Origin: a bacterium
Lineage (GTDB): Bacteria; SAR324; NAC60-12
NCBI GenBank assembly: GCA_965205865.1
Contig: CBDBHR010000028.1
Coordinates: 256,001-320,000, forward strand
Direction: 5' to 3'
DNA: 64,000 nucleotides
Of the stretch, positions 1 to 64,000 are shown in pieces. The notes beneath the pieces are model-generated. The model did no database searches. It had not been told where the DNA came from and saw only the letters and a list, made by a program, of their open reading frames with translations. The position numbers and the translations under genes were made by a program. How positions within the stretch are numbered: the first letter of the stretch is position 1; every line of letters begins with the position of its first letter.

Positions 1-1453
1 CAATCGCCTCGAATGTATAGATCAGATGGAGCGGCAAACCTTGCGAGATGTCGTGGAAAGCTCCCACTACCGCGTGGAGCACTTGGTAGCGCGTTTGCCA
101 TCTGGTCAATTTCAGATTCAGTCTACCGGCCTTGTCTTGGAATTGCAGCCAGCGTTGCACGGCTGCCTGAGACATCAATGGAAGCTCGGTCCAGCGCTCG
201 GTGGGAAGCGCGTTTAGAAGTCTCGCAGACAAATGTTTGTTGGCGATTTTCTGTGTCCCCACAACGAGTCTGACATTCGTCGGAAGTGGAAGAAGGTTCT
301 CGAACAGCGCTTCCATGTCCTCGTGATCTCGATGATCACGCCATACATGATCCAGCCCGTCGACAACCACGATCAGTCGGAGACCATCATCCTGCAGATG
401 GAGAGCCGCTGATTCGAGAAGTTCCACGAAGTTTTCACACGATCCTTTCAGAGCCGGAATTGACTCCTCAAGCTGATGTATAAATGATCGGGCTATTGCA
501 TGGTAGTGGAAGCGGCTCTCTGAACGGTCATCGAGACTCAGAAAATAGTGATGGCGTATGCATACGGAATTCTTCCGGTCTATACGCGCAACACAGTGGC
601 TGAGGTAAGTACTCTTGCCACGCCCAGGTGGGCCCCACAGCACCGTTATTCCGTCCGAACCGGTGATTTTTTCGAGAAAAGCTTTGTCAAAGTGTTCGTC
701 GGGTACGCTGTATGTGGTTGGTACAAGGAAGTCTTGCGGTATCGGCCTCGGACGTTCGACGGAAAACGCCTGTCGAAGATGGATGTATTTGATTTTGCCG
801 TCTGGGGCGGGTTGACTCTTTAACGTTGACCACCGTTGAACCTGTTGCTGGAACCGGGCCCATCCGCCACTGTCCGTATCGGAGGCGATCCTCGACCAAA
901 GCTTCTTTTCAAGATCATCGAGTACCGGTTGCGTGTGAATGAATTCGAAGCATTCGAAAAAAGACTCCGCTGCTTCTTGAGATCCGAGTTGCTTTTCAAC
1001 TAAAACTTTGTCTTCCTTGGACAGCAGAGCATAGTTGACCTTCTTACCTTCTAGTGATTTCGCAAACGTGGAATCCGGGACGCGATCCGTCTTAAGAACC
1101 GCTCGAGAAAGGGTACCGGTCTCTTTGTGATGGAGAGTAGTCTTGGCCCATTTTTGTAGAAGGGACTTTTTGCGAGCATTGCCCTTGTCGGTGAGCCAAT
1201 TCCAACTCAAATAGTTGGCTGGAGCAACTGGATCGGCTGTAAATTTGACCTGGATCAACTCGTAGAGGCCCTCGGGTGTGCAGGCAACCACATCTTCAAT
1301 AGATCGGAACGCTTGGTCTTCAGCTTCGAGTTGAACCCATGCATAGAGATTCCGTTTTCTGTAAAAGTTGATCAATATCTCAATGGCGACGAGATCCTGA
1401 TACTGGAAGCCTGCCCTAATCAGACCGACCTTTTTATAACCGTGTCCTGCCAT
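1..1453 (-). CDS. 5' part of a PD-(D/E)xK nuclease + STAND/NACHT NTPase protein (Avs-like anti-phage protein); runs off the left edge
   Basis: Manual translation from ATG at 1453 (GAGG upstream) is open to position 1. N-terminus RAGFQYQD...IEDVV...IQVK, Walker A GPPGRGKST (~608-634), Walker B IVVVDGLDHV, GxP motif SQGLPLHLIY near the edge. Confidence 0.85.
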   Translation of the reverse strand, partial: MAGHGYKKVGLIRAGFQYQDLVAIEILINFYRKRNLYAWVQLEAEDQAFRSIEDVVACTPEGLYELIQVKFTADPVAPANYLSWNWLTDKGNARKKSLLQKWAKTTLHHKETGTLSRAVLKTDRVPDSTFAKSLEGKKVNYALLSKEDKVLVEKQLGSQEAAESFFECFEFIHTQPVLDDLEKKLWSRIASDTDSGGWARFQQQVQRWSTLKSQPAPDGKIKYIHLRQAFSVERPRPIPQDFLVPTTYSVPDEHFDKAFLEKITGSDGITVLWGPPGRGKSTYLSHCVARIDRKNSVCIRHHYFLSLDDRSESRFHYHAIARSFIHQLEESIPALKGSCENFVELLESAALHLQDDGLRLIVVVDGLDHVWRDHRDHEDMEALFENLLPLPTNVRLVVGTQKIANKHLSARLLNALPTERWTELPLMSQAAVQRWLQFQDKAGRLNLKLTRWQTRYQVLHAVVGAFHDISQGLPLHLIYTFEAI

Positions 1454-1609
1454 TGTTTTCTGCCTCATCCCCAAAGTTTGGTCCGACAGTGGAAAGATCG
1501 AGATCGGAGACGCGGATCTTGCATGTCATCAGCATTTACAGAAACATCTTTAACAGGTTGTTGAGTACGGCGCGCTTGCGGCGGTGTCGATATTGTGGTT
1601 GATGGCGTA

Positions 1610-2499
1610 AGAACCTGTTTGAAATAAGTTGAGCTTCCTATTGGAAGTGTTCCATGTCACATTCATTTTGAGAAAAATGAAACCTTAATAACAAGGAGTG
1701 AACATGGAACGTTCAGGTTATAACAGTGATGTCAGTGATAAACAATGGGAAAGACTTCAAGAGTACCTTCCCGAACTTTCAACTCGTGGAGCCCACCTTC
1801 GTAAATGGGAACCACGAGTTATCATAAACGCCATTTTGTATGTAGTGACCACGGGTTGTCAATGGAGAATGCTTCCCAAAGATTTTCCTCCTTGGCAAAG
1901 TGTTTATTACCACTACAATAAATGGTGCAAGAACAACACTTGGTTCCTGATTCACCAGTTTCTCCATCGGCAAACCCGAATAGAAATGGGCAGAGCTCCC
2001 GAACCCAGTGCTGCAATGATTGATAGTCAATCCGTCAAAACCACGGAACTGGCTGATAGTCGAGGTTTTGATGGAAATAAACGAATCAAAGGGCATAAAA
2101 GGCATGTAGCTGTCGATATCTCGGGAATTCCTCTCATGGTTAAAGTCACTGATGCCAATGCCTCCGATTCCAAAAGTGCTTACGATCTTTTGGAATCGAT
2201 GTTTAGCTGGTTCTTTTCGATTCAGATGATTTGGGCCGACGGAGGTTATCGAGGGGAATTAGCCCAATGGTTATGGAATCGATTTCAATGTGAACTCGAG
2301 ATCACTCTAAACCTCCAAGGAACGGGCTTTCAGGTCCTACCGAAAAGGTGGATCGTCGAAAGAACCTTTTCCTGGTTTGGATGGTATCGAAGACTCAACA
2401 TCGATTATGAAAGAAAAACAAAAAACTCTGAAAACAAGATCTATGTCGCTATGATTTGCTTGATGTTAAAGAGAATTAAATGACTTTCAAACAGGTTCT
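1610..2499 (+). mobile_element. IS5-family insertion sequence, apparently complete
   Basis: Perfect terminal inverted repeats AGAACCTGTTTGAAA (1610-1624) / TTTCAAACAGGTTCT (2485-2499), each flanked by TA, enclosing a transposase. Confidence 0.92.
1698..2483 (+). CDS. IS5-family transposase
   Basis: TGCQWRMLPKDFPPW N-terminal motif; DDE motifs IDSQSVK, WADGGY, RWIVERTFSW. Confidence 0.95.
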   Translation: MNMERSGYNSDVSDKQWERLQEYLPELSTRGAHLRKWEPRVIINAILYVVTTGCQWRMLPKDFPPWQSVYYHYNKWCKNNTWFLIHQFLHRQTRIEMGRAPEPSAAMIDSQSVKTTELADSRGFDGNKRIKGHKRHVAVDISGIPLMVKVTDANASDSKSAYDLLESMFSWFFSIQMIWADGGYRGELAQWLWNRFQCELEITLNLQGTGFQVLPKRWIVERTFSWFGWYRRLNIDYERKTKNSENKIYVAMICLMLKRIK

Positions 2500-2816
2500 T
2501 AAAGAATCTTCTCCTTTATTCAAATCGTCTGCTAGATATTTTTCCATTTGATGAACAGCCTTCCCTACTAATTGCTTATGTCGCAACTATTTTTTAGGCT
2601 CAATATAATTTTGTTCTTTTTCTTCCATTTTTTCTTGTGTGATCTTGGCAAGATATAGAACAAATTGTGCTGCCATATCCGGATTTTCACATAGGCTTTT
2701 GAGAACGGTTAGTCGGGTAATGTTAAACCATTTACCTTCGTACAGTTCTTGAACTAAAGAGAAAGTTTTTGAATTTTCTTTGATATGGCTGAGGAAGTTT
2801 TTTTATTTGAAGGCAT
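2500..2816 (-). pseudogene. Frameshifted hypothetical gene, cut by the IS5
   Basis: ATG at 2816 (MPSNKKTSSAISKKIQKL) hits a stop; a shifted frame continues LVQELYEGKWFNITRLTVLKSLCENPDMAAQFVLYLAK. Confidence 0.45.
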
Positions 2817-2952
2817 GATAATAATTTTGCTATTGATTTGACAATGTACCAGGAGTCACAACAGCCGGGGTTGATAAGCGGACCTAGCGGAGCGGTCCGT
2901 TTATCAGAGTAATAATCGGATGGTGTGGCAGAAATATGTTGAACAGCAATAT

Positions 2953-5661
2953 TTAAAACCCTGGAAGTTTGAACCTCATGGTCACTTCACCGCTGCCTCG
3001 GTCAATTTGGATCATTTTTTGATCCTCATCAACGGATTCCAGTTTCTTCCCTGTTGCCATTTCCATCAGGCCTCCTAAAAACTGCAACCCATTGTTTAAA
3101 ACACTTTCGACCTTTTCAACAGGCTGACTGGCAAAGATATTGGCCGGTTCCGGCTCACCGACGGCTTCCGGCTGTTCAGGAATCGTTTCTTCCGAAATCC
3201 CCACTGTTTCTGCCTCCGGGATGGCTGGTTCGGTTTCTGTCACCTCCTCCTGCAGGGCTTGAGGGTTGAGAAACCCCGGCGCATCTTCAGGGATTTCTTC
3301 GGAGGGCATCGATTCATAGGCGGGGGGCAGAGGTTCTTCTCCCATCATGGCCCGCAGCTGGTTCAGCATTTCCTGCTTCTTTTCTCGTGAAAACTCCACT
3401 TGATCGGCACCGCCTTCAAAAACGCCTTTGAATAAATCGGTTTTCAATTGGATGCCGGTCAGTATTTTTTCTTCAATACTGCCTTTGGAAATAAAATTGA
3501 CCACATTGATACATTTACTGGTTTGTCCGATCCGATTGACACGCCCAATCCGTTGATTCATTTTGGCCGGATTCCAGGGCAACTCAAAATTGATCACACA
3601 ATCTCCTGCCTGCAGATTCAATCCGGTTCCTCCGGCATCGGTTGACAGAAAGATCCGACACTCCGGATTATTGGTGAATTCATCAATCAAGGCCTGCCGT
3701 TTTTTGACAGGAACTTTGCCGGTCAGCTCCACAAAGGAAATGCCGACATTGGATAAATGTTTGGCAATCAAAAAGGTCATGGTGGTCCATTCACTGAAAA
3801 TCACCACTTTTCTATTATTCTGGAGGACCAGTTCCTCTAAAATCCCTTCCAACTCTTTTAGTTTTGGAGAAATGTTGGTTTTCCGATCAATCAGATAGGT
3901 GGAGTCACAAACCATCCTCATTTTGACCATCAATTCCTGAATGCGTCTCACATCCATAGGAGTGAGGAACTTTTTATTCAACAGGGGTAACAGTAATTGG
4001 AGGTAGCCACTGTGAATGTTTGCCTGTTCGTGGGTCAATTCCAAATAGTAATTATTGACCAACTCCTGGGGAAGATCCTTCAAAACCTCTTCTTTTTTTC
4101 TTCGAATCACCAAAGGTTTCAGTTTTTGCGCCAGTAACTCCAGGTTGCGATAGCCCAGGATTTTTCCTTTTTTATCTTTGCTGAGCATGAAATGCTCTGC
4201 AGTAAAAATCCAAAATGGACCCAGGAGATGCGGGTCTAAAAACTGGACGATGGAATAGACATCTTCCAGTTTATTTTCCAAAGGCGTCCCGGTCAGCACA
4301 AGAGCCTGTTTTCGGGGAATACCTTTGACTGCATCAGCGGTTTTGGTGTTAAAATTTTTGATGCGCTGGGCTTCATCCAGGATCACCAAATCCGGTTTAT
4401 AGATCGAAAGGATGGTCACATCTCTCAAAACCGCCTCATAATTGGTGATCTTAAAGAGGTGGCTGGTATTCATGTAGATGTCCTTCCGTTTCTGAGCAGA
4501 TCCCTCGATAATCATGGCTTTTTCATCAGAAAACTTTTCAATCTCTCGATTCCACTGTTCCTTCAAGGAGGCCAGGGTGACGACCAGGATTTTTTTGAAT
4601 CCGAAGATTTCTTTTTTTAAAATCCCCAGGGCAATGGCCTGCAGTGTTTTTCCCAGTCCCATCTCATCGCCAATAAGGACGGCTTTCTTAAAAACCCCAA
4701 ACCGGATCCCCTCTTCCTGATAAGGATAGAGTTTGGTCTTAATCATGTCGGTGGAGGGAAAACCATCCGCCTGAATTTCCTGAAGCTGCTGCTCTTCGAG
4801 AATATGGTCCAAATGTCCCAGAACCGGTTCCTGGATGCGCACCAGTTTATTGTCTCTCAATTGGGAGGTGTGGGGGAAAAAGCGAGAAAGGTCTTCAGGA
4901 ATGAACTGCCCCTGCTCATCAAAACACTCAGAGAGGCTTTCCCGCAATTCCAGGAAGGATGCTTCTTTTCTTTCACAAAAAAACCGGGGTTTACCGGAAA
5001 TGGAATCCCAGTAAATATCGAGAAAAGGAAACGCTTCTTTAGCCACTTGTTGCTCAAACTTTTTCTCCTTTTTAAGTTCTTCCACACAAAAGAAAAGGTG
5101 CTTACAGACCTCCAATTGGCTTGTCAAAAAATCAGGACAACTGCAATGGCCTGTTCCGGAGATCGGATCATGCAGCGTGATGCTGTATTGTTTTCCCCGT
5201 TCCGTTTCTACCAAATGTTCTCCTTTGAACGTATCTCCCTGGATCAGTTTTAAATTTTCGGAGACCGCCCGTTTTTTTCGATCTTCCATGACCTGTTTCT
5301 TGAGTTCTTCCCGTGAAAGCAACGGCTTCTCTGCTTCGATTGCTTCCTCGTCTTCCACTACTTCTACATCGGTCCATTCTTCCAATTTATCTTTCAGGTC
5401 CAACAACATCCCTACGGCATGTTTGCAGCCATTGCCGGGATAAGGACAATCACACCGGACTTCCCAGTCGTCCTGCTTAAAATTGATCAGAGTGGCATAA
5501 TCCCCGTAGTTTCCATCGACTTCATAAGCAAAATTCCCCATATCCGGATTAAAGGTGGTGCAATAATACGCCCCCGCTTCGTAGATATGGATTCCCCTTT
5601 GGAAGATAATGTCTGAATCCGCAATATTTTCATTGATATAATTAACCGATAAATCGTACAT
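2953..5661 (-). CDS. SNF2-family helicase with two SWIM zinc fingers
   Basis: CDCPYPGNGCKH and CSCPDF...CKH SWIM motifs; DEMGLGKT, DEAQ, LTGTP, QRIGRVNRIGQ helicase motifs. Confidence 0.93.
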   Translation of the reverse strand: MYDLSVNYINENIADSDIIFQRGIHIYEAGAYYCTTFNPDMGNFAYEVDGNYGDYATLINFKQDDWEVRCDCPYPGNGCKHAVGMLLDLKDKLEEWTDVEVVEDEEAIEAEKPLLSREELKKQVMEDRKKRAVSENLKLIQGDTFKGEHLVETERGKQYSITLHDPISGTGHCSCPDFLTSQLEVCKHLFFCVEELKKEKKFEQQVAKEAFPFLDIYWDSISGKPRFFCERKEASFLELRESLSECFDEQGQFIPEDLSRFFPHTSQLRDNKLVRIQEPVLGHLDHILEEQQLQEIQADGFPSTDMIKTKLYPYQEEGIRFGVFKKAVLIGDEMGLGKTLQAIALGILKKEIFGFKKILVVTLASLKEQWNREIEKFSDEKAMIIEGSAQKRKDIYMNTSHLFKITNYEAVLRDVTILSIYKPDLVILDEAQRIKNFNTKTADAVKGIPRKQALVLTGTPLENKLEDVYSIVQFLDPHLLGPFWIFTAEHFMLSKDKKGKILGYRNLELLAQKLKPLVIRRKKEEVLKDLPQELVNNYYLELTHEQANIHSGYLQLLLPLLNKKFLTPMDVRRIQELMVKMRMVCDSTYLIDRKTNISPKLKELEGILEELVLQNNRKVVIFSEWTTMTFLIAKHLSNVGISFVELTGKVPVKKRQALIDEFTNNPECRIFLSTDAGGTGLNLQAGDCVINFELPWNPAKMNQRIGRVNRIGQTSKCINVVNFISKGSIEEKILTGIQLKTDLFKGVFEGGADQVEFSREKKQEMLNQLRAMMGEEPLPPAYESMPSEEIPEDAPGFLNPQALQEEVTETEPAIPEAETVGISEETIPEQPEAVGEPEPANIFASQPVEKVESVLNNGLQFLGGLMEMATGKKLESVDEDQKMIQIDRGSGEVTMRFKLPGF

Positions 5662-6158
5662 TTTTTTTCTCCATTATATGAGTGAATAGTGGCATTGTTC
5701 ATTAGAGCAGTATTATCAACAGATACCAATGACGTAAAGAAAAATTTGAAAAATTTCGATTTGAAGGGGTTGGATGGTTCAGGTGCCGGATAGATAACGA
5801 TAGTCGTGGCTGATTCGGTCTGGGAGGCACAGTCTCTTAGCAGTCATATTCTTCGCAAAATGGCAAGAGATCCAATGGTGTACATTTAATATTTAATTAA
5901 CGTAGATAAAAGTGTACTTCAAACTAAAGGGTTTCGCCAGGTGATTATATTTTATGGGAAGCGGTTTTGGTAGGACAGAGCGGCTTTGCGCAGTGCCGGA
6001 CTATTGACCAAAGCCAGAGAACGTCGCAGCGACATTTAATGCATTCAAACTCTTTTTGCAAAAAAGGGAAATCAGGGGTTGACATCATCATGCATTATAT
6101 ATTCCTGGAAGATTGTTTGGGGAAGAGTGGAAGTGGTATTTTGGACTTAAGTGCGCTT

Positions 6159-6290
6159 AGAACCTGTTTGAAAGTCATTTATTCTCTCCAGGAAAAGGTT
6201 CTTTCGACGATCCACCTTTTCGGTAGGACCTGAAAGCCCGTTCCTTGGAGGTTTAGAGTGATCTCAAGTTCACATTGAAATCGATTCCAT
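6159..6290 (-). mobile_element. Internally deleted remnant of the same IS5 (right end)
   Basis: Same inverted repeat AGAACCTGTTTGAAA joined to ~100 bp nearly identical to the reverse complement of ~2272-2374; the intervening ~95 bp are missing. Confidence 0.9.
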
Positions 6291-6314
6291 CTGCTAGATA
6301 CCCATACGGATGAA

Positions 6315-6850
6315 ATGGCTGGAGTGACACAGTTCCTCTTAGACAATATGCCCAAAATGGATGACCGCGCGGCAAAATGGCTATCGGATGCAGTAGTACC
6401 GGGACCTTTCTTGACAAAGCCGCTAGATTGGTATGGCCCAAGCCAGCCAAGGACCGTTAAGCCCATACCTCGCTCAGAGTCTTCAATTAAGTTTGACGAG
6501 AAAAAAGAACGTGAGAACAATTACAAGAAATGGTCCGACAAATTTTCTGAGACGAAACCACATCGTTTTGTTGAAAAGCTGGGGAAGATACTGCACTCCA
6601 TTTTTCCCTCCACAAAAGTTCTCGCTCGCCTGGAACCGAACTGGCCGAATGGGAAAAGCATTGACTTTCTCATCCCATCCATAAAATAGCCTTCGCTTAT
6701 CAGCATTCAAATACACCTGATACCCGTATCTTGGAGGCTGTTAAATGGTGTGATGGAAACGGATACAGGCTTATCATGATTGACGGTCCCAACGCAGTAA
6801 CGGAAAGCTCTCTACGCTCGCGTCTCAGAGAAATGCTACTCGAACTATGA
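6315..6850 (+). pseudogene. Frameshifted hypothetical gene with a degenerate PD-(D/E)xK / DUF559-like C-terminal domain
   Basis: ORF stops at 6689 (...SIDFLIPSIK); a shifted frame continues IAFAYQH...KWCDGNGYRLIMID to TGA at 6850, matching a DF.IP..KIAxEYQ-type pattern. Confidence 0.45.
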
Positions 6851-6896
6851 GCAGCTCTTTCAGGACTATCTGATTCCGCTAAAAGTGGGTCAAGCC

Positions 6897-8378
6897 GTGC
6901 GCCAGGAAAGCTGGCAAGAAATAGAGAGTGAAAGTCTCTTACTCGGTAAGGCAGTAACGACCCGCCGAGTCCCCGAGTCATGAGTGGCTATTCGCAAGGA
7001 TAGGCGCTAAGCGTTGACAGGGGAGAACATAGGTTCGGTATTGAGCTCCGAAATCATAGTTTCAGGTGCTGACCTTGTAGTCTGCTGGGGAAGGCAATAT
7101 CAACCGAAGGCGTTAGCGTGAGTCTCGACTGAGCCTGGCGGAGTCGAAGACCCGGCGCATGTGTGGAAGTTTCTTGATCGGAACCTGGGAGATCCTGAAG
7201 ACGACTGTCAACATTCTATTGGTAGTCGGATCGGGAAAATTAATAAATAACCCCGATATCTACGTCTTCAGGAAGTCGGACAAGTTCGTAGTAGCGTGAG
7301 CAGCCGACAAGGCTGTGGATTTTGGAGAGTGAAAGTCTCTCTGTCGTCAGTTTCCCATTCGGGCGACTAGCATATCCGGTGCGCTTAGCAGGTAACTGCT
7401 TTGCGTTCTGCCCGGAAGTAAAAGTCACCGTCTGCTTTGGACGAGAGTCCATAGTGGGAGCCAACAGGGTGGCGAGCAAACCTGGAGGCCTGAACATTAG
7501 TGAATGATTGCAGCTCCGAAAGAGACTTCCGTCGTGAATTGGCTTGACGGTGTGTTGCCCAACCGCCGACCCGCTCGCTACTCGGGGAAGGCCGAAGTTC
7601 CAAGGGAAGTAATGGGAACAGGCACCTTGGAGGGAGCCGGAGTATGGATCCAAGCATCCAGGGAAAGATCCACAGAGATAACGTCGGGAAGGGCCAACTT
7701 CCAGCAGGGACTCGCAATAACCTGCAAGGACCTACCGTATAGGGTAACACCGAAATCGGCAGGAGGATTTTGGTCTGGCGCATGAGTCCGTATGAGCGAT
7801 GAAGACCGGGTAACGCTGGTCGAGGGGATGCTTGGACATCTCCCTTTTGGAGGTAACACCTCTAAAAGGCAAAGGGGCTCTCGGTAAATGGCGGGCATTT
7901 CATGAACCACTGCCGAACTTGTGTCGGTCAAGAGTGTCACCACAAAGAATGTCGAGCTGGAGATCAAATCACTCACTCCAGGGGTGAATGCAGGCGAGTG
8001 CTTAAGCTTCGGATTGGGTGGGAAGGGTTTCTGGGGAAACGCTGTTGCTGCCAACCGGACTCGGGAAATCCGACCGTCCGGGATGAGAGGGGGGCTTGCG
8101 GAAACGTGATGCAGGGTCTGACGCCCTTTTGCCACGAAACCGGAAACGGGGGATACATTGGAAGTCGTTGACCTAAACATGCGCGCGCCGTATTTCTACC
8201 CGGCATGAAGCGGCGAACAATGAGATCATTTGTAGAGAGTAACAATGCAAAGGAAATCAACGGAGCCTGTGGAGCAAAGGGACTTGGCTGAGAGGAATTC
8301 TGCTTGCCCTCCTGTGTTCGGAACTCAGAGGCCGGTAAAATCAGAGAGCGGTTTAAGCAGGGTGCGCCAAACGGCAAC
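6897..8378 (+). mobile_element. Outer group II intron (class E-like), 3'-truncated and interrupted in domain III by a second intron
   Basis: Starts GTGCG; domain I motifs (GTGAAAGTCTCT, ATTGAGCTCCGAAA, GGGGAAGGC, GGAACCTGGGAGA); GAAGTCGGA junction. Domain III resumes at 8205 (ATGAAGCGGCGAACAA...GGAGCAAAGGGACTTG). Intron-encoded protein start TQRPVKSESGLSRVRQTA then breaks off; no DV/DVI. Confidence 0.85.
7296..8204 (+). ncRNA. Inner ORF-less group II intron (909 nt), non-canonical
   Basis: Starts GTGAG; EBS1 loop GCTACT (7577-7582) is complementary to the 5' flank AGTAGC (7290-7295); DV-like hairpin 8052-8085; DVI ends TTCTACCCGGC with a bulged-A candidate at 8198; short DIV with no RT ORF. 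Confidence 0.85.
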
Positions 8379-8467
8379 GTTTACCTGACCAGGAACGCGG
8401 ACAATCAGTACCCAAATCTCACTGATCTTCAAGAATGGGTCATGTCCGATATTGAAAGGTTTGTGGC

Positions 8468-8670
8468 ATGACTATGTTGAAAAAGAATCCCCTTAAAATC
8501 ACCCCTATCAAAGGTAGTCCGATGCTGCATTGGGTGGGCAAGAAGCCGTTGGACGTGGAGCGGTATTTCCAGCACAGTTATGCGAAACCCGTCGGCGTGG
8601 ACAATCCACCGGCCGAGTCGTCATACTTGGAATTTGTGAAAAGCGATTACAATCTGCTTTTTCATGGGGA
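8468..8670 (+). pseudogene. N-terminal fragment of a type III restriction-modification methyltransferase (Mod-like), frameshifted and truncated
   Basis: KG.PMLHWVGKKPL followed by FPAQLCE in another frame and NLLFHGD, then unrelated sequence. Confidence 0.6.
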
Positions 8671-8869
8671 CACAGTGGTAAGCCCCCGGAGTTGTTACGA
8701 AAGGTTCCGGGTCAGTTCAGTTTTGGATGCTCTCAAGGGAAAAAATCATTTAAGGTATTGAAAATTGGTAAGCAGAAAATTAGATCGAGTGAAGAAACTG
8801 AAGAAATAATAGCTGGCATTCCCTGATATGAATATTCTGGTACTCTCCGGCGAAAGTGCGTAGATGCCC

Positions 8870-9262
8870 TCATTCACGACGGATTGGCATCAGTTTGACA
8901 TGCTCCTCCAGCCAGGAGAGAAGCTCCGCGAAGCGGAAGGAGTTGGTCTTGAACAGCTTCATAAAGTGATTATAGGCCTCGCGGTTATCGCAGTCGATGA
9001 AATGACTGTTCAGACGGAGGAAGGTATCGGTGGCGCCGAGAGCGGTACGTTTGTTACCGTCCACGAAAGGATGGTTCATAGCGAGACTCTCCATCAAGGC
9101 GGCAGCCTCTTCTATCAGTCCGTCGTAGTAACCCATCTGCGGGCGCAAGAGAGCGGATTCCAACGCTCCCATGTCACGAAGACCGGCGGCGCCACCTGTT
9201 TCTGAAAGCAAGGCGTCATGAATGGCCACGACTTCTTCGATAGTGGGGAAACTGCGGGTCAT
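8870..9262 (-). CDS. doc: Doc/Fic-family toxin (death-on-curing)
   Basis: HPFVDGNKRTA Fic motif and GLRDMGALESAL; 130 aa. Confidence 0.92.
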   Translation of the reverse strand: MTRSFPTIEEVVAIHDALLSETGGAAGLRDMGALESALLRPQMGYYDGLIEEAAALMESLAMNHPFVDGNKRTALGATDTFLRLNSHFIDCDNREAYNHFMKLFKTNSFRFAELLSWLEEHVKLMPIRRE

Positions 9263-9486
9263 TCAGCAAGCAATTCATAAAGCAGACGATTTTTCTCGAG
9301 GCTGGCCTGAAAGTGCGCCATCACCTCGGGGCGTACTTTCTCGCGGACCTTGTTTTCGATGTAGCCGCGCATGGCGTCTTCGAGGACTGCTTGAAAATGA
9401 CGGCCTTCCCGGCGGGCGATCGCTCGCATTTCCGACAACAACTCCGGCGAAGCCTGGCTCGAGAATTTTTCACGTGAAACATCCAT
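9259..9486 (-). CDS. Putative antitoxin of the Doc toxin (ribbon-helix-helix-like)
   Basis: 75 aa, overlaps the doc start by 4 nt, ends KNRLLYELLAE like Doc-associated antitoxins. Confidence 0.75.
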   Translation of the reverse strand: MDVSREKFSSQASPELLSEMRAIARREGRHFQAVLEDAMRGYIENKVREKVRPEVMAHFQASLEKNRLLYELLAE

Positions 9487-9650
9487 TACCGTACTCCTCT
9501 CTAATATGGCTCAATTATGGCTCTATGCGGTCACGGTTTCAAGATAAATCTTGATGGAAATTGATAAAAGGCCAACTTTGGAGGTTATGCCACGAATTCC
9601 TGCTTCAGCTCCTCCAGGATTCGGGGTAGTTGCTCACGGCTATCCGTCGG

Positions 9651-10562
9651 CATGGCGACGGCGATTTGTTGAAAAAGGAATAACAGGTCTTAATGATGAT
9701 CCGCGGCCCGGCAGGACACGCATTTATGGAGCGGATAAAATCGAAGAGATTGTGAAGAAAACCATTGAAGAGAAGCCTGAGGACCGTACCCATTGGAGCA
9801 CGCGATCGATGGCCAAGGCAGTTGGCGTAGGCAAGACAACCGTCGCTAAAGTATGGAAGGCCCATCGCCTCGAGCCTCATCTGGAAAAAACATTTAAGTT
9901 GTCGCATGATAAGCATTTCACTGCGAAACTGAAAGATGTCATCGGCTTGTACATGAATCCTCCTGAGAAAGCGCTGGTCTTGAGCGTCGATGAGAAATCA
10001 CAAATCCAGGCACTCGATCGCACCCAGCCAGGTCTGCCACTGAAACCAGGACGCAATGGCACCAGAACTCATGATTATATCCGTCATGGCACCTGCTGTC
10101 TGTTTACTGCTTTGAATACGCAGACAGGGGAAGTGCTCGCTCGCTGTGAAAAACGGCACCGACACCAAGAGTATCTGCGCTTCCTGCGTCTTATTGACAA
10201 GACTACCTCGAAGCAACTGCAGTTACACTTGATCCTGGACAATTACGCCACCCACAAACATCTTAATATGAAAGAATGGCTCAAAAAACACCCGCGATTT
10301 CACCCGCATTTCATTCCTACTTCCTCCTCATGGCTGAACATGGTGGAACGTTTTTTTGGCAAGATCACTGCAGAACGGATTCGACGAGGCGCCTTCAAAA
10401 GCGTGCTCGAGTTGACCGAAGCCATCCATAGTTACATCGAGACACACAATCGCAACCCAAAACCCTATGTCCGGACTAAAACTGCCGAAGAAATTATCAA
10501 CAAACTCAAACCGGTCTATCAAATGACCAAAATTACAATGTATTAACCGAGCAATACACTAG
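9651..10562 (+). mobile_element. IS630-family element, 5'-truncated (transposase within ORF 9551-10546)
   Basis: WRRRF...GL.D.PRPGR, THWSTRSMA, DDE motifs SVDEKS, LDNYATHK, WLNMVERFF; right end ...ATACACTAG. The first ~33 codons of the ORF are unrelated sequence. Confidence 0.88.
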
Positions 10563-10610
10563 TACTTTTTAAAGTTGTAATCATAATCTGACTAGTATAC
10601 TTTTCGGATA

Positions 10611-10659
10611 ATGTACAGGGGACTCACACCCCATGAGTTCATGCCCATGCCGGGCACAC
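10611..10659 (-). mobile_element. 5' stub of a class C (IIC-attC type) group II intron
   Basis: Minus strand reads TTGT|GTGTGCCCGGCATGGGCATGAACTCATGGGGTGTGAGTCCCCTGTAC, the typical IIC 5' end preceded by TTGT. Confidence 0.75.
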
Positions 10660-10710
10660 ACAAGGCATTGGAGGTGACGCTTAACAGCGCACCTCAGCTT
10701 CATGCTGCTT
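10660..10710 (+). other. attC-like site (degenerate), target of the IIC intron
   Basis: ACAA, then imperfect palindrome TTGGAGGTGACGC-TTAACA-GCGCACCTCAG; R' box degenerate. Confidence 0.55.
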
Positions 10711-10781
10711 TATGAATCACACTTTCTTCCTCAAAATATAAAAAATCAATTCAATCCGGAGAAAAAGCTCTACAAGAAGGG

Positions 10782-10809
10782 TTGACATATTTTAACCATG
10801 AACTATAAT
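10782..10809 (+). promoter_or_regulatory. Sigma70 promoter of the TA pair
   Basis: TTGACA-16 nt-TATAAT, overlapped by an inverted pair TAACCAT/ATGGTTA (possible operator). Confidence 0.7.
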
Positions 10810-10846
10810 GACTCATATAATTAATATGGTTATACAGGAGAGCACT

Positions 10847-11131
10847 ATGGAAAGAGTAATTGATGTGACAACAGCACGCAGACAACTGGGTACCCTATTA
10901 GATGAAGTCTTTTATAAAGGAGAAATTATAACAATAGAAAGGAAAGGGAAGCCTCTCGCTCAGATCATCCCATTTAAAGAGGCCGCTTCTCACTTATCTT
11001 CTGAACAGAAAGAACTTCTTGAGGAACTTCACAGTTTGCCTACGATCCCAACAGCTCAAGATCCAACTACGATTTTAAGAAAAATTCGTAAACAGAAGAG
11101 AATTCAAGCAAATGTGGACTATGGAAAATGA
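10847..11131 (+). CDS. Phd/YefM-family antitoxin
   Basis: IDVTTARRQLGTLLDEV...ITIERKGKPLA; CAGGAG ribosome-binding site. Confidence 0.88.
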   Translation: MERVIDVTTARRQLGTLLDEVFYKGEIITIERKGKPLAQIIPFKEAASHLSSEQKELLEELHSLPTIPTAQDPTTILRKIRKQKRIQANVDYGK

Positions 11132-11585
11132 TCGTTACGTTTTGGATGCGAACATTTTTTTAGAATACATCTATGGCAGAGCCTTGAAGGATCATGCTAA
11201 AAAAATCCTACAAGATGCCATATTAAAAAAGATACAAGTTCTTGTTCCAAGCTTATTATTGGATGAAATCACAGAGGTTCTTTGCAGTAATTTAGACAAT
11301 CTTAAAGAAGTGAAACACCAGAATATATAGAAAAACTCTCAAAACAAGGAGCCTTGAAGATTATTGTTCCCAATACTGGAGTACGAATGAAAGCCATTGA
11401 AATTGCGAGGACAGGAAATCCTAAAAGTGGCTATCCGGAATTGACTGATTCTTTATACCATGCTTTGGCAATTATTAAATAATGCCGTATTTATCACAAA
11501 TGATATAAAGCATATTAGTAAGGTAAAGCAGTTTAGTCATATCAAGGAACTTTCAAAATATGGCAATATTGCTGAGAAATCATGA
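11121..11585 (+). pseudogene. PIN/VapC toxin with two frameshifts
   Basis: YVLDANIF start; shifted frames continue DSLYHALAI and AVFITND to TGA at 11585; shifts near 11320 and 11475. Confidence 0.8.
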
Positions 11586-11595
11586 CCAAAATCAA

Positions 11596-11676
11596 GCAGA
11601 ACAAGTCATTTGAACGGATTGCTTGAGGGCGCCGCTCGTTCCTCGCTCTGGGTGGCGGGTGATGCCGACGTTAGCG
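11596..11676 (+). other. attC-like site
   Basis: GCAGAAC 10 nt after the toxin stop ... GTTAGCG followed closely by an ATG; internal symmetry is imperfect. Confidence 0.55.
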
Positions 11677-11807
11677 CTATGAATAATCCAGGTCTAAAAA
11701 AGGAATAGATTCTCTCGGGCCTGATTCTTTCCAATGGTCCAAACTCGAGGAAGAAGAAAAAACAGCGATTCTCAAGAAGGAAAAAGAGACGGGCTCCTTT
11801 TGTCCGT

Positions 11808-12779
11808 TTACCATTTGAAAGGGTTGATCAGTCGGGCCAGGAGGCCTCTTTTACGTTTCACCTTCGCGGTGCCGTAACGGCCTTCACCGCCTCGCAGCCG
11901 GGGATCGAGCAGATCCCGCATGGCATCGCCGAACATGTTGAGACTATAAACGACAATCGTCAGGCAAAGCCCCGGCCAGAGCGCCAGCCGAGGCGCCATC
12001 TCCATGTATCTACGCCCTTCTCCGCTGAGCATCGCGCCCCAGTCGGGAAACGCGGGAGGCAGACCGTATCCGAGGAAGCTCAGAGCGGCCGCAGAGAGGA
12101 TGTTGCCTCCGATGTTGACCGAGAAGATGATGATCAGGGGAGCCACGATATTGGGCAGGACATGCCGCATCAGGGTTTTGAGGGTGGGGCTGCCCACGGC
12201 TTGGGCGGCCAGAAAGTAGTCATTCTCTTTAATGCTGATCACGGCGCCTCGGGGGACTCGGGAGCCACTAATCCCTCCGGTGATCCCCAGCACCACGATG
12301 ATCTGGAATAAACCCGTCCCCACGATGGACATGATGGTTAACAAGAGCAGCAGTCCCGGAAAACACATCCAGGCATCGACAAAGCGCTGCACCACCAGGT
12401 CGAATTTCCCGCCAATGAATCCGGAAGTGCCGCCGATGAGGACCGCGACGAGCACATTGAGCGTGGTGGCGGCCAGCCCGACAATCAAGGAAAGACGCGC
12501 CCCATAGATCAGGCGGCTCAACAAGTCGCGCCCGATATGGTCGGTCCCCAGGAGATACTGGGCGGAGGGACCCTGAAACTGGTCTCTCAGGTGTATTTCA
12601 TAAAAAGGATAAGGCGCCAGCGCATCGGCAAAGATCGCCACAAAAATCAAGAGCAAGACGATCATCCCGCAGGCCGTCCCCAGGGGCTTCTCCTTGAGCA
12701 GCCGGATCAGGAAATCCGCAAAACGGCTCCGTCGCTTGGGTTCAGGGATGAGGGATGGTGTTTCTTGGGTGTTGTTCAT
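11808..12779 (-). CDS. Peptide/nickel ABC transporter permease (DppC/OppC-like)
   Basis: LGTDHIGRDLLSRLIYGARLSL, HVLPN, GDAMRDLLDPR. Confidence 0.93.
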   Translation of the reverse strand: MNNTQETPSLIPEPKRRSRFADFLIRLLKEKPLGTACGMIVLLLIFVAIFADALAPYPFYEIHLRDQFQGPSAQYLLGTDHIGRDLLSRLIYGARLSLIVGLAATTLNVLVAVLIGGTSGFIGGKFDLVVQRFVDAWMCFPGLLLLLTIMSIVGTGLFQIIVVLGITGGISGSRVPRGAVISIKENDYFLAAQAVGSPTLKTLMRHVLPNIVAPLIIIFSVNIGGNILSAAALSFLGYGLPPAFPDWGAMLSGEGRRYMEMAPRLALWPGLCLTIVVYSLNMFGDAMRDLLDPRLRGGEGRYGTAKVKRKRGLLARLINPFKW

Positions 12780-12801
12780 GATCCCGATTTTTCTATAATA
12801 C

Positions 12802-13164
12802 AGTCCCGGAGGGACGAAAGGGAATAGCCCAGCGATTCATCGCTGGGAAAGGCCCCCTCCTCCTCCTCAGCTAGTCCCGGAGGGACGAAAGGGAATAGCC
12901 CAGCAATTCATCGCTGGGAAAGGCCCCCCTCCTCAGCTAGTCCCGGAGGGACGACACTTCTTCGATCTTTCGAGTTACTCCCATAAGGAAAAAGGTGCTT
13001 TTTGATTTCAGGAGTCATCCTCTCAATTCGGATTTTTGTGCTAAAGACACAATGAAGATGATTGCTGACGTAGGAATGGACATGAAACCTCATTGTTGTG
13101 TCGTCCCTCCGGGACTTTGAAGGAGACTGTCTTTTGTTCCCAGCTTCCTTTCGTCCCTCCGGGA
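12802..13164. mobile_element. REP-like palindrome cluster around a truncated IS200-type (Y1/HUH) transposase fragment
   Basis: GTCCCGGAGGGAC units at 12802, 12873 and 12939, inverted copies at ~13098 and ~13147; minus-strand fragment HSYVSNHLHCVFSTK...LFPY (~12975-13093). Confidence 0.8.
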
Positions 13165-13214
13165 TTTCTTCTTACATACGAATCTCAAACCCATATTTAC
13201 CAGTAGCATAACGA

Positions 13215-14219
13215 CTATTCATACCGAACCCTGGGGTCTAAGTAAGGATAAATCAGGTCGATGAGGAGATTGATGACCATCACCCCGGCGGCGAAAAACA
13301 GGTTGACTCCGGAGACCACCGGGTAGTCTCGGTCCTGGAGTGCCAGCAGCAAGAGACGACCGATCCCCGGCAGGTTGAAGATGTTCTCCATGATCACCGC
13401 GCCCCCGACCAGGAGAGGCAACTGCAGGCCGATCAGGGTCACGACCGGGATGAAGGCATTCTTGAGGGCGTGTCTCACCACGACGACCCGCTCCTTGAGC
13501 CCCTTGGCCCAGGCGGTGCGGATATAGTCCTGCCTGAGCACCTCGAGTGTCATGGTGCGCGTCATCCGCATGGTGGCGGCAGACAGGGCCGTCCCCAGAA
13601 TCAGGCTGGGAACGATGAACATCCCGAGATTCCCTAGCGGATCTTCGGTAAAAGGAATCATCTCCATCGATGGCGCCCAGCCCCACCAGATGACGGGGTA
13701 GAGCATGACCATAATTCCCAGCCAGAAGTTAGGCGTTGCCAGGCCGATGATGGCGACCGAGCGCCCCACGTAGTCGGCGGCCGTATCCTGGCGAATCGCC
13801 GAGTAGATGCCGACGGGCAGCGCTATAACTAGCCCGATTACGATTGCCATGACGCCAAGCTCAATGGTTACTGGCAGTCTACCTAATATCCTCTCCTCCA
13901 CCGACCCGCCAAACAGTGATTGGCCAAATGTGCCCTGGAGGAGGCCGTTGAAGTCGGTCTCACCGGTAACCCAGTCAGGGGTGGGCAACACTCCTATCCA
14001 GCGTCCATACTGCACGTAGACAGGCACGTCTAATCCCAGCATACGCTCAAGAGCTTCGCGGTCTATATCGGCACCCGAGGCATTCCATGCTTCCATCTCA
14101 GCCACCATTGTGTCTATTGCATCGCCGGGGATGAAGCGGACCGAGAGAAAGACCAGGATGGTCAGTATAAACAGGGTGGGGATTATCAGCAATAACCGCC
14201 TGATGATATAGGCTCTCAT
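13215..14219 (-). CDS. Peptide/nickel ABC transporter permease (DppB/OppB-like)
   Basis: YIIRRLL, QDYIRTAWAKGL, HALKNA, RDYPVV, LDPRVRY. Confidence 0.93.
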   Translation of the reverse strand: MRAYIIRRLLLIIPTLFILTILVFLSVRFIPGDAIDTMVAEMEAWNASGADIDREALERMLGLDVPVYVQYGRWIGVLPTPDWVTGETDFNGLLQGTFGQSLFGGSVEERILGRLPVTIELGVMAIVIGLVIALPVGIYSAIRQDTAADYVGRSVAIIGLATPNFWLGIMVMLYPVIWWGWAPSMEMIPFTEDPLGNLGMFIVPSLILGTALSAATMRMTRTMTLEVLRQDYIRTAWAKGLKERVVVVRHALKNAFIPVVTLIGLQLPLLVGGAVIMENIFNLPGIGRLLLLALQDRDYPVVSGVNLFFAAGVMVINLLIDLIYPYLDPRVRYE

Positions 14220-14246
14220 GTGACACACCTCATTGCGATTTCCGCC

Positions 14247-14367
14247 GTCATTGCGAGCCCCGATTTCATTAGGGCCCTCTCCCCGATTCTATCGGGGCTT
14301 CGTCAAGTTCCTTCACTGCCTCTTCGCTGCAGTCAGAGCTTCGGTTCAGGACAAGCCTCGCAATGAC
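14247..14367. repeat. Intergenic palindromic element with GTCATTGCGAG / CTCGCAATGAC ends
   Basis: Perfect 11-bp inverted ends; internal hairpin CCCCGAT-TCT-ATCGGGG. Confidence 0.65.
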
Positions 14368-14485
14368 AGTAAGAAAGGCCCCCTCTCATTATTGAATGAG
14401 TAAGGGAGCTGGGAAGCTTGAGCCTCCGCGCCAAGGACCCCCCGACCCCCTTTTTCCCTGAGCTCAGCCACAAGGGGTGAAACCA

Positions 14486-16339
14486 CTAATAACCCATTGC
14501 TTCCTTCAGCTCCTGGTCAATCCAGATACGGGCGGAGAGGACAGCATAGTCCGCGTGGGTTCCAATAACGATTTCATCGTTATGACCTTTGACCCACGGC
14601 TGGAGCAAGCTAAACTGTGGTGCTTTAACCCCCCATATTTGCCAGTGCTTCTCTACATAGTACTTATCGGCCTCTTTAACCAGCCGCTGCTGCTCCTCAA
14701 TGGTGGTAGCGGCTGCGGCGGCTTCAAGCATGGCGTCATAAACCGGGTCCTGGACCCCGGGGCGGTTCCAAACAGGGAACTTCGTTTTGTCCGAGTGGAA
14801 CGAGCTCATCAGAGTCACAGGATCATTACACCAGTCCGCAACCGCATTCGCCATACCTTCATAAGTATGTTCCTTTAAACTGGAGACATGACGAGCTCGG
14901 TCCTGTATAAAAATCTCTACCTCAACCCCAATGGCACGAAAGTACTCCACGAGTATTTCTGCATAGCTTAAAGGTGAAGCGAAGTAGTATTCCCAGGTGG
15001 TCTTGAATCTAATACCGTCGGCGCCGCGCGGATACCCAGCCTCATCAAGGAGCTTCTCGGCCCCTGCCGGGTCATAGTGATAGCGTTCCTTGATCTCTTC
15101 GGGCCACTCTTCATATGGGTAGTTATAGCCTTTTAGACAACGATGCCCTACCATCCCCGCAGGTTGCGTAGTTCCCCAACCCTTACCCCAGGTCCGGTTA
15201 ATTGTTTCAAGGTCCAGTGCCTTCTGCATTGCTATGCGCACCCTAATGTCATTAAAGGGCGGCTTCTGTACGTCGGGAGCAATAGAGAGATTGTTATAAT
15301 TAAGAATCCTCGAAACCTGGATTTCGGGGTTGGTCCGCAGGAGGCTCTCTAATGCTGAGGCATCCGCCATTTCAGAACAGCCGCCTCTACCTACCAAATC
15401 AATCTTACCCGAGCGCATTGCCGCCGTAACTGTTTCCCTTTCTTTAATAACCAGTAACCTAAACGCATCAACATAAGGCAAGCGGTTCTTCGGGTACTTT
15501 TCGTCATAGCCCCAGTAGTCAGGATTCTTAACATAGGTGATAGAGCTGCCCTCCACCCAGTCAGTCAGCTCAAAGGGCCCGGTGCCGACCAGATTCCTCC
15601 AGTCCTTAAGGTCGCCGTATTGCTCAAAGACCTCCGGAGAGTATATCCAAACACTCGTTGATCTGAGGATAGTCCCCAGCGCACCCAAGTCTGGCTCCTT
15701 CAGCTTGAAAACAACCGTCCATTTGTCGGTAGCCGTTATCGATTCGAGTAAAGCCACGAGCGCAGCTACTCCTGGGCTAGGTCCGTCTTCGGTGAAGTCG
15801 CCCATACCCAAATAGCGGTGATAGTTCCATTCTATATCATAGGCAGTTAGCTCCCGACCGTTCATCGGCACCTTATTATGCCAGTAAACGCCCTTGCGGA
15901 TTTTGAAGACGATCGTTGTGTCGTCGGGCTTTTCCCAGCTTTCAGCTAGCCGCCCTACAAAGACAGATACAGGTACATACCAAGTTTCATAGCTAAGTTC
16001 ATCCCTATCTATTGCCCAGTTCCCCATGCCCAGATTCTCAGAAGGGCCGTGGAAGCCGCTCGGCGACCAGCCGTACCAGGCGTCGACATTACGGTTAGGC
16101 TCGCACATGGTGACTTGGGTGAATGTCCCCCCATATCTTGGGGCCTCCACCATTTCACCGGTGCTGGGATCCATCACCATCTCTTTCTCAGCCGCCACGG
16201 CCGAACCGACCCAGAGGGTGGCCACCATCAGGGTGAGGGTGAGCAACCAGGATTGCAGTTTTGCAGCAGACCAGAAGCCTGCCGGGCTCAACCCCACCAA
16301 AAGGGTGAGGCATAACGAAAACAATTTATTCGCTTTCAT
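14486..16339 (-). CDS. Family 5 ABC substrate-binding protein (peptide/nickel)
   Basis: PRYGGT, LAESWE, GTGPF, PFNDIRVR motifs; signal peptide. Confidence 0.92.
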   Translation of the reverse strand: MKANKLFSLCLTLLVGLSPAGFWSAAKLQSWLLTLTLMVATLWVGSAVAAEKEMVMDPSTGEMVEAPRYGGTFTQVTMCEPNRNVDAWYGWSPSGFHGPSENLGMGNWAIDRDELSYETWYVPVSVFVGRLAESWEKPDDTTIVFKIRKGVYWHNKVPMNGRELTAYDIEWNYHRYLGMGDFTEDGPSPGVAALVALLESITATDKWTVVFKLKEPDLGALGTILRSTSVWIYSPEVFEQYGDLKDWRNLVGTGPFELTDWVEGSSITYVKNPDYWGYDEKYPKNRLPYVDAFRLLVIKERETVTAAMRSGKIDLVGRGGCSEMADASALESLLRTNPEIQVSRILNYNNLSIAPDVQKPPFNDIRVRIAMQKALDLETINRTWGKGWGTTQPAGMVGHRCLKGYNYPYEEWPEEIKERYHYDPAGAEKLLDEAGYPRGADGIRFKTTWEYYFASPLSYAEILVEYFRAIGVEVEIFIQDRARHVSSLKEHTYEGMANAVADWCNDPVTLMSSFHSDKTKFPVWNRPGVQDPVYDAMLEAAAAATTIEEQQRLVKEADKYYVEKHWQIWGVKAPQFSLLQPWVKGHNDEIVIGTHADYAVLSARIWIDQELKEAMGY

Positions 16340-16721
16340 AATTTTACTCCATATATTACAGATTAATCATTCCCCACCTTCTTCACGAACTCGAGCGTGA
16401 AGCCTTCTCGGATGACACTCAAGAACTTTCCACTCACGAGTCATTGAGATGGGATGGAAACAAGATTGCTCAGGAGGCTGATTTTTTTCATTTGATCGCC
16501 TCCTCAAACAATCCTTAGGAAACATTTTTGCAGAAGAAGAAGAAGAAGAAGTCAAATTTTATTCCATTTTTTTTTCATTTTGAGCAAAAAAAGTTCGATT
16601 TCATTAAAAATATGCCCCCTCACTGCTATCATTATTCAATCTTCCCTTGACTCTCATCAAATTTGATTCTAATATGTACGTACTAATCAAATGGTATGTA
16701 CGCTCTGAGAGAGGAAGCACG

Positions 16722-16958
16722 ATGAAAACGGTCACACCCACAGAACTCCGAAGCAATATTTATAATCTACTGGATGAAGTACTCAGCACAGGCATTCCCC
16801 TTGAAGTCAATAAAGGAGGAAAGAAGTTGAGAATTGTGCCCATCGGAAAAATGAATAAACTCCAAAACTTAGTTTCAAGACCCCATGTCATTCAGGGGAA
16901 TCCGGATGATCTTTCAGAGATTAGTTGGGAAGAGGAGGTGAATCTTGATCTACCTTGA
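16722..16958 (+). CDS. Phd/YefM-family antitoxin
   Basis: VTPTELRSNIYNLLDEVLSTG.P; GAGG ribosome-binding site; TTGACT...TAATAT promoter at 16647-16675. Confidence 0.85.
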   Translation: MKTVTPTELRSNIYNLLDEVLSTGIPLEVNKGGKKLRIVPIGKMNKLQNLVSRPHVIQGNPDDLSEISWEEEVNLDLP

Positions 16959-17319
16959 TACTCATGTGGTCGTATGGCTGTACGTAGGGCTCTCTGAAAA
17001 ATTCAGTCAGCAGACCAAAGAATTGATTAATGAAAATGAAATCTATATTTCGACAATTGTCCGATTAGAATTACAATATTTATACGAAATCCAACGCATA
17101 ACCGATGAATCCAATACCATTGTCTCTGACCTATCCAATCGAATTGGTCTCAAGGTGTGCGATAAAAACTTTAATACCATTATTGCTCAATCTTTAGAAA
17201 TCACTTGGACTCGTGATCCATTTGACCGCATTATTACTGCCAATGCCACTCTAAACAATAACATCCTGGTCACTAAAGATCAGAATATTTTAGATAATTA
17301 TACGAATGCTAAGTGGTAA
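16945..17319 (+). CDS. PIN/VapC toxin
   Basis: YLDTHVVVW, RDPFDRII, LVTKD. Confidence 0.92.
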   Translation: MIYLDTHVVVWLYVGLSEKFSQQTKELINENEIYISTIVRLELQYLYEIQRITDESNTIVSDLSNRIGLKVCDKNFNTIIAQSLEITWTRDPFDRIITANATLNNNILVTKDQNILDNYTNAKW

Positions 17320-17375
17320 ACGAACTTCTGAAAGTATTAACATGACTTTGAAGCTTATCGAATTGCCGATAACGG

Positions 17376-17493
17376 AGCGAACCAGTCGATGAAGATCGAC
17401 ACCCCATATAGCGCCCCTTCGACAATTTGAGTGAAGTTATTCTTATATCGTCCCCAGATCGTTTTTGGGGCGCCTCTTATCTTGGCGTTCGGC
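17376..17493 (+). other. attC-like integron recombination site
   Basis: R'' AGCGAAC, L'' GATGAAG, CACCCCA/TGGGGCG arms, L' CTTATC, R' GTTCGGC; lies between two TA modules. Confidence 0.72.
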
Positions 17494-17539
17494 TATACAA
17501 AGCTAAGATTCACTCACTCAAAATCATTGATTATAAAGT

Positions 17540-17790
17540 ATGAAGATTTACTTGGATAATTGTTGTTTCAATCGCCCTTTTGATGACCAATTACAGTTGC
17601 GGATCAAATTGGAATCGGAAGCAAAACTGAAGATTCAGAATGAGATTAAAGAGGGCGGATTTCAACTTGTTTGGTCTTACATCTTGCAAAGTGAAAACGA
17701 AGCAAATCCATATGGTGAAAGAAGAAGAGCTATTAGAGAAAGGAATTGAAGCGCTTATGAAGTCTCTCGGGGAAGTTGACGCAGAACGGT
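17540..17790 (+). pseudogene. Deletion-fused remnant of a PIN toxin and its downstream partner gene
   Basis: MKIYLDNCCFNRPFDDQ PIN start truncated at 69 aa, then KGIEALMKSLGEVDAER in another frame. Confidence 0.7.
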
Positions 17791-17919
17791 CTCTCAGGTG
17801 CATTTCATAAAAGGGATAAGGCGCCAGCGTATCGGCAAAGATCGCTACAAAAATCAAGAGCAAGACGATCATCCCGCAGGCCATCACCAGGGACTTCTCC
17901 TTGAGCAGCCTGATCAGGA
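17788..17919 (-). pseudogene. 132-bp fragment of a dppC paralog
   Basis: Aligns without gaps to 12581-12712 with about 8 mismatches counted by eye. Confidence 0.9.
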
Positions 17920-17975
17920 GGATTGCGCAACAATGGAGGTCAGCTATAAAAAATCTTGGGTCTGTCCCACTTGGG

Positions 17976-18090
17976 CATGAGCCAAAATCGGTGGATGGCG
18001 GCTTACTCGAGTTTTGGCTGTTGAGAGCCAACTGATCCCGAAGTTGCTTATTTTGCGCTTCGAGCGCTTCAATACGTTTATTTTCTGTCT
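17976..18090 (-). pseudogene. IS66-type transposase N-terminal fragment
   Basis: Coiled coil followed by LALNSQNSSKPPSTD. Confidence 0.65.
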
Positions 18091-18494
18091 CAAGAGCTTC
18101 AAAACCTTTAAAGAGATCGTCTATTACAGCCTCGAGTCGCTTGATTAAACCAACGTTAGTTCGAAGTAACTGCCGCATTCCGCTGGTCTGCTCGGCTTGG
18201 TGAGCGAAAGACGACGCGTGCGACGCGATTCGTATTGCCATGTTCAAAGTTACCTCAGCCAAGCGCGTGTTTTAACAAAACTGGCTTTTATCCGGTAAAC
18301 CTCGTAGAAAAGTTTTCGAGAAAAAAGTTGACAAATTTTCAAATTTTTAGTATTCAGATAGGTAATTCACAATTCTGGAGGTTGCGGTTCAATGCAATTC
18401 GCCAGGGAACATCATCGTTCTTTTGTGAAAATATAAGGAAAGGAACGGCACTCCCCTGTCGCCGATTCTAATCTTTTTTCTCTTTGATATAGTT

Positions 18495-18582
18495 GTTCGT
18501 TGGGGGTGGAAAAGCCACTGGACTTTTTCTGAGAAAAACCCTTGGAACCTGAACTGGGTAATACCAGCGTAGGAAATGCGAA
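18495..18582 (+). promoter_or_regulatory. TPP riboswitch
   Basis: GGGGTG...CTGAGA...ACCCT...AACCTGA...GGGTAATACCAGCGTAGGAA upstream of a thiamine-binding protein gene. Confidence 0.92.
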
Positions 18583-18678
18583 GGTACATTCGATCTCGAA
18601 TCAATCCCAAGTCGTTTCTTCCACGTCGTTTCTCCCCCTCCGAATATTTTCCTGATCCAATCAATTCGGAGTAGTCTC

Positions 18679-19683
18679 ATGTATAAAAAATCAATCATTG
18701 CCTTGTTGGCGTTGTCTATCGCCGCTCTTTTTCCGCTTTTTGCGGCCGATCTCACCATCTATACTTATGAATCCTTCAACAGTAAATGGGGTCCCGGACC
18801 GACGGTTTTTAAGCGATTCGAGGAAAGTTGCCAATGCGAGCTCAAGATCGTTGCCCTGGGTGATTCGGGTTTGATGCTGAACCGTGTCATCTTGGAAAAA
18901 AAGAATCCCAAAGCCGATATATTCCTGGGTCTCAATGACAGTCAGCTGGCAAAAGCATTGTCAGCGGATATTTTTGTCCCTTATCGATCTCCTTTATTGG
19001 AGAATGTGTCCGACGCCCATCTCTTGGACAGTGAATTCCGGATCACTCCCTTTGATTATGGGTATATCGCCTTCGTTTATGATTCCGAGAAAATTTCCAA
19101 TCCTCCTCAAAGTTTGGAAGACCTGTTGAAAGATGAGTATCAACAAAAAATCGTCATTGAAGATCCAAGAACTTCTTCACCGGGGCTTTCCTTTCTGCAT
19201 TGGACCATTTCAGTTTACGGGGAAGACGGCTTTATGAATTATTGGGAAAAATTGCAACCCAATCTGTTGGCCATCACCTCCGGATGGTCGGCTGCTTATG
19301 GGATGTTCACCAAGGGCGAAACCCCGATTGTGTTGAGCTATGCCACCAGTCCCGCATACCATCTGGAATATGAAAACACTGAACGCTATCGAGCTGCAGT
19401 ATTCAGTGAAGGTCATTATCTGCAAATCGAAGGTGCCGGCATCGTAAAGGGTTCTGTAAACATGGATCGTGCCAGACATTTTATCGATTTCATGCTTTCC
19501 TCTGATTTTCAGGATGTCATTCCTTTGACGAATTGGATGTTCCCGGTGGTTCAATACGAGTCCCTGCCCGCGTCGTTCAGGATTGCCATTCACCCCGAAT
19601 CGGCCCCTAAACTGGATGCTTCCCAAATCCTCGAAAAAAATAAAATTTGGTTAAAAACATGGGAAAGGGGACTTGGCAACTGA
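18679..19683 (+). CDS. thiB: Thiamine ABC transporter substrate-binding protein
   Basis: TYESFNSKWGPGP, DPRTSSPGL, SYATSPAYH, PLTNWMFPV; upstream TPP riboswitch. Confidence 0.93.
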   Translation: MYKKSIIALLALSIAALFPLFAADLTIYTYESFNSKWGPGPTVFKRFEESCQCELKIVALGDSGLMLNRVILEKKNPKADIFLGLNDSQLAKALSADIFVPYRSPLLENVSDAHLLDSEFRITPFDYGYIAFVYDSEKISNPPQSLEDLLKDEYQQKIVIEDPRTSSPGLSFLHWTISVYGEDGFMNYWEKLQPNLLAITSGWSAAYGMFTKGETPIVLSYATSPAYHLEYENTERYRAAVFSEGHYLQIEGAGIVKGSVNMDRARHFIDFMLSSDFQDVIPLTNWMFPVVQYESLPASFRIAIHPESAPKLDASQILEKNKIWLKTWERGLGN

Positions 19684-21359
19684 CCTTGTTGCAGGGAGTG
19701 GTTTTTATATTTCTTTTTTCAGGTTTTTATCTCCCCTTGCTCAGTTTTTTCTTCGGAAAAAACCCATTCGAGCCCGGGGAATATTTACTGGATCGAGATT
19801 ACCTGCTCGAGTTTTTAAGTGACAGCTGGAATCTCCAAGTGATCTGGTTTTCCTTCTACCAAGCCTTTTTTAGCGCAATCTTTGCAGTGCTTCTTGGCAT
19901 TCCGGGAGCCTGGATCTTGAGCCGTTATGATTTTCCGGGAAAAAGGATATTTCGCATACTTTTCTACCTTCCTTTCATTTTGCCCTCCATCCTCGTGGTT
20001 TTGGGGATGGTGCTCTTTTTTGGCAACAACGGGTTTGTCAATCAATTTGTACAGTGGCTATTGGGGATCGAGGAACCACCGTTTCAATTCCTCTACTCGT
20101 TGCAGGGGATTTTGATTGCCCATGTATTTTACAATTTCCCCATCGCCATGAAAACCCTTGGCGACCACTGGGAACGGCTCTCCCCCCAATACAGTATGGT
20201 AGCGCGATCTTTGGGAGCGAATCGCATTAAAATCTTTTTCAAAGTCCATCTTCCTTTGATGATTCCCTCGCTCATTTCCTCGTTTGTGTTGATCTTTCTT
20301 CTTTGTTTGAACAGTTTTGCCATCATTTTAATATTGGGCGGGGGAGTCCGCTACACGAATATTGAAGTATTGATCTACCAACTCGCCCGCCTCCATTTGG
20401 ATTTCAAAGGTGCCACTTCTTTGGCATTTCTCCAACTTCTGATGAGTCTGTTTTTTTTGTTTTTTTTGTTCCGGGAAATCGAATATCCCGTAGGACAAGG
20501 AATCAATACTAAAAAAGACTTGTTGCGGGAATGCCGCTCCGGTGCGCAAGCAGCGATTTTTTCTTGCCTTTGGCTGGTATTCATCATCAGCTTTGCTTTT
20601 GGTCCTTTGATATCTATTGTCGTAGATTCTTTTCGCGCATTTGAGAATAACCAGTGGAATTTCAGCATTAAATGGTACCGGCAATTGTTCGAATTGAATC
20701 CGCAAAACACTTTTCTGTCAGCCCTTTGGAATTCCTTGAAAATCGGGCTGTCTAGCGCATGTCTCTCTTCAATATTGGGATTGGGGATGGCTTCCATCAT
20801 TCATCTGAAAAGAGGAGTTCCTCGAAAATTATGGGAGTTGTTGGCGCTTTTTCCGATAGGCGTTTCCACTGTTATTTTAGGAGTGGTTTGGTTCGTATTC
20901 TTCCAGGATTTTTTAATTGACTATATCCCTTTGAGTTTGATTTTAATTTTAATTCACGCCATTTTGACGTTTCCCTATTGGATCCGGGTTGTATTGCCGG
21001 CACTGGACTCCATTCCCCCCAAGTGGTTGATGGTTTCTCAAACCTTGGGAAAGACGCCCGTTTATTTTTATCTGAAGATTTTGATTCCCTGGTTGAAACG
21101 GGTGTTGGTCACCGGATTTTTCTTCTCTTTTGCATTATCTCTGGGAGAGCTCAATTCGACTCTGATGGTCGCCGACGACACCCTGCAAACTCTGCCTTTG
21201 GAAATTTACAGAGCGATGGCAGGCTATCGCTTTTCATTCGCATCTGCTGTCGGAGTAATGCTCCTGATTCTGACGGTGGTGGTCTTCATTTTTATCGAGG
21301 AGTGGACCCACAAAGATCCCTATATTTTCCAAGGACAAAAGCTCAATCCTTTAAACTGA
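19647..21359 (+). CDS. thiP: Thiamine ABC transporter permease (start uncertain)
   Basis: Duplicated permease with AHVFYNFP and FALSLGE motifs; follows thiB. Confidence 0.85.
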   Translation: MVKNMGKGTWQLTLLQGVVFIFLFSGFYLPLLSFFFGKNPFEPGEYLLDRDYLLEFLSDSWNLQVIWFSFYQAFFSAIFAVLLGIPGAWILSRYDFPGKRIFRILFYLPFILPSILVVLGMVLFFGNNGFVNQFVQWLLGIEEPPFQFLYSLQGILIAHVFYNFPIAMKTLGDHWERLSPQYSMVARSLGANRIKIFFKVHLPLMIPSLISSFVLIFLLCLNSFAIILILGGGVRYTNIEVLIYQLARLHLDFKGATSLAFLQLLMSLFFLFFLFREIEYPVGQGINTKKDLLRECRSGAQAAIFSCLWLVFIISFAFGPLISIVVDSFRAFENNQWNFSIKWYRQLFELNPQNTFLSALWNSLKIGLSSACLSSILGLGMASIIHLKRGVPRKLWELLALFPIGVSTVILGVVWFVFFQDFLIDYIPLSLILILIHAILTFPYWIRVVLPALDSIPPKWLMVSQTLGKTPVYFYLKILIPWLKRVLVTGFFFSFALSLGELNSTLMVADDTLQTLPLEIYRAMAGYRFSFASAVGVMLLILTVVVFIFIEEWTHKDPYIFQGQKLNPLN

Positions 21360-21448
21360 GGGACCAGCGAGTGATGGATTGCGGACATCCTCTGTCTAAA
21401 TAACTGATGTTACATGAACGATTTTTGCAGTTATGCGTCTCATCGAGT

Positions 21449-21825
21449 TGTCATTCCTGGCGAAGACCAGGAATCCACTTTGCTAGCGATCCAGGGTGAC
21501 TAAAACGTTTCATATAAATCCATCCCTCGATGATAATTTTTCTCAATGAGTTCGATTTTCCAAGCTCGTTTCCATTTCTTACGTTGTTTTTCTCTCCGGA
21601 GAGCAGCTGTTACCTCTGAAGTGGTCTCATAGTATACCAATTGATGTACTTGGTATTTGCTGGTAAATCCTTCTATGAGATTGTTTTTATGTTCATAAAC
21701 TCTTCTAAGAAGATCATTGGTCACTCCAATATATAAAGTGCCATTTCTTTTACTTGATAAGATATAAACGTTGTAGGTTTTCATGATGGCGACTCCTGGA
21801 TTCCTGGTCTTCGCCAGGAATGACA
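21449..21825. mobile_element. GIY-YIG gene bracketed by perfect 29-bp inverted repeats
   Basis: TGTCATTCCTGGCGAAGACCAGGAATCCA at 21449-21477 and its exact reverse complement at 21797-21825. Confidence 0.7.
21500..21784 (-). CDS. GIY-YIG nuclease family protein
   Basis: YNVYILSSKRNGTLYIGVTNDLLRRVYEHK...REKQRKKWKRAWK. Confidence 0.9.
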   Translation of the reverse strand: MKTYNVYILSSKRNGTLYIGVTNDLLRRVYEHKNNLIEGFTSKYQVHQLVYYETTSEVTAALRREKQRKKWKRAWKIELIEKNYHRGMDLYETF

Positions 21826-22099
21826 CACTTGTGGTGAAGCGTATTCATGGAAACCGCTGAATGCAAAAAATATACACGTAACCTTCATGTAAATTATTTT
21901 CACCCCGGAGGATGAAGAAAAATAACAAACCATATAGTTTCAGTAGGTTAGATAGTTTTTTACACGTTAACATGAGTAAATAAAGAACTGGCCTTCGATT
22001 GCTTCCAATCGAAAAATGCTATTTTGAAAAAACAGGCAAGAGGACTTTGAAAGTTTCCCCGGTTTTTTGGCGTGGACGTATTTGCATCGATCACGGGTA

Positions 22100-22681
22100 T
22101 CAGAGGTTCAAAGGGCAAAGTATCATCTCATCCACGGTCGTTTGTTGCAAAACCTGAAAGTAGATTTTGACGCAGGTCAACGAGGCAGCGGGGGAGGGTT
22201 GCCAGGCTTCGAATCTCATATAGGCAAGTCCCTCTATAAACCGCTGGTAAGCGCCTTTCCCTGATTTTCTCAATAAAATTCCGCGTTTGGCATCATAGCG
22301 ATAAGAAATGCTTTCACGGGAATCCTGGAAATCCCCATCTTGATTGAAATCCGCTTTCAAAGCCAACATCTGCTCCTGGATGTCAATCCCTCTCTCATTT
22401 TCCGAAGGGGGAATTCCGAATCCCGCCTGAATCAGTTCAGCCTTCAGTATCAGTTGAAATCGTTGCATATTCATGGCCAAGTCTGCAGCGACTTGCTGAG
22501 TAAAGGCAAGTTTATGAAATTGGGTGACTGGTGTTTGAAACGTCCATGCTAAAATGGCGCACACTGCCAACACGATCAGAACTTCAAGCAGAGTGAATCC
22601 TGCAGCAGGGCTTTCAATAAAATGGATTTCTTTACTGATTACAGATTTTTTATTGCCGCAGCAGAGCGGATTTCCATTCAT
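22100..22681 (-). CDS. Prepilin-type N-terminal cleavage/methylation protein (PilW-like)
   Basis: GFTLLEVLIVLAV motif. Confidence 0.8.
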   Translation of the reverse strand: MNGNPLCCGNKKSVISKEIHFIESPAAGFTLLEVLIVLAVCAILAWTFQTPVTQFHKLAFTQQVAADLAMNMQRFQLILKAELIQAGFGIPPSENERGIDIQEQMLALKADFNQDGDFQDSRESISYRYDAKRGILLRKSGKGAYQRFIEGLAYMRFEAWQPSPAASLTCVKIYFQVLQQTTVDEMILCPLNL

Positions 22682-23033
22682 AAAGGACCGTGTTGTCAGG
22701 AGGATGCTGAAGTTGAAAAACGATGCCTTTCCATACGGGATTCAATTCCTGAACTTGCCATTGCAAGGTATAGACGAGTCCCCGTGGCGTGACAATTTCT
22801 TTTTGATGCCACCCCGGACTCAATGTTGCAGACAAAAAATCACTCTGCTGCACCTCCGCTGTCCAAGCATCCAATTGATTGGCGATGCTGACGAACTCTT
22901 GTCGTTTTTGCATTTCCCGGGAGCCTTGATCAATGACTCGACTGCCAAGCAAAATGAATACGATCAAGATCGTACCTGCAATCATCACCTCCAACAGCGT
23001 GAATCCTTCATGGCTTGCTTTGAATTTCCGTAT
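22650..23033 (-). CDS. Prepilin-type protein (PilV-like); start upstream of the ORF-track call
   Basis: In-frame GFTLLEVMIAG begins upstream of the TTG at 22994; possible ATA start at 23033 after GGAGG. Confidence 0.65.
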   Translation of the reverse strand: MRKFKASHEGFTLLEVMIAGTILIVFILLGSRVIDQGSREMQKRQEFVSIANQLDAWTAEVQQSDFLSATLSPGWHQKEIVTPRGLVYTLQWQVQELNPVWKGIVFQLQHPPDNTVLYEWKSALLRQ

Positions 23034-23538
23034 AGCGAATACCTCCTATGGGGCCTACTTTAACTTGCAGGAAATAATGTTCGGATTCCACAACGATAGT
23101 TCCTCCCCTGGCAAATCCATAAGGGCTGAAAGATGGCCAACGGTTTGCCGTCAGTGTCAAATCCGCAGGCAGAGATTCCCATGACTCCTCCGAAAGTTGC
23201 AGCTTGTCGGGGCGGATAATCCACAACTCGCTTCCCGCGCCCTCTATGCCATGAGAGTGTCTCAGGGTCAATGCTAAAAACTGGGCGTGTTTTAAAGTCT
23301 GCATTACTTGGTTGGCACCCATCCTGAGATACCAGCGTTCCAATAACCCTTCCACCGATACAAAAACGGCAACGTACACAATCCCCAAGATGGCTATGCC
23401 AATCAACAACTCCAGCAGGGAAAAACCTTGTTTTGCTTCTTGACGTTGCTGATTTTTTGCGGCAGCAAGGTTGGCGACGGTTTCTTTTTTTCCATTTAAG
23501 AAACAACTCCGGCAGGATTGTTGAATTTTTAATTCCAT
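23008..23538 (-). CDS. Prepilin-type protein (FimT/GspH-like)
   Basis: GFSLLELLIGIAILGI; C-terminal FSPYGFARGGTI. Confidence 0.8.
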   Translation of the reverse strand: MELKIQQSCRSCFLNGKKETVANLAAAKNQQRQEAKQGFSLLELLIGIAILGIVYVAVFVSVEGLLERWYLRMGANQVMQTLKHAQFLALTLRHSHGIEGAGSELWIIRPDKLQLSEESWESLPADLTLTANRWPSFSPYGFARGGTIVVESEHYFLQVKVGPIGGIRYTEIQSKP

Positions 23539-23708
23539 CCCATTGTCTTAAAAAGCTTGTGTGAATCGGCTTAATTTTGTATAAAATTGAAGTTTATCCA
23601 ACTTTTTTCAATGGAATGAATTTTTAAAGAGATCTTGATTTTGGTTTTAAATATATTTTTTATGGGTATTTAACCAAAGTTTTCGTTCTCTTTCTTAAAG
23701 AGTGCAGC

Positions 23709-25619
23709 ATGATACAACAATTACGAGAACAGTCCCAAAGTATTTTCTTCAAAATCCTGCTTGGATTCATTGCAATCACCTTCGTGATTTCTTTTGGAGT
23801 CGGTTCATTTTTTGGCAGTCGTAAAGAAGTAATCGCCCTGGTCAATTCAAGAGAGTTGTTAATGCAGGAATACCAACGTTTTTATACCCAGCAATTTGAT
23901 AACCTCAGAGCCCGCTATGGAACGAATGCAGACCAACTGGCAGAACAATTAAATTTGAGACAGCAAGTCCTGCAGCAGCTGATCAATCGCTATTTACTGG
24001 CAGGAGAGGCCGAAAAACAAGGCATGTGGCTCACCGATTTTGAATTGCGGGATTTCATCAAAAGTCAACCATATTTTCAGATCGATGGTCATTTTGATTA
24101 CAATACATACGAGCAGATTTTGCGGCAAAACCGGATGTTGGTGGAAGAGTATGAAGAGGAATTGCGAGTGGATCTGCTTGCTGGGAAATACCAGAATACG
24201 CTTTCATCAGGCATCGTAGTCAGCGATGCCGAAGTGGATCGCATTTATCATCATGAAAATGAAGAATTTACGGTTGAATTCCTCTATTTCAATCCCCATC
24301 TTTTTACCGAACAAGTCGAAATTGAAGACGAAGAATTGCAGAAATACTTTCAGGAAAATCCCAGCGAATTTGAGCAACCCAAGCGCTTCAAAATTGAATA
24401 TTTCCTCCTCACCCTTGATCAATTCAAAGAAACCGCCGTTGTCAAAGAACGGGAAATTGTCCGTTATTATGAAAGAAACAAAGAAGAATACACGACGCCT
24501 GTTGAAGTCAAAGCAAGGCACATCTTGATCAATGCCAACATGGAAACGTCAGCCGAAGAGAAAGCCGAAAAACGAAAACAAGCCGGAGAAATCTTGCAAC
24601 AACTTCAGCAAGGCGCTGATTTTGAGGAGCTGGCACTGCAGTATTCGGAGGACTTTTCCAAGGAGCAGGGCGGGGATTTGGGCTGGTTTCGGCCGGGAGA
24701 GATGGTAGCGGGTTTTGAGGAGGCCGCCTTTGATTTGGCACCGGGAGAGTTGAGCGCCGTCGTGGAAACGCCATTTGGCTTTCACATCATCCGTGTTGAC
24801 GAAAAGAAAGAGGAACAAATTCAGCCGCTGGAGGAAGTACGCGCCGAAATCGAAGATCTCTTGAAAGAATCGCGAGCTGAGAAAAAGCTGAATTTGGAAT
24901 TCAACAAACTGGAAAACAGAATGGCAGAAGAAAAGGACTTGGCCGCTATTGCTGAAAGTTTGGGAACTTCCTCTGCCCAAACCGATTTTTTTGACCGGGA
25001 AGACAGTCTTGAAAAACTGGGTTCGGTTGAAGCCTTGGCGGAGCAGTTGCAGTCTTTGCAGGCAGGAGATTTTGGACGCTGGCAACGCAATCCAATCCAG
25101 GGATACGTGTTTTATAAGTTGCTCGACGCGCAAGAACCTTCGACCAAACCGTTTGAGGAAGTCGAAGCGGAACTAACCCGGCTGGTCAAAGAGCAAAAAG
25201 CGGTTGACCTGGCGTCTGAAATTGCTCAAAACGAATCCGCAACCTTGACAGAAGGCAAATCCCTGGAAACCATTGCAGCGTCCTATGGTCTCTCCGTCGA
25301 AGAAACAACGTTGACTGCAGTGAGCGATATGATTGCAGGGGTGGGCTATGATCCGGAATTCAAAAAAAACGTGCTGGCGTTGAATGAGTCCGGGAAAGTG
25401 GGAGGCAGCCGGTTTCAGGAAAAGTTTTATCTCTTTGCCCTCAAAGATCGCCAATTACCGGAGGATGAAAACATCGATGTTGAAAAACAGGTGATTCGCC
25501 AAAGACTGATCGGACAAATGAGACAAGTTTTTGTCGACAAGGACATGCAGCGATTGCGGGATGCTGCCAGCATTGAAATTCTCAATCCTTTCTTCCGGTC
25601 CGATTTACCCGAGAGCTAG
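23709..25619 (+). CDS. ppiD: Periplasmic chaperone / parvulin-type PPIase (PpiD-like)
   Basis: N-terminal membrane anchor, SurA-N-like region, ARHILI...GGDLGWF...TPFGFHII rotamase motif. Confidence 0.88.
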   Translation: MIQQLREQSQSIFFKILLGFIAITFVISFGVGSFFGSRKEVIALVNSRELLMQEYQRFYTQQFDNLRARYGTNADQLAEQLNLRQQVLQQLINRYLLAGEAEKQGMWLTDFELRDFIKSQPYFQIDGHFDYNTYEQILRQNRMLVEEYEEELRVDLLAGKYQNTLSSGIVVSDAEVDRIYHHENEEFTVEFLYFNPHLFTEQVEIEDEELQKYFQENPSEFEQPKRFKIEYFLLTLDQFKETAVVKEREIVRYYERNKEEYTTPVEVKARHILINANMETSAEEKAEKRKQAGEILQQLQQGADFEELALQYSEDFSKEQGGDLGWFRPGEMVAGFEEAAFDLAPGELSAVVETPFGFHIIRVDEKKEEQIQPLEEVRAEIEDLLKESRAEKKLNLEFNKLENRMAEEKDLAAIAESLGTSSAQTDFFDREDSLEKLGSVEALAEQLQSLQAGDFGRWQRNPIQGYVFYKLLDAQEPSTKPFEEVEAELTRLVKEQKAVDLASEIAQNESATLTEGKSLETIAASYGLSVEETTLTAVSDMIAGVGYDPEFKKNVLALNESGKVGGSRFQEKFYLFALKDRQLPEDENIDVEKQVIRQRLIGQMRQVFVDKDMQRLRDAASIEILNPFFRSDLPES

Positions 25620-25697
25620 CGTCGAACAATGTTGTATGACGATTGTCGCATTGCAAAAAAATGCCTTTTGAAAATCCACCCTGGCTCCCTTTTGCCA

Positions 25698-26213
25698 ATG
25701 AGGGGCATCCTCCTGCTCCTCATCCTGACAGGGATAGGGCTTATGAATTCATTCTCTGCCGGATTTGCCCAGCAAGCATGGAAAAAACCATATCCGGGGA
25801 CGTCGCCCCTCAAAATTTATGCTGAATTCGACAATTATCACGTCTCTCCGGGAACTGCCGTGACTTTGATCATTCGAGGTTTTTTGGAACCGGCATGGCA
25901 CATTTATTCGATTCACCGGAATTCTGAAGAGGGACCGCAACCAACCACCGTCACCTATCCCCGTTTGCAACATGAAATCATCGGTCCTTTGCAAGAAACC
26001 CCCCCTGAAATCCTGGATGATCAAGTATTGAATTTACAGTTGCCGGTTCACAAGGAGGAGTTTGTCTTTCAACAGCAATTCAAGATCTCAGCTCAGGCCG
26101 AAGCAGGATCCTTTGTTTTTGAGGGAGTTCTCCATTTTCAGATGTGTGACAACTATATTTGCGCACCCCGCCAACATCGATTGTTCTCGACTCCGTTGAC
26201 TATTGAGAAATAA
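25698..26213 (+). CDS. DsbD N-terminal-like domain protein
   Basis: Signal peptide, WHIYS, FQMCDNYICAP. Confidence 0.75.
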   Translation: MRGILLLLILTGIGLMNSFSAGFAQQAWKKPYPGTSPLKIYAEFDNYHVSPGTAVTLIIRGFLEPAWHIYSIHRNSEEGPQPTTVTYPRLQHEIIGPLQETPPEILDDQVLNLQLPVHKEEFVFQQQFKISAQAEAGSFVFEGVLHFQMCDNYICAPRQHRLFSTPLTIEK

Positions 26214-26259
26214 TTGCCGCATGTGGGGACTCCTTTGAAGTTTTACAGGATATAAAGCA

Positions 26260-26472
26260 ATGGAAAGAACAGAAAAATCCCGCAAGCCAACACCTCACGA
26301 CGCGATTCTACTCAGTCAGGCCATTGTGGAAAAACGGCCCATAAGCATTACTTTCCTGGACGGTGACGTGATGATCGAACAGGTCCGCTGGCATACTGTG
26401 GAATGTATAGGATTGAGGGATGGCAAAATTGTTAACAAGCAGGCCATCAAATTTTGGGAATTGATGGCATAA
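26260..26472 (+). CDS. Small Sm/Hfq-like protein
   Basis: HDAILL..AIVEKRPISITFLDG...VRW...IGL...IVNKQAI aligns by eye with the Hfq helix, Sm1 and YKHAI Sm2 motifs. Confidence 0.55.
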   Translation: MERTEKSRKPTPHDAILLSQAIVEKRPISITFLDGDVMIEQVRWHTVECIGLRDGKIVNKQAIKFWELMA

Positions 26473-26490
26473 TTTGGAAAGAGCAGTGCC

Positions 26491-27513
26491 GTGACCAGTT
26501 ATTTTATCCGCCGGCTCCTTTTGGTGGGACCTACTTTCATCGGAATCACCCTGGTTGTTTTTACAATCACCCGCTTTGTTCCGGGAGGACCTATTGAAAG
26601 GATCATTGCCCAAGCCCAGCAAATGAATGCGGGAGAAAGATCCACATCACAATCGCTGGAGAATGACGCGCCCCTCTCTCCCGAACAGATTGAAATGCTC
26701 AAAAAGTTTTACGGGTTTGATAAACCGGTTTTTATCAGTTATATCGAATGGTTGGGCAAGGTCGTCACCTTCGATTTGGGCAACTCCACGCGCTACTACG
26801 ATCCCGTCTGGGAAATCATCAAAGAGAAGTTGCCGATTTCTATTTATTACGGAGTTGTCACTACGGTCTTGACCTACCTGGTATGTATCCCGCTTGGCGT
26901 ACTGAAAGCCATCAAACATAAAACTTTGATAGACAGCACTTCATCTATTTTCATTCTGACCGGATATGCTCTGCCCGGCTTCATAGTGGCCATTGTCCTT
27001 TTTGTCTGGCCGGCAGCTCAATGGGATTGGTTCCCCTTAGGCGATTTCGTCAGTGAGGATTTCGACGACTTATCCCTTCCTGGAAAAGCGTGGGATGTGG
27101 TTTTTCATTCCGTTTTGCCTTTGATTGCCTATATGTTGGGAGGCTTTGCCACCATGACGTTTTTAATGAAAAACACTTTGATGGATCACCTTGCTTCCGA
27201 TTACGTCAGAACGGCCATTGCCAAGGGACTCTCTTTCAGAGGCGCGGTGTTCAAACATGCATTGCGTAATAGTCTCATCCCTTTGGCGACTCATTTTGGT
27301 AACAACATCACTTTATTCCTGGCCGGTTCTTTCCTGATTGAAAAAGTGTTCAATATCGATGGTCTGGGGCTGCTTGGATTTGAATCGTTGGTGGAACGGG
27401 ATTATCCCATCGTGCTGGGAGTCCTGGTTATTTCATCCGTTTTGGGGCTGCTGGGTAATATTTTGTCCGATGTATGCGTGGCCTTGGTCGACCCCCGTGT
27501 CACATTTGATTGA
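26491..27513 (+). CDS. Oligopeptide ABC permease (YejB-like)
   Basis: FVPGGPIE, YGFDKP, DYVRTAIAKGL. Confidence 0.9.
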   Translation: MTSYFIRRLLLVGPTFIGITLVVFTITRFVPGGPIERIIAQAQQMNAGERSTSQSLENDAPLSPEQIEMLKKFYGFDKPVFISYIEWLGKVVTFDLGNSTRYYDPVWEIIKEKLPISIYYGVVTTVLTYLVCIPLGVLKAIKHKTLIDSTSSIFILTGYALPGFIVAIVLFVWPAAQWDWFPLGDFVSEDFDDLSLPGKAWDVVFHSVLPLIAYMLGGFATMTFLMKNTLMDHLASDYVRTAIAKGLSFRGAVFKHALRNSLIPLATHFGNNITLFLAGSFLIEKVFNIDGLGLLGFESLVERDYPIVLGVLVISSVLGLLGNILSDVCVALVDPRVTFD

Positions 27514-27556
27514 TCCCCCTCACCCTGACCCTCTCCCTCCAGGGGAGAGGGAACAA
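27513..27556. repeat. REP-like palindrome, copy 1
   Basis: ATCCCCCTCACCCTGACCCTCTCCCTCCAGGGGAGAGGGAACAA between two operon genes. Confidence 0.8.
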
Positions 27557-28611
27557 TGAAAGAAATGATGCGTATCAATCCGCTTACATTGAAAAAAATA
27601 AAACGATTTCGTTCGATCAAGCGAGGTTTTTTCTCATTGATTCTATTCGGATTCATGTTGCTGCTGGCAATCTTTGCCGAATTGTGGATCAACAACAGGG
27701 CCTTGCTGGTATATTATGAAGAATCATTTTATTTCCCAATATACGGTTCGATTATTCCTGGAAAAGTCTTTGGATTGGAGTATGCCTACGAAACCAATTA
27801 CAAACAATTGCAGAAAAAATTTCAGCAAGAAGGAGGAGCGAATTTCGTGATCATGCCGCTCGTGCCTTACAATGCCTATGAAATCGATTTGCCGGAGACT
27901 GAATTTCCTCCTTTTCCTCCTTCCCTGAAATCCGGACATTATCTGGGGACGGACGCCATCGGTCGGGACATGGTTGCGCGATTGGTCTATGGATTTCGCG
28001 TCTGTATCGCTTATGCTCTCTCTCTGCTTTTCATGACTTTTGTCATTGGAATCGCCTTGGGATGTTTGATGGGCTACTGGGGAGGCAAGTTCGATTTGTT
28101 CTTTCAACGCTTGATCGAAGTCTGGTCCGCCATTCCTTTTCTTTACATCATCATGATAATCGCTTCCATTGTGGAGCCCAACCTGTTAATGTTGGTGGTC
28201 ATTTCCGTTATCTTTGGTTGGATGGGATTGACCTGGTACATGCGCACCGCAACATATAAAGAAAAAGCCAGGGACTATGTGATGGCCGCCAGAGCGCTGG
28301 GGGCTTCCAATGCAAGAATAATCTTTCATCATATACTTCCCAACGCGATTTCCTTGATCGTGACTTTTGTTCCCTTTTCGGTGGCAGCCGGCATTTCAGG
28401 TCTGACGGCGCTGGACTATCTGGGATTCGGCCTGCAACCACCGACTCCGAGTTGGGGGGAATTGCTCCAGCAGGGGACGACGAATCTGCAGGCGCTTTGG
28501 ATCATCAGTTCCATTGTGACCGCCCTGGTGATGGTATTGGTGAGTATCACCTTCATCGGCGAAGCGGTACGGGAAGGATTTGACCCGAAAATGCACACAA
28601 CCTTTGAATAA
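27556..28611 (+). CDS. Oligopeptide ABC permease (YejE-like)
   Basis: RFRSIKRGFFSL, LGTDAIGRD, ALDYLGFGL, GEAVREGFDPK. Confidence 0.9.
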   Translation: MKEMMRINPLTLKKIKRFRSIKRGFFSLILFGFMLLLAIFAELWINNRALLVYYEESFYFPIYGSIIPGKVFGLEYAYETNYKQLQKKFQQEGGANFVIMPLVPYNAYEIDLPETEFPPFPPSLKSGHYLGTDAIGRDMVARLVYGFRVCIAYALSLLFMTFVIGIALGCLMGYWGGKFDLFFQRLIEVWSAIPFLYIIMIIASIVEPNLLMLVVISVIFGWMGLTWYMRTATYKEKARDYVMAARALGASNARIIFHHILPNAISLIVTFVPFSVAAGISGLTALDYLGFGLQPPTPSWGELLQQGTTNLQALWIISSIVTALVMVLVSITFIGEAVREGFDPKMHTTFE

Positions 28612-28636
28612 CAAAACCTTGATAATGGAGAAAATC

Positions 28637-30538
28637 ATGACCTTAAAATTATTTGTAAAATTTCTGGTGGGAAGCCTGTTGCTGCTCACTTTGTCAGGGA
28701 ACTCGACGGCTGAAACGTCGTCGGACAATCTCACAGACACTCGTCTGGCTGACGCACTGGCTCAGTGTGAAATCCAGGCGATTGAAACACCTTCAGAAGA
28801 TCTCGAGTCTGAGAACCTCGAACTGCCGGACAATCTCGAATGGCTGACCAATGACACGACCGCCGTCTTTGCCGATCCCAATGCAAAAAAAGGGGGAACC
28901 TACCGCAGGTTCATGCTGGCTTTTCCCTTGACACTACGTCAGGTGGGACCCGATTCCAACAGCAGTTTTCGTAGTAATCTCGATGGCAACACAATGTCTC
29001 TGATAAATCTGCATCCCAACACGGAGGAACTGCTTCCTGAATTGGCAACGCATTGGGCCTATGGCGAGGACAAGAAAACCATGTACTTCAAACTGGATCC
29101 CAATGCTCGTTGGTCAGACGGGCATCCCGTCACGGCCGATGATTATCTCTTTATCCTCGAATTCATGCGTTCCGAACACATAATCGCCCCTTGGTATAAC
29201 AATTATTTTACCGAGAAAATAGACAAGGTGGTCAAATACGATGATCATACGATTTCTATCTCGGCCAATAAAGTTGATCCCGATTTGTTTCTGATACTCA
29301 ATCTTGCCCCTGTTCCGAAACATTTCTATGAAACACTGACGCCGGACTTCGTGCAAAAATACAATTGGGAGGTCGTTCCCAACGCCGGTCCTTACCAGAT
29401 CGATGATGTCAAGAAAGGGAAAAGCGTGACCTTCAAACGTAAAAAGGACTGGTGGGCCAAGGATTACAAATACTTCAAGGGACGTTTCAACGTCAATAAG
29501 GTCGTGATTTCTGTGATACGGGACTACAACACGGTTTTCGAATATTTCAAGAAACAGCGGCTCGATGATTTTGCTCTCACCTTGCCCACCTACTGGCACG
29601 AGAAGGCCAAAGATATGGACATTTATGACAAGGGATATATCGAAAAGCGCTGGTTCTATACGGACAGTCGTATTTCACCAGGGGGATTCTGGTTGAATGA
29701 GGACAAGGAAATTTTCAAAGATCCCAACGTCCGCCATTCCTTTGCCCATGCCATGAACATGGACAAACTGCTCAATGGTTTGCTGCGAGGAGATTATAGC
29801 CGGCTGCAAAGATTCAATACCGGTTTTGGAGAATATACTAATCTAAGTATCCGAGCCCGTACCTTCGATATCGCAAAGGTCGAGGAGTTGATGACCGCAT
29901 CCGGTTGGCAACGGGGTGAGGACGGGATCTGGACCAAAGGGGAGATGCGCTATTCCGTTAAAGTAACCTATCACTTCGATCCCCATACCCCACGCCTGGT
30001 GCTCTTGAAGGAAGAAGCGAAAAAAGCAGGAATCGAAATGAACCTGCAAAAATTGGATAGTAGCGCTGCCTTCAAATTGATTCTGGAAAAAAAGCATGAA
30101 GTGGCCTGGATGGGTTGGAGCACGCCTTTTCGTCCCCGCTATTGGCAGGGCTTCCATTCCGATAACGCGCATAAAGCGCAAACCAACAACATCACCAACA
30201 CCGATGATACTGAATTGGACGAGTTGATCATGAATTATCGTGACTGCATCGTACCGGATGGGCGCGTCAAACTGGCCCACATCATTCAAGAAAAGATCTA
30301 CCAAATAGGCTCCTTTGTACCCAGTTACAAAGTAGGGTATTTCAGAACGGGTCATTGGCGCTGGTGGCGATTCCCCGAGGTGGTAGCCACCAAGAATTCG
30401 GATGCTTTATTTGAGCCATTTGGAACCGGGTTATTTTGGCTGGATGCCGATGTCAAGGAAGAAACCGAGCAAGCCATGAAGAGTGAAAAGACTTTTGAAC
30501 CCCAAACCCTCATCGATACGACCTTCAAGGTGGATTGA
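28637..30538 (+). CDS. Oligopeptide ABC substrate-binding protein (YejA-like)
   Basis: ADPNAKKGG, ARWSDGHPVTADD, GPY, GRFN; GGAG ribosome-binding site. Confidence 0.88.
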   Translation: MTLKLFVKFLVGSLLLLTLSGNSTAETSSDNLTDTRLADALAQCEIQAIETPSEDLESENLELPDNLEWLTNDTTAVFADPNAKKGGTYRRFMLAFPLTLRQVGPDSNSSFRSNLDGNTMSLINLHPNTEELLPELATHWAYGEDKKTMYFKLDPNARWSDGHPVTADDYLFILEFMRSEHIIAPWYNNYFTEKIDKVVKYDDHTISISANKVDPDLFLILNLAPVPKHFYETLTPDFVQKYNWEVVPNAGPYQIDDVKKGKSVTFKRKKDWWAKDYKYFKGRFNVNKVVISVIRDYNTVFEYFKKQRLDDFALTLPTYWHEKAKDMDIYDKGYIEKRWFYTDSRISPGGFWLNEDKEIFKDPNVRHSFAHAMNMDKLLNGLLRGDYSRLQRFNTGFGEYTNLSIRARTFDIAKVEELMTASGWQRGEDGIWTKGEMRYSVKVTYHFDPHTPRLVLLKEEAKKAGIEMNLQKLDSSAAFKLILEKKHEVAWMGWSTPFRPRYWQGFHSDNAHKAQTNNITNTDDTELDELIMNYRDCIVPDGRVKLAHIIQEKIYQIGSFVPSYKVGYFRTGHWRWWRFPEVVATKNSDALFEPFGTGLFWLDADVKEETEQAMKSEKTFEPQTLIDTTFKVD

Positions 30539-30553
30539 AAACGAGGGACGATT

Positions 30554-31564
30554 TTGAGTAGTGACGTGCTTTTGGAAGTCAAAAACCTGGTGACTGCTTT
30601 TGAAACCGAAGCCGGAGCGATCCATGCAGTGGAAAACGTCAGTTTTCAACTCGAAAGAAGCCAGACCTTGGGGATTGTCGGGGAATCCGGGTGTGGAAAA
30701 AGCGTGACTTCGCTCTCAATAATGCGTTTGCTGCCCAAACCTTTTGGCTACGTGGTTTCCGGCGAGGTTCTTCTGGAGGGACGGGATCTGCTCAAACTCA
30801 CTGCGGAAGAAATGCGTCATGTCCGCGGAAACCGCATTTCGATGATATTTCAAGAACCAATGACGGCGCTCAATCCACTGCATCGCGTTGGCAATCAAAT
30901 TGGCGAAGCATTGAAGCTCCATCAACCCGACATGGAGAAAAAGGATGTATTTTCTGAATCCGTTGAACTTCTGAAGAAAGTCGGAATCCCCGCTCCCGAA
31001 CAACGAATCCGGGAATACCCCCATCAACTTTCCGGAGGCATGCGCCAGCGGGTGATGATTGCCATCGCGCTTGCCTGCAGACCTGATATTCTCATTGCCG
31101 ATGAGCCGACTACCGCTTTGGATGTCACCATTCAAGCACAGATTCTGGAGCTGATGTTGACGTTGCAACAAGAAACGGGAATGGCGATTATCCTCATCAC
31201 TCATGACTTGGGGGTGATTGCAGAGACTTGTGATGAGGTCGTCGTCATGTATGCAGGCAAAGTTGCCGAAAAAGCTTCTGTCTACGATCTCTTCCAGTTT
31301 CCCAAACATCCTTATACTCGAGGTTTGCTGGCTTCCATTCCCAGTTTGTCTTCCGTACCCAAAAAAGAACTGCAGACGATTGAAGGGACGGTTCCCGAAT
31401 TGACCGCATTTCCGGCAGGCTGTCGCTTCCAAAACCGCTGTTTTTACCAAAGAATACGATGTTCAGCGGTTGTTCCCCCTTTAGAGGCGGTCAATGCAAA
31501 ACACTGGGTCAGTTGTTTCCGTTGGCAGGAGGTCGAGAAGGAGATCTCTGCAGATTCTCATTAA
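30554..31564 (+). CDS. Oligopeptide ABC ATPase (OppD/DppD-like)
   Basis: [25 protein letters not shown]-terminal Cys motif. Confidence 0.93.
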
Positions 31565-31607
31565 TCCCCCTCACCCTGACCCTCTCCCTCCGGGGGAGAG
31601 GGAACAA
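31564..31607. repeat. REP-like palindrome, copy 2
   Basis: Same as 27513-27556 with one substitution. Confidence 0.8.
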
Positions 31608-31610
31608 CGA

Positions 31611-32609
31611 ATGTGGCGTATGTCGGAGTATTTCCTGGAAGTCAAAAACCTTAAAAAATATTTTCCAATCTACGGTGGCGTTTTTTTTCGTCAGATTGCC
31701 AACGTTTATGCCTTGGACGGAGTGTCTTTTGGTATCAGGCAGGGGGAAACCGTTGGTTTGGTGGGAGAATCCGGATGCGGCAAGACGACACTGGGACGCA
31801 CTGTATTGCGCTTGTATGATCCGACTGAGGGACAAATTTTTTTCAAAGGAACCAACATCACCACCTTTCCTCAAAATGCAATGCGTCGAATCCGTAATAA
31901 GATGCAGATGATTTTTCAGGATCCTTTTGAATCTCTCAATGCCCGTCACACTGTGCAAACCATTTTAGAGGAACCGTTTATAATCCACCATGTTGGCGCG
32001 CGTGAGGAACGAGAGAAGAAAATCGATCAACTGCTGGAGACCGTGGAATTGCCTGCCAGTGCGAAAGATCGATATCCCCATGAATTTTCAGGGGGTCAAC
32101 GTCAACGAATCGGGATCGCCCGCGCGATCGCATTGGACCCTGAATTAATCGTTTGTGATGAACCGGTCTCTGCTCTCGATGTTTCCATCCAGTCACAAAT
32201 CCTCAATCTTTTGATCACCTTGCAAAAAAACCTGGGATTGACCTATCTTTTCATTGCTCACGATTTGTCGGTGGTGAAGCATATCTCGGATCGTATTATC
32301 GTGATGTATTTAGGACAAATCGTGGAGGTGATTGAAGGCCATTCCATAGTCGAGAATCCGCTGCATCCTTACACCCAGGCTTTGGTTTCAGCAATTCCGA
32401 TTGCTGATCCTACTCTGCGTAAAAAGAAAATAATCCTGCAAGGCGATGTCCCCTCTCCAATCCATCCTCCGAAGGGGTGCCGATTTCATACTCGTTGTCC
32501 ACACGTCCGGGATATTTGCAAAACCGAGATACCCGAATTGAAGAATTATGCGGAAAAATCACCCCATTGGGCCGCTTGCCATTTTGCCGGAGAGGTAGGG
32601 AGCATGTGA
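31611..32609 (+). CDS. Oligopeptide ABC ATPase (OppF/DppF-like)
   Basis: GESGCGKT, FSGGQRQR, DEPVSALD, GCRFHTRCP. Confidence 0.93.
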   Translation: MWRMSEYFLEVKNLKKYFPIYGGVFFRQIANVYALDGVSFGIRQGETVGLVGESGCGKTTLGRTVLRLYDPTEGQIFFKGTNITTFPQNAMRRIRNKMQMIFQDPFESLNARHTVQTILEEPFIIHHVGAREEREKKIDQLLETVELPASAKDRYPHEFSGGQRQRIGIARAIALDPELIVCDEPVSALDVSIQSQILNLLITLQKNLGLTYLFIAHDLSVVKHISDRIIVMYLGQIVEVIEGHSIVENPLHPYTQALVSAIPIADPTLRKKKIILQGDVPSPIHPPKGCRFHTRCPHVRDICKTEIPELKNYAEKSPHWAACHFAGEVGSM

Positions 32610-32741
32610 ATGCTTGCATGACGGATGCGTCATTTTTGAATCTCCTGTTCAATCAAAACTCCAAGCATTAAAAAATCGGAAAGCGCGGCCCGGGTTTTGT
32701 GTGTGAGATGCTCACTCTACTTTCAAGATGGTAAGATGCAA

Positions 32742-34400
32742 TCATTCTCGTTGTGGACCGGGCATGGGCCCAGGTTTGTAATGTCGCAATAAATAATGCA
32801 GCGTGTTACCAAGCATTTTACGACTGAACCCGGGGAAAACGAGTTTAGAAACCGATCCCAGCCGTAATGCTTCTTCCGGATTGAGCAGTTCTCTTTCGTA
32901 GCGTCTTGTCAACTCGGCCATAGCCTCGTCCTGCGGGACAGTAGCCTCTGCTTCGTCTTTTCCCTCTGCAAGGGCCTGCTGAAAGCGTTTTTGAATTTCA
33001 CGAATTTCATTTTTGTAAATGAATTGCCTGCCGGCAGGACCCATCACTGCAATACGCGCAGTGGGCAAGGCAAAAACAAAATCCGCGCCGACGTGGTAAC
33101 TGTTCCAGGACACATAGGCACCGCCAAAAGCATTGCGGACGATCAAAGTCAGGCGCGGGACTCTCAAATCCACGATGGCGTCCATCAGTTCCCGACCGGC
33201 CTGAATAATTCCCATCCGCTCTTGCTCGGAACCGGGAGCATAGCCCACTACGTCTTCTAAAAAAATAATGGGGATGTTGTAAATGTTGCAGAACCTTATG
33301 AACCGGGAAGCTTTCTGCGCTGCGTGCGCATCGATATTTCCCGATTGGTAGGCGCTGTTATTGGCTACAATCCCTACCACGTGCCCGCCTATGCGGCCAT
33401 AGGCTGTGATCATTTGCAGGGCCCTTGTAGCTTGGATCTCAAAATAATCGCCATAATCCACCAGTTGCTGTAAAAAAAGGCGCATGTCAAAGGGAGTATT
33501 GAACCCGGTGACAGGGTGCGTGAAATATTTCTCCAGAAGCACGGCTTCTTCTTCAACATAGCCATTCATGGAAGCCGATGAGGATTTATAGGGTGCCAAT
33601 GACTGGTTGTTGTCAGGAAGATAGCTCAGCAAATGCAAAGCCGTTCGTAGGGCATCGACCTCATCTGCCACTCTGAGATCCGCCACCCCGCTTTGCGTAT
33701 GAACACCCGGACCACCCAAATCATCCGGAGTGATCTCTTCCCCCATTGCTTCTTTGACAACGCCCGGGCCGGTCAATCCCATGAAAGTGTCCTCAGGCTG
33801 GATCACATAGGAGCCTTGCCGGGGCAGGTAAGATCCTCCTCCCGCATTGTAACCGAACATCAACATGATAGAAGGGACAATCCCGCTTATTTTTCTGATG
33901 GCGGCAAAGGCTTCTCCATAACCATCCAAACCTCCCACGCCGTCGGGGACAAAAGCGCCTGCAGAGTCGTTTATACCGATCAGAGGAATGCCATGTTCTC
34001 CTGCCATCAATATCTGCCGGGCGAGTTTAGCCCCATTGCTGGCGTTCATCGAGCCGGCCCGCAGAGTAAAGTCATGCCCGTAAACTGCCACGTCCCGACC
34101 CTCGATGTTGAGAATTCCCGTCACAATCGAAGCCCCGTCGAGTTCCCGGCCCCAGTTCTCATAAGTGATGTGGGGGGCTTCCTCTGTCAGCACGCGGATC
34201 CTTTCCCAGACTGTCATCCTGTTTTTTTGATGCTGAGTCCTTACTCGCGCCAGTCCTCCACCCTGACGGGGTTTCTCCCTCAGTTCTTTTCCTCTCTCGA
34301 GCATCTCATGGTAGATTTTGGCACGGGGATTGAAATCACTTGAAGAGGGGAGGTGAGTTTGTAAAGCAAAAGGATTTTTCAGTTGCACTGTTTTTTTCAT
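32742..34400 (-). CDS. Acyl-CoA carboxylase carboxyltransferase (PccB-like)
   Basis: [39 protein letters not shown]. Confidence 0.9.
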
Positions 34401-34683
34401 CAGTGGCTTTCAAGGAATGGCGGTGTTTCCATACGATTGACGAGTTATTGCGGCCTCGGTTCTCATAGATAACATGATTCGAGCAGGCAAGAAAGAGTAT
34501 TGTGAAAGTGCGCATTCTGCTGAATTCGGAGAAAGGGGAAGATGGGTTAAACGAATAAGCAACTTGCGCCCCATGGCAGATTTTGCTAAGTTATTGAAAG
34601 GCTCTACTGGAAATACCAAGAGGGTGAAGTCGAATTGTATTTCACTATTCTTTTTGCGGGAAATCTTTTTGCGGGAATGTTCT

Positions 34684-35967
34684 ATGAGTGAAAAAGCGCG
34701 AATAGAAATAAGAGGTCAAGCGATTGAAGTTCCTTTGATCATTGGCAGTGAAAATGAGGTGGGAATGGACATTAGCAATCTGCGTAAAGCTACGAATGCC
34801 ATTACATTGGACCGGGGATTTGCCAATACGGGATCTTGTGAGAGCGGAATCACATTTCTCGATGGAGAAAACGGCATATTGAGATACCGGGGTTATCCCA
34901 TCGAGCAGCTTGCCGAACGCTCCAGTTTCCTGGAAGTGAGTTATTTGTTGATATACGGTGAGCTCCCCACTTCTGCCCAGTTGATGGAATTTGAAGATTC
35001 AATCACTCACCATACGATGCTGCATGAGGATTTGAAACATATCTACGATGCCTTTCCCCGTGATGCGCATCCAATGGCGGTTCTTTCTTGCATGGTATGC
35101 GCGCTTTCTACTCTTTATCCGGATGTGGGACTCGAAGATCAGGATAAACTCAATTTAGCCTTTGCCCGCTTACTTGGAAAATTGCCGACTATTGCTGCAT
35201 GGGCTTACAAAAAAAGCGTGGGACAACCATTGATTTATCCCGATAATCGATATGAATATTGCGAAAACTTCCTGCATATGATGTTTTCTCTTCCCCCCGC
35301 AGATTCAGACATCCCTGAAGATTATGTGAAGGCGATGAACGTCTTGTTTATACTTCATGCAGACCATGAGCAAAATTGTTCGACTTCCACCGTCCGTCTG
35401 GTGGGCAGCAGTATGGCGAACCTGTTTGCTTCTGTTTCTGCAGGAATTGCGGCCCTGTGGGGACCCTTGCATGGCGGCGCGAATCAAGCTGTTCTGGAAA
35501 TGTTGCAAGCAATCCATGCCGACAAAGGAGGCGTGCGGAATTTCATAGACAAAGCAAAAGACCGCAATTCCGGTTTCCGTTTAATGGGATTCGGCCATCG
35601 AGTTTATAAAAATTTCGACCCTCGCGCCAACATCATCAAAACATATTGCGACCGGATTTTGCAAATAACAGGGAAATCGGATCCGTTATTGGAAATTGCC
35701 AAAGAACTGGAAGAAACGGCGCTCCGTGATGAATTTTTTTTGGCGAGAAAACTATATCCCAACGTGGATTTTTATAGCGGAATTATTTATAAGGCTCTTG
35801 GATTTCCCACGCCCATGTTCACAGCGCTCTTTGCCATCGGACGCTTGCCCGGATGGATTGCCCATTGGGTCGAAATGAATAGCGCCCCTTTGAAAATTGG
35901 AAGACCACGTCAAATTTATAGAGGATCTCCTGAGCGCGCGTTTGTCCCTATCAATCAACGTCGCTGA
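34684..35967 (+). CDS. gltA: Citrate synthase
   Basis: LHADHEQNCST, LWGPLHGGAN, GFGHRVYK, YPNVDFYSG. Confidence 0.97.
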   Translation: MSEKARIEIRGQAIEVPLIIGSENEVGMDISNLRKATNAITLDRGFANTGSCESGITFLDGENGILRYRGYPIEQLAERSSFLEVSYLLIYGELPTSAQLMEFEDSITHHTMLHEDLKHIYDAFPRDAHPMAVLSCMVCALSTLYPDVGLEDQDKLNLAFARLLGKLPTIAAWAYKKSVGQPLIYPDNRYEYCENFLHMMFSLPPADSDIPEDYVKAMNVLFILHADHEQNCSTSTVRLVGSSMANLFASVSAGIAALWGPLHGGANQAVLEMLQAIHADKGGVRNFIDKAKDRNSGFRLMGFGHRVYKNFDPRANIIKTYCDRILQITGKSDPLLEIAKELEETALRDEFFLARKLYPNVDFYSGIIYKALGFPTPMFTALFAIGRLPGWIAHWVEMNSAPLKIGRPRQIYRGSPERAFVPINQRR

Positions 35968-36006
35968 AAGGCTGAGACGATACTGTCCGCACCCCTGAAA
36001 AAGCTT

Positions 36007-37440
36007 ATGGTTCGTTTACGATTCGCCCCTAGTCCCACTGGTAATCTGCATCTCGGAGGATTACGCACCGCCTTGTTCAGTTATTTGTTCGCCAGGCAAA
36101 AAAAAGGAACATTCATCTTTCGTTTGGAAGATACTGACCAACGGCGTTTTGTGGAGGGGGCGGAATCGAACTTGTTGAATATGCTCTCATGGGGAGGACT
36201 TCAAATTGATGAAGGAGGCGAATCAGGAGGGGCATATGGACCTTACCGGCAATCGGAAAGGCTTTCTCTCTATCATCGTCATGGCCAAAAGTTGTTGGAG
36301 TGCGGACATGCATACTATTGTTTCTGCACTCCTGAAACTTTAAAAGCCATCAAAGATGAGCAAAGTGCTGAGGGATTACCGACGCGTTATGACGGTCGTT
36401 GCCGGCATTTGTCGTATCATGTAGTGGAGCGACGCTTAGCGGAAGAAATTCCCCATGTGCTGCGCATGAAAGTTCCGCAAAATGAAACAATCGTAATGCC
36501 GGATCTGGTGCGAGGCACGGTAAGCATTGATAGCAGTCAACTCGACGACCAAGTGCTCATCAAAGCAAATGGCTTTCCAACCTACCACCTTGCCGTTGTG
36601 GTAGATGATCATCTCATGCGGATCAGCCATGTGATACGAGGAGAAGAATGGCTTCCTTCTTTTCCAAAACATCTTTTACTTTTTCGTTATTTCAACTGGA
36701 AGCCTCCTCGATTTGCCCACCTGCCCTTGATATTGAGTCAAGACCGCAGCAAATTGAGCAAACGTCAAGGAGACGTCGCCGTGGAGGATTATCAAAAAAA
36801 AGGATACCTTCCGGAAGCCCTTGTCAATTTCGTTGCCTTATTGGGTTGGAGCAGCGGAGACGATCAGGAATTCTTCACAAAGGAGGAATTGATTGAAAAA
36901 TTCAATTTTGAAGCAATAGGAAAATCAGCTGCCGTTTTTGATCGCGCAAAGCTGGATTGGATGAATCAGCAATATATCAAAAAATTACCTTTGCATGAAT
37001 TGTTTGTCCGTTTGATACCGTATATCCGGGAAACTCCCCATGCGGATCTGGAAGAAGGACAATTGAAGAAAATCTGCGCGATTCTTCAACCCCGACTGGT
37101 GGTTTTGGCTGATATAAAAAAAAGCCTTCCTCTTTTTTTTGAAGAAAAACCAATATTGACGAACACTCATCTGATTGAAGCCTTGCGGAGGGACCAATCC
37201 CGTATTGTGATGTCAGCCTTTCAAAAACAACTTGAAGCAATCGACGAAATTACGGAGGAAGGATTTTCCAAGATGATGAAGATCATACAAAAGACTACGG
37301 GTCTAAAAGGAAAAGATCTTTGGATGCCGATACGGTACGCGATTACATTGGAAGAACAGGGACCCGAACTTCCTGCAGTTGCCGCAATTTTTGGCAAGAA
37401 TAAGTGCCTCGGCATGATTGAACGGGCACTCCATCTCTAG
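36007..37440 (+). CDS. gltX: Glutamate--tRNA ligase
   Basis: RFAPSPTGNLHLG, EDTD, KLSKR. Confidence 0.97.
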   Translation: MVRLRFAPSPTGNLHLGGLRTALFSYLFARQKKGTFIFRLEDTDQRRFVEGAESNLLNMLSWGGLQIDEGGESGGAYGPYRQSERLSLYHRHGQKLLECGHAYYCFCTPETLKAIKDEQSAEGLPTRYDGRCRHLSYHVVERRLAEEIPHVLRMKVPQNETIVMPDLVRGTVSIDSSQLDDQVLIKANGFPTYHLAVVVDDHLMRISHVIRGEEWLPSFPKHLLLFRYFNWKPPRFAHLPLILSQDRSKLSKRQGDVAVEDYQKKGYLPEALVNFVALLGWSSGDDQEFFTKEELIEKFNFEAIGKSAAVFDRAKLDWMNQQYIKKLPLHELFVRLIPYIRETPHADLEEGQLKKICAILQPRLVVLADIKKSLPLFFEEKPILTNTHLIEALRRDQSRIVMSAFQKQLEAIDEITEEGFSKMMKIIQKTTGLKGKDLWMPIRYAITLEEQGPELPAVAAIFGKNKCLGMIERALHL

Positions 37441-37461
37441 AAGAAAAAAGCAAGGTTTTCA

Positions 37462-40218
37462 ATGACTCATAATTGGGCGCCACCAGTCAAACCATTGAAA
37501 TCGAATCTCGCGGCATTTGGTTTTTGTCTCCTCTGCATCGGGTCGATTTCTCTTACTTTCGCTCCTGTTCATGGGCAAAACATGAATGATCTGAAAGAGA
37601 CCGTCAACAAACTTGGAGAGACGATGATTGAAGAATCTCTCACGGAGCAGCGAAGGGAGCCGCTGCTTGTCGTCACGGGAATTGTCAACGAAAGTACCGG
37701 AAAAAGGGATCTTTTGAGTGAATTGGTAGAAATCCTCTTAGTTGAAGTTTTAGCCCGGGGGGAAAATTATCCCGTTGTTGATTATAGTCAAATCCAGTCG
37801 GTACGAGAAGAAGTGTTAGAAGCTTTTCCCGACTCTTCTGCGGAGCAGATCAGTCAGGACTTAGCCGGTCTTCTAGGAGCAGATTGGTCTGTGACAGGAT
37901 CTTATTTGATACATGAGGGTAAAATCGAATTGCAGTTGCAACTCTATGAATCAGAAATCGACCAGTTGATTTGGGAAGGACAAACTGATTCTTTTTTGGA
38001 ATTTGAGGAGGCTGAATCCGGAATCGCGGAAACCACCGTCTCCGAAAGCGAGGAATCGTCTGAATTGATCCCCGAATCCACCCCGCTCGAAACTGCTGTT
38101 GTTGAATCCGGGAGAACTTCTGAATTGATTCTCGAGAATGAGACCATCGAAGCCGAAGCGGGATCGGCCGTAGAGTCGGAACTTGAAGATACAACCATTG
38201 AAACGGCAGCTTCCGAAAGCGAGGAATCGTCTGAATTGATCCCCGAATCCACCCCGCTCGAAACTGCTGTTGTTGAATCCGGGAGAACTTCTGAATTGAT
38301 TCTCGAGAATGAGAGCATCGAAGCCGAAGCGGCATCGGCCGTAGAGTCGGAACTTGAAGATACAACCATTGAAACGGCAGTTTCCGAAAGCGAGGAATCG
38401 TCTGAATTGATCCCCGAAGCCACCCCGCTCGAAACTTCTGTTGTTGAATCCGGGAGAACTTCTGAATTGATTCTCGAGAATGAGACCATCGAAGCCGAAG
38501 CGGGATCGGCCGTAGAGTTGGAACTTGAAGATACAACCATTGAAACGGCAGTTTCCGAAAGCGAGGAATCGTCTGAATTGATCCCCGAAGCCACCCCGCT
38601 CGAAACTGCTGTTGTTGAATCCGGGAGAACTTCTGAATTGATTCTCGAGAAAGAGAGCATCGAAGCCGAAGCGGGATCGGCCGTAGAGTTGGAACTTGAA
38701 GATACAACCATTGAAACGGCAGCTTCCGAAAGCGAGGAATCGTCTGAATTGATCCCCGAAGCCACCCCGCTCGAAACTGCTGTTGTTGAATCCGGGAGAA
38801 CTTCTGAATTGATTCTCGAGAAAGAGAGCATCGAAGCCGAAGCGGCATCGGCCGTAGAGTTGGAACTTGAAGATACAACCATTGAAACGGCAGTTTCCGA
38901 AAGCGAGGAATCGTCTGAATTGATCCCCGAAGCCACCCCGCTCGAAACTGCTGTTGTTGAATCCGGGAGAACTTCTGAATTGATTCTTGAGAAAGAGAGC
39001 ATCGAAGCCGAAGCGGGATCGGCCGTAGAGTTGGAACTTGAAGATACAACCATTGAAACGGCAGTTTCCGAAAGCGAGGAATCGTCTGAATTGATCCCCG
39101 AAGCCACCCCGCTCGAAACTGCTATTGTTGAAACCGAAAAGACTTCCGCCTCTATTCCGGTATACGACATAGGTTCAACTTTAGAATTAGAAGAAGCCGG
39201 GAGTTCGGATCCAACTACGGAATTTTTCGATGCATTCGCATATATTGCTATCGACGCAATGAGGCCTCCCCGTGAAGAGGAAGAGATTATTGATGAAACG
39301 GTTTTGAAGTCGGAATCGGAACAGATCGACATTTCTCAAAAGAAGGACATGGTTTTAGTCTCAGAGGGAAGATTCTCGATGGGCAGTATCAATGGAGAGG
39401 CAAATGAACTGCCAGTGCATTCGGTTTATCTTCATCGTTATCTGATCGACGCGCATGAAGTCACCAATAGCGAATTTGCGCGTTGCGATATTTGTGAGAA
39501 GGGCAGCGGTGGATTTGACACAACGGAGCCCGACCAGCCTGTCGTTTACGTCGATTGGGAAAATGCTGATACTTATTGCCGTTTTGTCGGAAAAAGGCTG
39601 CCTACCGAGGCCGAATGGGAAAACAGCGCCCGGGCGGGAAGTAAAACGGAATATTCATTTGGAAACGTGCGACGACTCGACGCCTATGCATGGTATGAAG
39701 ACAACGCGGAGCAGAAGGGGGAACGGTATGCTCACAAGGTGGCAACAAAACAACCCAATGCCTGGAACATTTATGACATGCACGGCAATGTAATGGAATG
39801 GACCAACGACCTCTTTGTTGAGAATTATTATCAAAAATTAGAGGGCAACAAACCCTGGCATATTTTCGATTACTTCTATAACTCCGAGATCGACCACCCC
39901 TTCAAACCAAATATTTCCTCTGCAGTTGAAACTCCTTTGCGTGTCGTCAGGGGGGGGGCATGGGGAGGATTGTTTGGCACGGGAGACGCTCCCCAGTTGC
40001 GATCTGCAAAGCGTTTTCCGGTCAAGCCTTGGGTACAATCGTTTTTAATTGGATTTCGCTGTGCCGCAGATTGGAATCCACCCATGAATAAAAAGGAAGA
40101 ACGGGAAAATGCAACTACTGAGAATACGACTGAATTCAAGGAATTTGATTCTCGGCAGGAAAGGGTGGGTGCGCAGAATGCTGCCGGGCCGAATAGAAAT
40201 CAAAATCAAAATTTTTGA
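37462..40218 (+). CDS. Exported protein: CsgG/FlgO-like N-domain, acidic tandem repeats, FGE-sulfatase (SUMF1-like) domain
   Basis: Signal peptide; GLLGADWSVTGS; RLPTEAEWE, DMHGNVMEW, RGGAW, GFRCA. Confidence 0.85.
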   Translation: MTHNWAPPVKPLKSNLAAFGFCLLCIGSISLTFAPVHGQNMNDLKETVNKLGETMIEESLTEQRREPLLVVTGIVNESTGKRDLLSELVEILLVEVLARGENYPVVDYSQIQSVREEVLEAFPDSSAEQISQDLAGLLGADWSVTGSYLIHEGKIELQLQLYESEIDQLIWEGQTDSFLEFEEAESGIAETTVSESEESSELIPESTPLETAVVESGRTSELILENETIEAEAGSAVESELEDTTIETAASESEESSELIPESTPLETAVVESGRTSELILENESIEAEAASAVESELEDTTIETAVSESEESSELIPEATPLETSVVESGRTSELILENETIEAEAGSAVELELEDTTIETAVSESEESSELIPEATPLETAVVESGRTSELILEKESIEAEAGSAVELELEDTTIETAASESEESSELIPEATPLETAVVESGRTSELILEKESIEAEAASAVELELEDTTIETAVSESEESSELIPEATPLETAVVESGRTSELILEKESIEAEAGSAVELELEDTTIETAVSESEESSELIPEATPLETAIVETEKTSASIPVYDIGSTLELEEAGSSDPTTEFFDAFAYIAIDAMRPPREEEEIIDETVLKSESEQIDISQKKDMVLVSEGRFSMGSINGEANELPVHSVYLHRYLIDAHEVTNSEFARCDICEKGSGGFDTTEPDQPVVYVDWENADTYCRFVGKRLPTEAEWENSARAGSKTEYSFGNVRRLDAYAWYEDNAEQKGERYAHKVATKQPNAWNIYDMHGNVMEWTNDLFVENYYQKLEGNKPWHIFDYFYNSEIDHPFKPNISSAVETPLRVVRGGAWGGLFGTGDAPQLRSAKRFPVKPWVQSFLIGFRCAADWNPPMNKKEERENATTENTTEFKEFDSRQERVGAQNAAGPNRNQNQNF
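38041..39132 (+). repeat. In-frame 171-bp (57-aa) tandem repeat, six full copies plus a partial seventh
   Basis: Units start at 38041, 38212, 38383, 38554, 38725, 38896 and 39067; nearly identical. Confidence 0.97.
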
Positions 40219-40331
40219 ATGCGTCTCGATGGCTGTATATGTGAATTTTTGCTCTCCTTCCTTCAACGAGCATTTTCCTGCCATTGTGATTCCTCGTTGG
40301 ATATCTTGAAGAAAGTCGGGAAAAAGAAATT

Positions 40332-41672
40332 TCATTGCGCTTTCGCTTGGATGAGTTGGAAGCATTTTGCTGTCGCACCGCCTTGGGACTCAATAGTATG
40401 CGCAGCTTCTTTTCCCAGTTCATCACAGTATTCACGGTGCTGCAGTAAATGGAACAAGATTTCATGGAATTCTTCCTTGTGCTTTATTGAGAATGCCAGA
40501 TTTTTCTTTAAAAGATCAACTGCTTCCGGAGAGTTGTCATAAAGGGGGCCAAAGATGACTGGCAAACCCATCACGCACGGTTCCATCACGTTGTGCACTC
40601 CGGTGGTGAACGCGCCCCCTACATAAGCCAGATTCCCGATACGATACAGAGATGACAGCACGCCAAGCCTGTCTACCAGGATGATACGCGGCACTTCTCG
40701 TGGATTGTCATCCAGCCGACTGAACCGTTCTATTTTGAAATGCCGGAAAAATGTTTCCGTATGACCCAGATGTTCTTCGGTGGGTTCGTGAGGAACAATG
40801 ATCAGCAGTAAATCCGCAAATTTCCGCAACGCTTCCGCAAGCGCGGGGAAGATGCGCTTTTCCCCTGCAGGCCAACTACTTCCAGCAATAAAGACAAATT
40901 TGTCTTCAACATAACAAGGCAATTGAGTGAGCGGAAGCCGGTGTTTTCGTGCCAGTACGCTGTCAAAGCGGGTATCGCCCATTGTTTGAATATTGGGATG
41001 ATGCGGATCACAATTACGGAATCGTCGCGCATCTTCTTCCGAGACTGTAAAAATACCATCCAGACAAGTATAAACCATACCGTAAAACAATCGACCTATG
41101 GCAGACGTCACACGCAAAGAACGGGGCTGCAGGGTTGCCGAGATAAGGAATTGAGGCACTCCGGCAGCATGCGCGTGCCAGATTAAGTTTGGCCAAAGAT
41201 CGTACTTGACATAGACCAGCGCGGAAGGCTGCAAAATGGCCAACAAACGTCTCACGTTTCTTGGAAAGTCAAAAGGGAGATACTCCACGACAACCGGCTG
41301 GCATTGGACTGCGGAATCGGATCCGCTCGATTGAGCGCGTTTGGCCCATTGGTATCCTGAAACAGAACTGAATGTAACGGCACAATCAAAGCCTTCCCGC
41401 AGACATTGTTCCATCACCGGTTCCCCCTGCAAATATTCCCCTACGCTGACGACATGGAACCAGATTAGTGGTTTCCGCAGATTGCGATGCGCGATTTGTT
41501 CATCCAATCGCTTCCAGATTCCTTTTTTACCGGCAAGACTTTCTTTGATTTTTTGATCCTTGAAGGCGACAAAGCGCATGGCTGCCAAAAGTAGAGGGAG
41601 AATGAACCAGGTATAGCAGAAATTCCAAATTTGTCGTTCCATGGACGGGACGCTTTCAGGAATTTTCATCAA
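40332..41672 (-). CDS. waaA: Kdo transferase (3-deoxy-D-manno-octulosonic acid transferase)
   Basis: WFHVVSVGE, YLPFD, GDTRFD, AYVGGAF..GVHNVMEP. Confidence 0.88.
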   Translation of the reverse strand: MMKIPESVPSMERQIWNFCYTWFILPLLLAAMRFVAFKDQKIKESLAGKKGIWKRLDEQIAHRNLRKPLIWFHVVSVGEYLQGEPVMEQCLREGFDCAVTFSSVSGYQWAKRAQSSGSDSAVQCQPVVVEYLPFDFPRNVRRLLAILQPSALVYVKYDLWPNLIWHAHAAGVPQFLISATLQPRSLRVTSAIGRLFYGMVYTCLDGIFTVSEEDARRFRNCDPHHPNIQTMGDTRFDSVLARKHRLPLTQLPCYVEDKFVFIAGSSWPAGEKRIFPALAEALRKFADLLLIIVPHEPTEEHLGHTETFFRHFKIERFSRLDDNPREVPRIILVDRLGVLSSLYRIGNLAYVGGAFTTGVHNVMEPCVMGLPVIFGPLYDNSPEAVDLLKKNLAFSIKHKEEFHEILFHLLQHREYCDELGKEAAHTIESQGGATAKCFQLIQAKAQ

Positions 41673-41955
41673 ATGCGCTGGGAAGGATATTGAAGGGAAG
41701 GACTTTGATTAAAACCGCCAGTACTATCGCCCCTGCAGGAAAGGCAAAGATAGCCAGTGCGGGAATCGTTTTGGCGACGTCCAATAATTGCGCTTTCACT
41801 TTTCTTTTTTCTTCCTCCGTCAAAGGTTGGCAAGTCGAGTTGGCTAAAAGAGCGGAAAGTTCCCCGGTTTCCCGAATCCATTGATTGCCATTTTGACACC
41901 ATCTTTTGCGATTTGCAATGCGGCATCGATGTATTATTTTGTGGAAAATCTCCAA
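41656..41955 (-). CDS. LETM1-like domain protein, possibly a fragment
   Basis: ETGELSALL...LTEEEKRKVKAQLLDVAKTIPALAIF...LPSAF. Confidence 0.6.
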   Translation of the reverse strand: MEIFHKIIHRCRIANRKRWCQNGNQWIRETGELSALLANSTCQPLTEEEKRKVKAQLLDVAKTIPALAIFAFPAGAIVLAVLIKVLPFNILPSAFDENS

Positions 41956-42003
41956 ATTTCAGCAGCTTTCCCGTGATTTTAGACATTGTTTTTTTTCTCG
42001 AAG

Positions 42004-42396
42004 TTACGAAAAATCATTACCGGAGCTTTCATGAAGCGCCAACAGTTTTTCCGGAGAAGGTAACTCCGGTGGTTTTTCAGTCCGTAGACCCCCTTGAAAA
42101 ACACCACCCCGGGCAACGAACAAACAACCTGGGGGAGTAAAGATTTTCCCCTCGATCTCTCCTTCAGAAAGCACCGCAATGCGTCCATTTGTGATCAAAT
42201 CACCTTCCACCCGTCCATTGACGATGAGATTTTGCGCTCGCACCGTCCCGAAGACCCGGGCAGAATTGCCAATCGTGATGCTGTCTTTGCTGTCTATCAC
42301 ACCCCGGCACGTTCCATCGATACGAATGGATCCCTCACAATCTATTTTGCCTTCGAATTCGACGTCGGGTGCAATATAATTCAAAGGTTCTTTCAT
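42004..42396 (-). CDS. Bactofilin (polymer-forming cytoskeletal protein)
   Basis: FEGKI...IRIDG...G.I...V.G.V.G beta-helix pattern. Confidence 0.88.
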   Translation of the reverse strand: MKEPLNYIAPDVEFEGKIDCEGSIRIDGTCRGVIDSKDSITIGNSARVFGTVRAQNLIVNGRVEGDLITNGRIAVLSEGEIEGKIFTPPGCLFVARGGVFQGGLRTEKPPELPSPEKLLALHESSGNDFS

Positions 42397-42558
42397 GGTT
42401 TTTTTCTCGAAAAATCTTCTATTCTTCTGCATCTTCACATCTTCTCCCTTTTCGAGTAGAATTTTGATCCTGGAGCAGAGGCGCCCATGTTTTCATCACA
42501 GGCCAGACATAACTCCTACATTTTATGGAATGAACCGGCAAGACAAAGGAGAAGGGGA

Positions 42559-43086
42559 ATGCAAGAAAAAGTGGAGATCGTTCAAGGCGATATCACCAAG
42601 TTGAATGTGAACGCCATTGTTAATGCCGCGAATAATTCTCTCATCGGAGGGGGTGGAGTCGATGGCGCTATTCATCGGGCTGCCGGACCGGAATTGCTGA
42701 AGGAATGTCGCCAATTGCACGGTTGTCCCACGGGAGAAGCAAAAATAACCAAAGGCTATGATTTGCCGGCTCGCTATGTCATCCACACCGTCGGACCTAT
42801 TTGGCGAGGAGGGATGGAGGGAGAGCCTTGCAAGCTGGCTTCTTGTTACCGCAATTGTTTTGCCCTGGTTCAACCGTACCATATCAAAACAATTGCCTTC
42901 CCTTCAATCAGTACAGGCGTGTATGGCTATCCGGTAGAACAATCATCGTGCCTTGCTCTGAAAGAGACGCAGCAGTTCTTAAAACAGGAATCACCCCTGC
43001 AAAAAGTGATTTTTGTTTGTTTTCTTCAAGATGTCTATGATTCGTACCTCAAAGCGATGAAATTATTCATCCGGGAAGCATCATAA
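42559..43086 (+). CDS. Macro domain O-acetyl-ADP-ribose deacetylase (YmdB-like)
   Basis: GDIT, NAANNSLIGGGGVDGAIHRAAG, HTVGP, FPSISTGVYGYP. Confidence 0.93.
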   Translation: MQEKVEIVQGDITKLNVNAIVNAANNSLIGGGGVDGAIHRAAGPELLKECRQLHGCPTGEAKITKGYDLPARYVIHTVGPIWRGGMEGEPCKLASCYRNCFALVQPYHIKTIAFPSISTGVYGYPVEQSSCLALKETQQFLKQESPLQKVIFVCFLQDVYDSYLKAMKLFIREAS

Positions 43087-43130
43087 ATTCTTTTTCCAAA
43101 GAGGCTTGGCTGGAAAAATCGATGAGATTT

Positions 43131-43595
43131 CTAATTCCACAAAGAATTGGCAGACAGCGCTTCCTCCATTTGCAAGAGCTTCGCTTCGAATTCATCCAGA
43201 ACCCCTTCTATTTGTTCAGAATATTTTCGTAAATCCTGCAATTGGTTTAATAGGTTATCAACGGTTGTTTCAGAAGACGCATGTGAAGAATACTTTAAAG
43301 AAACCCGATTGAACAAATTCTCGCATTCCACGGTGATATCCGCGAGTTCATCTTTAATGGCAAGCAGAGAAAAGGTATTCAAATGGAGGTGTTCCGGAAA
43401 CCCCTCAGCAGGCAACGGACCATCTTTTTCAAAAGCATGGAGAGGTTTTTGGTGGTCCTGAAGGTAAGTTGAAATTTGCTTCAAGAGTGATTCAAACTTT
43501 GTGACCAACGCATTGTAAGCATTTTTATATGTTTTGATTTCCTCATAGCGAGAGGAAAAGAGGGTTTTGAACATTTTTTGCAAGGGATTGAACAT
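43131..43595 (-). CDS. Hypothetical helical protein
   Basis: 154-aa ORF starting MFNPLQ downstream of tRNA-Thr; no recognised motif. Confidence 0.6.
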   Translation of the reverse strand: MFNPLQKMFKTLFSSRYEEIKTYKNAYNALVTKFESLLKQISTYLQDHQKPLHAFEKDGPLPAEGFPEHLHLNTFSLLAIKDELADITVECENLFNRVSLKYSSHASSETTVDNLLNQLQDLRKYSEQIEGVLDEFEAKLLQMEEALSANSLWN

Positions 43596-43646
43596 AGGCT
43601 CGCGTCTAAAATAAGGTGACGTATCAAAGTAATATTTGAAAGCGAT

Positions 43647-43722
43647 TGGAGCCCACGACGGGACTTGAACCTGCGACCTGCTCATTACGAATGAGCTGCT
43701 CTACCAGCTGAGCTACGTGGGC
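43647..43722 (-). tRNA. tRNA-Thr(CGT)
   Basis: Cloverleaf GCCCACG...GGTTCAAGTCC...CGTGGGCTCCA; anticodon loop TTCGTAA. Confidence 0.96.
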
Positions 43723-43812
43723 GTCCGCAGAAACTCTACGTGCTTTAAAAAAATTAGTCAATTGACACAATGGCAGAATTGTTGATTCATCCTTAAAGGA
43801 AAAGAAATTCAT

Positions 43813-44688
43813 ATGGCAGTATCTATGACAGGGTTTGGGACAGGCAAAGTGAACCGGGAAAACTGGCAGTGCACGACAGAAATTCGAAGTGTCAACAATC
43901 GTTTCTTGGATGTCACCATTCGTCTGCCCAATGGGTTTCAACATTTTTCTTCTCCGCTCAAACTACTCATCCAAAATGTATGTCAACGCGGAAAAGTGGA
44001 TTGCAGCGTTACAATATCAGCCGCAGAGCAAGGTAGTGATTCCCTCTACTTGAATGCGGAACTCGCTGATAATTACGGAACCCTTTTGGAGGAATTCCGC
44101 GCCTTGACCCAGTTACCAGTCTCAGTCAGCTTGTCGGATCTTCTCAAGGTCCAAGACTTGATCCAATGTCTGCAACCGGACCCGGAATCTGATTTTTTTT
44201 CAGCACTGATCCATCAGTCGCTGGAAATTGCCCTGGCCCAATTGAAAAACATGCGGGTCAAAGAGGGCCTTGCGTTGTTGACGGATATTCAGAAACGATT
44301 GTCGACAAGCACGTCGCTATTGAATGAAGTGGACGCCATTGCGCAAGAATTGCCTTCCCAGCATTACCTGCGATTGTGCGAAAAATTGGCCTCCTTGGAT
44401 GGTCATTTGGAAATAAATGAAGATCGAGTCCATCAAGAAATCGCCCTTTTTGTCGAACGTGGAGACATAACTGAAGAAATTATCCGACTTCGTACCCATC
44501 TGGAGCATATGGAAAGTGTGCTTCTGGAAGAAGAGGTGGGTCGACGAGCCGATTTTTTGCTACAGGAATGCAATCGAGAAATCAATACGATTGCCTCAAA
44601 AAGCAACAATGCTCCCATCAGTCAGCTGGTTGTCGAGATCAAAGGACAATTTGAAAAAATACGCGAACAAGTTCAGAATATTGAGTGA
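43813..44688 (+). CDS. YicC/YloC-family endoribonuclease
   Basis: SMTGFG, RSVNNRFLD, DITEEIIRL, QECNREINTIASK, IREQVQNIE. Confidence 0.93.
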   Translation: MAVSMTGFGTGKVNRENWQCTTEIRSVNNRFLDVTIRLPNGFQHFSSPLKLLIQNVCQRGKVDCSVTISAAEQGSDSLYLNAELADNYGTLLEEFRALTQLPVSVSLSDLLKVQDLIQCLQPDPESDFFSALIHQSLEIALAQLKNMRVKEGLALLTDIQKRLSTSTSLLNEVDAIAQELPSQHYLRLCEKLASLDGHLEINEDRVHQEIALFVERGDITEEIIRLRTHLEHMESVLLEEEVGRRADFLLQECNREINTIASKSNNAPISQLVVEIKGQFEKIREQVQNIE

Positions 44689-44735
44689 TCTTCCTCGGGC
44701 GGTCCCGTATTGTCGTCGTATCATTAGGAAAGACC

Positions 44736-45293
44736 ATGAAAATCACACTGGCAGGAGTTCCGGGATCCGGGAAATCCACTCTTCGACGTCAACTAGCCAA
44801 ACGCTTTGATCTCACCATCAAAGGGACTGGTGATTTCATGAGAAGCATTGCACTCGAATATGGATATGACGACATTACAAAATTTTTAGTGGAGTATGTC
44901 TCCCGGCATCCGGAAATGGATCATGAAATCGATGAAGCGCAAAGACGATTTGGCGCAGAGCATCAGAACTTCGTTTTAGATGCTCATTTGGGATTTTTAT
45001 TTGTCCCGGATTCTATAAAAATTTTTCTGAAATGCGATCCACAAATCGCTGCCCAACGTATTTTAAGAGCCAAACGAAAAACAGAAGCTGCTCGAGATAC
45101 GCAGTCGGTCAGGAATGCCAATCAGCAACGAATGCAAACGATGAAAACCAATTTCAAGAAACTGTATGGCGTGGAAATCCATCATCAGGCCAATTTTGAT
45201 TTTGTTCTCGATACCACCAGACTGAGCCCTGCAGAGGTGATGAAACAAGTTGTAGATTATATCGAATCTCGCATGGAGATTCCCGAACGGTAG
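44736..45293 (+). CDS. Cytidylate kinase-like P-loop kinase (archaeal-type Cmk)
   Basis: ITLAGVPGSGKST, IKIFLKC, KLYGVEI...FDFVLDTT. Confidence 0.78.
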   Translation: MKITLAGVPGSGKSTLRRQLAKRFDLTIKGTGDFMRSIALEYGYDDITKFLVEYVSRHPEMDHEIDEAQRRFGAEHQNFVLDAHLGFLFVPDSIKIFLKCDPQIAAQRILRAKRKTEAARDTQSVRNANQQRMQTMKTNFKKLYGVEIHHQANFDFVLDTTRLSPAEVMKQVVDYIESRMEIPER

Positions 45294-45653
45294 CCATGCT
45301 TGCGCTCCTGCTTCCCACTTTGATAAATCGCGCATTTCAACGACATGAATTTAATGCGAGCTTGCGATCACAAAACCCTTCCTGAAAGGCGCCAGGGGCG
45401 AGTCTTAATGAGTGTTCGAGTAAATAAATTCATATTCCGGGACTTGACTTTGGACTCACGTCTGCATTAATTCGTTCCTACATTTTATGTGGCAACGCGA
45501 AAATGGACGTTTTGCGTCCTTTGTGACCGTAAAGCAGACATAGCCGGAAGTTCTCGATTCGTAAGCCCATTTTAGCAAATTTTTGTTTTGATCTCGAACC
45601 GACGTTTAATTAACTTGTATTTTAAAACACAAATGGTAGCATTTCACTCCAGT

Positions 45654-45731
45654 CGGGGTATAGCGCAGCCTGGCTAGCGCACCTGCTTTGGGAGCAGGGG
45701 GTCGCAGGTTCGAGTCCTGCTACCCCGACCA
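45654..45731 (+). tRNA. tRNA-Pro(TGG)
   Basis: CGGGGTA...CCTGC TTTGGGA GCAGG...GGTTCGAGTCC...TACCCCGACCA. Confidence 0.96.
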
Positions 45732-46052
45732 ATAAAATCAATGTCTTTGCCCGATCGGGTAAAATTTCCAAGAGCCTTTAGTGTCAGTTGAGCAAGCGAT
45801 TGACTTCAATGCCAATCACCTAAGAAAGCGATACCTGACCTGATTTCATCGCCAATACAGATGCCTCGACAGGTGAATAGTGAACATAATTGACAACTTC
45901 ACTATTGCCTAGGTGAGCTCCTGCCTCATTTTATGCTAAGAAAAATGCGTGCTTAAATCGAAGAAATCTCTAAAGAAACCTGAATAGTCACGTTTCAGGA
46001 CAACATGTTGACTGGTTTGCCAGGGACTGCGATACCGAATTGCCGCCCGCTG

Positions 46053-47306
46053 TCAGTTGATATAATATCGCAGGATTTTTTCACTTTCCTCCCGTTTGAC
46101 CATCAAGGCAATCTCCCGTTCCGATTGCAATTTTTGCAGAAGCCCCATGGCTTTGGTCACATTGTCAATCATCGTTTCATTGATGGAGAGAATTATATCA
46201 TTCTTCTTCAGCCCCAAGACTTCGTACATGCTGCCTTTTTTAATGAATTTGAATTGAAAGAATGTTTGTTGATCGATGGTGACGGGCACCACTCGGGCAT
46301 CCTGCAGGATTTTAGCAAAATCAGACAGTTGCTCATCCACCCATTCGCGTTGCAAATGAAATGTTTCCTGATCTGCAGATATGGGAGCGCCACTGATTTG
46401 GTTCGACTCGGCAAGAATCACTACTTTTTTGACATCAGATTCCGGCTTCGATTTGGGTTTGGGTTTCAGTTGGGGTTTGGGTTTCGTTTTTAACGGGCTC
46501 GCTCGAGATTCCGTTTTTGCCTGTAACACGGGTTCCGGGATTTGTTTTTTCTCTTCCGCGCGCGTCAACTCAGTAGTCGTGGCTCCCGGCTCCTCCATTA
46601 TCAACCATTCTTCCATACCGTCTTTGAGAAGGGCTACTTTTCGGTTCATCACTTTTATAAGCTTTAAACTATCTGGGGGACAGTCCCGATTCTTTTTCAA
46701 ATCCATCAGTGAAAAACAATCACCTGTTGCCAATATCTTTTCATTTTTTTCATTTTTTTTAGCAATGAAGGAATAGGATGATTGCGGATATTTGGCAACT
46801 ATAGTCCCTCGTAACTCGAGGTCCAGTTGGTTAATTGAACCTTCTGAGATTGGTTCAGGAAAAGGCGCTGGCATGGGAGGTGGGGCCTTCACTATCTCCT
46901 GGGGGGGTGTTTTCTCTTCCTCTTTCTCTTTTGCAGCAATCTTTTCCACCTGGATCACTTTTGCTGATTGAGATTCGCCTTCCCGGATCACTCGCTCTTC
47001 CGGAGGCGGCAAAGGACGGGTTTCAGCGGGTAATTCCCTACGCTTAGCATCAAAAACATTCTGTTCGAGCACCAAAACAAATGCCTCTTTTTCGATTTCC
47101 GGATCCTCGGGGAGTGGTAACTTGGGCAGTACGACAGGTCTCCGTGATTGCGCAGGGTGATTAAGAATCTCCCTGCGAATCAATTGCCCTGCCAGCATAC
47201 CCAAAGCAAACATGGCTCCCAATGCGAGTAGCCAAGTTAAGCATAGGACAAGCAAGGATCCCGAAAATAGACGTTTGGAAATGATGCCGGGGATTGAATG
47301 TTTCAT
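46053..47306 (-). CDS. Type II secretion system GspC-like protein with PDZ domain
   Basis: N-terminal TM, LELRGTI HR-like domain, C-terminal GLKKNDIILSINE PDZ motif. Confidence 0.78.
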   Translation of the reverse strand: MKHSIPGIISKRLFSGSLLVLCLTWLLALGAMFALGMLAGQLIRREILNHPAQSRRPVVLPKLPLPEDPEIEKEAFVLVLEQNVFDAKRRELPAETRPLPPPEERVIREGESQSAKVIQVEKIAAKEKEEEKTPPQEIVKAPPPMPAPFPEPISEGSINQLDLELRGTIVAKYPQSSYSFIAKKNEKNEKILATGDCFSLMDLKKNRDCPPDSLKLIKVMNRKVALLKDGMEEWLIMEEPGATTTELTRAEEKKQIPEPVLQAKTESRASPLKTKPKPQLKPKPKSKPESDVKKVVILAESNQISGAPISADQETFHLQREWVDEQLSDFAKILQDARVVPVTIDQQTFFQFKFIKKGSMYEVLGLKKNDIILSINETMIDNVTKAMGLLQKLQSEREIALMVKREESEKILRYYIN

Positions 47307-47351
47307 TAAGGAACAAACCTTAAATAACCTGTAATTATTCCAATGGTGTGA

Positions 47352-47432
47352 GCAAAATTGGGGGACATGTACACCGCTGCGCATCCCAACTCTACTGTTT
47401 TATGCCTGCTGTTACGTGTCCCCTAATTTTGC
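47352..47432. repeat. 81-bp element with 20-bp imperfect inverted ends
   Basis: GCAAAATTGGGGGACATGTA versus the reverse complement of TACGTGTCCCCTAATTTTGC, 18/20 match. Confidence 0.65.
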
Positions 47433-47526
47433 GTATCCATACTTCTAACTTATTTAAATTTCATTCCTAAAGGACTGGTTTTCCAATGGGGAGTGACCCG
47501 TTGGCAATCAAGGGACGGATTCCGTT

Positions 47527-47718
47527 TTACAGGATACGTTCATAGGATTTTTTGGCGGAATCCGGACTTCTCTCGAATTCGTCAGCCGGGTTTTGTTCCG
47601 GACTAAAGTTCCGTTCCCAGGGCAATTCATGGGTGTAAAGATAAACTATGGCTAATAGCAAAAGAGCAAAAAAGATGAGAATCGCCTTTTTTTCCTTAGG
47701 ATCAAAATTATCCAGCAT
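47527..47718 (-). CDS. Small single-pass membrane protein
   Basis: GGGAG ribosome-binding site, one hydrophobic helix. Confidence 0.55.
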   Translation of the reverse strand: MLDNFDPKEKKAILIFFALLLLAIVYLYTHELPWERNFSPEQNPADEFERSPDSAKKSYERIL

Positions 47719-48046
47719 AAACTCCCTATATTTTCCTGCACCTTCAAAATCTAATGAATAATGCGTCTCTGAAAGACGATCTTCAGTTTAGCAGAGGACT
47801 TACCACATGTCAGTATTTAACCTCCCGCAATCGCATACTCCGCAGTCTTGCCGCTTGTTTTCGGACAGATGTGGATTGGGCTGCCGTTCAATCTCACTTG
47901 TCCGGGGTAATGTAAACTTCGTATTTCTCTGATATACTGTGAAAAACCGGAACTTGGAAACCCGGGCCAAGTATCAAACTTGCGACGCCATGTCAATGTC
48001 GGCAGTTTGAATGCATCCTTCAATCGGATTGATAAGGAGATCTTAT

Positions 48047-49372
48047 ATGGAGCCGATTTTTGTTGTAGATAACGAACCAGCCATTTGCGAAACCGTGAAA
48101 GGGGTTTTGCAGGACGAGGGCTATTCGGCGATTTCTTGCCCGGACGCTGATACTTTGTTCAAAAAAATAGATTCCCAACACCCTTCCCTGGTCTTGCTCG
48201 ATATTTGGTTGCCTGGCACGGACGGGATGGAAATTCTACGCCAATTCAAAACCACTTTTCCTCACATTCCCGTGATCATGATGAGTGGGCATGCCGGGAT
48301 TGACGCAGCAGTCAATGCCATCAAGAGAGGGGCTTTTGATTTCCTGGAAAAACCACTCACCCTGGAAGTGTTGTTGGAGAAAGTCGCAGCGGCACTCACT
48401 ATCCAACCTCAGAAAGAAACCGGCAAACTACCATCCGAGTCACAAACTGCAAGGATGACCGGCCAAGCAATCTATGCAGACGCACTTTCCCTTGTAGAAT
48501 CCAAGCAACCACAGCGTACTTTGAAAAAAAACGTAGTGCTCAATGGTCATGGATTGTTGACTGGTCGCAATACAGGTATCATTGTCAGTCCGCTTGGCGT
48601 CAATGAGGGGATCGTTTTCCAAACCTTGGATGGCTACGCAATCCCGGCCCACATCACGTCCCTGGAAAATTTCTCCCAGATTGATACAACCTCCCGGACC
48701 TTTACCGTTAATTCCACGGTCTTGGCTCGTAACGGACATCGAGTACGAACGGTAGAACATTTGATGGGCGCCTTGTCAATGTTTGGTCTGACTAATGTTC
48801 AAATTAAGACAGATGAGGAAATTCCCAATATAGATAGTTCTGCAGAAGGATTTTGCCAGTTGATCCAAGAAGCTGGAGTTGTTGATCAATCGGCCCATGC
48901 AAAATGCATTGTAGTGCATGAAAAATTGGGGGTCGGCATTGAAAACCTAAAAGAAAAGCACTTGTTTGTGGAACCCTTTGATGGCTTTGAAATCCAAATG
49001 CGCGTCAACTACCCTCCTCCCATTCGTGTGCAATCCTTTACTTTCAATGGCAAGCAGCATTCTTTTGAGGAGGAAATCGCACCCGCCCGCACATTCAACA
49101 CCTTTGAAAACATTGACATGGCTCAAAAAATAGGAAAGATCGGAAGCGGATATTTGAATTCCCACATCATTATGCATGATGGCAAAGTGATCAACACGAA
49201 ACTGCGATATCCCGATGAGTTTGTGCGGCATAAAATTTTGGATTTGATTGGAGACCTCTACCTCATCGGCTTTCCTATCCAAGGTCGTTTTATTGCCAAC
49301 ATGACCTCCCACAGTTACAACCATTCATTGATAAAAAAAATACACGTGGCTCTTATGGGTAACTCTTCATGA
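48047..49372 (+). CDS. lpxC: Response-regulator receiver domain fused to UDP-3-O-acyl-GlcNAc deacetylase
   Basis: REC: VVDNE, LLDIWLP, FLEKP. LpxC: QRTLK, TVEHLMGAL, EIAPARTF, RHKILDLIGDL, SHSYN. Confidence 0.9.
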   Translation: MEPIFVVDNEPAICETVKGVLQDEGYSAISCPDADTLFKKIDSQHPSLVLLDIWLPGTDGMEILRQFKTTFPHIPVIMMSGHAGIDAAVNAIKRGAFDFLEKPLTLEVLLEKVAAALTIQPQKETGKLPSESQTARMTGQAIYADALSLVESKQPQRTLKKNVVLNGHGLLTGRNTGIIVSPLGVNEGIVFQTLDGYAIPAHITSLENFSQIDTTSRTFTVNSTVLARNGHRVRTVEHLMGALSMFGLTNVQIKTDEEIPNIDSSAEGFCQLIQEAGVVDQSAHAKCIVVHEKLGVGIENLKEKHLFVEPFDGFEIQMRVNYPPPIRVQSFTFNGKQHSFEEEIAPARTFNTFENIDMAQKIGKIGSGYLNSHIIMHDGKVINTKLRYPDEFVRHKILDLIGDLYLIGFPIQGRFIANMTSHSYNHSLIKKIHVALMGNSS

Positions 49373-49818
49373 ACTATTCTCGTCATAAATGCCGTGAACA
49401 CGCCTTGCAGTGCCTTTATCAGATTGAAATCCTCGAATCGGCTTCCCCCAAGGGAATTGATTATTTTCTGGAACAGCTCAACGTCATGGAAGAAGCCAGG
49501 CAATTCACGCGCAGCTTGATTGCGGGAACCCTGGAGCATGCGCCACAAATTGATGCGCTCTTAATTGCGATCATGGAAGAATGGCGCCTGGAACGGCTCT
49601 CTATCGTGGTGCGCAATTTATTGCGTCTTTCTGTTTATGAAATGAAATTCTCCCAAGAGACCCCTTATGAAGTTATTATCGACGAAGCAGTAATCATGGC
49701 AAAGGAATTTGTTGATGACGTGGCCCGTAGTTTTGTCAATAAAGTCTTACAAAATATTCACGATGCTTCCTCCTCGTCCCCGGACCTCTTCCCTTTCCCT
49801 GCAATTCCTGAAAGCTAA
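49369..49818 (+). CDS. nusB: Transcription antitermination factor NusB
   Basis: REHALQCLYQ, WRLERL, VIIDEAV, FVNKVL. Confidence 0.92.
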   Translation: MNYSRHKCREHALQCLYQIEILESASPKGIDYFLEQLNVMEEARQFTRSLIAGTLEHAPQIDALLIAIMEEWRLERLSIVVRNLLRLSVYEMKFSQETPYEVIIDEAVIMAKEFVDDVARSFVNKVLQNIHDASSSSPDLFPFPAIPES

Positions 49819-49984
49819 CCCCATGCAGGCTCTCCCAACCATTATCGAGGGCCAATTTGCCGCTCTTGACGCAACTCACATTTATCCTGCAAAGTGGTGT
49901 CATTAAATTATGATTGATATTGAACTTTATTTGCCTGGAATGGTATATTCATAAGACTTTCAATCATCTTCGAGGTGGTGTTCC

Positions 49985-52900
49985 ATGGAAAATCGGTCTT
50001 TGTTTTTACAAGCAGAAGCCATGTCTAAAGACCTCTCTTTGCTTCCTGAAGAGAGGCTCCCTTTTTTTGATGAGTCCTCGCTACTTGGACTTGTTTCCCA
50101 AGAAGACATTAAAAAAAACATTGACCGCTTGCGGCGACTGGACGTCGACGAATACATTCGGCAGACGGTTCTTCCTACGGAGAATCCTAAACGCCGTAGT
50201 GCGCCGGAAGTGATTAAAAATCTGCGCGGCAAGTTGATCAAAGAGGAATTAGATGGCCCACTTTACGTGGCGGAGATTGAATTTTTTACTAACAATCGAC
50301 TGCGACGTTTTGGCGTAATTGCGCAAAATCGCAAAAATCAGGCAGGTGTTTGGTACCCCCAGCATCATCTGAAAGCAGCAGAGTACGCTCGATTTTTTGC
50401 ATCTCACGGCATGCCGCTCATTACATTCATGGACACCCCCGGTGCAGCAGCGGATACGGAAGCCAACCTGCGCAATCAGTCCCATAGCATCTCCTTTTTC
50501 ATTGCCGAAATGGCCAACCTCGAAATTCCGACACTGGGGATCGTATATGGACAAGGCTATAGCGGTGGCGCCATTCCTCTGGCCACTACCAATATCCTCT
50601 TGTCAGTGAGAGATGGGGTCTTCAACACCATTTATCCGAAAGGATTGAGCAACATTGCCCGCAAGTACAACTTATCCTGGGAGGAATGTGCCAAGTATAT
50701 TGGGGTTTCCGCCTTTGAATTGAATGCGGCAGGTTATTTTGACGGGATCATCGATTACACTCCGGAAGAGCCTCATCTGCTCGATAATTTGCAAAATGCG
50801 ATTTTGAGTGCCGTTGAGTGTATTGAAGACAACTCTAAAAAGCTCTTGAAAAGTCACAACCTGTTTTTTTGGGAACATTACCAGGAAAGTTTGAATCATT
50901 ACCTGAATCCTTCAGAGATGTTGATTGAGGATAATATTCTGACGGACAAGACCCCCACTGGGATTCTCAACATATTTGGCGATGTCAATCGTTTTTTGCG
51001 TTACTTGAAGCTCCGCCAAAAAATCACAAGTCAATCCGTACTTCATTATGCCAGGCTCAGTACGATGCCGCAAGGCCAACTCCAGGAACGATTAGCAAGA
51101 GAACAGCGCGAAAAATTTCAAAACTGGCTCAAATCCCCTGTGGAACTGCGTTACCATGACAATTTGTTCAGGAAATATAAACGTTTCAGAGAAGCCTGTC
51201 AAAATCGGGAAAATCAACGGAGGAGGTTGGTGACTTTTTTCATTGGGGATCCTAAAGAAAGGTTTGAAACAGCAACTAAAGAATTGACCTCCGAGGTGCT
51301 TTTGTTCCTTTATAATTACTGGAAGGAAAACGCCATTGAGAATCTCACCCAGTTGTATGAATACCTCAAGTATTTCAAATCGACCGTTACCTTGCCAGAT
51401 CAGAATGTGACGTTGTTGGAAGCATTGCAAAATGAGCATCTTTGCCACAGTTTTCAAAGAAATTTTCAAAACATCATTTTGTTTGATCATTTATATGATG
51501 GCGTGATGAATAACCTGACGATGATTGCAGGAGAATTGAATGGCACCAACCAGATTTCCCGGAAATCAGTGGAAAAATTATTTGAAAGTTCCTTCGATTC
51601 AGCTATTCAGGAATTTGAAAACCACTCTCCGGATCTTCAAACAACCGATGCCAAAGAACGTTTTTTCAAATGGCTGCAGCTTTTCATCACTCAAAAAAAC
51701 TGCGACGAAATCATGCATAATATCAGTGATTGGAAACAGCGTGCTTTTCCCCGTCTCAGTCAGCCCTTGTTCGGTTTGGTCCGCTATTATTTTGCTACCT
51801 TACTTCCGGCCTTGAATACCGCGGAGTCGGATAGCGATTCACGGAAGCAAAAAAAATTCAGCGGCAAGATCACTCCCCGCAATATCGGCATCAAGGACTT
51901 TTGGAACCGCCTGGACCGAGCATACAAAGATCTCCTCATTCAAGACCTGCTCCGGGAGTACAAAAAAAAGCCAATTACCCCAAAGCGCATCATTGATTAT
52001 TTTTTTGAAGACTTCGAAGAATTGTACCACGACCGCATTACCGTCGATCCGGTAAAATTTCCCGGGTTTCGCCAGTCGGTAGAGCAAGCTTTGCAGAAAG
52101 GAGTGACCCCATGTGGTATCATCACCGGTTTGGCAACGTTCGCGGATGAAAATCAGCGCAACCGGGTCGGGCTGGCCATAAGCAATACCAAATTTCAAGC
52201 AGGAGCCTTCGACATGGCAAGCAGTGAGAAAATTTGTCAACTGCTGGCCGAATGCACAAAGCATAAACTGCCACTCATTATGTTTATCTCCGCAGGAGGG
52301 ATGCAAACTAAAGAAGGGGCGGGGGCGCTTTTTTCCATGCCGGTGTTGAATGACCGCATGACTCGCTTCATCAAAGACAATGAATTGCCTGTGATTTGTT
52401 TCGGATTCCGGGATTGTATGGGAGGCGCCCAAGCCAGCTTCGTCACCCATCGCCTGGTCAAAACCTATTACTTTTCAGGGACCATCATGTCATTTGCCGG
52501 GCAATTGGTCGTGGAGAGTCACTTGCCCATGAATGCGATTTTGTCCAACTACCTTTCCAACACGCCGGGAAGTATGGAAGGTCTCGTTCACAATCCTTTT
52601 GATGAAGCCATCGATGCTAAACTGAAAGAAGCGGATCCTCAAATCCCTCTGGCCCAATTGACGGTGAGGGATGTGATTTCCAAAATTATGGCCGGCGAGT
52701 ATCGTCCGTATTTCAAACCCGAAGAAAACGCCATTGCTCAAATTTTCGAAGAAAAACTTCACTTGGGCCCCATTCAACGAATATTGATTCATGCGCGTGG
52801 CTGCACTGCAACACGCTTGATTTATGCAGCTCATGAGGCGGGTCTGGAAGTGGTACTTGTACAATCCGACCCGGATATGGATAGCTATCCGGCCAATTTA

Positions 52901-54529
52901 TTAAAAAAGAAAGATCGCCTTGTTTGCCTTGGAGGCAACACTGCGCAGGAGAGTTATCTCAATGCGGGAAGCATTATCCTGATTGCTGAACAGGAAGGAG
53001 CGGACGCGCTCCATCCCGGCATTGGTTTTCTTTCAGAATCATCCCAGTATGCCAGGATTTGCCGGGAACATGGACTCAATTTTATTGGCCCCAGCGCTCA
53101 TAGTATGGATTTGATGGGTAATAAATCCAATGCGTTGGCGACGGCAAAACGTCTGAAGATCCCAGTCGTTCCCGGAAGTGCAGGGGCCCTTGCAGATCCC
53201 GTTCAGGCAGAAACGGTTGCCCGGGAAATCGGATTTCCTGTCTTGATCAAAGCCACCCACGGTGGCGGAGGTAAAGGAATTCGCGTAGTTGAAGAATCGG
53301 AGTCTCTGGTCGATGTCTTTTCCCAAATGTCCCAGGAAGCCCTGAACGCTTTTGGCAATGGGGATTTGTATCTGGAAAAATATATTATTTCAATGCGACA
53401 TATCGAAGTCCAAATCTTGAGAGACAGCCATGGCAACACCAAAATACTGGGCATGAGGGATTGCACGGTACAGCGCAACTATCAAAAATTGATTGAAGAG
53501 TCGATTGGAGAGCATTTTCCAAAGTTAATCGTCAAGCAACTCTACCGTTATACTGAATCAATCATCAATGAAATCGATTACCTTGGGGCAGGCACAGTCG
53601 AATTCATTTATGATCGCCTCCATCAGAAAATCTATTTTATGGAAATGAACACCCGCTTGCAGGTGGAACATCCTGTTACCGAAATGGTATCTGGCCTGGA
53701 TCTCGTTCAAAAGCAATTGGAAATCGCCGAAGGCGGCAATATCGAGGACTTGTCCGTTGAACTCAACGGACATGCTATGGAATTACGGGTCAATGCGGAA
53801 AAAATTGAAATCAACCCGGATGGCACGCTTGTTTTTCTTCCCGACCCGGGAACTATCACAAAAGTAGAATTACCGGCATTCCAAAATATCCGCTTCGTTT
53901 CCGCCGTAAAAAGCGAAAGCGCGGTTCCTCCCTATTACGACGGCCTGATTGCCCAAATCATTGCTCATGGGCCAACCCGTGGAGAAGTGATTCAAACACT
54001 GTTGGATTATCTGAAAGAAATCCGCATCACTGGCATCTCCACAAACCTGGCGTTGGCTGAGGCGATTTTGGAAAATGAACTTTTCCAGTCAGGAGATTAC
54101 GATACCGGATTTCTGAAAACCTTCCTACAACAAATCGATATCCACCAATTGATCCGTGCCACTCAAAATCATGCCGGGGACACGGGGGCGGCAATCGACC
54201 AGAAGACCATTGCCATTCCGGACTCAAGGGAACTCAAGGTGCTTTCTCCCCAAACCGGCGCTTTCTATCGCTCTTCCTCTCCGAGTGACCCGGTATTTGT
54301 CGAAGAAGGACTACAAATTGGTAGCGGGCAAACCCTTTGTCTGCTGGAATCGATGAAAGTCTTCAACGAACTAAGGTTGAAAGCATACAAGGGAGGAGAT
54401 GGAGAACTGCTCTATCCGGAGGACACTTTTTACCGGATCAAAAAAATTATTCCCGAGGACAAGCAAACCGTCAGTCGAGGGGATCTATTATTTGTCATTG
54501 AACCGGAAGAAACCCTCCAATCTGCCTAG
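49985..54529 (+). CDS. Single-chain biotin-dependent carboxylase (CTalpha-CTbeta-BC-BCCP)
   Basis: FMDTPGA/YSGGA (AccA-like); FQAGAFD, SAGGMQTKEG, GGAQASF (AccD-like); HPGIGFLSE, GGGGKG, EMNTRLQVEHPVTE (BC); SPQTGAFY, ESMKVFNE (BCCP). Confidence 0.9.
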   Translation: MENRSLFLQAEAMSKDLSLLPEERLPFFDESSLLGLVSQEDIKKNIDRLRRLDVDEYIRQTVLPTENPKRRSAPEVIKNLRGKLIKEELDGPLYVAEIEFFTNNRLRRFGVIAQNRKNQAGVWYPQHHLKAAEYARFFASHGMPLITFMDTPGAAADTEANLRNQSHSISFFIAEMANLEIPTLGIVYGQGYSGGAIPLATTNILLSVRDGVFNTIYPKGLSNIARKYNLSWEECAKYIGVSAFELNAAGYFDGIIDYTPEEPHLLDNLQNAILSAVECIEDNSKKLLKSHNLFFWEHYQESLNHYLNPSEMLIEDNILTDKTPTGILNIFGDVNRFLRYLKLRQKITSQSVLHYARLSTMPQGQLQERLAREQREKFQNWLKSPVELRYHDNLFRKYKRFREACQNRENQRRRLVTFFIGDPKERFETATKELTSEVLLFLYNYWKENAIENLTQLYEYLKYFKSTVTLPDQNVTLLEALQNEHLCHSFQRNFQNIILFDHLYDGVMNNLTMIAGELNGTNQISRKSVEKLFESSFDSAIQEFENHSPDLQTTDAKERFFKWLQLFITQKNCDEIMHNISDWKQRAFPRLSQPLFGLVRYYFATLLPALNTAESDSDSRKQKKFSGKITPRNIGIKDFWNRLDRAYKDLLIQDLLREYKKKPITPKRIIDYFFEDFEELYHDRITVDPVKFPGFRQSVEQALQKGVTPCGIITGLATFADENQRNRVGLAISNTKFQAGAFDMASSEKICQLLAECTKHKLPLIMFISAGGMQTKEGAGALFSMPVLNDRMTRFIKDNELPVICFGFRDCMGGAQASFVTHRLVKTYYFSGTIMSFAGQLVVESHLPMNAILSNYLSNTPGSMEGLVHNPFDEAIDAKLKEADPQIPLAQLTVRDVISKIMAGEYRPYFKPEENAIAQIFEEKLHLGPIQRILIHARGCTATRLIYAAHEAGLEVVLVQSDPDMDSYPANLLKKKDRLVCLGGNTAQESYLNAGSIILIAEQEGADALHPGIGFLSESSQYARICREHGLNFIGPSAHSMDLMGNKSNALATAKRLKIPVVPGSAGALADPVQAETVAREIGFPVLIKATHGGGGKGIRVVEESESLVDVFSQMSQEALNAFGNGDLYLEKYIISMRHIEVQILRDSHGNTKILGMRDCTVQRNYQKLIEESIGEHFPKLIVKQLYRYTESIINEIDYLGAGTVEFIYDRLHQKIYFMEMNTRLQVEHPVTEMVSGLDLVQKQLEIAEGGNIEDLSVELNGHAMELRVNAEKIEINPDGTLVFLPDPGTITKVELPAFQNIRFVSAVKSESAVPPYYDGLIAQIIAHGPTRGEVIQTLLDYLKEIRITGISTNLALAEAILENELFQSGDYDTGFLKTFLQQIDIHQLIRATQNHAGDTGAAIDQKTIAIPDSRELKVLSPQTGAFYRSSSPSDPVFVEEGLQIGSGQTLCLLESMKVFNELRLKAYKGGDGELLYPEDTFYRIKKIIPEDKQTVSRGDLLFVIEPEETLQSA

Positions 54530-54555
54530 AAACAACTTTGTAGTGGATAACCACC

Positions 54556-55845
54556 ATGACGATTTCCTTTTTTCAAAAATGGGGGCGGCTCAGTATCGCA
54601 ATCCTCATCTTTGCCGCTTTGGTCAGCGTTGTCGTTTTTTTTAATGATATTTTGTTCCCCTTCATTCTCGCCTGCTTTTTGGCCTATCTGCTTGCTCCCG
54701 TCATCAGACGCATGCACCAGTGGAAACTAAAGGGGTACCAATTGCCTCGTGGACTGGCGGTGATGCTGGTTTATGTCGTTATCCTGGGCACTCTGATCGG
54801 TGGTGGTTCATATCTGATTCCCAATCTTTACAATGAGATCACCCAGATGCTCAAAGAGATGCCACGCGCTATCAATCAAACGTCACAGACTTGGTTGCCA
54901 TTCATCAACGAGAAATTGAACCAATGGGCGGCCCTGATGCCTGATCCGGTGGACATGGAAATCCCTTCTCAAGGTCCCTTGCCGGAATCATCGACGAACC
55001 GGAATATCAATTCAAACATCAACAGCCCTTATCTTGCAGCCCTGGAAGAATACACCTATGAAATCCGCACCCTGGATTCGGGTAAAATGGAAATCATTCC
55101 GCATCGTAAAATCTCCGGTCCTCCGGAAAAGCCAAAACCTCTGGACTTACGAGATCATTTTTCGTCGGCAATCCAACTTACGGTGGAACGCATTCAGCAA
55201 AACACGGTCAATTTTCTCAATTTCGGACGTCAAATTTTGACCAGAGTTGCCGGGTCGATCTTCACGCTTTTTCTGACCCTGATGATTTCGGCCTTCATTC
55301 TGATTGATATAGAGCGAGTTCTCCGATTTGGACGCTCGCTGTTCCTCCCCAAATACCACTCGGAGTATGAAAAATTTCTGCAACGTTTGGATCAGGGACT
55401 GAGTGGCGTCGTTCGTGGACAAGTCTTGATTTGCCTGATCAACGGCGCTCTCACAGGAATCGGATTACTCATCTTTGGAGTGCCTTTTGTTTTTACTTTG
55501 TCCCTGGTGGCGACAATTTGTTCCCTGATCCCTATTTTCGGTACCTTGCTTTCTTCTTTTCCAATTGTGATCATGGCTTTGACAGTTTCCTTCCCGACCA
55601 CTCTATTTATTGTTGGCTGGATCCTATTGATTCACTTCATTGAAGGCAACATCCTCAACCCCAGGATCATGGGTACCGCAGCCCGCATCCATCCGGCATT
55701 GATTGTCTTCGCCTTGGTTGCCGGAGAATTTGTTGCCGGGATTCCGGGTGCTCTCTTGGCCGTGCCAATTTTTTCGCTCCTTCAGAACACCTTTCTATTC
55801 CTCAAATCAATCATTGAAGAACTCGAACCCGCAGGACCGATTTAA
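54556..55845 (+). CDS. AI-2E family transporter
   Basis: PFILACFLAYLLAP, IPIFG, EGNILNPRIMG, GALLAVP. Confidence 0.9.
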   Translation: MTISFFQKWGRLSIAILIFAALVSVVVFFNDILFPFILACFLAYLLAPVIRRMHQWKLKGYQLPRGLAVMLVYVVILGTLIGGGSYLIPNLYNEITQMLKEMPRAINQTSQTWLPFINEKLNQWAALMPDPVDMEIPSQGPLPESSTNRNINSNINSPYLAALEEYTYEIRTLDSGKMEIIPHRKISGPPEKPKPLDLRDHFSSAIQLTVERIQQNTVNFLNFGRQILTRVAGSIFTLFLTLMISAFILIDIERVLRFGRSLFLPKYHSEYEKFLQRLDQGLSGVVRGQVLICLINGALTGIGLLIFGVPFVFTLSLVATICSLIPIFGTLLSSFPIVIMALTVSFPTTLFIVGWILLIHFIEGNILNPRIMGTAARIHPALIVFALVAGEFVAGIPGALLAVPIFSLLQNTFLFLKSIIEELEPAGPI

Positions 55846-55896
55846 AAGAAACTCTTATGCGACAATACTACTAACAGTTTTGAAATAGCTATGAAG

Positions 55897-56123
55897 TATT
55901 CTTTAGTTATGTACACAGAATCAATGTCATTCCTGGCTTGCCCAGGAATCCAGGGGTCCTGCCAAAGAACACCTGGATGCCTGATCAAGTCATGCATGAG
56001 ACAGTCATCGTATTCTTTGTTATGTACACAGAATCAATGTCATTCCTGGCTTGCCCAGGAATCCAGGGGTCCTGCCAAAGAACACCTGGATGCCTGATCA
56101 AGTCATGCATGAGACAGTCATCG
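55897..56123. repeat. Tandem duplication (114 and 113 bp) of a REP-like palindromic unit
   Basis: 55897-56010 and 56011-56123 differ by one base; each holds TGTCATTCCTGGCTTGCCCAGGAATCCA...TGGATGCCTGATCAAGTCATGCATGA. Confidence 0.92.
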
Positions 56124-56647
56124 GGATTGCTTGAATTATTTCAAACTGAGAAACTGACTCAGAATTGTAAATAATTCAGATACTTTTTCTAAGTATTTGA
56201 AATGATTTATTTTCAATTTATTAAGAATTAAAAAAAATGTCAGAACCATTGATGTGAATGACAATTTCAAATACGACGTTGAAAAAAACCAGGCACAAGA
56301 ATAATTGGAGAGATGGAACAATTCATTGTCCCCTGTAATTTTTAGATTGATACCAGCAGAAAAATCGCACCCTTCAATTAGAAAATGGCGCATCAATGTA
56401 CAAGACTGACAGACTCAAAAGTTGCAACGATGACAGCCGGAATCTACAACATCTGGTACAGCATGGCGCCCCTCCTGATGCTTTGCAACAAGAGTTGATT
56501 GAGGAAACGAAGCAAGTCAGCGATCTTGCTATCATGCAGATTGCTAATGATTGCATTTCTTGGACACAAAAATTGTCTTAAAAATCTGATTCTTTTCCAG
56601 AATCGCTCAATTCAGGTTAAATAAACGCAAAAACAAATGAGGAAAAA

Positions 56648-57301
56648 ATGGATGCAAAAACCTTTGTGCAGCAGTTGGAACAGCAAAACAACGTACTATT
56701 GGACAAATTGAAAAAACAGCCGCCGTTGGGAGAGGGAGATGACTTAAACATCAATCAATTATTGAAAATGGCTTTGAAAAACGAAATCGAAGCCACCGAA
56801 CTGGCAGCTTACTGGGTCCACTCGACTCCCGAGGTAGAAGTCAAACTGGGATTTTCACGACAAGTGGGAGATGAAGCGCGACATTATCGAATCATTGCCG
56901 AGCGTCTGCAGGAGCTTGGGGAAGATTTGAGGGATTTCGACCCACTTGCGGCAGGTTACAGTCCCTTGTTTGAATATCTCAAGACCCTGGAAAATACGGT
57001 GGAGCGCGTAGCAGCAGGGCAATTTACCCGAGAAGCCATTGCCTTGATCAAAAACGAGCAATTCATCGAATGCTGCCACGAGGCAGGAGATTCGGAAACC
57101 GCCCGATGTTATGAGGAAATCATACAACCTGACGAAACCTTTCACCATCAATTGGGTAAAAAGATTTTGGAACAATACGCCAATACCGATGCCTTACAGT
57201 TTCAAGCCAGACAAGCTGCCCAAAAGACCTTGGAGCTTGCTGAAGAACTTCAGGGGATCGTATTCAATAAAATGGGAATCCACCATGCGCCAGGATGTTG
57301 A
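56648..57301 (+). CDS. Ferritin-like diiron-carboxylate protein
   Basis: E...DEARH and E...DETFH ligand pairs; GAGG ribosome-binding site. Confidence 0.82.
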   Translation: MDAKTFVQQLEQQNNVLLDKLKKQPPLGEGDDLNINQLLKMALKNEIEATELAAYWVHSTPEVEVKLGFSRQVGDEARHYRIIAERLQELGEDLRDFDPLAAGYSPLFEYLKTLENTVERVAAGQFTREAIALIKNEQFIECCHEAGDSETARCYEEIIQPDETFHHQLGKKILEQYANTDALQFQARQAAQKTLELAEELQGIVFNKMGIHHAPGC

Positions 57302-57504
57302 ATCAGAAATTTTTGATTCCGATTCAATACACTGTTAGAAAATTTTGTTTCAGAAGAAGAGTCTTCTTGCCTACCTGACAGGTGCGGTGACAGCCGCTCA
57401 AAAAAAAAATACTTGATTCTTTGTTTGGCATGCGCTATTCTGCTCTTTGATTTTGCATTAAATTTGAATTTTTACACATCAATTACCCGAACGAGAGTAT
57501 TTCA

Positions 57505-57561
57505 ATGCATCTGAATTTGCTGGCTTTATTATCTTTATTACTCTTGAGATCCATCGGATAA
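57505..57561 (+). CDS. leuL: leu attenuator leader peptide MHLNLLALLSLLLLRSIG
   Basis: 9 of 18 codons are Leu; lies upstream of a terminator and leuA. Confidence 0.82.
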   Translation: MHLNLLALLSLLLLRSIG

Positions 57562-57611
57562 CCGATTGCCAGCAATTGTTATATTTTATTAATTGTGGGC
57601 GTTGGGCCCAC

Positions 57612-57649
57612 AAAAAAGCCGTGGGCTTCCAAGTTCACGGCTTTTTTTT
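57612..57649 (+). terminator. Attenuator terminator
   Basis: AAAAAAGCCGTGGGCTT-CC-AAGTTCACGGCTTTTTTTT hairpin with U tract. Confidence 0.88.
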
Positions 57650-57712
57650 CGCCCTTTTTAATTCTTGTTGTAATCTTTGGCGTTTAAGAAATTCTCAAAA
57701 AAAGGAGATCCC

Positions 57713-59404
57713 ATGAAAACGATGCCTATTGAAAATTATCGTCCTTATCCCCTAGTGGATTTGCCCAATCGCCGATGGCCTTCGAAGGTGATTGATAAAG
57801 CACCCATCTGGTGCAGTGTGGACCTGCGTGATGGCAATCAGGCCCTGGTCAACCCCATGACCATCAAGAAGAAATTAGAGATGTTTCAACTGCTGGTTGA
57901 GATGGGATTCAAGGAAATCGAGGTTGGTTTTCCCTCAGCAGCAGAAGTTGAATTTCAATTTGTGAGAAAGTTGATTGAAGAGCAACTTGTTCCGGACGAT
58001 GTCGCCATTCAGGTGCTCACCCAAACCCGGGATCACTTGATTGAAAAAACCTGTCAAGCGATCGCTGGGGCGAAGCGTGCCATCGTGCATATCTACAATT
58101 CCACCTCCGAAGCGCAACGCCGTGTTGTTTTCCAGTCCGACCGGGCCGGTATCGTGGATATTGCCGTACGAGGGGCTGAACAGGCCCAAGAGTATGCAAA
58201 GGCTCTGAATGATACGGAAGTCGTGTTTCAATATTCCCCGGAAAGCTTCACCGGCACTGAACTGGATTTTGCTTTGGAAATTTCTGAAGCCGTCATCGAT
58301 GTCTGGCAGCCGACTACTGAGCAAAAAACGATCATCAACCTCCCCTCGACGGTTGAGTTGTCCACACCGAATGTCTTTGCAGACCGCATTGAGTGGTTTG
58401 CGCAAAACCTGCGTAACCGTGAGTCGGTCACTCTCAGCGTGCATACTCATAATGACCGGGGCACGGGAGTGGCAACCGGAGAATTCGCCGTAATGGCGGG
58501 TGCGGACCGGGTAGAAGGGACATTGTTCGGCAATGGAGAACGTACCGGAAACATGGATATCGTCACCATGGCCCTCAATCTCTTTTCCCAGGGAGTTGAT
58601 CCCGAATTGGACTGCAGCGATATTCAAAAAATGATTGATATCTATGAAAAATGCACTGGTATGCCGGTTCCCGCCAGACATCCTTATGCCGGAGAACTGG
58701 TGTACACGGCTTTTTCAGGTTCCCACCAGGATGCCATTCGCAAAGGGATGCTGGCACTCAACGATGCAGCGACTCCTTATTGGGATGTCCCCTACTTGCC
58801 AATCAATCCGGAACATGTCGGACGCAGCTACGAAGCCATCATTCGCATCAATAGTCAATCCGGCAAGGGAGGGGTGGCCTATGTGATGGAACAGGAATTT
58901 GGTTATCAACTCCCCAAGGAGATGCATCAGGAATTTGCCCGCATCATCCAAAAAGTGTCTGAAGAATCTGGAGAAGAAGTACCACCCAGCCGGATTTATC
59001 AGTGTTTTCAGGAAGAGTACTTGTGGCCCAGAGAGCCCTTTGAGTTGCAAAAATGCCACATTGAAACCGAGGCTTCCGAAGACGAGAATTCCATCCAAAC
59101 GAGAATCCACGCCAAAGTGGCGATATTTGGGGAAGAACAAATGATCGCAGGAGAAGGCAACGGTCCCATTGACGCGTTTTGTGGCGCACTACGCAGCAAC
59201 AAAAATATTCAGTTTGAGTTTGCCTCTTACCATGAACATGCCCTCGGGGAAGGCTCCAATGCTCAGGCAGTGGCATATGTACAACTCAAGGTGCGGAAAC
59301 ATTCCTTTTTCGGAGTGGGATTGGATTCCAATATCAGCCTGGCATCTATCAAAGCTTTGTGTAGCGCGCTGAACCGCGCTTTTAAAGAAAAAAGCGCTAC
59401 TTAA
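57713..59404 (+). CDS. leuA: 2-isopropylmalate synthase (long form)
   Basis: WCSVDLRDGNQAL, YSPESF, HTHNDRG, FSGSHQDAI, GNGPIDA. Confidence 0.97.
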   Translation: MKTMPIENYRPYPLVDLPNRRWPSKVIDKAPIWCSVDLRDGNQALVNPMTIKKKLEMFQLLVEMGFKEIEVGFPSAAEVEFQFVRKLIEEQLVPDDVAIQVLTQTRDHLIEKTCQAIAGAKRAIVHIYNSTSEAQRRVVFQSDRAGIVDIAVRGAEQAQEYAKALNDTEVVFQYSPESFTGTELDFALEISEAVIDVWQPTTEQKTIINLPSTVELSTPNVFADRIEWFAQNLRNRESVTLSVHTHNDRGTGVATGEFAVMAGADRVEGTLFGNGERTGNMDIVTMALNLFSQGVDPELDCSDIQKMIDIYEKCTGMPVPARHPYAGELVYTAFSGSHQDAIRKGMLALNDAATPYWDVPYLPINPEHVGRSYEAIIRINSQSGKGGVAYVMEQEFGYQLPKEMHQEFARIIQKVSEESGEEVPPSRIYQCFQEEYLWPREPFELQKCHIETEASEDENSIQTRIHAKVAIFGEEQMIAGEGNGPIDAFCGALRSNKNIQFEFASYHEHALGEGSNAQAVAYVQLKVRKHSFFGVGLDSNISLASIKALCSALNRAFKEKSAT

Positions 59405-59452
59405 CCTGAGTTCGACATAAATCTTCAATAATTTGAGTATCCTCGTGTATAT

Positions 59453-59532
59453 GTCATCCTCGCGAAGCTTGTCCCCGCGAAAGCGGGGAGCGGGGATCCG
59501 GATTTCAGTCTGGCTGCATATCTCCGGATTCC
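59453..59532. repeat. GTCAT-type REP-like palindromic element
   Basis: TGTCATCCTCGCGAAGC...CCCCGCGAAAGCGGGG...GGATCC; a related CCCGCGAAAGCGGG occurs at ~63085. Confidence 0.6.
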
Positions 59533-59554
59533 TGCTCCCTGCTTTCGCAGGTTC

Positions 59555-59800
59555 TCTTGTTCCGGGTAGACCGACATGGTTTCCTCCAGCACCCATAGCA
59601 GTTCCAGAAATTCGGTGGTAAAGGCGCTGGTCCAGCGCAACGGATGGATGTCGTCCAAAGGCGACGATTTGCGCCCGGCTCCCTTCTTCATGCGGTACTT
59701 GAGCCACGATTGCACGACCTTGAGGCCGGAAACCTCGAACTCGTAGATTTCAGGCGCAACGGGCGCAAACGCACCGTCGCCGACGTGGAGCGTGCGGGTC
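59555..59800 (-). pseudogene. C-terminal fragment of a type ISP restriction-modification enzyme
   Basis: VAPEIYEFEVSGLKVVQSWLKYR...SSPLDDI..W...T.E.LELLWVLE; GC-rich relative to neighbours. Confidence 0.7.
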
Positions 59801-61046
59801 ACGGTGGTGCGAATCGGTAGACAATGGATAACTGCGCAGGATCAGTGACGCTTGAATCCGTATGGTGATAGATGTTGGTGCGCCCGGTGGCACAGTCGCC
59901 CATATTGTCACAAGAAAGCATACCAAGAATACCCTGAAAACCAGACGTCGCTGCAAGTTCCTGGCGCAGTGCGGCGCGATCTACATACAACTTTTCACCC
60001 TCTACCACCGCGACAGACTCAATTGCTTTGAGCAACAGCGTGGTTGCATCATAAGCATGCGCCCAATATGGAGACAAGGGTCCTCGACCATAAGAGGTTG
60101 CGAATGCGGAAAGGACGGCATCTGCATTCTTCCCGGTTGCAACATTGACGTTTGAACCGAAATCCGATTCTGGCCCCACAAAATAGATGTCTTCCGACAG
60201 AGACGTACCAAGAAAATCAGAAACCAATAGTGCTGCGCCAGTAATCAAGGTAACATCTGCGAGACTATCAAATTCTCGTGTTTGTTCGACAAAGGGGATA
60301 CCTTCAGCTTTAAAGATTGGGAAAAAGATACCATCCGGATTAGCAGCATCAAATTTTTTCAGGACGTCCCTCATATCCATGTCGGCCTTTTCAATACGGG
60401 CATATGCTACAATTAAACCACCAAAATCGCGAAATGCATTACTGAACGCACTAACAAGTAACGTTGTGTAAGGATCACCATCGTCAAGAGTCACCATTTT
60501 ACGCAATCCTAATTCACCATAAGCGAAGTCGGCAACAGCTTGCGATTGGTAGAGACCATTGATTGAAACCCTGAAATAGCCGGGATAATAATAAGAACTT
60601 GCATTTCCAGCAAGATCAGATGTGAGCAATGGGGAGGTATTAGATGGGGAGATCATCACCAAACCGGCTTCACTGATCACAGGCGAGGCCGCCACCGCAG
60701 CAGCTGAGCAAGACGTGCCGATGACGCCCAATACTTGTTGGTTAGCAATAATTTGCTCCGCAGCTTTATGACCTCCTTCAGGAGAGCACATGCTATCTAC
60801 AGATTCAGAAAGCATAATATCACGACCATGAATCTTGCCGAAGTCTTTTACTGCCAACTCGACGGCATAACGTTGTGTGTCACCTACTGACGGAGCACCT
60901 GTGTGTGAAAACAAGGAACGAATATGTATTGCTTCACCCACATCAAATTCAACTAATTGTTTGGCATAAACACCCAGAGGCAAGATGCAGGTAATCAAGA
61001 AAAACAAAGTGATTTTCATGGTATTTTTAGATTTTTCTTTATTCAT
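59799..61046 (-). CDS. Branched-chain amino acid ABC substrate-binding protein (LivK-like), orphan
   Basis: GVIGTSCSAA, ISPSNTSP, YFRV, AYDAT; GGAGG ribosome-binding site. Confidence 0.88.
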   Translation of the reverse strand: MNKEKSKNTMKITLFFLITCILPLGVYAKQLVEFDVGEAIHIRSLFSHTGAPSVGDTQRYAVELAVKDFGKIHGRDIMLSESVDSMCSPEGGHKAAEQIIANQQVLGVIGTSCSAAAVAASPVISEAGLVMISPSNTSPLLTSDLAGNASSYYYPGYFRVSINGLYQSQAVADFAYGELGLRKMVTLDDGDPYTTLLVSAFSNAFRDFGGLIVAYARIEKADMDMRDVLKKFDAANPDGIFFPIFKAEGIPFVEQTREFDSLADVTLITGAALLVSDFLGTSLSEDIYFVGPESDFGSNVNVATGKNADAVLSAFATSYGRGPLSPYWAHAYDATTLLLKAIESVAVVEGEKLYVDRAALRQELAATSGFQGILGMLSCDNMGDCATGRTNIYHHTDSSVTDPAQLSIVYRFAPP

Positions 61047-61190
61047 CGTATCCTCCATTGATTTTTTAATTTTACTGATGAAAAGGTTGGGAAATGTTAC
61101 TTCCTCAGCCTTCAGACATAAATGACCAAAAAAACGTCATAATTATTTTTATTAAAGATTCATGCGTTGATTAGATTAATATGTTTTTAA

Positions 61191-61440
61191 GAAAGTGCAA
61201 ACTTTTTTGCGTTAATTTATAAGCCAGTGATTTTCTTGAAGAAAGGAAAATTCTTTTGCACTTTCGCGACAGGTGTTGATCGCCAGTGTATTTCCATTTT
61301 GAGGCTAATAAAAGCCAGGAGTCGATAGCAAGAGTTTTCCACGGCGACAATTTCCATTGGCCGAGTTCTTCTTTTGAACTTTTTATTCAATCGTTCAATG
61401 ACATTGGTTGTTCTCAGAGAAATCCATTCCTCTTTTTGAA
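61191..61440 (-). mobile_element. IS256-family 3' remnant
   Basis: LRTTNVIERLNKKFKRRT; IS256-like end sequence at 61191-61215. Confidence 0.8.
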
Positions 61441-61744
61441 ACTGATGATTTAATTTGAATGATGACGACAATCTTCGTATAAATCCCTGCATTAAACAGC
61501 AAAATCGAACAGAAACATATTTCATTACCAAGATCGCGCGTGGAATGCGCAAATCAAAAAAAGCAGGAGATCGCCATGAATGATAGAAATCCCATAGAAG
61601 AGTACAATGAAATTTCAAGATGCAAAAACATTTTTACTGCAGCCCTCTTGAAGCTGCCGCAAATATTCAAGTGGCACCAGTACATTGTTAAATTAGTTTT
61701 GTAATGGTTTATCAGATTATTGCATGAATTTTGCATTTTGTTTT

Positions 61745-62105
61745 TGCGAAAGGAGTCGCCTGCGCAAATTCATGGAAATGCCAGACTAACCATAAAGCAA
61801 AGAGAAGCAGTTCGTCGCTTACATCATGAGGATCGTCGTACGATAGCATCTCTTTCAAGAGACTTTGGAGTCTCGCCTGATACGATCCTGAAATGGGTTC
61901 ACCGAGAATCCTCTTTTGATCGCAAGATGCCTTCTTCAAAACGTAAAAGAATCGTTGAGGAAGACTACCGTCAGGCTATTATTGAGTATCGTAAGCAGCA
62001 CCCCAATCATGGTAAACTTCGTATTGCCCGGGAACTTCGGGAAGCCTTTCCTCATGCAAGACCCAGTACTATTTTGAGGGTTCTTCAACAAGCCGGTTTA
62101 ATCGT
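61745..62105 (+). pseudogene. IS481-like transposase N-terminal (HTH) fragment
   Basis: IHGNARLT...SRDFGVSPDTILKWVHR...HPNHGKLRI...STILRVLQQAGL; no DDE core. Confidence 0.7.
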
Positions 62106-62149
62106 TGCTATATCCTATTCAAATCATTTAGTTCGTTATCTCGAACTCA

Positions 62150-62290
62150 GCTTAATAAAAGCAATGATCTTCATTTCTTTACCACAATTTGGGCATAACA
62201 GGGGATCCGCCTCGAAGATTTTATGGATCAGCCGTGCCCGGCTCGCGCTTGCCTTAGTCCTTCCTTTGATCTTTTTTACCGGGTCCGGGG
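62150..62290 (-). pseudogene. IS91-type transposase C-terminal fragment
   Basis: ARLIHKIFEADPLLCPNCGKEMKIIAFI. Confidence 0.72.
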
Positions 62291-62877
62291 TAGCGGAGGC
62301 CGAGAGGGTCGAGGTGCTGCGCGAGGGCGACATCGCCGGCTGGGAAGAGAAGACGTTCAGCGGCAAGACTTTGTACGAGACCTTTCGTCTGGAGGACAGG
62401 TCGGTGGTGCGCGCGACGAGCCGTGGCACCGCCTCGGGGCTCTACTTCAGGCTTCGAATCGACCTCGACAAGACCCCGTTCCTGCGCTGGAGCTGGCGGG
62501 TCGATGGGACGCTCGGCGATATCGACGAGCGAACGAAGGCCGGCGACGACTACAGCGCGAGGGTTTACGTGATTCGCTCGCACCCGGTATTTCTCTGGCG
62601 GACGCGCGCCGTGAACTACGTCTGGGCAAGCGCGCGGACCGCGGGCGAGACGTGGCCGAATGCGTACACGGATCGTGCGCAGCACGTTGCGGTCCGCTCC
62701 GGCGACACGCAGGCCGGCCAGTGGGTGGCCGAACGCCGTGACGTGCGGGCCGATTTCCGGGAGCTGTTCGGGGAGTCCGTCCGATACGTCGACGCGGTCG
62801 CGATCATGACCGATACCGACGACACCGGCGGTACCGCGGTGGCGTACTACGGAGACATCACGTTCTCGAGCGAGTGA
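62290..62877 (+). CDS. DUF3047-like domain (GC-rich), in frame with the upstream IS fragments (ORF 61720-62877)
   Basis: TPFLRWSWRV, GDDYSARVYV, NYVWAS, WPNAYT, AIMTDTDDTG. Confidence 0.8.
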   Translation, partial: VAEAERVEVLREGDIAGWEEKTFSGKTLYETFRLEDRSVVRATSRGTASGLYFRLRIDLDKTPFLRWSWRVDGTLGDIDERTKAGDDYSARVYVIRSHPVFLWRTRAVNYVWASARTAGETWPNAYTDRAQHVAVRSGDTQAGQWVAERRDVRADFRELFGESVRYVDAVAIMTDTDDTGGTAVAYYGDITFSSE

Positions 62878-63415
62878 GCACCGGCGTCCATTTGCTCAGG
62901 TCGTGCCCTGTGCCCGGTGCTCGTCAACAAAAACTGAGAGTTACGGAAAGAACACTTTACAATGCTCAATGGGATGCATGGGTCGCTGTTGGAGAGACCT
63001 GGATCCTTTGTTTCACTCCAGTGCAAACGTTTTGCTGAGATGTCGATCCCCAAATCCAGGGAGAAGTACGTCTTGAATCTTGTGCCCGCGAAAGCGGGTA
63101 TCAGATCATCACAAAATATGACGATCTAATGGAGGGCGGAAAAACCTTTATGAGCAAGGACTGATGTAATTTCAACTCTCAAATCCTTTTTTTTAAAAAA
63201 ACCTGTCAAAGAGTGGGGGGAAACTCAATCAAAATATTCAATTGCAGGATTTAGGTTTTATTATTTCTTTTTAGAAATGCTTGACTTACCATTTTAATCC
63301 CTTTATTCTGTCTCTGAAAGAGGTCAGATTTTGTTACATTTGAGCAAGATTTTCACTGCGTTTCGTTAAAATATCGTTAGAGATTGGCAAGAAATTTTTT
63401 AACTTTATGCCCTGC

Positions 63416-63731
63416 AGATAGGACGAAAGAGCAATAAGGCGATCTTTCGATTTCACGTCGGCGGACCGTCAGCAAGAAGGTCTAAAATTAACCTGTTTCA
63501 AGTATAAAAGAATCTTGACAGTAAGGTAGCTATGGAGATAGGACGGAAAAGCAATAAGTATTTCCGAGTTCCCAGTTCCCAGTTCGGCAGTTCCCAGTTC
63601 CCAGTTCCCATAAGAAGTGTCTAAAATTAACCTGTTTCAAGAAAATCATGGACAGTAAGGTCCGCTATGAGAGTAAACTCGGAAGCGAAAACCAGTCCTC
63701 CCAGTTCCCAGTTCCCATTCCCTGTTCCCAT
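63416..63731. repeat. Composite non-coding repeat with AGTTCCC heptamer tracts
   Basis: AGATAGGACG..AGCAATAAG (63416, 63536), GTCTAAAATTAACCTGTTTCAAG (63480, 63619), GACAGTAAGGT (63517, 63651); heptamers at 63567-63610 and ~63699-63731. Confidence 0.8.
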
Positions 63732-64000
63732 ATTCTTATCAGGTCTATCCTTGTTTCCAGTCTCATCAGGAGAAGCCTATGGTGAAATCACGTAAGCAGA
63801 AAATGAATTTTTATTCCTTCAACCTAAATAACAAGAAAGGAAAAATTTTGGAGATGACCAAAAATAAGAGAAGCCATGGTAGGGGGACGAAATCCCTGTT
63901 TAATTCAATCGTATTTGGAAAGGAAATTATCATGAAAAAGATAAAAATGAAAAAAAGGTTCGGGCTGAACCGCCAAAAAAGTAGAAGCATCGTCGAGAAC

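Follow-up and report, generated by a model that had tools for sequence, protein, structure and literature searches.

A group II-type element without an open reading frame nested in a ribozyme hairpin of a multicopy group II intron: a likely parasite of introns

How does an element that carries no gene come to lie inside the ribozyme of an unrelated group II intron, and how would it have been copied there? A nested locus in a SAR324 bacterial genome raises this question: within the window (the whole stretch of DNA that was analyzed, 64,000 nucleotides), an outer intron, here called O, is split by an inner group II-type element, here called A. Our preferred answer, to which we assign a probability of about three in four, is that A is a nonautonomous, ORF-less retroelement that reached domain III of O by RNA-guided homing and that likely lives as an intron parasite, borrowing a reverse transcriptase (RT)/maturase.

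Architecture of the nested locus

The outer intron starts with GTGCG at 6897, as the first-pass annotation had proposed, and in its bases 1 to 400 this 5′ end is followed by domain I and by domain II, a long hairpin; after the junction AAGTCGGACAA, a small hairpin begins, whose 5′ half terminates in G400. An Infernal search suggested in that annotation assigns O to the Rfam class group-II-D1D4-6 (RF02005; 163 bits at 6931-7153, gathering score 49). The hairpin that carries the insert was correctly picked out as the short third one of the outer ribozyme, and helix order and motif likeness suggest that it is domain III. About 40 copies of O are present in the genome at 95 to 99% identity, in two forms: an ORF-less form of 693 nt and a full form encoding a 470-aa RT. 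The genome also has intact O RT genes along with other RT/maturase genes. With the domain V model RF00029, the domain V-VI region of complete O copies scores 25.6 to 31 bits, under the gathering score of 40. Variable sites among the O copies form a mosaic, indicating that recombination is active among them, a point that counts against homing as the source of the A copies.

Downstream of the insert, O resumes with bases 401 to ~577: domain III is completed by its 3′ half, domain IV begins, and the RT ORF runs for its first 41 codons. An intron-encoded protein had been predicted to begin here, and it does, though its ATG lies at 8245 and not in the ATGAAG at the split; its 41 amino acids are those that open the 470-aa protein of full-length copies. 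The outer intron had also been taken to end intact at 8378. Its homology to other copies breaks off near 8382 (base ~577 of the 693 in O), and domains V and VI are missing, leaving a 3′-truncated copy in place of the complete intron that an outer twintron partner should be. Because its host has lost these domains, the window copy of A is a relic, and the control of host splicing that had been suggested for it cannot apply here.

Uninterrupted O copies read GTAGTAGCG followed directly by ATGAAG, and the base before ATGAAG is G in 25 of 26 copies and T in 1. Since the uninterrupted copies already hold this G, G7296 is O base 400, and the insert spans the 908 nt from 7297 to 8204, between O bases 400 and 401; of the limits first given (7296 to 8204), the 3′ end stands and the 5′ end was one base off. 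Excising 7297-8204 joins GTAGTAGCG to ATGAAG and so restores the sequence of an uninterrupted copy, as a twintron should, which bears out the claim that one element splits the other. The inner element begins with TGAGCAGCC, ends with CTACCCGGC, and has no ORF, in agreement with the twintron arrangement first described. The GTGAGC with which it seems to start owes its first base to the host: GUGAG appears only when G7296 is counted. We had considered that the G shared by A and O might be an end-joining microhomology of linear intron cDNA; this was dropped for A because tandem copies, the relative L174 (see below), and the EBS1 register put the family 5′ end, located with GCAGCCGACAAGG as the anchor, at G/U-GAGC. 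An element that we call B likewise has a shared GT, to which this rejection does not extend.

Table 1 Features of the nested locus in the window
Feature	Position	Strand	Basis
Outer intron O, bases 1-400	6897..7296	+	RF02005 match; ~40 copies; fold of uninterrupted copy
IBS1 of A, AGTAGCG, final 7 O bases before the insert	7290..7296	+	Perfect Watson-Crick complement of 7576-7582
Inner ORF-less group II-type element A, 908 nt	7297..8204	+	Empty-site comparison; four copies; family ends
Domain I core of A	7323..7499	+	RF02003 group-II-D1D4-4, 33.2 bits, E 4.4e-5
Family EBS2-position segment of A, GACTTCC	7524..7530	+	Complement of GGAAGTC at 7271-7277
EBS1 hairpin CCCG-CTCGCTACT-CGGG, EBS1 = CGCTACT at 7576-7582	7570..7586	+	Complementarity; family covariation
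Domain V of A	8052..8084	+	23-mer 8057-8079 exact across family; pairing by hand
Domain VI of A, with ~70-nt distal insertion	8085..8204	+	Covarying helix in family
Outer intron O, bases 401 to ~577	8205..8382	+	Homology to other O copies

Exon pairing and catalytic domains of the inner element

The EBS1 hairpin is present where the first-pass annotation had placed it, and the pairing of its loop with the bases before the insert is real but longer than the six bases described: all seven EBS1-IBS1 positions form Watson-Crick pairs abutting the junction, or eight if A8205 is counted. By simple arithmetic, ~0.06 perfect complements of one fixed 7-mer are expected by chance within 908 nt. The proposal that the loop (7574-7582) contains an exon-binding site is further supported by covariation, as the corresponding loop complements the 5′ flank of the same element in 43 of 52 relatives, versus 124 of 2458 mismatched pairings. 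The EBS2-position segment likewise pairs with the flank in 33 of 48 relatives, versus 249 of 2218. IBS2 abuts IBS1 in 28 of the 33 well-paired relatives; the IBS2 match of A lies 12 nt further upstream of IBS1 than this family norm, which weighs against homing. Separately, domain IV of A contains a 9-nt perfect complement (7914-7922) of 7280-7288, adjoining IBS1 and off the family EBS2 position; ~0.1 such complements are expected in A by chance, again by simple arithmetic.

Group II introns normally start with GUGYG, have a domain V of ~34 nt in which the triad is AGC (or CGC), the bulge 2 nt long, and the loop of the GNRA type, carry the bulged A of domain VI 7 to 8 nt from the 3′ splice site, and end in AY. 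Domain V of A agrees with this in hairpin size, in its 2-nt bulge (CC), and in having a loop of the GAAA type, but its triad is AAC with purine-purine oppositions, where AGC over a G-U pair is normal. RF00029 misses the family because of this AAC: in the searches that had been suggested, the model gave no match to A even at E≤10, and none of its 50 matches in the genome lies in an A copy. The D1D4 part of those searches gave A the domain I score in Table 1, which is under the gathering score of 49; at least 49 bits within the element are reached with RF02003 in 10 of 40 loci of relatives. Both the missing RF00029 match and the low domain I score count against the homing reading.

Domain VI of A has a distal helix (TGCGG/CCGTA) and a bulged A at 8198, the seventh base from the end. 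Across the family, this helix occurs in 37 types, and all five of its pairs form in 139 of the 150 members, versus 1215 of 19096. Two readings of this end of the element were rejected: that 8052-8084 is a decayed, dead hairpin, since its 23-mer is exact in hundreds of loci, and that 8123-8204 is a foreign tail, since a 3′ end of the form CTAYCYCGAC is the family consensus.

Neither A (UGAGC) nor its family (GGAGC or GUAGC) has the canonical GUGYG at the 5′ end. The 3′ end of A is GGC and that of the family is GAC: 185 scored ends comprise 181 GAC, 2 GCC, and 2 GGC calls, one of the last (L171) being an artefact of the pattern search. A therefore deviates from its own family at the first and penultimate bases, a further point against homing. 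One relative, L174, starts with TGAGCAGCC right after an A, has its own 7-nt IBS1 ending there, and also ends in GGC; because it shares the U start in its own IBS1 register, we take the U start of A to be genuine. In both elements, the first base has gone from G to U and the penultimate one from A to G; this joint change hints that the termini touch each other directly. To our knowledge, the catalytic triad and both termini of A are unlike those of every tested group II intron, and its activity therefore cannot be assumed.

Copies, relatives, and competing origins

Four full copies of A are present in the genome, all at one O site with identical junctions and unrelated outer flanks, a pattern in keeping with the repeated insertion that the first-pass annotation had named as support. 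The copies show 0 substitutions in 909 nt, versus 1 to 11 in 326 to 575 nt of their host O parts, a pattern that fits repeated site-specific homing; the same argument from identical inner and diverged outer introns was used for independent insertions by Mohr et al. 2010 (PMC2882425; statements on this and other cited papers refer to the excerpts used here). In two of the three remaining twintrons, O is complete and of the ORF-less form. Two further observations count against homing: only 4 of about 40 O target sites are occupied by A, and no relatives of A were found among the 40 nearest related genomes searched. One 197-nt 5′ fragment of A lies at an unrelated site inside an IS-type transposase gene, where EBS1 is not preserved.

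Assemblies of RNA runs, in which only contigs are available and uncovered stretches carry no meaning, cover A in three cases. A 908-nt skip is present and no 909-nt skip is listed, and the 7296-to-8205 joint in these contigs is indistinguishable from the ~36 uninterrupted DNA copies or from DNA carry-over. In RNA runs, a 48-nt stretch (8050-8097) reaches very high depth from contigs that continue into unlike sequence; we interpret this peak as coming from domain V of relatives carried by other organisms of the community and not from expression of A.

Such relatives are numerous. Exact matches to the 23-mer number >112 loci in genomes and >121 in metagenomes, from records labeled with at least eight bacterial phyla plus two archaeal MAGs, and none of the 105 members with enough upstream DNA has room or an ORF for an RT. 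Judged from these records, the lineage is widespread and apparently strictly ORF-less. In or beside another group II intron lie 21 of the 40 members examined. Rfam models hit outside the element at 15 loci, and at 12 of these the hit is to D1D4-6, to which O also belongs. Together with the lack of an RT gene, this association would fit the use in trans of a host RT/maturase by A, and it points to a likely life as a parasite of introns that takes its RT/maturase from a resident intron. For about half of the relatives no surrounding intron is visible, which counts against the homing reading; their neighbors include MFS, radical SAM, TonB-receptor, and response-regulator genes. A single conserved domain III motif, the target first suggested, does not hold across the family: sites include domain V loops, domain I, the domain V-VI linker, positions near RT start codons, the element's own copies, and ordinary intergenic DNA, with a matching EBS1 in each. 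Our literature search did not turn up any ORF-less family described as having this domain V; the specialist intron database and supplements lay outside the search, and absence from print is not established.

We propose that RNA-guided homing brought A into the hairpin that forms domain III of the resident multicopy intron, with the EBS1 loop CGCUACU pairing with AGUAGCG of O and thereby fixing the insertion point. O copies at unrelated loci, which had diverged beforehand, would have received A in this way on at least two and probably four occasions, and the copies were presumably made by reverse splicing and a borrowed RT. A itself would splice, and it would block the O ribozyme until removed. 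An unlikely alternative is that A entered O once and then spread among the ~40 O repeats by homologous recombination, gene conversion, or RT template switching. The identical junctions would be expected under such a history, the mosaic variable sites do indicate exchange between copies, and the O parts of three twintrons are only 1 to 5 substitutions apart. The window's host, however, is 10 to 11 substitutions from the others in ~575 nt, and the nearest differences lie ~28 to 37 nt 3′ and 119 to 140 nt 5′ of the insert, so close that conversion tracts around the 908-nt heterology would have to be very short. Moreover, the EBS1-fitting junction and the family covariation predict homing at exactly the G400/A401 bond.

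Far less probable is mobility of the twintron as a unit, in which O with unspliced A retrohomes to new O targets and A is a passenger. It is named as one possible route by Mohr et al. 2010 (PMC2882425), and each twintron does sit at a typical O target, GGGTCA(A/G)GC(C/T), but joint movement predicts O parts as alike as the A parts, contrary to the substitution counts above, and one would expect 908 extra nucleotides in domain III to impair the O ribozyme severely. We see an equally slim chance that members of the A family do not splice and are instead ribozymes derived from group II introns that do something else, for example hydrolytic cleavage or self-integration without protein; the nesting would then show where such RNAs can insert or are tolerated. 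The AAC triad, the non-GUGYG 5′ end, and the total absence of ORFs would suit such RNAs, and hydrolytic DNA cleavers (HYERs) and a protein-free reverse-splicing intron have been described (PMC11754743). Yet A has every intron part in normal order, down to the bulged A 7 nt from the 3′ end, its EBS1/EBS2 pairing ends exactly at the junction, and HYERs are class IIC RNAs of 0.4 to 0.6 kb, unlike an element of 908 nt with a D1D4-4-type domain I.

Comparison with known nested introns and implications

The closest parallels to the proposed homing of A into O come from three published nested systems, again as represented in the excerpts used. In Thermosynechococcus elongatus, ORF-less TeI3 (F3) introns lie inside TeI4 (F1) introns (Mohr, Ghanem, and Lambowitz 2010, PMC2882425). 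There too an ORF-less inner intron occupies one conserved site of a multicopy outer intron, inner copies are identical and outer copies diverged, the flanks have good EBS/IBS pairing, and a mobile intron (TeI4h) has a 5′ T. Action of a resident-intron RT in trans was demonstrated in that system. The T. elongatus inner intron derives by deletion from a member of the same intron family and sits between two domain IV start codons, whereas A belongs to a separate, entirely ORF-less lineage with an altered domain V and 5′ end and lies in the domain III hairpin of the ribozyme. In Methanosarcina acetivorans (Dai and Zimmerly 2003, as summarized in the review PMC4424553), ORF-less and RT-coding introns repeatedly home into group II introns, which serve as a perpetual homing site; these insertions are into the RT ORFs of related introns, in arrays up to five deep, whereas A targets a ribozyme hairpin and is unrelated to its host. 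Sequential splicing has been shown experimentally for the Trichodesmium twintron Tery_4732 (Pfreundt and Hess 2015, PMC4649490), whose inner intron likewise lies within a host ribozyme domain (domain I there) and has a domain V called atypical; that inner intron is protein coding, and the twintron interrupts a conserved host gene. HYERs (Liu et al. 2024, via PMC11754743) resemble A as bacterial group II-derived RNAs without an ORF that find their target through a short stretch of base pairs (about 7 bp in HYERs), but A has an EBS2-position segment and a different domain V, in addition to the length and domain I that set it apart.

Taken on its own, the locus in the window is a modest finding, the dead relic of such an insertion. 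The broader picture is one for which we see even odds: a gene-less ribozyme lineage, spread across phyla and with a rebuilt AAC hairpin and 5′ end, that acts as a hyperparasite, homing through base pairing into structural hairpins of RT-encoding introns, chiefly of one class, and borrowing their RT. Large surveys detect introns via RF00029 or RT genes (PMC8919778), and a family with no ORF and a domain V that escapes RF00029 would be missed by surveys of either kind despite its hundreds of loci. If these elements are active, the AGC triad would not be obligatory for group II chemistry, and the family would offer compact RNAs whose target is set by 7 to 16 nt of pairing, along with a natural system, extending across many phyla, of introns that parasitize other introns.

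Outer intron and limits of the inner element

The outer intron of the window belongs to a multicopy group II family (O), with its 5′ end (GTGCG) at 6897 and a match to the Rfam model group-II-D1D4-6 at 6931 to 7153 (163 bits). The first 399 bases of this copy occur 41 times in the source genome at 89 to 100% identity, and chaining of matches gives 43 O loci; mean divergence among 26 uninterrupted copies is 2.4%. Most copies are of a 693-nt, ORF-less form; five complete copies carry ∼1,265 extra bases at position 571, encoding a 470-aa protein with an RVT_1 domain. In the window, only the first 41 codons of this reverse transcriptase (RT) ORF are present, starting at 8245, and the match to O ends at about base 577 (window ∼8382), beyond which lies the tail of an unrelated gene with a paralogue on contig C3. 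Because homology ends there, this O copy lacks domains V and VI and could not function as an intron. Group II introns are unusually abundant in this genome (RF00029 matches at E ≤ 0.01, 50; O loci, ∼43), and many of these loci are truncated or interrupted, including by insertions of O into O (e.g., C26:239010-240180).

Comparison of uninterrupted O copies (GTTCGTAGTAGCGATGAAG, with G at position 400 in 25 of 26 aligned copies and T in one) with four interrupted copies (..GTAGTAGCG-TGAGCAGCC....CTACCCGGC-ATGAAG) delimits the ORF-less inner element, A, as 908 nt at 7297 to 8204. The first-pass annotation had the same 3′ limit but began the element one base too early; that base, G7296, is base 400 of O and makes the start of A resemble canonical GTGAG. 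The revised 5′ limit agrees with the conserved 5′ sequence of A's relatives, (G)GGAGCAGCCGACAAGG; with tandem arrangements at three family loci (L089, L107, L189), where the ..CGAC end of one copy is followed directly by GGAGCAGCC or GGGAGCAGCC; with the metagenome relative L174, whose TGAGCAGCC start directly follows an A residue at which its own 7-nt IBS1 ends; and with the EBS1 pairing register of A, which ends at G7296. Relatives stand head to tail or mutually nested at L039, L089, L107, and L189, the next copy's GGAGCAGCC beginning directly or 4 nt past the ..CGAC end.

At 8204, the 3′ end fits the consensus of the family, ..TTCTA(C/T)C(C/T)CGAC. Among the matches listed, 181 of 185 scored family ends read GAC; A ends GGC, and only A and L174 have U as first base and G as penultimate base. 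Loci scored at both ends comprise 39 GGA..GAC, 5 GTA..GAC, 1 GGA..GCC, and 1 TGA..GGC, plus the window. Group II introns have a contact between the first and penultimate nucleotides, and the joint change in A and L174 may be compensatory or may have been inherited from one event.

Copies in the source genome

All four full copies of A occupy the identical O site. DNA outside O at these loci has no mutual similarity at E ≤ 1e-3, and they are therefore not segmental duplications. Among the four copies of A there are no substitutions, and the sole difference is a 1-nt indel within a run of G; their host O parts differ by 1 to 11 substitutions in 326 to 575 compared bases. The window's host differs by 10 or 11 substitutions from two of the other three, and we calculate that ∼16 differences would be expected in A had it travelled with this host since the hosts diverged. 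Mohr et al. took such identical inner and diverged outer sequences as recent independent insertions (PMC2882425). The insert may instead have been transferred between O copies by recombination, a reading allowed by the mosaic of variable sites among O copies; 3′ of the insert, the transferred tracts would then have to end within ∼28 to 37 nt.

The 197-nt fragment of A (locus L005) is preceded by CCCCTGCAT, and about 20 paralogous IS copies read CCCCTGCAG|ATGAAT, so that the 3′ exon would start ATGAA, as at the O site. EBS1 has been lost from the fragment, which thus neither supports nor refutes the pairing rule described below. In three other O copies, a second, unrelated ORF-less group II intron of ∼903 to 905 nt, element B, is inserted at a point 4 nt upstream of the site of A. 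Its copies are 94 to 96% alike; domain V/VI is canonical (44 bits with RF00029), and domain I is of the D1D4-3 type. Comparison with empty sites places the start of the insert at GCGCAC, the GT of GTGCGC being common to O (2-nt overlap). Elsewhere in the window, the larger ORF of a toxin-antitoxin-like pair carries an HPFxDGNKR motif, which we take to be Fic/Doc-like, and a 331-aa ORF (9551 to 10546) resembles an IS630-type transposase by eye.

Copies of elements A and B in the source genome and other features in the window
Feature	Location	Strand	Details
A, full copy	C28, window copy
A, full copy	C29:627308-628216
A, full copy	C30:788634-789543
A, full copy	C30:1206301-1207209
A, 5′ fragment	C29:45404-45599 (L005)		197 nt, 96% identity; in IS-type transposase gene
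B copy	C28:326612-327516		6.6 kb past window's end
B copy	C29:728189-729062
B copy	C30:654280-655123
Toxin-antitoxin-like gene pair	8870-9486	-	130-aa ORF and 75-aa ORF overlapping upstream
Acido-Lenti-1 RNA	12802-12918	-	Two adjacent Rfam matches, 55.9 and 50.1 bits
TPP riboswitch	18492-18593	+	Rfam, 62.5 bits

Ribozyme features and exon pairing

Domain I of A gives a weaker match, to group-II-D1D4-4 at 7323 to 7499 (33.2 bits, E = 4.4e-5), which is below the gathering score of 49. The domain V/VI model RF00029, named in the first-pass annotation as a check on A, returned no match in 6500 to 9000 even at E ≤ 10 and none at the gathering score anywhere in the 64-kb window. One hairpin of A resembles domain V in its size and in having a 2-nt bulge and a GAAA-type loop; by hand analysis, its triad position reads AAC versus the catalytic AGC, with G and A opposite in place of the U and U of canonical introns. 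In domain VI, all 5 pairs of the distal helix are present in 139 of 150 nonredundant family members versus 1,215 of 19,096 mismatched pairings, with 37 different sequences in the family (TGCGG/CCGTA in A). On sequence grounds, A is a genuine ORF-less element of group II type, nested in another intron.

The predicted fold of uninterrupted O runs from domain I through a long hairpin (297 to 377), single-stranded AAGUCGGACAA, and a small hairpin to the RT-start stretch; the loop of the small hairpin (GUUCGU-loop-GCGAAC, 388 to 416) contains the insertion point. At the equivalent place A has its own CCGTATGAGCGATGAAGACCGGGTAACG, resembling CGTAGTAGCGATGAAG of O. From helix order and motif likeness we infer, and accept from the first reading, that A sits in domain III of O.

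The proposed EBS1-IBS1 pairing also held and extends to the family. The loop CGCTACT (7576 to 7582) of the hairpin at 7570 to 7586 perfectly complements AGTAGCG (7290 to 7296), and T7575, adjacent to it in the loop, might in addition pair with A8205. We scored the 7 positions before each element (Watson-Crick, 2; G-U, 1; mismatch, −2), excluding 15 of 67 members with a 5′ anchor because the loop anchor was unmatched. Among the matches listed, the loop pairs with the element's own flank at a score of at least 11 in 43 of 52 relatives, compared with 124 of 2,458 control pairings of loops with unlike flanks of other members. For a segment at the usual place of EBS2 (about +225), pairing to the flank is seen in 33 of 48 members versus 249 of 2,218 controls, directly adjoining IBS1 in 28 of the 33. 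The match in A itself (GACTTCC, 7524 to 7530, with GGAAGTC, 7271 to 7277) is doubtful, since it lies 12 nt farther upstream than usual. There is also a 9-nt perfect complement (CGAACTTGT/ACAAGTTCG) between 7914 to 7922 in domain IV of A and 7280 to 7288 in O, just upstream of IBS1; it is off the family's EBS2 position and could be chance or an extra guide.

The wider family and its spread

Exact matches to the 23-mer of A's domain V-like hairpin (8057 to 8079) occur at more than 112 loci in species-representative genomes and at more than 121 in metagenomes; the invariance of the 23-mer is built into this exact-match search. Titles of the records listed name Bacillota, Actinomycetota, Desulfobacterota, Acidobacteriota, Planctomycetota, Pseudomonadota, Omnitrophota, Chlamydiota, and two archaeal MAGs, a spread subject to possible binning errors. 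Among the matches listed there are 225 nonredundant hits; presence of an RT gene could be assessed in 105, the other 120 having too little upstream DNA. The family 5′ anchor lies upstream of domain V in 69 of the 105, at 700 to 800 nt in 62, leaving no space for an RT gene; the 36 unanchored hits with at least 1,000 nt upstream contain no RT ORF (≥150 aa with Y/F-x-DD). Thus, none of the 105 has room for an RT gene or an RT ORF.

Relatives are often found in or beside other introns. In the first 40 of 65 anchored loci, an Rfam scan found a group II match outside the element in 15, of O's class (D1D4-6) in 12; RVT_1 and/or GIIM domains occur in 10 of the 46 longest upstream ORFs found for 66 anchored relatives, and a perfect lower stem of domain V is interrupted by the element in 6 of 45 cases with both flanks. 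All evidence combined places a further group II intron at the element or next to it in 21 of 40 loci, a lower bound because flanks were at most 1.5 kb. Sites identified by eye include domain V loops, the domain V end, the domain V-VI linker (L098, L183), domain I (Bacillota loci), the RT-start region, and copies of the element itself. Because the remaining relatives adjoin ordinary genes (MFS, radical SAM, TonB receptor, response regulator), the family is enriched in introns and not confined to them.

We propose that A would be transcribed as part of O, fold on O sequence via EBS1 (perhaps also EBS2), and be excised; free A RNA would then reverse-splice into a different O copy at AGUAGCG|A, with either DNA or RNA as target, and be copied by the RT of a resident intron. 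Candidates for this RT are the O protein and the products of three RT/maturase genes (460 aa, with a GIIM domain). The O ribozyme is probably disabled while A occupies domain III; the inner intron of a nested pair often must leave first, according to a review (PMC4424553). Both A and the O/A junction are found in assemblies of RNA runs whose samples are labelled sponge metagenome, and a joint skipping exactly 7297 to 8204 in them is identical to uninterrupted DNA copies. In three RNA-run assemblies, depth at 8050 to 8097 (48 nt, domain V of A) reaches ∼555 versus 3 to 11 over the rest of A; contigs covering this segment continue into unlike sequence, and the depth probably comes from related elements of other community members.

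Parallels are known: in twintrons of Thermosynechococcus (T.) elongatus, too, the ORF-less inner introns are identical and the outer introns have diverged (PMC2882425), repeated homing into other introns is known in Methanosarcina (reviewed in PMC4424553), and Trichodesmium has an inner intron within a ribozyme domain and with an atypical domain V (PMC4649490). In contrast to these, A's lineage is ORF-less throughout, has an altered domain V and termini, spans many phyla, and is biased toward one host class; we found no description of it in the literature searched, in which coverage of key intron papers was incomplete. The window copy of A is a relic in a truncated host; the distribution of its family lends good support to the reading of A as a putative intron parasite.

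Follow-up and report, generated by a model that had tools for sequence, protein, structure and literature searches.

Features of the locus

The window, by which we mean the whole 64,000-nt stretch of contig CBDBHR010000028.1 that was analyzed, carries a group II intron (the outer or host intron) that is interrupted by a second group II intron (the inner intron). The features of both are collected in Table 1. In an Rfam scan, the outer intron is recognized by a domain I match to RF02005 at positions 6931 to 7153 (163 bits). It has 41 matches genome-wide, corresponding to ~40 copies in the 4.7-Mb genome; some of these copies contain an RT frame of 371 to 477 aa, and many of them are ORF-less forms of ~695 nt whose domain V has the canonical AGC. 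Most host-intron copies are ORF-less, and the 10 to 16 bases upstream of their GUGCG are conserved. The copy in the window ends after position 8382, without a domain V or domain VI, and the Rfam scan gave no RF00029 match in positions 6400 to 9000. The sequences that precede 6897 and follow 8382 are unique to this copy. The inner intron lies in the domain IV loop of this ORF-less host copy, 40 bases upstream of the remnant of the host's RT start.

A second insertion into the same host loop is found 6.6 kb beyond the window, where an ORF-less intron of 903 nt whose domain V has the canonical AGC (contig C28:326,614-327,516) is inserted 4 nt upstream in another outer copy. As inserted, this intron is without the first two bases of GUGCG, and the exon supplies GU. 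Downstream of the host copy in the window, ORF translations read by eye suggest a fragment resembling a DNA methyltransferase N terminus (8468 to 8761), a Doc/Fic-like toxin that has a small partner upstream (8870 to 9486, minus strand), and an IS630-like transposase (9551 to 10546). Farther along are two tandem matches to the Acido-Lenti-1 RNA on the minus strand (12802 to 12847 and 12873 to 12918; 55.9 and 50.1 bits) and a TPP riboswitch on the plus strand (18492 to 18593; 62.5 bits).

Table 1. Positions of the outer-intron and inner-intron features in the window
Feature	Positions	Strand	Basis or detail
Outer (host) group II intron, 5' part	6897..7296	+	Starts GUGCG at 6897; J2/3 GCA at 7157-7159
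IBS1, last 7 bases of the 5' exon (outer-intron domain IV loop)	7290..7296	+	7-bp perfect complement to 7576-7582
Inner ORF-less group II intron, family A member, 908 nt	7297..8204	+	Filled versus empty copies; end-to-end alignment with relatives
5' terminal UGAGC	7297..7301	+	Epsilon is G7300-C7301
Epsilon'	7410..7411	+	GC within a conserved UGC; L104 and L086 have a compensatory change
EBS1	7576..7582	+	Loop of hairpin 7570-7586; in relatives read by hand, the homologous loop pairs with the 5' flank
J2/3 GCA	7780..7782	+	G7780 is gamma and covaries with the last base
Domain V	8052..8085	+	Triad AAC 8053-8055; loop 8065-8069; bulge CC 8074-8075
Domain VI	8089..8204	+	Arm of ~70 nt at 8110-8179; branch candidate A8198; 3' end G8203-C8204; C8204 is gamma'
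Outer-intron domain IV remainder	8205..8382	+	Remnant RT-gene start at 8245; aligned with three other twintron copies

Boundaries of the inner intron and pairing with the exon

In all 7 of the empty outer copies examined, the insertion site reads ...GTAGTAGCG|ATGAAG (also read as AGCG|ATGAAG), and in filled copies it reads ...GTAGTAGC[GTGAGC...CCCGGC]ATGAAG. Since the empty copies keep G7296, the inserted DNA is the 908 nt from 7297 to 8204, placed after G7296, and this is the sole placement that fits both kinds of copy. G7296 is thus unambiguously the last exon base, and the inner intron starts with UGAGC. A sequence-only reading of this DNA had described a nested, precisely inserted group II intron at 7296 to 8204 with the 5' end GUGAG. 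The nested group II intron and the precision of its insertion are borne out with the boundary at 7297 to 8204, but the start at 7296 had to be abandoned because the empty copies retain this G, and with it the GUGAG end, which is UGAGC in this intron and GGAGC in the family consensus.

The pairing of EBS1 with IBS1 comprises 7 bp and includes G7296. By hand reading of the alignment, the same EBS1 register is found in 7 other relatives, and when it is applied to three loci (L123, L143, and L095), the intron gains one 5' base. Among relatives, the base aligned with G7296 is variable and the block after it is conserved. No credible ORF was found among the ORF translations of the inner intron.

There is also a perfect 9-nt complementarity between positions 7914 to 7922, in a hairpin on the domain IV side of the inner intron, and exon positions 7280 to 7288, upstream of IBS1. 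Only ~0.004 such 9-nt matches are expected by chance. The segment resembles EBS2, but it is at best a doubtful candidate, given its position in the domain IV-side hairpin and the fact that three relatives checked by eye do not share it.

Core of the inner intron

All of the letters listed in the sequence-only reading are present: GTGAG at 7296 to 7300, the ...ACCCGGC end at 8204, AAC at 8053 to 8055, GCA at 7780 to 7782, and GUUC at 7405 to 7408. The CC bulge (8074 and 8075) and the stems CCGGAC/GUCCGG and UCGG/CCGA are present as well, and the branch-A candidate 7 nt from the end is A8198, the seventh base from the end. Where a canonical intron has the triad AGC or CGC, the inner intron has AAC, and it has a UGAGC start and a GC end in place of the canonical 5' GUGYG and 3' AY. 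The middle base of the triad, A8054, faces both G8082 and A8083, which is one extra base on the 3' strand of domain V, and the domain V loop is the 5-nt sequence GAAAU. Rfam model RF00029 gives no match to the domain V of the inner intron even at E values up to 10, and RF02003 matches the 5' part of the inner intron below threshold (33.2 bits, E value of 4.5e-5, cutoff of 49).

In the MFE fold of domain VI, a run of G residues is paired with CUACCC and A8198 is bulged. Reading by eye shows that the branch motif CUA(U)CCC is conserved and that GGGAGG variants go together with CUAUCCC. The ~70-nt arm of domain VI is absent in three relatives (L123, L086, and L095) and in one RNA contig, in which 8109 is joined to 8180. 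MFE folding of the whole intron gives no clear signal (z score of -1.27).

A family of ORF-less relatives in metagenomes

A scan of metagenomes with an AAC-containing domain V pattern taken from the inner intron returned at least 123 stretches. The matches listed fall into two groups: an RT-type group and a group that we call family A, which consists of metagenomic introns of 828 to 928 nt with a domain V almost identical to that of the inner intron. Among the matches listed, the bulge is AC in 33 of 38 domains V of the RT-type group and CC in 41 of 43 domains V of family A. The 3' strand of the family A domain V has GGGAU plus one base. An extra purine on this strand recurs across the family: opposite the middle A of the triad there are two purines (8082 and 8083 in the inner intron), versus a single purine in the RT-type group.

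An nhmmer profile search of the fetched loci gave at least 42 distinct family A relatives that span domain V, all of which have AAC. Since the domain V pattern itself contains AAC, pattern matches cannot test whether AAC is fixed, and 40 of these 42 domains V had been retrieved with a pattern requiring AAC. Both of the relatives outside the pattern carry AAC, one of them together with three compensated changes in the lower helix, which brings the pattern-independent count to 3/3 with the inner intron included; fixation of AAC in family A is thus weakly indicated. Among the collected homologs, AAC recurs, the 5' consensus is GGAGC rather than GUGAG, and the 3' end is mostly AC rather than GC.

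The inner intron can be aligned over its entire length with 19 full-length relatives, at ~60 to 70% identity, and the lengths of family A members are too short for an ORF. RF02003 matches 18 of the 19 full-length relatives with 34 to 73 bits. In contrast with its matches to neighboring introns, RF00029 detects no family A domain V at E values up to 0.01 in the 20 loci scanned. At 7 of these 20 loci there is a neighboring or surrounding group II intron, representing three Rfam domain I types, and the RF00029 matches at those loci are the domains V of the neighboring introns only. Family A is also nested in itself, with one copy inside another (L144). At a further locus (L134, reverse strand, ~480 to 700), a family A intron is apparently inside the domain V hairpin of its host intron, and the 3' half of the host domain V directly follows the family A 3' end.

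Searches of related genomes and of viral contigs gave no additional family members. In blastn searches against 64 genomes of the order, the inner intron matched only its own genome. When 88 genomes of the phylum were searched for a 20-nt family motif, 2 mismatches being allowed, there were 6 foreign matches, none of them family A, and the reversed-pattern control had 2. A 17-nt 5' motif occurred in 118 stretches of viral contigs, but the nhmmer family profile found no family member in the 80 that were fetched, and we regard these as chance matches.

Covariation among family A members

Base pair counts were made on an alignment of 20 sequences, namely, the inner intron and its 19 full-length relatives. 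In domain V, all 12 pairs are kept in 20/20 sequences and 3 of them show compensatory changes. One of these is the pair just below the triad, which is GC in 11 sequences, CG in 8, and AU in 1 (paired in 20/20), and the other two are in the upper helix. The pairing of epsilon (7300 and 7301) with epsilon' (7410 and 7411) holds in 19/20 sequences (GC in 17, AU in 2, and other in 1); in the two relatives that have A at the first epsilon position (L104 and L086), the partner is U instead of C. The gamma-gamma' pair (G7780 with C8204) is kept in 20/20 sequences, as G-C in 16 and A-U in 4.

These counts bear on what had been described as a coordinated set of compensating changes. Because the compensatory changes place epsilon' at G7410-C7411, the GUUC at 7405 to 7408 does not have this role, and the epsilon-epsilon' interaction is an ordinary G-C/C-G pair located elsewhere. 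The placement of J2/3 at GCA 7780 to 7782 is upheld by the gamma covariation, but its supposed difference from the outer intron is not, since the GGCGCAUG motif is shared by the outer intron, where GCA lies at 7157 to 7159, and by AGC-type relatives. A J2/3 GCA that is also found in a canonical AGC-type intron does not change with the triad and is not compensatory. The terminal GGC is a minority variant, and the proposed set is not supported.

The ends of the inner intron are unusual even for family A. The first intron base is G in 17/20 sequences and U in 3/20, including the inner intron; the penultimate base is A in 16/20 and G in 2/20, including the inner intron; and in both cases of a penultimate G the intron begins with U. 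An interaction between these two positions has reportedly been found in canonical introns, a result attributed to Chanfreau and Jacquier in 1993, and the U and G ends could, in view of such an interaction, be a covarying pair rather than damage, with two cases only.

RT-encoding introns with an AAC triad

The same genome contains a single RT-encoding intron with an AAC triad, at contig C30:877,900-880,040 (L045). It has a 463-aa frame, the RT lies at 878.5 to 879.9 kb, the triad faces A, the apparent 5' end is UCGCG, and close to this end there are ~90 additional nt. At C30:42,600-43,060 there is a derivative of this intron that has undergone deletion and is without domain V. Relatives of L045 were searched by means of its RT protein, independently of domain V, and gave 16 loci with a visible domain V, of which 10 have AAC and 6 have AGC. 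Based on the alignment and on two copies in one genome, the RT-encoding AAC introns start with UCGYG, UUGCG, AUGCG, or UAGCG; the AGC RT-encoding introns, like the outer intron, start with GUGCG. As the introns are interrelated, this association between AAC and the 5' end may represent a single event. The RT-encoding AAC relatives match RF02005, as the host intron does.

Copies of the inner intron and their spread

There are 4 full inner-intron copies in the genome, all at the same outer-intron site. Three of them are mutually identical (0/909 different), and their host flanks differ at 12/578, 11/577, and 7/578 positions (1.2 to 2.1%). The fourth copy differs by a single 1-nt indel, and its host is truncated 149 nt upstream. 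In addition, a 197-nt 5' fragment (nt 1 to 197, 96% identical) is present at an unrelated site that is not part of a host intron. No flank difference is closer to the insert than 117 nt on the upstream side or 29 nt on the downstream side, and the surrounding tract, from -116 to +28, is identical in all copies. Identical inserts in diverged hosts point to recent independent homing of the inner intron. An nhmmer search found no other family A member in the genome, with or without an ORF, so an RT would have to come from another intron.

Our preferred reading, which we consider probable, is that the inner intron is a non-autonomous, mobile, ORF-less group II intron of a widespread family whose core departs from the textbook one in fixed ways. 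This core has a 5' GGAGC (UGAGC in the inner intron) rather than GUGYG, an AAC triad with two purines opposite its middle A in place of the G-U wobble, a domain V with CC as its bulge and a loop of 5 nt, and a domain VI that is usually enlarged. In the predicted pathway, EBS1 would hold exon positions 7290 to 7296, the bulged A8198 would attack the G7296|U7297 junction, and the pairing of G7780 with C8204 would set the 3' splice site. The excised RNA would then reverse-splice into this loop in other copies of the host intron and be copied into DNA by an RT supplied in trans from another intron of the genome. Catalytic activity is inferred from sequence conservation and from the copies being identical, and lariat formation and the source of the helper RT are predicted. 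The earlier proposal of a distinct lineage rather than decay is supported by these data: AAC, the CC bulge, and the extra purine recur, the pair flanking the triad covaries, and the copies look recently mobile.

Assembled RNA contigs of four metatranscriptomes were compared with the locus, and parts that they do not cover were treated as uninformative. The depth of the inner intron in these contigs is 6 to 11. A joint of 7296 to 8205, which skips 908 nt, occurs in 4/4 metatranscriptomes, and a joint of 7295 to 8205 was seen in none of the four. The former is also the sequence of ~36 empty host copies, and for this reason it fixes the register but cannot show excision. Contigs of a sponge metatranscriptome contain a domain V that matches 8050 to 8097 with 2 differences at a depth of ~400, compared with ~10 for the inner intron, which points to an abundant RNA of a relative from an unassembled or different genome.

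The distribution of the copies can also be explained without splicing. In this alternative, which we consider unlikely, the inner intron is a dead passenger that inserted once, does not splice, and was carried to four sites by copying of the host intron. Such an element would always be found at the same site of the same host, as it is, and one copy is in a 5'-truncated host, as expected if an unspliced composite was copied; the first and penultimate bases do depart from the family consensus, and the RNA joint of 7296 to 8205 gives no proof of excision. Joint copying of insert and host, however, is difficult to reconcile with an insert that is 0/909 different between hosts whose flanks are 1.2 to 2.1% different. 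Between the window copy and one other copy (C30a), there are 12 differences over 1486 nt, and the probability that all would lie in the flanks at random is ~1e-5. The 197-nt fragment at an unrelated site outside host introns also speaks against a passenger of this kind.

An explanation to which we give still less credence is that homologous recombination or gene conversion among the ~40 host copies spread the insert, with no retrohoming. The many near-identical host copies would serve as partners, and the tract from -116 to +28 that is identical in all copies is what conversion might leave; yet the flanks do not vary among the 7 empty copies that were compared over 40 nt per side, which makes the tract little informative. 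The EBS1-IBS1 match and the exact 908-nt insertion are predictions of reverse splicing, and recombination leaves the fragment at the unrelated site unexplained. Finally, although all of its letters are present and GUGAG resembles GUGYG, an intron of 7296 to 8204 in which GUGAG, GUUC, GCA, AAC, and the terminal GC compensate one another is very improbable, given the G retained at empty sites, the variable base before the conserved block, the RNA joint at 7296 rather than 7295, the position of epsilon' elsewhere, and the GCA of the AGC-type outer intron.

Comparison with known introns

The twintron arrangement as such is ordinary. Nested group II introns are said to occur in Methanosarcina acetivorans, in work attributed to Dai and Zimmerly in 2003, and introns, including ORF-less ones, reportedly home into other introns there; those introns are archaeal, and the likeness lies in the nesting, with family A found in itself and in several intron types. 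A closer parallel in bacteria is provided by the TeI3 introns of Thermosynechococcus elongatus (Mohr et al. 2010, PMC2882425), which, as described there, are ORF-less introns at one conserved domain IV site near the RT-gene start and form twintrons in which identical inner copies within diverged outer copies are interpreted as recent independent insertion. Mobilization by an RT in trans is shown in that work, and for the inner intron it is the mechanism that we propose. Two differences from TeI3 as reported in that paper are that the TeI3 introns derive by deletion from an ORF-containing intron of the same genome, whereas no ORF-containing family A member is found in this genome, and that the core nucleotides of the inner intron differ from those of its host.

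A review (PMC4424553) gives the catalytic triad as AGC, or CGC in IIC introns, and the canonical domain V that it describes is, like that of family A, a two-helix hairpin of 6 + 4 bp with a 2-nt bulge that precedes domain VI. In contrast with this canonical domain V, the middle base of the triad is A rather than G, and it faces G and A in family A or a single purine in the RT-encoding introns rather than U. According to Nagy et al. 2013 (PMC3753933), a 5-nt domain V loop is among the features of classes IIE and IIF, which resemble family A in having an IIB-like ribozyme with a small RNA and the 5-nt loop instead of a tetraloop; the associated RTs, as described for these classes, are without an endonuclease domain. 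Further marks of the two classes are an alpha' located at the tip of a DId3 stem-loop, one more DId3 bulge, and an RT of class E or F. The descriptions of the two classes in that paper include no AAC triad, no extra opposite base, and no GGAGC 5' end, and, in contrast with these classes, family A is without an ORF and has a 5' part that matches RF02003 rather than RF02005. A literature search of limited scope found no description of an AAC triad or of family A. ORF-less introns are rare in bacteria according to two sources, one of them an intron database paper (PMC3245105), and a 2022 survey describes a genome-wide pipeline in which domain V is found with RF00029 (PMC8919778).

Significance of the AAC triad

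We suggest tentatively, and with somewhat less than even confidence, that family A and the RT-encoding AAC relatives together are a mobile natural branch of group II introns without the triad G-U wobble. In this branch, the A would face one or two purines, the 5' end would not be GU, and the metal-binding triple helix would be built differently; the branch would have been overlooked because RF00029 is blind to it, and family A would be parasitic on introns, with no RT of its own lineage in the genome. The alternative catalytic triplex that the sequence-only reading put forward is, for now, an idea.

To our knowledge, the middle G of the domain V triad is taken to be all but invariant in group II introns, and the same holds for the corresponding G in spliceosomal U6. 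In well-studied introns, mutation of the triad G to A is highly deleterious, a point against our preferred reading. An abundant, selected, and apparently mobile lineage with A in the middle of the triad would be a natural experiment, and it would bear on the part that the G-U wobble plays in metal binding and in the formation of the triple helix. Since family A has no ORF, is common in metagenomes, and goes undetected by RF00029, ORF-less introns may be undercounted.
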